Of a stretch of DNA of 32,000 nucleotides, positions 1 to 32,000 are shown piece after piece (the first letter of the stretch is position 1; each line of letters opens with the position of its first letter). A program made the translations under genes and the position numbers. Below the pieces are notes generated by a model. The model did no database searches. It saw only the letters and a program-made list of their open reading frames with translations, and was not told the origin of the DNA. This stretch comes from Planctopirus limnophila DSM 3776. Lineage in GTDB: Bacteria > Planctomycetota > Planctomycetia > Planctomycetales > Planctomycetaceae. Location of the stretch: assembly GCF_000092105.1 (NCBI RefSeq), contig NC_014148.1, positions 4,650,001-4,682,000 on the forward strand. The letters run 5' to 3'.

Positions 1-1280
1 AGCTTGGTCAGCTTGACGCCGAGCTTTTCCAGGTGGAGGCGGGCGACTTCTTCGTCCAGTTCCTTCGGCAGGCGGTGCACGCCCAGCTCGAACCGGTCGG
101 TATCCTGCCAGAGTGCCAACTGAGCCATCACCTGATTGGTGAAGCTGTTCGACATCACAAAGCTGGGGTGACCATTGGCACAGCCCAGATTCACCAGACG
201 ACCTTCGGCCAGGACGATAATGCCCCTGCCATCAGGATACGCATAGCGATCCACAGGGCCGCCTTCGTCCTGATCGCTCTTGATCCGCGTCTTCTTGATA
301 TCCTTGCGGTTATTCAGGTAGGCGATTTCGATTTCGAGATCGAAGTGCCCAATGTTGCAGACAATCGCGTTGTTCTTCATCACATCGAGATGCTCTGCGC
401 GGATAATATCCCGGCAACCTGTCGTCGTCACGAAGATGTCGGCATAAGGAGCGACTTCTTCGAGCGTCGTGACCTGGTAGCCTTCCATCGTGGCCTGCAG
501 CGCACAGATGGGGTCGATTTCTGTGACGATGACGCGGGCTCCCAGGCCCTTCATCGAAGCCGCAGAACCCTTACCCACATCGCCATAACCACAGATGACG
601 ACGACTTTGCCAGCAACCATCACATCGGTCGCACGCTTGATCCCGTCGGCCAGCGATTCCCGGCAGCCGTAAAGGTTATCGAACTTGCTCTTGGTGCAGC
701 TGTCGTTCACGTTGATCGCGGGAACACCCAGCTTGCCCTGCTCCATCCGCTGATAGAGCCGATGCACGCCCGTGGTCGTTTCTTCGGAAAGACCCTTAAT
801 GCCACTCAGCAGCTCGGGGTACTTGTCGTGAACCATGTTGGTGAGGTCGCCACCGTCATCGAGAATGAGGTTCAGCGGCTGACCATCCGGGAAGAAGAGG
901 GTCTGTTCGATACACCAGTCGAACTCTTCGTTGGTCATCCCCTTCTTGGCGTACACAGGAATACCAGCGGCAGCAATGGCCGCAGCAGCAGTATCTTGCG
1001 TGCTGAAAATGTTGCAGCTCGACCAGGTGACTTCGGCACCCAGGGCGGTCAACGTTTCGATCAGCACAGCGGTCTGAACAGTCATATGCAGGCAGCCGGC
1101 AATGCGGGCCCCGGCCAGTGGCTTGGTGTTGCCGTACTTTTCGCGAAGTGCCATCAGGCCTGGCATTTCGACTTCGGCCAGTTCGATTTCCCTGCGGCCC
1201 AGTTCGGCCAAAGAAATATCCTTGACCCAGTAGGGCAGCTTGTCTGTTTTGGCCTGTTCGTGAAGTGTGGCTGTCGCCAT
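1..1280 (-). CDS. ahcY: Adenosylhomocysteinase (SAH hydrolase); partial, with roughly the last 30 aa of the C-terminus beyond the left window edge
   Basis: Missing from the ORF track because it is open at the window edge. My reverse-complement translation from the ATG at 1280-1278 reads [96 protein letters not shown]. At the window edge it reads ...[11 protein letters not shown]. Both are hallmark AhcY sequences. The 33..1397 + ORF is its antisense shadow. Confidence 0.9.
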
Positions 1281-1575
1281 AAGTCGAATTCCTCGCAAAT
1301 AGAATCAAAATGTGGCCAATCCCATGACCACTCAAAACGGCAAATCGACCGTCGAAGAAAATTCCCCGTTGATCGCGATTACAGAAGTATAGCGTGATCG
1401 ACTCGTGAGTGGAATTTCGCTTTCATTTCGAAGTTGCCGGAACGCCCCACTGTTGCCAAGATGCATCATTTGCCACTTGAAAAATGAATCCGCCGGATGA
1501 CTCATCAGCGTTTAATGATTCGAGTGGTGCTATCCAAATCGATCGACTTCTGCATCATTTTTTGAAGAAGACTCC

Positions 1576-2826
1576 ATGTACGCAGAAATTTTGGCTGTCG
1601 GGTCTGAGCTGACAACGGGTGCCAAGCTCGACACCAACAGCCAGTGGCTGAGCCTGGCGCTGGCCGATCTGGGCATCTCGGTTTTGTTTCATACGACCGT
1701 CGCCGACGAACTCGACTGGATGGTGGCTGCACTCAAAATCGCCGCCGAGCGGGTTGATGTGATCATCATCACAGGTGGCCTGGGGCCCACTCTCGATGAT
1801 CTGACTCGTGAAGCCGCCGCACGATGTGTCGACGTCCCGCTGGTGGTCGATGAGCATTCACTGGCACAAATCAAGGCCATGTTCGCCCGGCGCAAGCGAG
1901 ACATGCCCGAACGGAATGTGATTCAGGCCCAGTTTCCTCAGGGAGCCGAACCCATTCCCAACGCCCGCGGCACAGCCCCCGGCTTCTGGATGGAAATCCC
2001 CCGCAATGGCCGCCCACCTTGCCGGGTCGCCGCCTTACCAGGCGTTCCCAGTGAAATGAAACCGATGTTCAAAGAGCAGGTAGTCCCCCGGCTGGAGACC
2101 GGCTCGAACATGATTCGCCGGGCGCGAATCAACTGCTTCGGCGTGGGGGAATCTGCCGCCGAACAGCTTCTGGGAGATCTGACAGCGCGCGGCCGCGATC
2201 CCGAAGTCGGCATCACTGTGCATGAAGCGACCATCACCCTGCGGATCGTCGCCAAAGGGACCAGCACTCACGAATGCGAACAGAAAATCAGTTCGACCCG
2301 TGAAATCATTCTCAACCGGATGGGAACACTCGTCTTTGGCGAAGAAGATGAAGAGCTGGAACATGCCGTCATTCGGTTGCTGGGCCAGCAGCGCAAGACA
2401 CTCTCGACCGCAGAATCCGGGACTGGCGGTCTATTGGCGCATCGATTAACGAGTGTCCCCGGGTTCGATTCCAGTTATGGCGGCGGCTATGTCGTCCCCA
2501 CCACAGCGGCCCGACTGTCAATGCTCGAAATCGACCCCCGGGTCATGCAGCATTACGGAGCCATCAGCCCGCAAACCGCTATGGCACTGGCCAGTGCCTG
2601 CCGCCGTCGGTTCACTTCGGATTTTGCACTGGCAGTAACGGAATGGCCGAGCTTCAAGGCCGAAGACGCTTCGCAGGCCGTCCCCGCTTCGTACATCGCC
2701 CTCGCGACGAAGAAAGATCTGATCTTCGAAGAAGTCACTCACTTCGGCGACCCGGCTATTGCCAAAAGCCGCACAGCCAAAGCCGCCCTCAACATGCTCC
2801 GCCTCCGCTTACTCGGCGTACGATAG
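1576..2826 (+). CDS. cinA: CinA family protein: N-terminal MoCF-biosynthesis-like domain plus C-terminal nicotinamide-nucleotide amidohydrolase (PncC-type) domain
   Basis: 416 aa. The N-terminus MYAEILAVGSELTTGAKLDTNSQWLS...VIIITGGLGPTLDDLTREA is the typical CinA start. The C-terminal half contains STAESGTGGLLAHRLTSVPG, the CinA/PncC motif. Confidence 0.85.
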   Translation: MYAEILAVGSELTTGAKLDTNSQWLSLALADLGISVLFHTTVADELDWMVAALKIAAERVDVIIITGGLGPTLDDLTREAAARCVDVPLVVDEHSLAQIKAMFARRKRDMPERNVIQAQFPQGAEPIPNARGTAPGFWMEIPRNGRPPCRVAALPGVPSEMKPMFKEQVVPRLETGSNMIRRARINCFGVGESAAEQLLGDLTARGRDPEVGITVHEATITLRIVAKGTSTHECEQKISSTREIILNRMGTLVFGEEDEELEHAVIRLLGQQRKTLSTAESGTGGLLAHRLTSVPGFDSSYGGGYVVPTTAARLSMLEIDPRVMQHYGAISPQTAMALASACRRRFTSDFALAVTEWPSFKAEDASQAVPASYIALATKKDLIFEEVTHFGDPAIAKSRTAKAALNMLRLRLLGVR

Positions 2827-2901
2827 GCCTTTCGCTCAAATACTAATCCCCGCGTCTGATTCACCTGGCTGACACGCTTTCCAAGAAATCATCTTGCTCT
2901 A

Positions 2902-2970
2902 TGTGCCATGCTTGCAGCTCTGGGCAAGCATGTCTTCACACCTGACAGCGGCTCACACCCCTTCCAGGAG
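2902..2970 (+). repeat. Family-A intergenic hairpin-plus-tail repeat, copy 1 (tail diverged)
   Basis: tgtgccatgcttgcagctctgggcaagcatgtcttcaca... has a 9-bp stem CATGCTTGC/GCAAGCATG around the loop AGCTCTGG. The hairpin is identical to the copy at 17925-17961. Confidence 0.8.
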
Positions 2971-2977
2971 CTCAATA

Positions 2978-3463
2978 ATGAACATCGAGGATATTGTAAT
3001 GAACAACAACACTGACTTACTGCACGACTACCTAAATACCCACGTAAACAATAAAACAGAGCTTAACTATGCATTGTCAGTGGCCACAAGGCTCGGAGAC
3101 GCACAAATAATAAAACAGATTCTTGATAGTGGAGCCCCCCTGAATGTGTACTCCAGCAAAAACATGCCTCCGCTATACTGCGCAATAGAAAGAGGCGATG
3201 TAAACCTTGTAAAATTATTGTGTGAACATGGTGCGGACGTCAATTATCAAGCCGCTGAGACGATCTCTCCTCTTCATTGGGCAGTTGACACGGAAGCTGA
3301 CGGTGCATACCAAATGGGAACAGTCCCGAGCGTAGAGATTATTCGATTGCTTCTAGAGTATGGCGCAAACCGCAACGCGACTAATAGAGATGGCACACCA
3401 TATAATATGGCTCTACGGTATGAGTTTACTGAGGCATGCGAGTTACTCAAACCTCAACCTTAA
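2978..3463 (+). CDS. Ankyrin-repeat protein (about 161 aa from the ATG at 2978; the ORF track starts it at 2894, inside the repeat)
   Basis: Ankyrin repeat signatures are present: LNYALSVATRLGDAQIIKQILDSGAPLN, PPLYCAIERGDVNLVKLLCEHGADVN, SPLHWAV, IIRLLLEYGANRNATNRDGTP. An AGGAG sits 8 nt upstream of the ATG at 2978. The gene lies in an AT-rich segment (about 38-43% GC in hand-counted lines). Confidence 0.75.
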   Translation: MNIEDIVMNNNTDLLHDYLNTHVNNKTELNYALSVATRLGDAQIIKQILDSGAPLNVYSSKNMPPLYCAIERGDVNLVKLLCEHGADVNYQAAETISPLHWAVDTEADGAYQMGTVPSVEIIRLLLEYGANRNATNRDGTPYNMALRYEFTEACELLKPQP

Positions 3464-3492
3464 CAAAATACTTGCCTTTCCATCGTAGCCGC

Positions 3493-3525
3493 GTAGGGTG
3501 GGTTAAGGCTCTGCGCAACCCACCA
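3493..3525 (+). repeat. Family-B hairpin repeat, copy A
   Basis: GTAGGGTGGGTTAAGGCTCTGCGCAACCCACCA has the stem GGTGGGTT/AACCCACC. It matches 4000..4032 at 32 of 33 positions. Confidence 0.8.
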
Positions 3526-3584
3526 GGTCTTCTCCACGCCTTTACCCATCAGCTTTTATCGTATGTAACCACTATCTGGCCCTG

Positions 3585-3995
3585 ATGAGGGTGTATGAAA
3601 TGAAATGGACGGACGTTCTTCTCAATAAGATCCCAATTGAATCCATTTACACAAAGATTCCGTCGCTGGTCGACGTACGACTGCACGAAATGCAGTTCCA
3701 CCAAGATGGGCCAAGAGTATCGTTACGATTCGATCCTGCTGAGTACCCTGACAATCCTCCCCGGAAATGGATTGTCCAGAAATTCGATCAGGCACAAATT
3801 ACATTGGTCCTTACAGATGTCAGTCAGTTAAATGTACTTGGCTGGGGTGTGAATAACATTGGTGACATAATGATGAGCAGAAGTGATGAAGGCGTCTGTG
3901 TGAAATTTGTGGGTACATCGATGCAAATGAACTGCTGTGCCCGATTCGTGAATGTTGAGAGAATTACGGGGTATTGTCATGTAAGGGAATCATAG
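3585..3995 (+). CDS. Small cytoplasmic protein resembling Imm50-type polymorphic-toxin immunity proteins (alternative start ATG 3600, MKWTDVL...)
   Basis: The sequence is MKWTDVLLNKIPIESIYTKIPSLVDVRLHEMQFHQDGPRVSLRFDPAEYPDNPPRKWIVQKFDQAQITLVLTDVSQLNVLGWGVNNIGD. The pattern (MKW start, hE..f..dGP.v.lRFD, P..PP.KW, q.qi.L....v..l...GW) matches my memory of Imm50 (PF15594) members. It has not been verified by a search. Confidence 0.6.
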   Translation: MRVYEMKWTDVLLNKIPIESIYTKIPSLVDVRLHEMQFHQDGPRVSLRFDPAEYPDNPPRKWIVQKFDQAQITLVLTDVSQLNVLGWGVNNIGDIMMSRSDEGVCVKFVGTSMQMNCCARFVNVERITGYCHVRES

Positions 3996-3999
3996 CCGA

Positions 4000-4032
4000 G
4001 TAGGGTGGCTTAAGGCTCTGCGCAACCCACCA
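4000..4032 (+). repeat. Family-B hairpin repeat, copy B
   Basis: GTAGGGTGGCTTAAGGCTCTGCGCAACCCACCA. It is followed by ATGTCTTCGCGA (4033-4044), a 12-mer also present in the family-A tail. The perfect palindrome CTTCGCGAAG lies at 4037-4046. Confidence 0.8.
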
Positions 4033-4142
4033 ATGTCTTCGCGAAGGCATGTTTCATGCACCCCACCAAAATCATGCCGCACATTCCCGCGTGTTTGCTG
4101 TGACCTGGGCCACTCGTCAATCTTACTTGATCATCCGGCGGC

Positions 4143-4643
4143 TCACTTTTTTCCGCGGGATCTTTGTAATCGAAAAAACTCCTGCAGAATCTCTTTGCAT
4201 TCCTGAGCCAGTACACCGCCCAGAACAGCGCAGCGATGATTGAGCCGGGCGTCGTCGGTGATCTGATAGAGAGTATGGCAAGCTCCCGCCTTCGGATCTG
4301 TGATCCCATACACCACGCGCGGAATGCGGGCCTGCACAATCGCACCGGCACACATCGGGCATGGTTCGAGTGTGACATAGAGCGTGCAATCTTCCAGCCG
4401 CCAGTCACCAATCACTTCGGCGGCCTGAGTAATCGCGACAATCTCGGCATGGGCCGTCGGATCTTTGAGCTGCTCACGCTGATTCCACGCCGCTCCAATG
4501 ATCTGATCGTCTTTGACAATCACGGCACCAATCGGCACTTCTTCTTCGGCAAAGGCCTGTTGAGCCAGATCGAGCGCCTGCCGCATCCATCGATCATGAG
4601 GCTGCAAAACGTGATCGAACATGTCGGAAAGCTGTTGGGTCAT
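4143..4643 (-). CDS. tadA: tRNA adenosine(34) deaminase
   Basis: Contains the CDA-fold zinc motifs HAEIVAI and [11 protein letters not shown], then VVYG..DPKAGA and a C-terminal ...[10 protein letters not shown]. The start is taken at the ATG at 4643 ([11 protein letters not shown]), giving 167 aa. The longer track ORF, running to 4775, passes through a low-complexity heptad repeat. Confidence 0.85.
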
Positions 4644-4650
4644 GGGGAGG

Positions 4651-4777
4651 TTTGGTATTTGATGTTGGGTATTTGATGTTTGATGTTGGGCACTTGAAAT
4701 CGATGAGTTCTCAGTCTTCATCAACAATACCAAACGCCAAATACCAAATACCAAATACCGAGCACCAAACGCCAACC
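4651..4777. repeat. Two inverted arrays of 7-bp periodic repeats: a TTGG-type array at 4651-4692 and a CCAA-type array at 4729-4777
   Basis: 4651-4692 reads tttggta tttgatg ttgggta tttgatg tttgatg ttgggca. 4729-4777 reads accaaac gccaaat accaaat accaaat accgagc accaaac gccaacc. The second array is approximately the reverse complement of the first. The whole structure sits directly upstream of the tadA start. Confidence 0.75.
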
Positions 4778-4782
4778 CTCAA

Positions 4783-4827
4783 TCCAAAAAGAGAGAGGCA
4801 GGTCACTGGTTAGGTGAGCCTGCCTCT
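4783..4827 (-). terminator. Putative intrinsic terminator downstream of the htrA-like gene
   Basis: On the minus strand: AGAGGCAGG-c-TCAC [ctaacca] GTGA-CCTGCCTCT, followed by CTCTTTTTGG. This is a 13-bp bulged stem plus a T tract. Confidence 0.55.
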
Positions 4828-4864
4828 TCCTTGCCGCCAGGGGGTGGCGGACTGGGTGGGAAGT

Positions 4865-4896
4865 GACAGACCCGGCGAAAAACCGCCGGGTCTGTC
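4865..4896. other. Perfect 13-bp GC-rich hairpin (GACAGACCCGGCG aaaaac CGCCGGGTCTGTC) downstream of the htrA-like gene
   Basis: Read directly from the sequence. Neither strand has a flanking T tract, so a terminator role is uncertain. Confidence 0.4.
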
Positions 4897-4985
4897 GAAA
4901 TTGTGCGTCCTTGCCGGACACCTTCCGTGGTGTCAATCCTGTGATCAGAATGGCTCACTCAAGCCATTTTCAGGTGTGATGAAGA

Positions 4986-6473
4986 CTATTCATCGACACT
5001 CTTGAGGATCACAAATCGCTTGCCTTCCGCATTTCGCAGGTGCAGGATGACCCCTTCTTTCAGATCGACATTGGCCAGAGCGGCTTTCACATCTTCGGGC
5101 TGAGCCACCGTTTTGTCGCCAATCTTTTCGATCACGTCACCCACCTTCACACCGGCAGCTTCAGCGGCAGAATCACCCGCCACTTCAGTCACGACGACAC
5201 CTTCACCAGTCACACCCAGTTGGCGACCAATGGATGGGGTCAGCCGGTCAATCGACATCCCGATGTTGTCCAGCGACTGGCTCTTGGGCTTACCCGACTG
5301 AGCCAGTTGCGAGCGTGAAAAATCGCTGGGCATTTCTTCGGCCACCACACTCAGGTTGAGTTCCTTACCTTGCCGCTTGGCGACAATCGGGTAGGACTTG
5401 CCGATATCGAGCCGTTCGACAGCCGACTGCAAGGAACGTGGATCGTTCACTTTCACACCATTGACCGAGATCACCACGTCGCCTGGTTCGAGGCCTGCCT
5501 TGGCAGCAGGTGAATCGGGGCGAACCATCTGGATCACAACACCTTCACCCGCATTGGCACCCAGCTTGAGTGCAATCGATTCGGCCACAGGGGCAATCGA
5601 TGTGCCCAGATAAGCCCGCTTGACCTGTCCGCTGGCCACCAGTTGCTTGCTGACCCACTGCGCCATGTTGATTGGAATCGAGAAGCTCACACCATCGTAA
5701 CCGCCACTGCGGGACGAGATCGCGGTGTTGATACCGATCACTTCACCACGCAGATTGATCAGCGGCCCGCCACTATTGCCAGGGTTCACAGCCGCATCGG
5801 TCTGAATGAAGTCTTCGCGTTCGGTAATCCCCATCCCACGGCCTTTACCGCTGACAATCCCGGCTGTCACGCTGGTATCGAGTCCAAAGGGAGAACCAAT
5901 CGCCATCACCCAGTCGCCCGGCTGTGCCGAGTCGCTGTCACCTAAAGGAAGTGCGACGAGGTCTTTGGCTCCTTCGATCCGCAGAATGGCCACGTCTGTC
6001 CGAGGATCAGTTTTGATATCCTTGGCAACGTATTCCTTACCGTTCTGAAGCGTCACGATCACTTCGTCGGCCCCATCGACCACATGGTTATTGGTCATGA
6101 TGATCCCGCTGGCATCGATCACGAAGCCACTCCCCATCCCACGTTGCATGGGTGCACGCTGCTGGCGCGGTGCTTTGAGCATGTCACGGAAGCGGGGATC
6201 GTTCTTGAAGAATTCTGGCAGTGGCATGTCGTCGCCGCCCGGAAGGCTGCCAACGTTAGCCGCGTTCCCTTTGCTGAGTGTCCGAATCGAGACAATCGCT
6301 GGCAGGCTTTGCGAAGCGACTTCACGAAACGCCATCGAAAACTCGCCCGGCGTGAGGACGCGGGGAACCGCTACAGCCTGGGTATGTTCTGCGTATTGCA
6401 TCGAGGCCACCGCGACAATTGCTCCAGCGGAAAGTGTGGCCAGACTGCCGCCAAATCGAGAGAGAAAACTCAT
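4986..6473 (-). CDS. htrA: Do/DegP/HtrA-family periplasmic serine endoprotease with two PDZ domains
   Basis: 495 aa with an N-terminal hydrophobic anchor. The trypsin-like triad context is TNNHVV, DVAILRI, GNSGGPL. Two PDZ-like segments follow (GEGVVIQMVRPDSPAAKAGLEPGDVVISVNG and GEGVVVTEVAGDSAAEAAGVKVGDVIEKIG). Confidence 0.9.
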   Translation of the reverse strand: MSFLSRFGGSLATLSAGAIVAVASMQYAEHTQAVAVPRVLTPGEFSMAFREVASQSLPAIVSIRTLSKGNAANVGSLPGGDDMPLPEFFKNDPRFRDMLKAPRQQRAPMQRGMGSGFVIDASGIIMTNNHVVDGADEVIVTLQNGKEYVAKDIKTDPRTDVAILRIEGAKDLVALPLGDSDSAQPGDWVMAIGSPFGLDTSVTAGIVSGKGRGMGITEREDFIQTDAAVNPGNSGGPLINLRGEVIGINTAISSRSGGYDGVSFSIPINMAQWVSKQLVASGQVKRAYLGTSIAPVAESIALKLGANAGEGVVIQMVRPDSPAAKAGLEPGDVVISVNGVKVNDPRSLQSAVERLDIGKSYPIVAKRQGKELNLSVVAEEMPSDFSRSQLAQSGKPKSQSLDNIGMSIDRLTPSIGRQLGVTGEGVVVTEVAGDSAAEAAGVKVGDVIEKIGDKTVAQPEDVKAALANVDLKEGVILHLRNAEGKRFVILKSVDE

Positions 6474-7041
6474 CCGTCACTCCTTCACAACTCAGAAACC
6501 GCCCGAGCGGCCTGGTGTTGGTAATTGAAACTTCCGTTCATCATAAAAACTCAGCCAGAACCGACTTCAACCAGAAAAACTTTCGAGGTTGTTATCTTTT
6601 GGCCATCGACCAGTCATCAAGAGTCCGTTTGGAACGAAACTCATTGTGGCAACTCCATTTCTGGCCAGAGGTGAACTGGAGTTGTGATGACCGACGCTCT
6701 TAGATTTACGGCTTCTGCCGGGTGACTGTTGGAGAGGAAAAATTTCTTTTCCTCCACTTAGCATCTCAGCGACTGAACCCGGCATGTGGCGACTTTTCGC
6801 CGTCTGAGCTTCATCATATGCCCGGCCGCTTGTCGCACCTGGGCAACATGAAGATTCGTAACCGATTGTATTTCATGATGTTATGAAAAATTGTGTGTTA
6901 CGTGTGATTACCGACAGCAATGAGTGCTTTCCAGAATAGATAGCACGGCAACAATCAGTGTATTATCATGTGTTGGTGTAATGAAAAGAGGATCAAGCAT
7001 TCGATCCAGGACTAATATCAAATTATAAGGAATGAGTTTTC

Positions 7042-8055
7042 ATGCCGGGAAAAACGATCGAGTCGAAATCATCTCATCGGCGAGGATTCACACTGATTGA
7101 ATTGCTCGTGGTCATCGCAATTATTGCGATCCTCATTGCCTTGCTGCTCCCAGCAGTTCAACAGGCACGCGAAGCCGCCCGCCGAACACAATGTCGTAAC
7201 AACCTCAAGCAGTTGGGCCTGGCACTCCACAACTACCACGACAACTACGGGGCTTTCCCGCCATTGTTTGTGATGCCCGTAGTTCCAACGAATTCGACCA
7301 ATCACGCGACGGCCACCGGAGCGAACTCGGCCAATATGGCACCTGGCTGGGGTTGGATGGCGTTTCTTTTGCCCTACATCGATCAGGCACCACTTTATTC
7401 CTCCCTCGGAGTGGGTTCGACCCGCTTCCCTCTCGACAGCCAAAACCTGATTCGTACTCCCATTGCAGGCTATATGTGCCCATCGGACATTGCCGGCCCG
7501 ATTAATGCCGGTTCGATGTGGGCTCGCCAGACCGAAAATGGCTGGGAAGCAGCCACCTCCAACTATGTGGCGGCACACGATCACGAAACCACCATCAACC
7601 CGCTGGTCGCTACTGATCCCGATCGCGGCAGCAAAACTCCCACCGGTGGTTTTTTCCCCAACAGCCGCACTTCGACACGCGACATCACGGATGGAACTTC
7701 CAACACTGTCGCAGCAGGCGAACGCCGCTACAAACAGAACGAAAATGCTTCCGCAGCCGTTTGGATTGGCACGATCGACGGAGATCATGAGAACGATTTC
7801 GGTTACGACACTGCGGGAACTGGCCGCAACCGTATTAATGAAGACAGCAATTCCGGAGCCGACTGGGATTGGGTCCGCAGTTTCAGCAGTGCTCACACGG
7901 GTGGAGCCCACTTTGTCCTGTTCGATGGATCAGTCCGCTTCGTGAGTGAGAACATCGACCATTCCCCGGGCCGAACTGACGGAACGGACACTCCTAACAG
8001 CCTCTTCGACAACATCATCTCGATTCGTGATGGCAACGTCGTCGGCGAGTTCTAA
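7042..8055 (+). CDS. DUF1559 protein with a prepilin-type N-terminal cleavage/methylation domain and a C-terminal H-X9-DG motif (planctomycete pseudopilin-like paralogue family)
   Basis: RRGFTLIELLVVIAIIAILIALLLPAVQQAREAARRTQCRNNLKQLGLALHNYHD is the canonical DUF1559 N-terminus. Near the C-terminus, H-TGGAHFVLF-DG places exactly 9 residues between the H and the DG. Confidence 0.9.
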   Translation: MPGKTIESKSSHRRGFTLIELLVVIAIIAILIALLLPAVQQAREAARRTQCRNNLKQLGLALHNYHDNYGAFPPLFVMPVVPTNSTNHATATGANSANMAPGWGWMAFLLPYIDQAPLYSSLGVGSTRFPLDSQNLIRTPIAGYMCPSDIAGPINAGSMWARQTENGWEAATSNYVAAHDHETTINPLVATDPDRGSKTPTGGFFPNSRTSTRDITDGTSNTVAAGERRYKQNENASAAVWIGTIDGDHENDFGYDTAGTGRNRINEDSNSGADWDWVRSFSSAHTGGAHFVLFDGSVRFVSENIDHSPGRTDGTDTPNSLFDNIISIRDGNVVGEF

Positions 8056-8089
8056 CTCAATGGCCGATAATTGCTGATCCAGCGCTTGT

Positions 8090-8130
8090 TAAAGACCTCA
8101 TATCCTCGCGATGTGAGGTCTTTGCGTTTT
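8090..8130 (+). terminator. Putative intrinsic terminator after the DUF1559 gene
   Basis: AAAGACCTCA [tatcctcgcgatg] TGAGGTCTTT followed by GCGTTTTA: a 10-bp perfect stem plus a T run. Confidence 0.55.
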
Positions 8131-8225
8131 ACCGGCAAATCAACGAATCAAACTCTATGGATGCAGCGGGGCCGGGTGTGGTCTACAATGTATTTGCAAA
8201 TGGTACGCACCACAGGAATTCGCGC

Positions 8226-8999
8226 ATGCACCGTGTTGGTTTGTTCATCCCCTGTTATATCGATCAGATCTACCCTGATGTCGGCCTCGCCACTTGCGAT
8301 GTGCTGGAGCGGTTTGGCTGCGAAGTCGATTTCCCCAAAGACCAGACCTGCTGCGGCCAGCCCATGGCCAACACCGGCTGTACCGTCGACGCCATCCCGG
8401 TCGCCAAAAAATTCATCGAGCTCTTCGCCAGTTACGACCACATTGTCTGTCCTTCGGGAAGCTGTGTGGCCATGATTCGCAGTCATTACGAACATCTGCT
8501 TCACGATGAAATTGAAGCGGGCCGGGTCGATCGAGCCAAGTTCAAACACGTCGAAAAGAACACACTCGAACTCGTCGAGTTTCTGGTCGATGTCCTCAAG
8601 GTCGAGTCGCTGGATGTTCCCTTTCCGCACAAGGTCGGCCTGCATCAAAGCTGTCATGGCCTCCGCGAATTAAGGCTGGGCCAGTGCAGTGAACTGGTCT
8701 CACCCGCTTACAGCAAAGCCGAACAACTCCTCAAAACCATGCCCGGGCTGCAACTGGTGGGACTGAAGCGGGTGGATGAATGCTGCGGCTTTGGCGGGAC
8801 ATTTGCCATTAACGAAGAGGCCGTCTCGTGCATGATGGGGAATGACCGGATTCACGATCACGAAGAGGCTGGAACCGAAGTGATGACCGCTGGCGATATG
8901 TCGTGCCTGATGCATTTACAGGGACTGCTGGTCCGTCAGAAAAAACCGATCAAGATCATGCATCTCGCTCAGATTTTTGCCGGTCGAGCCGTGACCTAA
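8226..8999 (+). CDS. lutA: Lactate utilization protein A, (Fe-S)-binding CCG-domain oxidoreductase subunit
   Basis: From the ATG at 8226: MHRVGLFIPCYIDQIYPDVGLATCDVLERFGCEVDFPKDQTCCGQPMANTG. A second cysteine-rich CCG motif, DECCGFGGTF, follows. This is the LutA/GlpC-like architecture. Confidence 0.8.
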   Translation: MHRVGLFIPCYIDQIYPDVGLATCDVLERFGCEVDFPKDQTCCGQPMANTGCTVDAIPVAKKFIELFASYDHIVCPSGSCVAMIRSHYEHLLHDEIEAGRVDRAKFKHVEKNTLELVEFLVDVLKVESLDVPFPHKVGLHQSCHGLRELRLGQCSELVSPAYSKAEQLLKTMPGLQLVGLKRVDECCGFGGTFAINEEAVSCMMGNDRIHDHEEAGTEVMTAGDMSCLMHLQGLLVRQKKPIKIMHLAQIFAGRAVT

Positions 9000-9085
9000 T
9001 GCACGATTTTTGATTCATCGAGACTGCCTCAAGCCCTTTTAAACAACGATTACTCAGAGATATCGAACATTCCTCGGAGCCCGAG

Positions 9086-10483
9086 ATGATTGCTGCCAAG
9101 CACGATCACCCGACCAACGCCCAGAAGTTCACCGATAATGAGCCGCGTGCCCACTGGCACGATCAGGCAATCTGGTTTGTGCGCTCCAAGCGGGATAAAG
9201 CCGCCTGGACATTGCCGGAATGGGAGCTGCTGCGTGAGCGGGCTTCACAAATCAAAACACACATGCTCTCGAACCTTGCGGGATATCTCGAACAGTTCGA
9301 AGCCGAAGCCACCAAACGTGGAGCCGTCGTCCATTGGGCCAAGGATGCCGCCGAGCATAACGAGATCGTCTTAAGCCTCTTGCAGAAGCACGGCGTCAAA
9401 AAAGTCGTGAAAAGCAAATCGATGCTCACGGAAGAGTGCCATCTCAATCCGTTTCTCGAGCGGCATGGCCTCGAAGTGGTTGATACCGATCTGGGGGAAT
9501 GGATTGTCCAGCTTCTGCATGAACCACCCAGCCATATCGTCATGCCCGCCATTCACATCAAGCGGGAAGAAGTGGGCGAGCTGTTCCATGAACATCTGGG
9601 AACGGAAAAGGGAGCCACCGATCCTCCTTACCTTGTGAATGCTGCTCGTGTCGAATTGCGGCAGAAGTTCCTCGGTGCGGAAGCCGGCATCACAGGGGTG
9701 AACTTCGCAATTGCCGAGACAGGCGGCTTTGTCGTCTGCACGAATGAAGGGAACTGCGATTTAGGAGTTTCGCTGCCGAAATTGCATATTGCCTGCATGG
9801 GGATGGAAAAGATCATTCCGAGGGCCGCCGATCTGTCGGTCTTCCTCCGTTTGCTGGCACGCTCAGCGACCGGGCAGCCGATCACGACTTACTCGTCTCA
9901 TTTCCATGGCCCGATGGAAGGTGGCGAACTGCATATTGTGATCGTCGATAATGGCCGCAGCAAAATTCTCGGGACGCCCGAGTTTCGCAGGTCTCTGCAC
10001 TGCATTCGCTGTGGTGCCTGCATGAATACCTGCCCGGTCTATCGCCGCAGTGGCGGGCACAGCTACGAAACGACTGTCCCCGGCCCGATTGGCTCGATCC
10101 TCGCCCCATCGCGCGACCCGGCTCAACACAGCACGTTACCATTTGCCTGCAGCTTGTGCGGCTCATGCAGTGATGTCTGCCCTGTGAAGATCGATCTGCA
10201 TCTGCAGCTCCTCACCTGGCGAAAGCAGATTGCCGCCCTGGGGCTTCTCCCCTTTGACAAACGCTGGGGCATGTGGTTTGCCGGCAAGCTCTTCAGCCAC
10301 CCCAGGCTGTATGAGTTCATGGGGAAAGTCGGCCGAAAGCTCTGGCCCTGGCTCCCCAGATTCATGGTCTACAACGGCCTCAACAAGTGGGGCAAACAAC
10401 GCGAACTCCCCCCGATGCCAAAGAAGTCTTTCCGGGAATTGTATGCGGAGAGACAGAAGATCGCCGAGAAATCTAAGAACTAA
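9086..10483 (+). CDS. lutB: Lactate utilization protein B (LUD domain plus two 4Fe-4S ferredoxin motifs)
   Basis: 465 aa. It has an LUD-domain core (GITGVNFAIAETGGFVVCTNEGN) and the cluster motifs CIRCGACMNTCPVY and CSLCGSCSDVCPVKI. Confidence 0.85.
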   Translation: MIAAKHDHPTNAQKFTDNEPRAHWHDQAIWFVRSKRDKAAWTLPEWELLRERASQIKTHMLSNLAGYLEQFEAEATKRGAVVHWAKDAAEHNEIVLSLLQKHGVKKVVKSKSMLTEECHLNPFLERHGLEVVDTDLGEWIVQLLHEPPSHIVMPAIHIKREEVGELFHEHLGTEKGATDPPYLVNAARVELRQKFLGAEAGITGVNFAIAETGGFVVCTNEGNCDLGVSLPKLHIACMGMEKIIPRAADLSVFLRLLARSATGQPITTYSSHFHGPMEGGELHIVIVDNGRSKILGTPEFRRSLHCIRCGACMNTCPVYRRSGGHSYETTVPGPIGSILAPSRDPAQHSTLPFACSLCGSCSDVCPVKIDLHLQLLTWRKQIAALGLLPFDKRWGMWFAGKLFSHPRLYEFMGKVGRKLWPWLPRFMVYNGLNKWGKQRELPPMPKKSFRELYAERQKIAEKSKN

Positions 10484-10588
10484 TTCCGCATGATCAATCC
10501 TTCAGAGTTCTTCAAATCGTAACGACAGAGAGCTGTTCCGAGAGAGTTCCCGATCGCTTCGCTATGCTTGTCGCAACACAAGAAAGAA

Positions 10589-10628
10589 CTGTTGTTTTCT
10601 GAATCAACCTGTTGTTTTCTGAATCAAC
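10589..10628 (+). repeat. Perfect 20-bp tandem duplication (ctgttgttttctgaatcaac, two copies) at the 5' edge of the low-GC cassette
   Basis: The two units at 10589-10608 and 10609-10628 are identical when read directly. Confidence 0.9.
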
Positions 10629-10701
10629 TCAGTGCAGTGTAGAACAACTGAACGAACAGCTCTCAGGCAGTTTTGCGGGAATTGAAGCGATCGAATCACC
10701 A

Positions 10702-11553
10702 ATGTTGAACTTTGGGTTCTGGAATACCTATCGCAAATCACTCGTTGAGCCAGTCATCGAGTGGGTTCATGAATTCGAACTGAATATTGTGCTTTTGGCG
10801 GAATCGACTCTTTCGTCTCAATCTCTGGCGGAAATGCTGTCCATTTCGTCAGGGCAAGTTTGGAGTTATCCGAAAAATCCCATTCGTCGATTTTGTGTGG
10901 CGTATCGAGAGCCTCTGCTATCTTTTGAACCAGTGTATGTCGACCGGAGTGAGCGTGCCCCGTTACTCGAACTTCGCACTGGCCATGAAACGCTTCTGAT
11001 CGCACTGGTCCATCTGCCCTCACTGCTGCACCGTGACGAAACCGATCAGGATATCATCATCTCAGATCTCATCAGCCGTATCGACGAGCAAGAGAAGTTC
11101 GCAGGTCATTCCAGAACGATGGTGATTGGCGACTTCAATTTGAATCCGTTCTCCCGGCAAGTCATCGGCGCTAACGGGCTGCATGCCACCATGTCTCGCC
11201 AACTGGTGAAAAAAGGCTCAAGAACAGTTGACGGTAATGAGCGAAAAATGTTCTACAATCCCATGTGGCGATTTCTCGGAGATGATGGCGAACATCCACC
11301 CGGCACCCATTTTTACAGATCATCGACATCGAATGCCTATTTTTGGCATGTGTTCGATCAGGTACTCTTGAGAAATGAACTGACAGATCGATTGGTTGAC
11401 CTGAAGATTATTACAAAGCTCAACTCCTTCAGCTTGCTGAATGACTCTGGGCAGCCAGATCGCGAAAATTTTTCTGATCACTTTCCTGTTGTCTTGAAAT
11501 TAGCATCGCCTGTTTCCCAAGAGGCCCCACATGGCAACTTCGCAAATTCCTGA
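10702..11553 (+). CDS. Endonuclease/exonuclease/phosphatase (EEP, DNase-I-fold) family protein with no signal peptide. The track ORF starts at TTG 10612; ATG 10702 is preferred.
   Basis: All EEP catalytic motifs are present in order: MLNFGFWN (Asn), IVLLAES (Glu), LVHLPS (His), MVIGDFNLNPF (Asp/Asn), FDQVLL (Asp), FSDHFPVVLKL (Asp-His). GC is about 42-45% in hand-counted lines. Confidence 0.75.
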   Translation: MLNFGFWNTYRKSLVEPVIEWVHEFELNIVLLAESTLSSQSLAEMLSISSGQVWSYPKNPIRRFCVAYREPLLSFEPVYVDRSERAPLLELRTGHETLLIALVHLPSLLHRDETDQDIIISDLISRIDEQEKFAGHSRTMVIGDFNLNPFSRQVIGANGLHATMSRQLVKKGSRTVDGNERKMFYNPMWRFLGDDGEHPPGTHFYRSSTSNAYFWHVFDQVLLRNELTDRLVDLKIITKLNSFSLLNDSGQPDRENFSDHFPVVLKLASPVSQEAPHGNFANS

Positions 11554-11935
11554 TCTGTGGTCTGATCAGATTCTGCCAGCCGTCGCGACACCAAAATCTT
11601 TATTGGAAATGCAGGCAAAAAAACTCGCCACACATACCAATGGATTGGTGGTCGCGGAAGTAACCAAGTCAGAACGCTCTGCAGATACCATTTCCCATCA
11701 TCTCGTTGTGCGAGCACCTGCCCGGAACTTCTCACAGGAAGTCCTTGAAATTCGCCACCATAAAATGGTCGTCTATCCTTGCACTATTCATGCGGAAGAG
11801 CTGGAAAGTGAATTTGCTGACGAAGCCGAGGCATATAGCCCTCAACAGGTTCTCGATGCACTCGCACAAGTTCTAAAGTCACCTCGAATTGTCGCACTTG
11901 TCAATTCCCTTGTTGCCCTCAGCAATGACGACTGA
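11531..11935 (+). CDS. Hypothetical 134-aa protein; its start overlaps the EEP gene stop by 23 nt
   Basis: It has an ATG start and an unbiased, non-repetitive composition (MATSQIPDLWSDQILPAVATPKSLLEMQAKKL...). It is the only ORF over this interval in any frame. I recognise no family. Confidence 0.55.
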   Translation: MATSQIPDLWSDQILPAVATPKSLLEMQAKKLATHTNGLVVAEVTKSERSADTISHHLVVRAPARNFSQEVLEIRHHKMVVYPCTIHAEELESEFADEAEAYSPQQVLDALAQVLKSPRIVALVNSLVALSNDD

Positions 11936-12025
11936 CCTGGCTGAGCATATCCATGTTTTCATGCTCCACAAAATTTTGTTACGACCTGACTTTCGCCTTC
12001 AGATGAACCTTTGAAAACCCCCACC

Positions 12026-13042
12026 ATGCCTGAACCTACTGTGATTCTCTCTGCCTTTGCGGATGAAGCGGCGAATACCAAGTCGGCCGTCGAGCAGTTT
12101 TCATCCCTTTCCGCATTAGGGCTGTCTTACTACAGCCCCCGGTTTGTCGATGTCGCGGGCACGGGGCAGGTGCAGCATGTGACCGAACTCGATAAGTCAC
12201 AACTTAAGCAACTCGCCACCTTGCAGACGCAGTACGGCATGAAGGTCTGCAGCATTGGCTCCAGGCTCGGCAAGGTCAAACTCTTCGATCAGGAAGATGG
12301 CTCTCATAACCGCTATGTCACTCCCAAGAAGTATCTGGAAACAGAAGTTGCCGCCACAATCCGCGCTGCCGAAGCTCTGGGCGCCAAGATCATTCGCGGA
12401 TTCTCGTTCTATCACCCGCGTGGTGAAGATGCTCTGAAGTACATTCAACCCGCAGCCGATGCCCTCGGCCCGATTGTCGAAGCCTGTGCCAAAGCCGGCC
12501 TCGTTTACGGCCTCGAAGTCGAAGCCAATCTCGTGGGTCAGAATGGACGAACTCTCGCGGCCCTGGCCAAAGCGGTCAAAAAGCCCAATCTCATCTGCAT
12601 CTTCGATGGCGGGAATCTCTCCAGCCAGAATCTGCCACCCGAAGCCTGCTTTGCAGAATACCTCGCCATGCGCGATGTCTATGGCTACATGCACATCAAG
12701 GATTACAAGATTGATCCGAAGCTGCAGTGGAATGGCGTTGTCGATGAAGAGCGGCTCAAAAATTTCGTCCCCGCCGACGTCGGCGATTCGGGCCACGAAC
12801 GAATTCTTCGCGATCTCAAAGAGTCTCTCCCCAAAATCGAAAAGAAGATGCAGAAACTCGGCCTGCCGGGAACATTTCTCGAACTCGAACCTCACCTCAA
12901 AGGTGGCGGTCAGTTCGGTGGCTTCAGCGGCCCCGATGGCATGGGTGTCGCTGTCCGTGCTCTTTGTAAGCAACTCGACTACATCGGCATCAACTACCGC
13001 CTGCGAGATTTCCTCGACATCCGCGCTGCCCGCGGCTTCTAA
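12026..13042 (+). CDS. Sugar phosphate isomerase/epimerase (xylose-isomerase-like TIM barrel) family protein
   Basis: [15 protein letters not shown]..., [30 protein letters not shown] and YMHIKDY are typical of the AP-endonuclease-2 / xylose-isomerase-like fold. The specific substrate is unknown. The start is taken at ATG 12026; the track uses TTG 12011. Confidence 0.7.
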
Positions 13043-13070
13043 TCCGCTTTGCATGAAGAAAGAGCCCACC

Positions 13071-13152
13071 GTGTGCCATGCTTGCAGCCTGCCTAAGTTA
13101 ATACTGGGCAAGCATGTTTTCGTGACCAACCACGCGCAGTTGTTTCCTGGGA
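13071..13152 (+). repeat. Family-A repeat, copy 2 (enlarged loop)
   Basis: gtgtgccatgcttgcagcctgcctaagttaatactgggcaagcatgttttcgtgaccaaccacgcgcagttgtttcctgggaa. Confidence 0.85.
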
Positions 13153-13278
13153 ACCGTATCAGGCCCCAAAATGTGAATTTTTTGTGACTCTCAGGCAACT
13201 GGATTGACTGAGTGTCGCTGATTCGTCACTATCAATTGCACATCAATTTCATTGATCTTTTGCGATGCAAGTGGGGCG

Positions 13279-14088
13279 ATGATGGCGAGCGGCATTCAAT
13301 TGGTGATCTTTGACTGGGCTGGGACGACCATTGATTTCGGTTCGCTCGCACCTGTCCGGGCCTTTGTGGAACTCTTCCGCCGGGAAGATGTCGCTGTCAC
13401 GACGGCCCAGGCTCGTGTCCCGATGGGCATGCACAAAAAAGATCACATCCGCGAGATGCTGCGGATCAGTGATGTCGCTGCCCGCTGGCAGGCGGCCAAA
13501 GGAAGTCCCTGGACAGAAGCTGATGTCGATCGCCTCTATCATGCCGTCGCACCAATCCAGCTTGATACGATCCGGCAATCGGCAGAACTCGTCCCCGGTT
13601 TAGTGCCAGTCATCGAGAATCTGCGGCAAACCGGTCTGAAGATTGGTGGCACCACCGGCTACTTTGTAGCGGCTGCTCAACTCGTTCTCGAACAAGCCCA
13701 ATCCCAGGGCTTTATTCCCGATTGCTCCGTCAACGGCGACGAAGTCCCCAAGGGACGACCAGCACCCTGGATGGTCTATCGCGTGATGCAGCAACTGAAC
13801 GTCTACCCTCCCTCGGCTGTCCTCAAAGTCGGAGATACCCTGCTCGATATCGAAGAAGGGCTCAACGCCGGTGTCTGGAGTGTCGGCGTCTGCGATTCCA
13901 GCAGCGAGTGCGGCTACTCTCTCGACGAGTGGCAACAGCTCTCCGAGCAGCAGCGGGCCGCATCAATCTCGCGGGTGAAGGACAAATTCCTCGCAGCCAA
14001 AGCCCATGCCGTCATCGATTCGATCCACGAACTTCCCGCATTGGTGAAATCGATCAACGAACGGATCGCTCGCGGCGAAAAGCCTTAA
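13279..14088 (+). CDS. phnX: Phosphonoacetaldehyde hydrolase (phosphonatase), HAD superfamily
   Basis: VIFDWAGTTIDFGS (HAD motif I), ARVPMGMHKKDHIREML, GGTTGY, PKGRPAPWM and KVGDTLLDIEEGLNAGVWSVGV all align closely with the Bacillus cereus PhnX sequence as I recall it. Confidence 0.85.
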   Translation: MMASGIQLVIFDWAGTTIDFGSLAPVRAFVELFRREDVAVTTAQARVPMGMHKKDHIREMLRISDVAARWQAAKGSPWTEADVDRLYHAVAPIQLDTIRQSAELVPGLVPVIENLRQTGLKIGGTTGYFVAAAQLVLEQAQSQGFIPDCSVNGDEVPKGRPAPWMVYRVMQQLNVYPPSAVLKVGDTLLDIEEGLNAGVWSVGVCDSSSECGYSLDEWQQLSEQQRAASISRVKDKFLAAKAHAVIDSIHELPALVKSINERIARGEKP

Positions 14089-14136
14089 TTCATGACGATC
14101 AGCTCTGATACGCTTTTCATGAAATCATAGCGCTCT

Positions 14137-14338
14137 GTGTGCCATGCCCTGGGCTGTCTATGACACACAACATTGCATGCCTATTGATCTGAAGTGTGGC
14201 ATGTGACTGCGTGGCTGGGGTCAAACGTCCTCGTTTGCCCCCTGGTCATGGGGACATTGATCATCCCTGGCGAACTTTCTCACCTGTCATGAAGCATGTC
14301 TTCACAACCAGCCACGCGCTGTTACTTCCAGGAAAACG
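14137..14338 (+). repeat. Family-A repeat, copy 3: fragmented or expanded. A degenerate 5' arm at 14137-14160 and a good 3' half at 14289-14338 are separated by about 130 bp.
   Basis: The 5' part reads gtgtgccatgccctgggctgtct. The 3' part reads gaagcatgtcttcacaaccagccacgcgctgttacttccaggaaaacg and ends 2 nt before the FG-GAP gene stop codon. Confidence 0.6.
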
Positions 14339-14340
14339 TA

Positions 14341-16752
14341 TTACCTCGCTTTGGCAGGTTGAGCCTGAGCTCCTGTTGATGATGGAACCGCAGGAGTCTT
14401 CTGTGTGGTCCGAGCTGGCTCAGGCGATTCCACCGTATCCTGTGGGTAGATCAGCACGCGATCTTTCGCCAGCAGAATTAGATCCGTCCGGCCATCGCCC
14501 GTCACATCGGCGGCAATCCCTTCGCGAGGCTCGCCACTGCCACCTTCGTCGTCATCGAACGATTTCTGCTCGAATACCCGAAAACTGAGAGCCGCCTCCA
14601 GCCCGGTACTGGGGCGATACTGCACAAGTTGCAGGTATTGGCTGCGTGTGTCGATGATTGCCAGATCTGTCCAGCCATCATCATTAAAGTCCCCAGCGAT
14701 AAGATCAGCCGGATAGGTCTTTTCCTGTGTCATTTCGAACTGGCCCAGCTCAGCAATTTTGGGAGAGACACCGCCGCTATAAAGGACTGCCATCCGATCA
14801 GTCCCCAGGACGAGGAGATCCTGTTGATGATCACCATTGAAATCGCCGGTCTTGAACTGCAGGAAAGGGAAGTCTCCCATGTCGATTTCCTTCCACGCCA
14901 CCAGACCCTCCGGTGCCTGGCGATAAACACGCAGTTTGCTTAACCCACCGTCATACAGCACAACTTCGGGTCCCGGCTGTCCATCGAGTTCAATCGTTGT
15001 GCCTCCCATCAGTCGAGCGTTGGATTCCGGAGCAGTGTACTGCATCACGATCTGCCAGCCCTTAGCCTGGTCATAAGTCACAAACCGCACCAGGTTATCC
15101 TGCGATATCAGCAAGCCCTTAGCGTTGCCGAACTCGGCAATCGAGGTTCCCACCGCCCCTGCCATACCCGGGCCTAACGGGCCTGTCGAGTTAATCTCTG
15201 TCACCACGCCCTGATCGCCGAAACTCAGCACGATAGGCGACTTTCCTGCACCCTGAAAGACGAGCAGTTCCGACCGGTTATTCCCCGTAAGATCACCCGC
15301 AAGCATTCCTTCGGCACGCCCCTTGAGTGGTACGGTGTAGCTCTCCTGATCTCCGAATTTGAAGGGCACGAACTTCGTGCCGTTATGTGTCAGTGCTCGC
15401 AGCTTGCTCGAGTAATCACGTCCACTCTTACTCGCTTCGAGATACAGCAACTCGACCTGACCATCGCCATCAAGATCCGCCATTTCCAACGCGACAGGCT
15501 CAGTATCAATCGAGATCAACTCCGGGAAAGGTATCCGATCACCGCGGAAGGAAGTCACTCCCAGCGATTTTTCAGCCACACTCTGCACGATCATTTCGAG
15601 GCCGGGCACACCATCAACATTGGCCAATCGAAGCTGGTCGGCACCTTTAAGCGATGGCCAGCCAGTTCCCAAATCGAGCCCGAAGCGAGGATCCTGCCGA
15701 AAGAGCAATACGCGCGAAGCGGCTCCATCAGAGACGAGAATATCTGTCAGACCATCCTGATCGACATCACCAATAGCGACTGAGCGATCTTTGGCCGTTC
15801 CCCCCGGGCCAAAACCAAACTGCACCAGTCGATCCGGAAGTTCACCCGCTTTGCGTGCTTCCATTTCGATCTTCGATAAGCGAATCCGGCCATTTCGAGA
15901 ATCAATCGTGACAATTTCATTCCCTGGCTGGGCATCGATGTTCGCCAGCGTCACAGAACGGGGACGATCCAGATCAAAGAGAAACTCGGCTCCAAGAGTT
16001 TTGTTCCCGCGACCAAAGCGAACGCCCAGTTTGCGGTTGTTTCCTTCACCCGCTAAGTAGACCAGATCAGCGAGACCGTCGCCGTTGAGATCAGAAATCT
16101 GCACCAGACCCATCTTCTCCGAAGTATTGAGCAGCTTCTGCACGGGTGCCATCTGCCCCGAGGCCAGTTGCAGAAACAAACTCGTTTCCCGCTCTCCCAG
16201 AACGACCAGATCGGTCCGGTCATCCTGATTCAAATCACCAGCCGCGAGCGACCACGACGCTGTACTCATATCCGCCACACGCTGCTCAAACTTCCGGTTC
16301 CAGGTTCCTTTCTCAGGCTGGTAAAGAATGACCAGCTGGTCTGGTGCGCCCAGGTAGGCAATATCTGTCCGGCCATCTTTGTCAAAATCGCCTGTTGTTA
16401 ATGAAAGAATCTCATGATCCACAGGCAACTTGACATGCTCAAACAACGAGCTTTGCTGCACTTTATTCACTTCGCGCGAAGCCACAGCATGGGGTGTGGT
16501 TTCTTTACGCTGAAGCAGCAGATCGATCCGGTTGTGGCTGTTATCGACCGCCAAAAGATCGATCAAGCCGTCATGATTCACATCGGCCGAGTGAAGAAAC
16601 TTCGAGCGATCCTCGAGCTTCATGACTTCCAGCGGACCAAATCCGTAGTAACCAGCCAAACGGGAAGATTCTTCCGTCATTTGTGCAGTGGCGATCGAAC
16701 AGAACTGCACAGCAGCGAGGACAAAACCCGCACACTTCCAGGAACCTGCCAT
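14341..16752 (-). CDS. Large secreted FG-GAP/VCBS-repeat (integrin-alpha-like beta-propeller) protein
   Basis: At least 9 Ca-binding-type repeat cores are present: DVNHDGLIDLL, GDFDKDGRTDIA, GDLNQDDRTDLVV, DLNGDGLADLV, GDVDQDGLTDILV, DLDGDGQVELL, GDFNGDHQQDLLV, GDFNDDGWTDLA, DVTGDGRTDLIL. From the ATG at 16752 there is a signal-peptide-like start, MAGSWKCAGFVLAAVQFCSIATAQ. The track ORF extends to 16833. Confidence 0.85.
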   Translation of the reverse strand: MAGSWKCAGFVLAAVQFCSIATAQMTEESSRLAGYYGFGPLEVMKLEDRSKFLHSADVNHDGLIDLLAVDNSHNRIDLLLQRKETTPHAVASREVNKVQQSSLFEHVKLPVDHEILSLTTGDFDKDGRTDIAYLGAPDQLVILYQPEKGTWNRKFEQRVADMSTASWSLAAGDLNQDDRTDLVVLGERETSLFLQLASGQMAPVQKLLNTSEKMGLVQISDLNGDGLADLVYLAGEGNNRKLGVRFGRGNKTLGAEFLFDLDRPRSVTLANIDAQPGNEIVTIDSRNGRIRLSKIEMEARKAGELPDRLVQFGFGPGGTAKDRSVAIGDVDQDGLTDILVSDGAASRVLLFRQDPRFGLDLGTGWPSLKGADQLRLANVDGVPGLEMIVQSVAEKSLGVTSFRGDRIPFPELISIDTEPVALEMADLDGDGQVELLYLEASKSGRDYSSKLRALTHNGTKFVPFKFGDQESYTVPLKGRAEGMLAGDLTGNNRSELLVFQGAGKSPIVLSFGDQGVVTEINSTGPLGPGMAGAVGTSIAEFGNAKGLLISQDNLVRFVTYDQAKGWQIVMQYTAPESNARLMGGTTIELDGQPGPEVVLYDGGLSKLRVYRQAPEGLVAWKEIDMGDFPFLQFKTGDFNGDHQQDLLVLGTDRMAVLYSGGVSPKIAELGQFEMTQEKTYPADLIAGDFNDDGWTDLAIIDTRSQYLQLVQYRPSTGLEAALSFRVFEQKSFDDDEGGSGEPREGIAADVTGDGRTDLILLAKDRVLIYPQDTVESPEPARTTQKTPAVPSSTGAQAQPAKAR

Positions 16753-17195
16753 GTTTGGAGATCGAGTTATCAATGTTCTGCTGCCACGAATGATTGCCTG
16801 GAGCATTGCTTCCATTTCCCTCTGTATCATCACGCAACCTGAGAGCCTCTTCAGGCACCAGGTTTATGCGAAGACTTCAATTTTCATGTTGAGAAACTTG
16901 GTTCTCCGCCAGACGAGGTTCGTCAATCAATGAATCGACGATGAAGTCGCTGGAGATTCTCCAATGTGAATTCCTTCACATTGTTTGTACTCCCCGCGCG
17001 AAGTGTCGGCAACAATCACCTGAGCAATCTCTCCCGCCACATTCAGGAATCCGCGATTTCCACTCACACGAACGCTGTGCATTGTTGCCACCCAGGTCGT
17101 CTGGAAAAAACTCCCTGAACTCGCCTCCCGCTTGACGCATGGGATTGTGGCTAATAGCTTCCTGAGAAGTATTTGCTGCGCTGCCGGGAAACGAT

Positions 17196-17864
17196 ATGCG
17201 GGTTGTGATACGGATTCTCGAAGGAATGGAACGAGGTGAGGTCTTTCACGACCTGACCCTGCCCTGCACTGTTGGTCGAGAAGAAGAGAATGCGGTTCAA
17301 CTGAATGATGACCGCATCAGTCGCTTTCACTGCAAACTGCAGGAAGATTCTGGCCGCGTCATTTTGACCGATCTCGACAGTACCAATGGGACGCGAGTGA
17401 ATGGCCGGGCTGTGCAGATGCATGTGCTGCAGCCGGGCGATCTGATTATGGTGGGCCGATGTGTCCTGCTTTACGGCGATGTCCCGCCACCGGCAGTCAC
17501 TTTGGTGACCAGCAATCAGGGAGCCCCTGAGACGCGCATTGGCCTGACCGATCCCGGAGATTCCGGCGATCTCGAATTCTCGATTGCGACCGATTTTGAA
17601 ATGGGCCGCAAACCCATGTTCCCTCATGGGCGCCCCGAGTTACCACTCGATCTGAAAGGGCTGCAGCGCGTTCAGTTAAACGATCTGATTGCCTGGATTC
17701 ACGACGAACTCGGGAGTGCACTGCAGAATGCGAGTGAACAGTCATCTGCGATGACAGGTCTCAGGCAATTGATCATTCCGTGGGCTCAGCGTGAGCGACT
17801 GATTGAACTGGAAGCATCGCTGGCCGACATTCTACGCCGACTATCCAGCAACGACACAGTTTGA
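17196..17864 (+). CDS. FHA-domain protein
   Basis: The N-terminal 95 aa carry an FHA signature: TVGREEENAVQLNDDRISRFHCKL...GRVILTDLDSTNGTRVNGRAV...LQPGDLIMVG. I do not recognise the C-terminal half. Confidence 0.8.
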   Translation: MRVVIRILEGMERGEVFHDLTLPCTVGREEENAVQLNDDRISRFHCKLQEDSGRVILTDLDSTNGTRVNGRAVQMHVLQPGDLIMVGRCVLLYGDVPPPAVTLVTSNQGAPETRIGLTDPGDSGDLEFSIATDFEMGRKPMFPHGRPELPLDLKGLQRVQLNDLIAWIHDELGSALQNASEQSSAMTGLRQLIIPWAQRERLIELEASLADILRRLSSNDTV

Positions 17865-17905
17865 TTCTCGGAGGCTTATGCGCCTTCTGTGAGATCATTC
17901 TTACT

Positions 17906-17994
17906 CTGCGTGCCATGCTCATTTCATGTGCCATGCTTGCAGCTCTGGGCAAGCATGTCTTCGCAACCAACACCGCTCTGTTATTTCCTGGGAG
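17906..17994 (+). repeat. Family-A repeat, copy 4, with a duplicated 5' arm
   Basis: ctgcgtgccatgctcatttcatgtgccatgcttgcagctctgggcaagcatgtcttcgcaaccaacaccgctctgttatttcctgggag. Confidence 0.85.
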
Positions 17995-18397
17995 ATATGC
18001 GCCGTGTTGGTCTCCGGAAAACAGCAAAGGGCAGCCATTCAAAGATGGCCGCCCTCTGCTCGCTGTAACGTTGCTGCCCGGCTGATCGACTTTCATCAAT
18101 CAACCGCCACCAGTTCAAAAGAACTGAGGCAAGAGTGCTTCCTGTAGAGAACTACAAGAAACTTGGCAGCCTTGTGTGCATAAAAGTGAAGTCAATTGCC
18201 TTGAAAGTGAAACAGGTCATGCCGAGAGATGGGGCTGGGCGTCGATTCGATGAAGCATTGGGAACGCCCATGCCACATATCGAATCTGGGCTTGCCGAAT
18301 TCTGCTGCCCGTAACACTCGGTTCAGGACTGATGGTCGATTTTGCAATACGACCTGCCTGAACGCCTGAAACCTCACCCGCAGGTGAGCTTCAAGAT

Positions 18398-18601
18398 TTA
18401 CGGAGCTGGTGTCGGAGTGGGAGCTGCCTTCTTGACTGTCTTCTTGGCAACAGCCTTCTTGACAGCCTTCTTGGCAACAGCCTTCTTCGCCACAGCCTTC
18501 TTGGCGACGGCCTTCTTGGCAACAGCCTTCTTAGCGACGGCCTTCTTGGCAACAGCCTTCTTCACGACGGCCTTCTTAACGGCGGCTTTCTTCTTGGCCA
18601 C
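18398..18601 (-). CDS. Lys/Ala-rich histone-H1-like / AlgP-like repetitive DNA-binding protein. A probable GTG start at 18601 is preceded by GGAGGAAG; the track ORF starts at TTG 18616.
   Basis: The protein is (M)AKKKAAVKKAVVKKAVAKKAVAKKAVAKKAVAKKAVAKKAVAKKAVKKAVAKKTVKKAAPTPTPAP. The opposite-strand ORF (FLATAF repeats) is its shadow. Confidence 0.65.
   Translation of the reverse strand: MAKKKAAVKKAVVKKAVAKKAVAKKAVAKKAVAKKAVAKKAVAKKAVKKAVAKKTVKKAAPTPTPAP
18425..18597 (-). repeat. Tandem 15-nt repeat of about 10 units (gccttcttggcaaca on the + strand), encoding the AKKAV pentapeptide repeats
   Basis: The periodicity is read directly. The units differ mostly at synonymous or near-synonymous positions. 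Confidence 0.85.
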
Positions 18602-19970
18602 TTGCTCTTCCTCCAAAAAAGAGAACTGTCGTGACCATCCTTCCCGCTGGCTTACCGGGCATCATGCGGAGAAAGGCGGGTCACATAAAAACTGTTCGTA
18701 ACCGACTGCCAACCTTGGCGAGTCGAGTAACGTCATCATCAACCTGCTTCGCTGATCACGATTGTTGTCGTGTTGTTCGCGACCTTGGCAGAGGTCATCT
18801 CACTCACTTGACAACGAGCATGTTGATAACAACATCACTGAACTGGCGACATCGTATGAATTCCTTGAAATTCTTCAAGCCAATTATCTGCTTACAGCAC
18901 TCAAAATCTGTTGAATTCTGAAAGGTTTTTACAACCTGCTCTTCATGGCCAGCCACAAGCCTGCCTTTCATCGACCTTCATGCATCACATCCAGACCATG
19001 CAGATCACGTCTTGAACACAACGATCACATGGGATATGGCCACTCGACAAAACCCGATCGCAGCGACTGCTGAAGTCCTCCTCACTCTGGTTTCATGAAC
19101 CTGATCACATCATGAGCATCGCTGAGTCATGTCTTAAAAAGGCCTGAAAAACAGGCGTTTCTGTAATGTCTGTCAGATCCAATCACATGATCATCAGCCA
19201 TCTTGCACGGCCCATCACAACATTCCCTCCTCGAACGAAGAGATGTTCCATGATGATGCACTCACCCCTCTTCTGATCATGCTCCATCATCTGCGAGACG
19301 GGTTCGACGCGATCATCGACCATCACTCACGAGCAGCCTTCAGCATCCCTCATCTCGAAGCGAAAAAATTTATGAGAACATCAGACTTTTTAATCGTTCA
19401 GTTCGAGTCATGCCCTCAGTCGATGTGCCTGGGCGACCTGATCTGGATGGAAGAGATCTTGAATCGGCGCCAAAGTTCCTTCACCGCGCTCCACCATGAG
19501 AGATGAACATGGAAAGGTTGTTGCTCTTCATGGGCCGCCCACAACGACAGCCAGAGGAAACCTGCTGTGATGTGTCCTCGACGTATGGCTGGCGACCGGG
19601 AGGCCCCAGCAAGCAGACATGGGCAAAGCTGCTTCACCCCTTCTGACGGGAGCAGCGCATGTCACTGGTTCACCACGAAGGACACGAAGATCACGAAGAG
19701 AAAACATGGACAAATTCTGGCAAGTGGCAGAAAGCATCGCACGAAGAGGGGATAACTTGAAGAATGGAGATCTTCTTGGATAACTTCGCGGGTTCGCGTG
19801 AGGATGAATTGAAATTCGGAGGTCTCTCGCGAAGACGCGAAGGCTGCGAAGGGGGAAGAGTTGGTGCATTTCGCTGGCGCTGCATGGCACCCTACGGTTG
19901 GAAGAATATAGCAGACCCTCACCCGGCCCTTTCCATCGCAGACGCAGGCGAGGGTTCCATAATTGGCCAC

Positions 19971-20012
19971 CCAACTACCAACTCCCAACTCCCAACTCCC
20001 AACACCCAACAA
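19971..20012. repeat. Six tandem heptamers (ccaacta ccaactc ccaactc ccaactc ccaacac ccaacaa), 10 nt downstream of the stop of the minus-strand isomerase gene
   Basis: Read directly. The CCAA-core 7-bp period is the same as in the array at 4729-4777. Confidence 0.8.
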
Positions 20013-20021
20013 TCAGCCACC

Positions 20022-20849
20022 TCAGCAGGAGCGGGCGTCTTCACAAAAGCGCAGCATGTGAGCAATACTATCCCGGGCAATCACTTCCGCTCCCGGGCTG
20101 TAATCGAAGACTTCCACACTCACCCACTTCGCATAGCCCGACTTAAACAGCGCATCAAAAATCGGTGCAAAGTCGGTCGTCCCCATCCCCGGGCCCAGCA
20201 GATTGGCATCATTCACATGGAAGTGAGACGTATAACTGGCGTACTTCATGATCAACTGATCAATGGGCGTCGGCTCACTGAGCATCGCCTTCACATCCTG
20301 ATGCAGTCGGATCCATGGCGAGCCGATCTGATCAATCAGCGCGACCGCCTCGCCGCAGGTGTTGAGAAAATTGGTCTCTTTGGGAGACAGCGGTTCCAGG
20401 CACAACGTCACCCGGGTCTCGGCCAGGACAGGTTCAATCGCTTCCAGCACTTCGCGAGCATGCTCCATGCCCGTTTCTTTCGTCATCCCCACTTCCAGTT
20501 GCCGCTGCTGTGGTGAACCCAGCACGAGAATCTGGCCACCCAGATCGGCACACCCTCGGGCCAGTTCCGCCAGATAGGCCGCCGTCTTCTGACGAACTGC
20601 GGCGTCTTTGGTCGTGAGATGAAACCCCTCTGTCTTCGCCAGCAGCCAGTGCAGGCCAATAATCGACAGACCATGAGCCTGAGCCACCCGGCGGTATTCG
20701 GCCCGCTGCCCGCTGCTCACATCCGTGATCCGTGGAGCCAGCGTAAACGGTGCGACTTCCAATCCTTGATAACCCAGCTCAGCCGAGAATGCGCACTGAC
20801 GCTCCCAGCTCCAGCCTTCGTACAGTTCCTGGCAGATTGCAAATCGCAT
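20022..20849 (-). CDS. Sugar phosphate isomerase/epimerase (xylose-isomerase-like TIM barrel) family protein
   Basis: From the ATG at 20849: MRFAICQELYEGWSWERQCAFSAELGYQGLEVAPF..., then CLEPLSPKETNFLNT, HFHVNDAN and VSVEVFDY. The track ORF starts 15 codons further upstream. Confidence 0.75.
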   Translation of the reverse strand: MRFAICQELYEGWSWERQCAFSAELGYQGLEVAPFTLAPRITDVSSGQRAEYRRVAQAHGLSIIGLHWLLAKTEGFHLTTKDAAVRQKTAAYLAELARGCADLGGQILVLGSPQQRQLEVGMTKETGMEHAREVLEAIEPVLAETRVTLCLEPLSPKETNFLNTCGEAVALIDQIGSPWIRLHQDVKAMLSEPTPIDQLIMKYASYTSHFHVNDANLLGPGMGTTDFAPIFDALFKSGYAKWVSVEVFDYSPGAEVIARDSIAHMLRFCEDARSC

Positions 20850-20988
20850 GAATGCCTTCCGGAATGATAACACGCCCTCAAAACGATCACTCAAGGGCCA
20901 ATAAAAAACATCTTCTCTCGAACTCGTAATCTAGTCGAGAGCATCCCTTCGATGAAAGAGAGGTTCACCCGGCAATCGACAGACCTCC

Positions 20989-21777
20989 TTAAGCCAACGG
21001 CGCTGGCCAACCCAAAAGCCGGAGTGCATTCGCAGTCGTTGTCGTCGCCAGTTCGTGTCGATCGATTTGCCTCGCATCGGCAAGCTTACCCAACGTGTAA
21101 CGGACATGGGCCGGTTCGTTCCGTTTTCCACGCAAAGGAACCGGAGCCAGATACGGCGCGTCAGTCTCAATCAGAATCCGGTCGAGAGGTGCTTCTGTCG
21201 CCACAGCCAGGAGTGCCTCGTTGCGTTTGTAAGTAATCATCCCGGAAAACGACAGATACAAACCCAGCTCCAGACATTGCCGGGCTGTCTCGGCACTTCC
21301 TGCAAACGAGTGCATCAAGCCGCACAGCGGAGCCATCCGCGACATCTCTTCGAGTAACAGCAGCGTTTCAGGCTCTGCATCCCGGCAATGGACAATAAAA
21401 GGCTTCTTCAATTCCCACGACAGCTCGATATGTCGGCGGAAATAATCCTGCTGCAATTCGATGGGTGTCTGCTTCCAATACTGATCCAACCCCGTTTCAC
21501 CCACAGCCAGCACCAGAGGATGGCGCGCCAACTGGCAGATCTCGCTCCAGTCAGTGGGTTGAGTCCCTGAGCAATAATTCGGATGAATCCCCACAGCAGC
21601 CCGCACGTGAGACTCCCGCTCGGCCAGTTCAATCGCTCGCTGACTGCTGGCCAAAGTCGTGCCAATCGACAGCATGCGCGTGACACCCAAGGCAATCGCC
21701 CGCTCGATCACATCGTCCCGCTCATTCAAAAAGGCATCTTCATCGAGATGACAATGTGTATCGAACAACTCATCCAT
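20989..21777 (-). CDS. tatD: TatD-family metal-dependent hydrolase (DNase)
   Basis: MDELFDTHCHLDEDAF (HxH motif), AVGIHPN, AVGETGLDQYW, PFIVHCRDA, LMHSFAG and LIETDAPYL are the canonical TatD motifs. Confidence 0.9.
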   Translation of the reverse strand: MDELFDTHCHLDEDAFLNERDDVIERAIALGVTRMLSIGTTLASSQRAIELAERESHVRAAVGIHPNYCSGTQPTDWSEICQLARHPLVLAVGETGLDQYWKQTPIELQQDYFRRHIELSWELKKPFIVHCRDAEPETLLLLEEMSRMAPLCGLMHSFAGSAETARQCLELGLYLSFSGMITYKRNEALLAVATEAPLDRILIETDAPYLAPVPLRGKRNEPAHVRYTLGKLADARQIDRHELATTTTANALRLLGWPAPLA

Positions 21778-21955
21778 GGAATTTCAGAACACCCGATTGA
21801 AGGTCACTGCACTGCCCGCACACTCGCTCGTTAAAACGATCAGCACGCCTTGTCAGAACTTTGAAAGACAACATCTTGAAGCGATCACTATCTCCAACTG
21901 ACATCCGGATTGCAAAAGAACCTCCTGCCGGCTGTTTCAGGGGCATGCTAGACCC

Positions 21956-22024
21956 ATCCCGGAAAACCATTGCTAGGAGAGTCGATCAAGCATGCTTGCT
22001 CCGAGCCGCAAGCATGGCACGCCA
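21956..22024 (-). repeat. Family-A repeat, copy 5; the only minus-orientation copy
   Basis: The reverse complement reads gcgtgccatgcttgcggctcggagcaagcatgcttgatcgactctcctagcaatggttttccgggatgg. Confidence 0.75.
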
Positions 22025-22310
22025 GGCGGTTTCACGGGCAACTGACCTGTGGTGCCCAAATCTCTACTCAGCACAAGGGACATCTGCGGGGAATGATTCT
22101 GTTGCGATATGATGAATGGACTCTCAGAATTCACTCAGACCTTTTCCAGACCAGTTCTCTGTTTTGTATATGCTCAGACTCGGTGAGCGAGCTTCTGAAC
22201 GAGTCCCTGACCGGTCGAAGATCCCGGTCGGCTTGCGTTCCTTCCCGCTGGCTGACAGTCTGTGAGTCATATCACTGTCAATGCTCTTCCTTAGATAATG
22301 GTCCTTGGCG

Positions 22311-23156
22311 ATGTCTGCAGATCAACCCGGTATGTCACTTCCCCGTTTCAAAGTCGGAAGCCATGAGCTTTCTTCCCGACTGATTGTCGGCACAGGCAAG
22401 TACACCACCTTTGAAGAAATGCACGATTGTCTGGCACTCAGCGGTGCCGATGTGGTGACCGTCGCGGTGAGGCGTGAGCGGTTGGTCGATAAAGAAGGCC
22501 GTAACATTCTCGACTTCATTGACCTTAAAAAGACCACCATTCTGCCGAATACGGCCGGTTGCTTTACTGCCGAAGATGCCGTTCGCACGGCCCGGCTGGG
22601 GCGCGAGATTCTCGAAGGGCTCGAAAACCCCGGTGCAAGCTGGGTCAAACTCGAAGTTCTGGGAGACAAAAAGACGTTGCTCCCCGATCCCATCGCCACT
22701 GTGGAAGCCACGCGCCAGTTGGTGAAAGATGGCTTTGAAGTGCTGGTCTATACGACCGATGACCCGATCACAGCCAAACGGTTGAAAGACGAAGGGGCTG
22801 TTTCGGTCATGCCAGCGGGTTCACCCATTGGCAGCGGGCAAGGTGTGCTCAATCCCAATAATATCCGTATCTGCCTCGAGTATCTTAAAGAGAACGACCC
22901 GGATTACCCGGTCATTGTCGATGCAGGAGTGGGCACAGCAAGCGATGTCGCCTTTGCCATGGAGTTGGGTTGCGATGCCGTCCTGCTCAATACGGCGATT
23001 GCGAGCGCTGCCCAGACACGGGACATGGCCGTGGCGATGAAGCTGGCCTGCCAGGCGGGTTATCTGGCAGCGCGGGCCGGGCGCATTCCCCGTAAACTGT
23101 ACGCGACAGCCTCGAGCCCGGAAACCGGGTTGATTTCCCCCGCAGTGCGGGGTTAA
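22311..23156 (+). CDS. thiG: Thiazole synthase
   Basis: [51 protein letters not shown] and [13 protein letters not shown] are hallmark ThiG motifs. The start is taken at ATG 22311. Confidence 0.9.
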
Positions 23157-23225
23157 CCGTTCAAATTCTGACAGATGGCCGACTGATAACTCATACGCTG
23201 TTGCTCAATCGATGGAAAACGCGAC

Positions 23226-24248
23226 ATGTCCGACGTAGTGGAAATTGATGGTGTCTCGCTGCATCTCTCTTCGCCCGATCACACGCAGGAGCAGTGGATT
23301 GGCCAACGCGAAGTGCTGATGCAGCTTCTGGCCTGCTGGCTGGTGGTCGACGATCGCGATCTGCCGCTCTCTCCCCGCCTGATTGGTGCCCCCGGGATTG
23401 GCAAAACCACTCTGGCCATTGCTGCAGGCCGACAGCGCGGGCAGGAGGTTTACATCTATCAATGTACGGCCGACACCCGCCCCGAAGACCTGCTGGTGAC
23501 ACCTGTCCTCGCGGAAGACGGGAGGATTCGCTACCACGCTTCGGCGCTCGTGACAGCCATGATTCGTGGCGGCGTCTGCATTCTCGATGAAGGGAACCGC
23601 ATGAATGAGAAGTCGTGGGCAAGTCTGGCTCCGCTCCTCGATCATCGCCGGTATGCGGAATCGATTGTGGCAGGGATTACCATTCAGGCCCATCGCGATT
23701 TTCGCTGTGCAGTGACCATGAATGAAGACGAATCAACCTTTGAAATTCCCGATTACATTCTCAGTCGCTTACAGCCCACCCTGACGCTTGGTCATCCGGC
23801 TCGTGAAGATGAACTGGCCATCCTGCGCTATCATCTGCCGTTTGCTGCCGAGGATATTCTGAACCTGACAGTTGAGTTTCTGCAGCAATCGCACGGATTG
23901 AAACTCGACTTTTCAACGCGCGATGGCATCAACGTCCTGCGGTATGCCATGAAACGGGCTGCTCAAGACCCGGAACACCCGTTGGCGCGCGATGAAGCCT
24001 GGCGGCAGTCTCTCGAAGCCTGTCTAGGTTCGGAAGCTCTCGATCTGGATCGTCTGGCAGCCAAAAACCGGCAGACGCTGGGTGGAGATGTGATGCCCAT
24101 GGGCCTCGGAGATTTCTTCTTCTCCCCCAACGACCCGCTTCATCCCGACCGTCATGACGACGACGATGAGGATGATGATCTGGATGACGATGATGATGAC
24201 ATGTACGACGACGACGATGACGAAGACGATCGTCCTTCACGCCGGTGA
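23226..24248 (+). CDS. AAA+ ATPase (AAA_5 / MoxR-CbbQ-NorQ-like) with a poly-Asp/Glu C-terminal tail
   Basis: Walker A is GAPGIGKTT and Walker B is VCILDEGNR. The tail reads [31 protein letters not shown]. Confidence 0.8.
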
Positions 24249-24430
24249 TAGACGGCCAGCTGACTATATTTGACGCACACCGACAAAGGCATGTTAAACA
24301 CAGCGGCTCGAGGCAGGCTGGACAGACTCTCAATGCGCCATAGATTTCCGGGATGAGTCTTACAATCTCCTCGGAATTCCCCCTATCATAATGATTCAGA
24401 AATTGAACGGACGGTCTTCGGGACGCGGAT

Positions 24431-26908
24431 GTGAGTTTTGCTGATCCATGGTTGTTGTGGGGGTTGCTCCTGGGAGTCGTGCCACTGGTCCTGCACCTGT
24501 GGAAACGTCGCCAGCCTGCCAGGCTCCCCTGGGCTGCCATGCAGTTTCTGACAGCCGCCATCGAAAAAAATCGCCGACGATTGCAACTGGAAGAACTCTG
24601 GCAACTCGCCTTTCGTCTGGGGATCATCATGCTCCCGGCTGTGGCACTCGCCCGGCCCATCTGGTCTTCAGCAGCCATCACAGTTTCCAAAACGCCTTCG
24701 ACCCTGCAGATCCTCCTGCTCGATACCACTCTCAGTATGGGGACATTGACCGCTGCTCGTGCCGAAGCTCTCCCTTCAGCGTTATCATCTCCTCAAAACC
24801 AACCCTCCGCCTGGAGCAGGGCACTCGATCGAGCCCGCGAAATCGTCAACAACGCACCTCAGGGGACAGCGTTCCAACTGGTGCTGCTTCAAGGCGATGA
24901 AGCACGCGCCCTGATCTCGGAACCTTCCCGTGCTAAAGCCGAAATTCTCCGGGAACTCGATCAGCTTCAACTCACACAATCGGCGGGCAATCCACTCGCC
25001 AGCTTACGCCGTGTTCGTCAATGGCTGGCTTCTGCATCCGAGCGCGAGCCACACTTCGAGCAACAGGTGGTCTCGCTGATCACCGACCTGCAGGAATCGA
25101 CCTGGGATCTTTCCCCCGGCACACCCACCAGCCAGATCCTGCTCGAAATTCAACAACACGCGGCTCTTCAATGGGAAGACGTGGGCTTGGAAATCCCCGC
25201 AAATTATGCCATTACCAGGGCCGAAATCCTGGCCCCGATCCTGTTGCGAAAGGAATCCTTTCGACTCGAACTGACTGTCACATGCCTGGGAAAACCACCG
25301 GTTGATCCTGCACCTCTCGTGGTGTTTCTCAAGGTCGATGGCCAACTCTCACAAACCGCCCCCGTGATCTTGAGTCCCCAGGAGCTTCCATCGGGTCGTC
25401 AAATCGAAGCCAAAGTTTCGTTCGATCTCCGTTTTGAAGTTGCCGGAGAACGCACCATTGAAGTGGGCCTGGGCCTTAAGGAGAATGCCGGCAAATCGTT
25501 GGGATTACCCGTCGATGAGCGCCCTCAGGATGACGTCCGTTATCTCGTGGCTCCCATTCGTGACCGACTCAAAATCCTGCTGGTCGATGGCAAGCCTGCC
25601 AAAACACGTTTTGAAAATGCGACCGATTTTCTGCGCCTGGCCCTCGATCCCGGCGATGAGCAAGACCAGTACCAGATCAACGTGATCCCTGCGGACGAAC
25701 TGCTCTCAAATCGACTCCCTGAGTACGATGTCGTCTGCCTGTGCGATCTGCCGGAACTTTCAGCCAATGAATTGAATGCTGTCGAAGCCTATTTAAGGCA
25801 GGGCGGCGGCCTGATCATCGGTTTTGGCAGCCAGATACAACTGGGCGCATGGCGTTCCGTGCTGAATCAGGCAGCCTCATGGTGGCCACTCGAACTCGAT
25901 TCCATCGTCGGCTCCCCGGAAAATCCCGAGGACATCTTTTCCTTCGATCCTTTAAACTACCAGCACCCCATCCTGTTTCCCTTTGCCGGTCAATCGGGCA
26001 CAGGTTTATCTGCAACAAAGACCTTTGCCTATCTGCGAATGCTGGCCCGGCCCGGAATCACCAGCCAGGTCGCACTGCAGTTCAGTTCGGGCGACCCCGC
26101 CATTGTGACCAGCAGTGTCGGTGCTGGCCGACTGGTGATCGTGGCCACGCCGTTTGATCGTACCTGGGGAACATGGGCTTTGTGGGGGCATAGCCTCGTT
26201 CCTCTCAGCCACGAAATGGTGCGTTATGCCGCTGCCGATTCGCAGCAGATGCGCAGCACGATCGCCGGTGAGCCTGTCTTCCCCCATGCAGCCATCCTGA
26301 AAGCCATGCAGAGCCAGAACAGCTCGAATGAAACGAGTGCATCAAACTGGATCTGGCGCACACCTGCCGGTGCCGACACCCTCGTGACCCCACAGCCTGA
26401 TCAGGCGTTGGCAGTGCCCTATCAGGCCGGGCTCTATCGACTGTCGCGCAGCACCCCGGGATTGATCCATTCGCCATCCGTCAAGACCGGCACTTCCCGC
26501 GCACCATCGGGTCCTGCGACAGGCTGGTTCTGGTTCGCAGTGAATCCCGATATCCGTGAATCGTCACTGGCCCGCTGGCCTTTGCCTGCCACTGAAAACG
26601 CCAGCCACAGGACTCCAGGAAGCCACACCCCGCCCATCTCTCAGCAGCCGAGGCAGGAGACCACAACTTCCAGCACGCCGCCCCTGTCAAATACGCCCAC
26701 GTCAAATCCGCGTGCGAAAACTACCGAAACCAGCGACAACCCGAGCGACAATCTCCCCCGCTGGCTGCTCCTGCTGGTATTGCTGCTGCTGCTTTGTGAG
26801 GGTGTTTTCAGCGGCGGTGTTTTCCGTCGTTCCACCCAGGCCCAGCTTCTGCAAAACAATCCCCAGCCGACTCGTCCGTCTCTCTGGCGCCGGCTCTTCC
26901 GTCGTTGA
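24431..26908 (+). CDS. BatA-N-domain (aerotolerance-regulator N-terminal, double-TM) large membrane protein with a C-terminal Ser/Thr/Pro-rich region and a poly-Leu TM anchor; GTG start
   Basis: MSFADPWLLWGLLLGVVPLVLHLWKRRQPARLPWAAMQFL is the typical BatA_N (PF07584 / TIGR02226) start. A central LKILLVDGKP...YDVVCLCDLPELSANELNAVEAYLRQGGGLIIGFG resembles the class-I-glutamine-amidotransferase-like domain found in such proteins. The C-terminus carries WLLLLVLLLLLCEGVF. Confidence 0.8.
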   Translation: MSFADPWLLWGLLLGVVPLVLHLWKRRQPARLPWAAMQFLTAAIEKNRRRLQLEELWQLAFRLGIIMLPAVALARPIWSSAAITVSKTPSTLQILLLDTTLSMGTLTAARAEALPSALSSPQNQPSAWSRALDRAREIVNNAPQGTAFQLVLLQGDEARALISEPSRAKAEILRELDQLQLTQSAGNPLASLRRVRQWLASASEREPHFEQQVVSLITDLQESTWDLSPGTPTSQILLEIQQHAALQWEDVGLEIPANYAITRAEILAPILLRKESFRLELTVTCLGKPPVDPAPLVVFLKVDGQLSQTAPVILSPQELPSGRQIEAKVSFDLRFEVAGERTIEVGLGLKENAGKSLGLPVDERPQDDVRYLVAPIRDRLKILLVDGKPAKTRFENATDFLRLALDPGDEQDQYQINVIPADELLSNRLPEYDVVCLCDLPELSANELNAVEAYLRQGGGLIIGFGSQIQLGAWRSVLNQAASWWPLELDSIVGSPENPEDIFSFDPLNYQHPILFPFAGQSGTGLSATKTFAYLRMLARPGITSQVALQFSSGDPAIVTSSVGAGRLVIVATPFDRTWGTWALWGHSLVPLSHEMVRYAAADSQQMRSTIAGEPVFPHAAILKAMQSQNSSNETSASNWIWRTPAGADTLVTPQPDQALAVPYQAGLYRLSRSTPGLIHSPSVKTGTSRAPSGPATGWFWFAVNPDIRESSLARWPLPATENASHRTPGSHTPPISQQPRQETTTSSTPPLSNTPTSNPRAKTTETSDNPSDNLPRWLLLLVLLLLLCEGVFSGGVFRRSTQAQLLQNNPQPTRPSLWRRLFRR

Positions 26909-27013
26909 CTCAGGTTTCGCATCCTCGCGGGGGGCCCGGCCAACTCGTGCCCAACTCACCGACACAGGTTGTCGTGCAAAGCCACGACAACAAGAAGCCG
27001 CGCGATGTGCTCT

Positions 27014-27082
27014 GTGTGCCCTGCTTGCAGCTCTGGGCAAGCATGTCTTCGCGACCAACAACGCGCAGCCTTTTTGTGGGAA
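27014..27082 (+). repeat. Family-A repeat, copy 6
   Basis: gtgtgccctgcttgcagctctgggcaagcatgtcttcgcgaccaacaacgcgcagcctttttgtgggaa. Confidence 0.85.
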
Positions 27083-27178
27083 CCTCAAAGATCTTCCAGG
27101 GAATCTCAACTCCTGCTGGATGTTGGTCACCGAATCATGTTCAATAAATAACACCGCTTTCAGCATTTACAACATTCT

Positions 27179-27235
27179 TTGTGCCATGCTTGCGGCTATG
27201 TGCCATGCTTGCAGCCCTGGGCAAGCATGCCTGAC
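27179..27235 (+). repeat. Family-A repeat, copy 7: duplicated 5' arm, hairpin only, tail absent
   Basis: tgtgccatgcttgcggctatgtgccatgcttgcagccctgggcaagcatgcctgacg. Confidence 0.8.
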
Positions 27236-27421
27236 GTACCTCTGAAAAGCCGCAGATTTCTGGAAGGTCTGTAGCAAATGTTCATTCAAAGGCATTCTTT
27301 GCAGAACTCTGGCAGCGATTGAGTGTTGATACCACCAGACCACTCCATGAAGGCAGACAAAAAGGACAGAATTGAAGACAGACCGTGAAGTCTGATCACC
27401 TCCGGGGAGATTCCAGTCGGC

Positions 27422-28186
27422 ATGAAGTGCCCACAAAAAATCAGCAGCAGCGCCGAGAAAAGTCATGCCCGCCCATGGCTGCAAGTGGCATGGGTTACTC
27501 CTGCACACCGCTCACGTTCTGCCTACACGTTGCTCGAAATTCTTTTAGTGCTGGCTGTCCTGGGCGTGCTGGCCGCAATCGTTGCACCGTCGGCGCTGCG
27601 TCGTCTGGCAGATTCGACGATGATTTCTTCTGCCGATGAAATCTGTAAGCTTCTTTCGGAAGCACGGATGATGGCGATGGAAGCGGGTGAGCCTGCCGAG
27701 TTTCGCTATCAGCCGGGGGGCAATCATTTTCTCGTCACCACCCGTACCGGGATTGCCGATGCGGCACTGACCTCGGGAAACTCCTCATCCGCAGCAACTC
27801 CTGTCGATAACACAGGTCAGCCTGTCGCTACGGGTCCGCTCAATGCCTGGACACGCAGTCGCTCGATCGGAGGGCATCTGGCGAGTCCTGTGCGATTCGC
27901 CAATCCAACCCCCACTTTTCGAGAGCAATCCCTCGCCCAGACAGTCTCAGAAAACTTGATTGCCGACCTCGAAAATGCGAGTGAACTTTCTCAGGTCAGG
28001 TGGTCTGAGCCCCTCGTTTTCCAACCCGATGGCACCACGATCGATCAGCAGTTCAAGATCTCCGATGCTTCCGGCCGCACCATTCGAATTCGAGTTCGCG
28101 GATTAACCGGCAGCGCCACCATGTCGGCCATGACTATTGAAGATCCATCAACCATGGAGAATTCATCCCCCAGGTTTGAGCCTTAA
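27422..28186 (+). CDS. Prepilin-type N-terminal domain protein, GspH-like minor pseudopilin. The true start may be GTG 27485.
   Basis: RSRSAYTLLEILLVLAVLGVLAAIVAPS is a type-IV-pilin-like hydrophobic N-terminus. It is the first gene in an H-I-J-K-ordered set. The residues around the predicted cleavage site are A|Y, not the usual G|F. Confidence 0.65.
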   Translation: MKCPQKISSSAEKSHARPWLQVAWVTPAHRSRSAYTLLEILLVLAVLGVLAAIVAPSALRRLADSTMISSADEICKLLSEARMMAMEAGEPAEFRYQPGGNHFLVTTRTGIADAALTSGNSSSAATPVDNTGQPVATGPLNAWTRSRSIGGHLASPVRFANPTPTFREQSLAQTVSENLIADLENASELSQVRWSEPLVFQPDGTTIDQQFKISDASGRTIRIRVRGLTGSATMSAMTIEDPSTMENSSPRFEP

Positions 28187-28203
28187 GCCAAGGAATTCTC
28201 TCG

Positions 28204-28818
28204 ATGCGATACAGACGCCATGATGAGCAGCAAGGTCGAGGGAGTCGGCGTCCCTGCGTATCGAGTCGGACTGCCGGTTTCAGTCTGCTGGAAGTGGTGC
28301 TCGCCGGCACGATCTTTCTGGGCGCGACTGTCGCTCTTTCTCAACTGGTCTGGAATGGCAGCCGGGCGTCGATTCAGTCGCGGCTGCTGGCCGAAGCCAC
28401 CTGGAGATGTGAATCCAAGATGCAGGAAGCAGTAGCCGGCGTGGTGGCACTTTCGCCCGTCTCGTCCACTCCGTTCGATGACGATCCCGCGTGGTCATGG
28501 AGTTTGAATGTTTCCGAAGGGCCTTATGCTGAGCTATTAGCCGTCGAAGTCATGGTGACTCGCGAAGGCTCCACACCTCTGGCCAGTGCCGGCTTTCGAC
28601 TCAAACGCTGGATCCGGGATCCGCAATGGTTCATTGATGCTGCTGCCGAAGAAGCCGCAGCAGCAGCGGCCGAAACCAGCACTTCATCGACCAGCACCTC
28701 ATCCGGCAGTTCTGGTTCTTCTTCAGGATCTGGTTCGTCATCAGGGTCAGGTTCACGTTCAGGATCAGGGTCAGGATCTGGCGGTGGTGGATCGCAGCAG
28801 AATGGAGGCTCACGATGA
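28204..28818 (+). CDS. Prepilin-type N-terminal domain protein, GspI-like minor pseudopilin with a Ser/Gly-rich C-terminal tail
   Basis: SRTAGFSLLEVVLAGTIFLGATVALSQL is a G|FSLLE prepilin motif. The size and position fit GspI. The tail reads TSTSSTSTSSGSSGSSSGSGSSSGSGSRSGSGSGSGGGGS. Confidence 0.65.
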   Translation: MRYRRHDEQQGRGSRRPCVSSRTAGFSLLEVVLAGTIFLGATVALSQLVWNGSRASIQSRLLAEATWRCESKMQEAVAGVVALSPVSSTPFDDDPAWSWSLNVSEGPYAELLAVEVMVTREGSTPLASAGFRLKRWIRDPQWFIDAAAEEAAAAAAETSTSSTSTSSGSSGSSSGSGSSSGSGSRSGSGSGSGGGGSQQNGGSR

Positions 28819-29756
28819 TCAGCCGCCGCTCATGCTCTCGCCGTACGATTGGCCAGCGAGCCTCCCGGCAAGGCTTTAACCTGCTGGAAGTGCTGCTGGC
28901 AGCCGCCCTGACAGCGGTGCTGGTGATGATCATTTCGCAGGCTTTGAATACGTATTATCGCAGTACGGTGACCAGCCGGGTCGAGCTGGAACGCTCGCGT
29001 CTGGTGCGGGCGATCCAACGGCAGATTGCCAGCGATATTCGCAATGTGACCTTTGCTTTCCAGAAAGAAGCATCGGCTTCGAGCACAGTCTCCTCAAGCA
29101 CAGTGGCTTCGACCAGCACCTCGACATCAACTGGTTCTTCATCCACAAGTGGCACAGAAACTTCTGGAACCGGTTCTACAGAAACAACCACTGACGAAAC
29201 GACCACGATTTCCGTTGTGGGTGCGGACGACCAGTTGGCTGCCGGGAGTGCCGGAGTTGTCGGCGATATCGCAAACCTGAAGCTGCATGTCAGTCTGCCG
29301 CGAATGGAAACGCCGGTATTAAATGATGTTGAATACTACACCGCGACCACTTCCAGCGACTTGCGACAGATCTGTTACTACTGGATGGCGGGCGGCAGCC
29401 TGGACAATCAGACGGGGGAAGCTTCACAGTCTGGCCTGGCTCGCTATGAGGCCGATCGACTCGAAGCCACCTTTGCGGAAACGAGTGGAAAAGCTCTGGC
29501 CGTACCACAAATTCTGGCGCCAGAAATCGCCTCAATCAGCTTCCGCTATTTTGATGGTTTGGCCTGGCTCGAAAGTTGGGACAGCCCCACGATGCAGGCA
29601 TTGCCTCGCGCGATTGAAGTCACTCTGCAATTTGTTCCCGCAGAGAATCGACTGGGAACGATCTTCAATGCCGGGGTTTCACCGATGTCGAATCAGGCGA
29701 CGTTTGTGATCGCCGTCCCGCTGGCAGATCCGAAGCCACCGGAGGAGACATTATGA
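28815..29756 (+). CDS. GspJ-like minor pseudopilin with an internal Ser/Thr-rich insert
   Basis: RQGFNLLEVLLAAALTAVLVMII is a prepilin motif. The C-terminal ISFRYFDGLAWLESWDS...LPRAIEVTLQF resembles the GspJ C-terminal signature. The start overlaps the upstream stop as ATGA. Confidence 0.7.
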   Translation: MISRRSCSRRTIGQRASRQGFNLLEVLLAAALTAVLVMIISQALNTYYRSTVTSRVELERSRLVRAIQRQIASDIRNVTFAFQKEASASSTVSSSTVASTSTSTSTGSSSTSGTETSGTGSTETTTDETTTISVVGADDQLAAGSAGVVGDIANLKLHVSLPRMETPVLNDVEYYTATTSSDLRQICYYWMAGGSLDNQTGEASQSGLARYEADRLEATFAETSGKALAVPQILAPEIASISFRYFDGLAWLESWDSPTMQALPRAIEVTLQFVPAENRLGTIFNAGVSPMSNQATFVIAVPLADPKPPEETL

Positions 29757-31513
29757 AACGAATTCCCCCACTGGCTTACTCACGTCAGTTTCAAACTCAA
29801 AGCCGACCATCGACACGAAGATTACCCTCTCGGCCGCAATCATCCCCTCGGCAGGGCATGATTCTGATTCTCGTCCTCGTGGTGACCATCTTTCTCACCT
29901 ATGGAGTCGCCTCGTTTTCCCGGCAGATGACTTCCGAACTCGAAGCCACGCGTTTCTATCAGACCGAAGTTCGTGTGCAGGCCGCTGTCGAATCCGGGAT
30001 TGAATATCTGGCAACAGTTGTGGCTCAACAAGGCGAAACGGCTGCCGAAAGTCTCTGGCATGCGCCGACTCTCTTTCAAGGTGTCCTGGTCGAAGAATCC
30101 GAACGTGCCCGGGGGAACATTCGCTTTTCTGTCGTTTCACCCCTTCCTCAAGACATCGCCACTTACTCCATTCGTTATGGCGTCATGGATGAATCCGGAA
30201 AGCTCAATCTCAATCGACTCTCGGCTCTGAAGCTGACCGAAGAGGAGATGACGGCTCTCCTGATGGGAATTCCCAACATGACAGAAGACATCGCCGCTGC
30301 CATTCGCGACTGGATTGACACCAACGACGAAGAGCTACCAGGTGGTGCTGAATCGAGCTATTACGAAACTCTTTCGCCACCTTATCAGGCCAAAAACGGG
30401 CCACTGGAATCGCTGGATGAACTCCTGATGGTCAAGGGAGTCACTCCTCAGTTGCTCTATGGCGAAGATGCCAATCGGAATGGTCTCTTGGATCAGAATG
30501 AGGTTGATGGTGACTCGAGCCCTCCCTTTGATAACAACGACACCTTCCTTGATCAGGGGTGGAGTGCTTACTTTACAGTTCACAGCCGCGAAAAGAACAA
30601 GCGTCCCGATGGCACGAAGAAAATCTATCTCAACAACGATTTTCTGACAGATCTCTACGATGCCCTCGAACCCGAATTTGGCGAAGATGTCGCCAAATTC
30701 ATCATTGCCTATCGAGTCAACGGGCCGAACAGTACCACAGAAGCACAACCTGCCAACAGCACCAGTGGCAATGACCGCATTCGCAACATTGGTGGCTCAC
30801 CGACAGGTTCCAGTTCTCAGCGTGGACGCCAGCAGCGCGATTCTCAGGCCGTTCAATCGCTGGTTCGAGGTCTAAGCGAAGCCGCCAGCAGCGAAACGGG
30901 AACAGTCACGCGTGGAGGTATCGACATCACCCGTGGTGGACAGTTCAAAGTGAACTCGATCTTTGACCTTGTGGGTGTCTCAGTGACCGCCACGGTCAAT
31001 GGTGCACAAACCACACTCGAAAGCCCCTGGAAAGACGAACCCAACGAACTGGCCGCGACTCTGCCTGCCATTCTGGACAATTTAAGCACCATCGAAGATG
31101 ACTTCATCGAAGGGCGCATCAACATCAACGAAGCACGCGTCGAGGTTCTCTCCGGCATCCCCGGCATGACCGAAGAACTCCTCGACGGCATCATGGCTTC
31201 ACAGCCAGTCGATTCCAACGGGATGCCCAATACCAGCCTCCTGGCTCAACGGAAAAACATTGCCTGGCTCTATGCCGAAGGGATTGCCGATCTCGCGACT
31301 TTACGCACACTCGACCCTTACCTCACCTGCCAGGGAAGTGTCTTTCGTGCGCAGATTCTGGGCTTCACAGACGGCGGCGGGCCGATCAATCGCTCGGAAG
31401 TCATCGTCGATGCCACCGTCAATCCACCACAGGTCATCTATCGGCGAGATCTCACTTCGCTAGGGAGAGGCTATCCCCGCAGCATGATCGCGCCTCAAGC
31501 AGCCCCCTTATGA
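29753..31513 (+). CDS. GspK-like type II secretion / pseudopilus-tip protein
   Basis: It has an N-terminal TM segment, GMILILVLVVTIFL. YGVMDESGKLNLNRL is the GspK DE.gk.NlN motif. Also present are YYETLSPPYQAKNGPLESLDELLMVKGVTPQL and GRININEARVEVLSGIPGMTEEL (helix-hairpin-helix-like). The start overlaps the upstream stop as ATGA. Confidence 0.8.
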   Translation: MKRIPPLAYSRQFQTQSRPSTRRLPSRPQSSPRQGMILILVLVVTIFLTYGVASFSRQMTSELEATRFYQTEVRVQAAVESGIEYLATVVAQQGETAAESLWHAPTLFQGVLVEESERARGNIRFSVVSPLPQDIATYSIRYGVMDESGKLNLNRLSALKLTEEEMTALLMGIPNMTEDIAAAIRDWIDTNDEELPGGAESSYYETLSPPYQAKNGPLESLDELLMVKGVTPQLLYGEDANRNGLLDQNEVDGDSSPPFDNNDTFLDQGWSAYFTVHSREKNKRPDGTKKIYLNNDFLTDLYDALEPEFGEDVAKFIIAYRVNGPNSTTEAQPANSTSGNDRIRNIGGSPTGSSSQRGRQQRDSQAVQSLVRGLSEAASSETGTVTRGGIDITRGGQFKVNSIFDLVGVSVTATVNGAQTTLESPWKDEPNELAATLPAILDNLSTIEDDFIEGRININEARVEVLSGIPGMTEELLDGIMASQPVDSNGMPNTSLLAQRKNIAWLYAEGIADLATLRTLDPYLTCQGSVFRAQILGFTDGGGPINRSEVIVDATVNPPQVIYRRDLTSLGRGYPRSMIAPQAAPL

Positions 31514-31937
31514 CTGCTCGCCGCATATGCTTTCTAAGAGTCCAAATCGCTCCTATGTGCGATGCATGTCCCCCTCAAGAACCCTCGCCCATGTCTTCGT
31601 AGAAGAAGTCAAGGTGAAGGTCTGCCCAAACGATTTGTGTCCAAAACAAACGTTTCCGCAGGAGCACCAATTGTCTGCCACTGGCCAGAGATGAAAAGCA
31701 TCCCGCATCGGGTGGCAGGGATCGGATGTCTTCATCCGCCCTCTGGTCAATCGAGTTCACCAGCACGAATGCATCGACACATGCTTTCCTGCCATGGCCG
31801 GCAACGAAAACGTTTGACCCCAGCCACTCAGAATCCAAACCTCGCCTCATGCTCGATTGCTTTATGCAATCGAATTGAGTGATGGTTATGATCAACCAGA
31901 TCATCCGAGAGAATTCTGACTGCAGGACTGGATTTTT

Positions 31938-32000
31938 ATGAAACTGAAACGATGGCTGTTGACTCTATGCACTCTGGCTTTATGCGTGGTAAACCACTCG
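31938..32000 (+). CDS. Start of an ORF with a signal-peptide-like N-terminus; it continues past the right window edge
   Basis: ATG 31938 gives MKLKRWLLTLCTLALCVVNHS. Only 21 codons are visible. Confidence 0.3.
   Translation, partial: MKLKRWLLTLCTLALCVVNHS

Follow-up and report, generated by a model that had tools for sequence, protein, structure and literature searches.

An overlapping EEP-fold enzyme gene and acidic partner gene in Planctopirus limnophila form a candidate toxin-neutraliser or phage-defence module

Introduction

Type II toxin-antitoxin (TA) modules of the toxin-first kind, such as higBA, hicAB and rnlAB, consist of two small co-directional genes whose frames overlap or abut. 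They occupy variable chromosomal sites, plasmids and prophages, are patchy, mobile and fast evolving, and have the downstream gene as the better translated one. The antitoxins of classical type II modules regulate their own expression and are labile. In nuclease toxin/immunity pairs, including colicin DNase-Im, barnase-barstar and the polymorphic-toxin CT/Imm pairs, the enzyme is followed by a small acidic single-domain partner, acidity being common among nuclease inhibitors; the two proteins co-diverge, and the partner occasionally stands in arrays of paralogues. The two-gene anti-phage systems catalogued in PADLOC and DefenseFinder combine a compact effector with a small protein in one operon.

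The EEP nucleases Tdp2, LINE-1 endonuclease, ExoIII/APE1 and DNase I/CdtB have in common a fold and a catalytic set (N, E, H, D/N, D, D-H). The fold also covers phosphatases and lipid phosphodiesterases, and 2',5'-phosphodiesterases such as PDE12 are members of the superfamily. In the literature searched on EEP proteins with defence, TA or immunity, defence papers mentioned EEP only as the inactive EEP domains of ARMADA ArmC (PMC12458937, PMC13463889), and no description of the pair reported here was found. This pair, from Planctopirus limnophila DSM 3776, lies in a stretch of 32,000 nt that was analysed as a whole (the window). It shares the traits listed above, antitoxin autoregulation and lability apart, with all three kinds of system and differs from each; from type II TA it differs in its candidate toxin, a 270-300-aa EEP phosphodiesterase, and no described TA family with an EEP fold was found.

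Results

Two overlapping genes of atypical base composition

The features of the locus are as follows.

10702..11553, + strand: EEP gene, 283 aa, with a match to Pfam PF03372
11531..11935, + strand: ORF2, 134 aa, acidic, the proposed neutraliser or regulator of EEP
11531..11553, + strand: overlap of the EEP gene and ORF2, 23 nt, suggesting translational coupling
10484..10701, + strand: leader/promoter region from lutB to the EEP gene, 218 nt
10589..10628, + strand: tandem duplication, CTGTTGTTTTCTGAATCAAC x2 (TRF: 20 bp, score 80, 100% matches)
11519..11524, + strand: Shine-Dalgarno-like AAGAGG of ORF2, read from the sequence, 6 nt ahead of its start codon and still within the EEP gene

An earlier note on this DNA had described two same-strand reading frames with a 23-nt overlap, and this arrangement was confirmed, the EEP gene running to 11553 and ORF2 starting at 11531; the same overlap is present in P. 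hydrillae and in a Planctomyces sp. MAG. The low GC content that the note had reported was correct relative to the flanks, while its figure of 42-45% was too low, as positions 10589-11935 have 47.7% GC. The EEP gene (47.9%) and ORF2 (48.5%) both lie below the flanking genes (56.4% and 55.5%), and the value for the whole cassette falls under the 5th percentile (49.8%) of segments of the same size across the window. GC3 was 42-52% in the pair versus 64-68% in the flanks. Another low-GC islet of the window carries a gene for Imm50 and one with ankyrin repeats.

ORF1 encodes an EEP-superfamily enzyme with intact catalytic residues

The frame of ORF1, the EEP gene, could start at TTG 10612 or ATG 10702 and stops at 11553. 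The ATG at 10702 matches the NCBI protein (P0002) and all homologues and is almost certainly the true start, and the upstream TTG is probably not used. The product is 100% identical to the NCBI entry 'Endonuclease/exonuclease/phosphatase [Planctopirus limnophila DSM 3776]'. All the EEP motifs named earlier were found, namely FGFWN (10711-10725), LLAES (10792-10806), LVHLPS (11005-11022), GDFNLNP (11128-11148), FDQVLL (11353-11370) and FSDHFPV (11470-11490), and the protein contains, as had been claimed, no hydrophobic segment (maximum 19-residue Kyte-Doolittle value of 1.08). The catalytic core begins at residue 2 with the first strand, and neither a signal peptide nor an N-terminal trafficking, PAAR, Rhs, LXG or MIX-type domain precedes it. 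Gene calls of 196 aa in P. hydrillae and 194 aa in the MAG were considered as truncations of EEP and rejected, as the full ORFs are intact in both.

Pfam Exo_endo_phos (PF03372) matched residues 37-290 of the 313-aa ORF (E=1.3e-5, 25.5 bits versus a gathering threshold of 24.5), and the same family is precomputed on several EEP homologues. Across 21 homologues, residues E34, H104, D144, N146, D219, D259 and H260 do not vary, and at least 90% of sequences keep N8. The AF2 model (pLDDT 90) retrieved 285 PDB matches at E<=1e-3 with Foldseek; the top 50 were all EEP enzymes, nucleic-acid phosphodiesterases throughout. The best folds, with E 1e-12 to 1e-10, were those of Tdp2, LINE-1 EN, ExoIII, EEPD1 and DNase1L3, of which Tdp2 came first (E 1.9e-12, TM 0.57-0.64, 17% identity) and the other four were nearly equal to it. 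ORF1 belongs to the EEP superfamily by its profile score, its four-layer alpha/beta sandwich fold and its catalytic residues.

Its relation to the known EEP nucleases is nevertheless distant, with TM of 0.5-0.6 and identity of only 12-17% at Foldseek E 1e-12 to 1e-10, and the family has motifs of its own (FYNPMW, W215 and GDFNxNPF). Its members always come with ORF2, a partner that Tdp2, LINE-1 EN, ExoIII/APE1 and DNase I/CdtB lack. No Xth/Nfo-type equivalog in NCBIfam matched EEP, and the EEP profile aligned partially to ExoIII chains (E 2e-6 to 1e-5, positions 2-160 of 271), so that by these searches EEP is not a full-length member of the ExoIII/APE1 (Xth) family. Weak sequence matches were obtained to Angel2 and Nocturnin.

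ORF2 is a member of a large unannotated family

A lack of coding signal in ORF2 had been named as a finding that would count against the pair. The dN/dS of ORF2 versus P. hydrillae is 0.038, a clear coding signal, by which ORF2 is a real gene. As the earlier note had stated, the protein matches no recognised family, whether in Pfam, NCBIfam, PADLOC or PHROG. Its apparent status as an orphan, from a single match in a word-indexed search, was overturned by exhaustive phmmer, which returned 598 cluster representatives at E<=1e-3; judged by these homologues, ORF2 is a member of a large unannotated family and not a lineage-specific orphan. W10, P21, Y82 and P83 are invariant, and 85-96% of members have a pI below 6. 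The subfamilies P0107, P0032 and P0121 carry variable insertions and C-terminal extensions, and three ORF2 paralogues stand in tandem at locus L015.

The AF2 model of ORF2 (pLDDT 93.8) consists of a helix, five strands and two helices, and a fold search with it gave nothing significant (the lowest E was 0.046 in the PDB and 0.007 in BFVD). Unlike the antitoxins of type II TA, ORF2 has no HTH, RHH, AbrB, Phd/YefM or other DNA-binding domain in Pfam, NCBIfam or the AF2 fold, is predicted to be stably folded and lacks a fold match. No ligand-binding, NTPase or DNA-binding motif was recognisable in Pfam, NCBIfam, PADLOC or the fold search.

EEP and ORF2 are paired across genomes

The earlier note had asked whether ORF2 homologues are always adjacent to EEP genes, and the adjacency proved strict in both directions. 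Of 89 loci from genomes and metagenomes, 87 have an ORF2 homologue as the next gene downstream, in the same orientation, and the remaining two are cut by a contig end. Of 24 viral contigs, 22 show the same arrangement; of the other two, one is cut and one has a distant EEP. In all, the EEP-anchored loci number about 110 and represent at least 15 phyla, and wherever the EEP homologue is close and the locus uncut, an ORF2 homologue follows directly. Conversely, EEP was found upstream in 9/9 ORF2-anchored look-ups, contrary to the suggestion that ORF2 homologues might occur mostly without an EEP partner. Partners of 262 aa in Bacillus mycoides and of 151 aa in an Acinetobacter phage were not significantly related to ORF2 by HMM/hhalign (3% and 8%); the short aligned segments correspond to the VYP and C-terminal helix motifs.

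The two genes also co-diverge (mirror-tree r=0.72, Mantel 0/2000), with concordant nearest neighbours at 38 of 82 loci, and the distance between them, mostly -26 to +22 nt, is operonic. At the present locus the anti-SD duplex energy is -5.8 kcal/mol for ORF2 versus -1.7 kcal/mol for the EEP start, and the Shine-Dalgarno sequence is stronger on ORF2 in 82 of 100 loci (median -7.0 versus -2.75 kcal/mol, Wilcoxon p=6e-13), an asymmetry that could partly reflect the general reliance of internal operon genes on such sequences. At loci L035 and L089 an intact ORF2 follows an EEP gene that is truncated or frameshifted, and the converse was never seen, an asymmetry that comes from 2-3 cases. The 417-aa protein P0156 was examined as a natural EEP-ORF2 fusion and rejected: its locus, L089, has a 1-nt frameshift at the SDH motif, and since the +1 frame gives the canonical ending ...HLPLFFSITL followed by a stop, the locus holds a pseudogene or an error of assembly, not a Rosetta-stone fusion.

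These comparisons support EEP and ORF2 as a functionally coupled unit, and the description of type II TA as adjacent, co-transcribed and co-inherited genes applies to the pair. Strict bidirectional co-occurrence and co-divergence fit an obligate two-subunit effector equally well. There, ORF2 would be a sensor, activator or specificity subunit, and EEP would be inactive alone and be switched on or targeted at a phage or foreign-DNA cue, which gives defence without autotoxic TA logic. The stable, well-folded ORF2, which does not resemble a disordered labile antitoxin, its subfamilies with insertions and extensions, the diversified tandem paralogues at L015 as possible alternative sensors, and the fast evolution of both genes (see below) all agree with it. 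The stronger ribosome-binding site of ORF2, its acidity and the decay of EEP with ORF2 kept are, however, more typical of a protective partner, and the lack of a recognisable ligand-binding, NTPase or DNA-binding motif in ORF2 also counts against a two-subunit effector. We regard this two-subunit arrangement as possible but fairly unlikely.

The pair is patchily distributed and horizontally mobile

The distribution of the pair is patchy: at least 574 of 185,579 species genomes carry it, and they represent at least 15 phyla. No homologue was found at the DNA level in 5,426 complete E. coli genomes, and tblastn with ORF2 against PLSDB gave no match. The lutAB/isomerase flanks are limited to the Planctopirus loci, about 100 other loci are flanked differently, and 174 Pfam families are represented among 124 immediate neighbours. 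Within Planctopirus the pair keeps its synteny and evolves under purifying selection, and its within-genus dN of 0.40-0.43 versus 0.04-0.06 for the flanks corresponds to an amino-acid divergence 7-10 times faster. The alternative raised earlier, conserved core genes at this locus without co-variation, disagrees with flanks shared only in Planctopirus and with the co-divergence of the two genes. Atypical GC, the differing neighbours and carriage by prophages and plasmids bear out the proposal of a horizontally acquired pair and support the EEP-ORF2 unit as mobile. None of the refuting observations that the earlier note had listed was made.

These data also bear on a housekeeping or accessory enzyme of nucleic-acid repair or processing with an accessory subunit, which might for example remove 5'-protein adducts as Tdp2 does or process ends in the manner of ExoIII. 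The best structural matches of EEP are indeed repair enzymes of the Tdp2 and ExoIII/APE types, its chromosomal neighbours are mostly housekeeping genes, and synteny and purifying selection within the genus are as expected of such a function. A patchy gene pair of variable location and atypical GC that is carried by prophages and plasmids, diverges far faster than its flanks and matches no Xth/Nfo-type equivalog is not, and we consider a repair function improbable.

The majority of copies sit on chromosomes, away from phage genes. The pair is nevertheless present on 24 IMG/VR viral contigs; prophage copies lie among integrases and CI-like repressors (lysogeny modules), and a copy on a Clostridium phage-plasmid lies between early genes and the terminase. 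Carriage by viruses and phage-plasmids would suit a role in phage benefit or anti-defence, in which EEP degrades host DNA or, in the manner of the 2',5'-phosphodiesterase PDE12, immune signalling nucleotides, with ORF2 as a timing inhibitor; the superfamily includes such phosphodiesterases, and the weak matches to Angel2 and Nocturnin point the same way. The predominance of chromosomal copies and the position of prophage copies in the integrase/repressor region, which is typical of protective morons expressed in the lysogen, make this reading very improbable.

The same regions are where two-gene anti-phage systems are found, and some loci of the pair adjoin retron, McrBC, AbiU2-HEPN, R-M or Mokosh genes: a Bacillus plasmid copy adjoins retron Eco8, and other single loci adjoin HEPN_AbiU2 and McrBC, or an R-M system. 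The expectation that the pair lies in defence islands was borne out weakly, for some loci; most of the 124 immediate neighbours are housekeeping genes. PADLOC matches are a minority of these neighbours (type II MTases, one type IIG R-M, MkoA/MkoC and AriA-like proteins, with several generic ABC/PolA matches), as raw counts. The statement that no named defence system has this composition stood up: neither protein matched any family at E<=1 in PADLOC-DB v2.0.0 (5027 models). In this and in the housekeeping surroundings of most chromosomal copies, the pair differs from the catalogued anti-phage systems.

No recurrent secretion-system genes were found among the 124 immediate neighbours. This bears on interbacterial toxin-immunity, in which EEP would be a secreted cargo nuclease effector and ORF2 its cognate immunity protein. 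The toxin-then-immunity order and tight coupling, the L015 paralogues resembling an immunity-gene array, and the Imm50 and ankyrin-repeat genes of the other low-GC islet are in line with this. Unlike polymorphic toxins and other nuclease toxin/immunity pairs, EEP has neither an N-terminal trafficking, delivery or translocation domain nor linkage to a secretion apparatus, and ORF2 belongs to no Pfam Imm family; moreover, the phyla that carry the pair differ widely in their secretion repertoires, and some copies lie within the lysogeny modules of prophages. There is accordingly little chance that EEP is a secreted effector.

A candidate toxin-neutraliser module

We favour, with a probability of roughly one half, the reading that the two genes form a mobile toxin-neutraliser module resembling type II TA or toxin-immunity pairs, probably an abortive-infection or exclusion device. 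As such the pair is a toxin-neutraliser or phage-defence candidate that is apparently undescribed so far. The observations counted for it are the strict pairing, co-divergence, operonic coupling, the Shine-Dalgarno sequence of ORF2, the intact catalytic residues, ORF2 acidity, asymmetric decay, mobility, and prophage and plasmid carriage.

From these we infer toxicity of EEP, its physical neutralisation by ORF2, a trigger and a substrate. EEP would be a cytoplasmic, catalytically competent, Mg2+-dependent phosphodiesterase, most likely cutting nucleic acid. ORF2, presumably translated more efficiently than EEP, would bind the enzyme and keep it inactive. Loss of the cassette, shut-off of host translation, or a phage factor that titrates or displaces ORF2 might then free EEP, and the freed enzyme would damage DNA or RNA, so that growth or phage replication stops.

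For the neutraliser role, the missing DNA-binding domain and the predicted compact, stable fold of ORF2 count against; for the defence role, the mostly housekeeping chromosomal neighbours, the few recognised defence genes and the lack of a PADLOC match do so; for a nucleic-acid toxin, it is the inclusion of phosphatases and lipid phosphodiesterases in the EEP fold. A more specific form of the module, plausible at less than even odds, is a widespread undescribed two-gene anti-phage family of abortive infection or superinfection exclusion, spread over at least 15 phyla, prophages and plasmids, in which the new-fold partner, through the invariant Trp motif near its N-terminus, restrains a Tdp2/ExoIII-like nuclease until infection sets the enzyme free.

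Confirmation of the module would enlarge the known range of bacterial conflict systems by a new class of effector, the stand-alone EEP nuclease, and by a regulator or inhibitor with a new fold. Some 600 clusters at 50% identity, whose 'hypothetical proteins' are covered by no model in Pfam, NCBIfam, PHROG or PADLOC, would then receive a name and a function open to experiment. Structural biology would have an interest in a protein that specifically inhibits a Tdp2/APE-like EEP enzyme, and such a protein could be of practical use as a tool. Experiments on the family are easy, since it comprises two small genes only and has homologues in a Klebsiella-labelled MAG, Clostridium and Bacillus.

The leader of the EEP gene

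The perfect 20-bp tandem duplication reported at the 5' edge of the cassette is present and lies outside the EEP gene: with the start codon at 10702, it belongs to the leader of 218 nt and lies 74 nt ahead of that codon. P. hydrillae has one copy of the 20-bp unit, and the duplication is therefore strain-specific. A consensus scan of the leader found no sigma-70-like promoter and no terminator, and its RNA structure gave no signal (z=0.15). Inverted repeats of 10-11 nt in the leader were set aside, as they are about as frequent as expected by chance on a rough estimate and are not nested. Apart from the 20-nt indel, the leader is about 96% identical to that of P. hydrillae, a conservation at least equal to that of the neighbouring core genes.

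A low-GC cassette with two overlapping genes

The cassette lies between lutB and an isomerase gene and consists of a gene for a DNase-I-fold protein (endonuclease/exonuclease/phosphatase, EEP; ORF1) and a 134-aa ORF2 on the same strand, arranged as the earlier note had read them. The features are as follows.

10484-10701: leader upstream of EEP, 218 nt, compared with 6974-7171 of the Planctopirus hydrillae locus L001
10589-10628: perfect 20-bp tandem duplication, in the 218-nt leader, 74 nt 5' of the EEP start
10612 (TTG) or 10702 (ATG) to 11553, + strand: ORF1 (EEP)
11531-11935, + strand: ORF2, with a 23-nt overlap with ORF1

The window matches the strain named in the NCBI entry [quoted passage not shown], to which its EEP product shows 100% identity. 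Both the NCBI annotation and the homologues point to ATG 10702 as the true start. The duplication, rightly described earlier as perfect but placed at the 5' edge of the cassette, therefore falls in the leader, outside the gene; it is absent from P. hydrillae and specific to P. limnophila. Outside a 20-nt indel, the leaders of these two species are about 96% identical, against 89-91% nucleotide identity in the cassette coding DNA, which suggests a constrained regulatory region. Public gene calls shorten EEP to 196 aa in P. hydrillae (L001 7433-8023) and 194 aa in a Planctomyces sp. MAG (L002 6001-6585). Truncation was rejected in both, as the full ORFs of 282-283 aa are intact, suggesting that gene finders mis-start this low-GC gene.

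The base composition of the cassette is clearly atypical. Its GC content is 47.7% (the 42-45% counted by hand earlier is an underestimate), compared with 56.4% for lutB and 55.5% for the isomerase gene, and lies below the 5th percentile of same-size stretches within the window. GC3 is 52% and 42% in the two cassette genes versus 64-68% in the flanks.

EEP is a predicted nucleic-acid-processing enzyme

EEP matches Pfam Exo_endo_phos just over threshold and contains all six catalytic motifs first picked out by eye. In an alignment with 20 homologues, E34, H104, D144, N146, D219, D259 and H260 do not vary, and at least 90% of the sequences share N8 (numbered from ATG 10702). Neither EEP, for which the absence of a signal peptide or transmembrane segment had been proposed, nor ORF2 contains a hydrophobic segment. 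The EEP model (pLDDT 90) matched Tdp2, LINE-1 endonuclease, ExoIII, EEPD1 and DNase1L3, all in the same range (E 1e-12 to 1e-10, TM 0.5-0.6), and a profile search of PDB sequences reached ExoIII-type enzymes alone, with weak and partial matches. EEP thus represents a divergent clade of the nucleic-acid-processing enzymes, inside the EEP superfamily and outside the ExoIII/Xth family, with intact catalytic residues.

ORF2 belongs to a large unannotated family

Comparative sequence evidence identifies ORF2 as a genuine gene with many relatives. The comparison of P. limnophila with P. hydrillae gives a dN/dS of 0.038 for ORF2 and 0.069 for EEP. A word-indexed search returned a single homologue, but an exhaustive phmmer search of 1.84 billion cluster representatives gave 598 relatives at E<=1e-3, of which 35 reach E<=1e-10, almost all of them 130-180 aa long, and ruled out orphan status. 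In line with the earlier note, which recognised no family for it, ORF2 itself had no match in Pfam, NCBIfam, PADLOC or PHROG, and none of its relatives carries a Pfam domain or an informative name. The family is acidic, with a median pI of 5.2 and a pI <6 in 85-96% of members. The ORF2 model, of high confidence (pLDDT 93.8), is predicted to comprise an extended N-terminal segment, which holds the invariant Trp of the family (consensus IPDLWP), followed by one helix, a sheet of five strands and a pair of helices at the C terminus. Foldseek with this model found nothing significant in the PDB (best E 0.046, TM 0.2) or in BFVD (best E 0.007, TM <0.5). One subfamily (proteins P0107 and P0032, 251-280 aa) is extended C-terminally by a conserved stretch of about 120 aa with the motif YHEILDS...GWG, an extra domain that could be a sensor; the EEP gene is still upstream (L120 4001-4843).

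EEP and ORF2 form a strictly conserved unit

Four initial EEP homologues, from metagenomes and Clostridium sporogenes, each have an unannotated 130-150-aa gene directly downstream that aligns with ORF2. When the EEP alignment was run against GTDB genomes, one for each species, it found at least 574 relatives, spread over at least 15 phyla (Planctomycetota, Acidobacteriota, Cyanobacteria, Chloroflexota, Gammaproteobacteria, Desulfobacterota, Myxococcota, Verrucomicrobiota, Gemmatimonadota, Bacteroidota, Spirochaetota, Armatimonadota, WOR-3, Hydrogenedentes and Poribacteria); Bacillota is a further phylum beyond this list. With HMMs of both proteins, an ORF2 homologue was found immediately 3' of EEP on the same strand in 87 of 89 loci, the other two being cut by a contig end. 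It was likewise downstream in 22 of 24 IMG/VR viral contigs (the exceptions being one cut contig and one distant EEP). In the reverse direction, all nine ORF2 family members with retrievable contigs have EEP right upstream, seen on short contigs as its 3' end. ORF2 mostly starts -26 to +22 nt from the EEP stop. Across 82 loci, the distances between loci for one protein correlate with those for the other (r=0.72; Mantel, 0/2000 permutations), and in 38 of the 82 both proteins have the same locus as nearest neighbour.

The pair is mobile

The order lutA-lutB-EEP-ORF2-isomerase is syntenic in three Planctopirus genomes, and these flanks occur at no other locus of the pair outside Planctopirus. 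Elsewhere, 124 immediate neighbours match 174 different Pfam families. Compared with the more distant Planctomyces sp. MAG, P. limnophila shows a dN of 0.40 for EEP and 0.43 for ORF2 versus 0.04-0.06 for flanking genes, which may reflect either accelerated evolution or allelic replacement. An Acidobacteriaceae MAG carries two copies of the pair, which lies near one end of a 6.1-kb segment that is 99.3% identical on two contigs (L083 1-6154 and L086 703-6858); EEP and ORF2 are here about 335-345 nt apart, an unusual spacing. The segment may represent either a mobile element or an assembly duplicate. A 100-bp repeat lies nearby. Another copy adjoins IS66 genes.

In a Clostridium estertheticum phage-plasmid, the pair has early genes on one side and the terminase on the other. 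Bacillus plasmids also carry it. On one of them, Bacillus mycoides plasmid pl395 (L094 4986-9266), a clear EEP member (E 4.7e-69) is preceded by a prophage lysis cassette and followed by the effector and RT of a retron Eco8 system; its 262-aa downstream partner has no detectable kinship with ORF2 except in a short VYP-motif segment. Among the eight nearest genes on 19 non-redundant viral contigs are integrases (6 members), along with many CI/Cro-like repressors and anti-repressors. These genes mark the lysogeny region, the usual place of protective genes expressed by lysogens. In Acinetobacter phage vB_AbaSI_1 (L093 4516-6952), a distant, frameshift-split EEP relative directly follows the integrase, with a 151-aa (phrog_24185) and a 330-aa protein (phrog_4962) downstream, and may be a related but distinct cassette.

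Possible defence-island settings, a point for checking in the earlier note, are seen at some chromosomal loci, beside an N6_N4 methylase and an AlwI-type restriction enzyme, HEPN_AbiU2 and McrBC, or MNT/HEPN genes. The majority of the 124 neighbours are housekeeping genes, such as those for carbamoyl-phosphate synthase, tRNA synthetases, MetH and ABC transporters. Matches to PADLOC models are a minority and several are generic; the defence-island association is therefore weak.

A possible toxin-neutraliser logic

Across 100 loci, the Shine-Dalgarno (SD) interaction is stronger for ORF2 than for EEP in 82 (median -7.0 vs -2.75 kcal/mol; Wilcoxon p=6e-13); in the window, the ORF2 SD is AAGAGG, 6 nt before the ATG. 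This suggests that ORF2 is made in excess, with the caveat that a heavier reliance on SD sequences may be common to internal operon genes. Nearly every locus has both genes intact; two are exceptions. In L035, EEP is truncated before the SDH motif and ORF2 is intact. In L089 (381-1634, Logan assembly), EEP reads through into ORF2 to give 417 aa; a genuine fusion was rejected, as a 1-nt frameshift at the catalytic SDH motif points to a pseudogene or sequencing error. No decayed ORF2 was seen beside an intact EEP among the loci. In a Desulfobacterales genome (L015 2771-4175), a single EEP is followed by three diverged ORF2 paralogues in tandem.

The SD asymmetry, EEP-side decay, tandem ORF2s, the order of an enzyme and then a small acidic partner, and mobility fit a module in which EEP would be a toxin and ORF2 its neutraliser, of the type II toxin-antitoxin or nuclease-immunity kind, probably serving abortive infection or exclusion. 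The same features are compatible with ORF2 as an activating or sensing subunit. In its predicted stability and lack of a DNA-binding domain, ORF2 differs from classical antitoxins. There is good support for a module of two genes that is mobile, co-evolving and apparently undescribed, and to this extent the horizontally acquired toxin or defence pair first proposed is upheld; toxicity of EEP, neutralisation by ORF2 and a defence role are its putative side.

By analogy, the closest likeness in working is to toxin-first type II toxin-antitoxin and nuclease-immunity pairs; ORF2 is missing the DNA-binding domain that defines the former, and EEP the delivery domain that defines the latter. The 5027 PADLOC models gave no match for either protein, and full-text searches of open-access papers on EEP with defence, antiphage, toxin-antitoxin or immunity found no such pair described. 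The only EEP domains in the defence papers so retrieved are inactive ones inside ARMADA ArmC (PMC12458937, PMC13463889). As a candidate system the pair is solid and easy to test, and it brings in a large unannotated protein family without a fold match.

A second low-GC islet

The window holds a second low-GC islet, at 2894-3995 (+) and 4143-4775 (-), in which its lowest-GC 1347-bp stretch lies (start 2851, GC 0.471).

2894-3463, + strand: ankyrin-repeat protein gene
3585-3995, + strand: Imm50 polymorphic-toxin immunity protein gene (E 1.6e-39)
4143-4775, - strand: MafB19-like/dCMP_cyt_deam deaminase gene (E 3e-46)

No toxin gene is in sight at the islet, and the deaminase gene may simply encode a TadA-like housekeeping deaminase.
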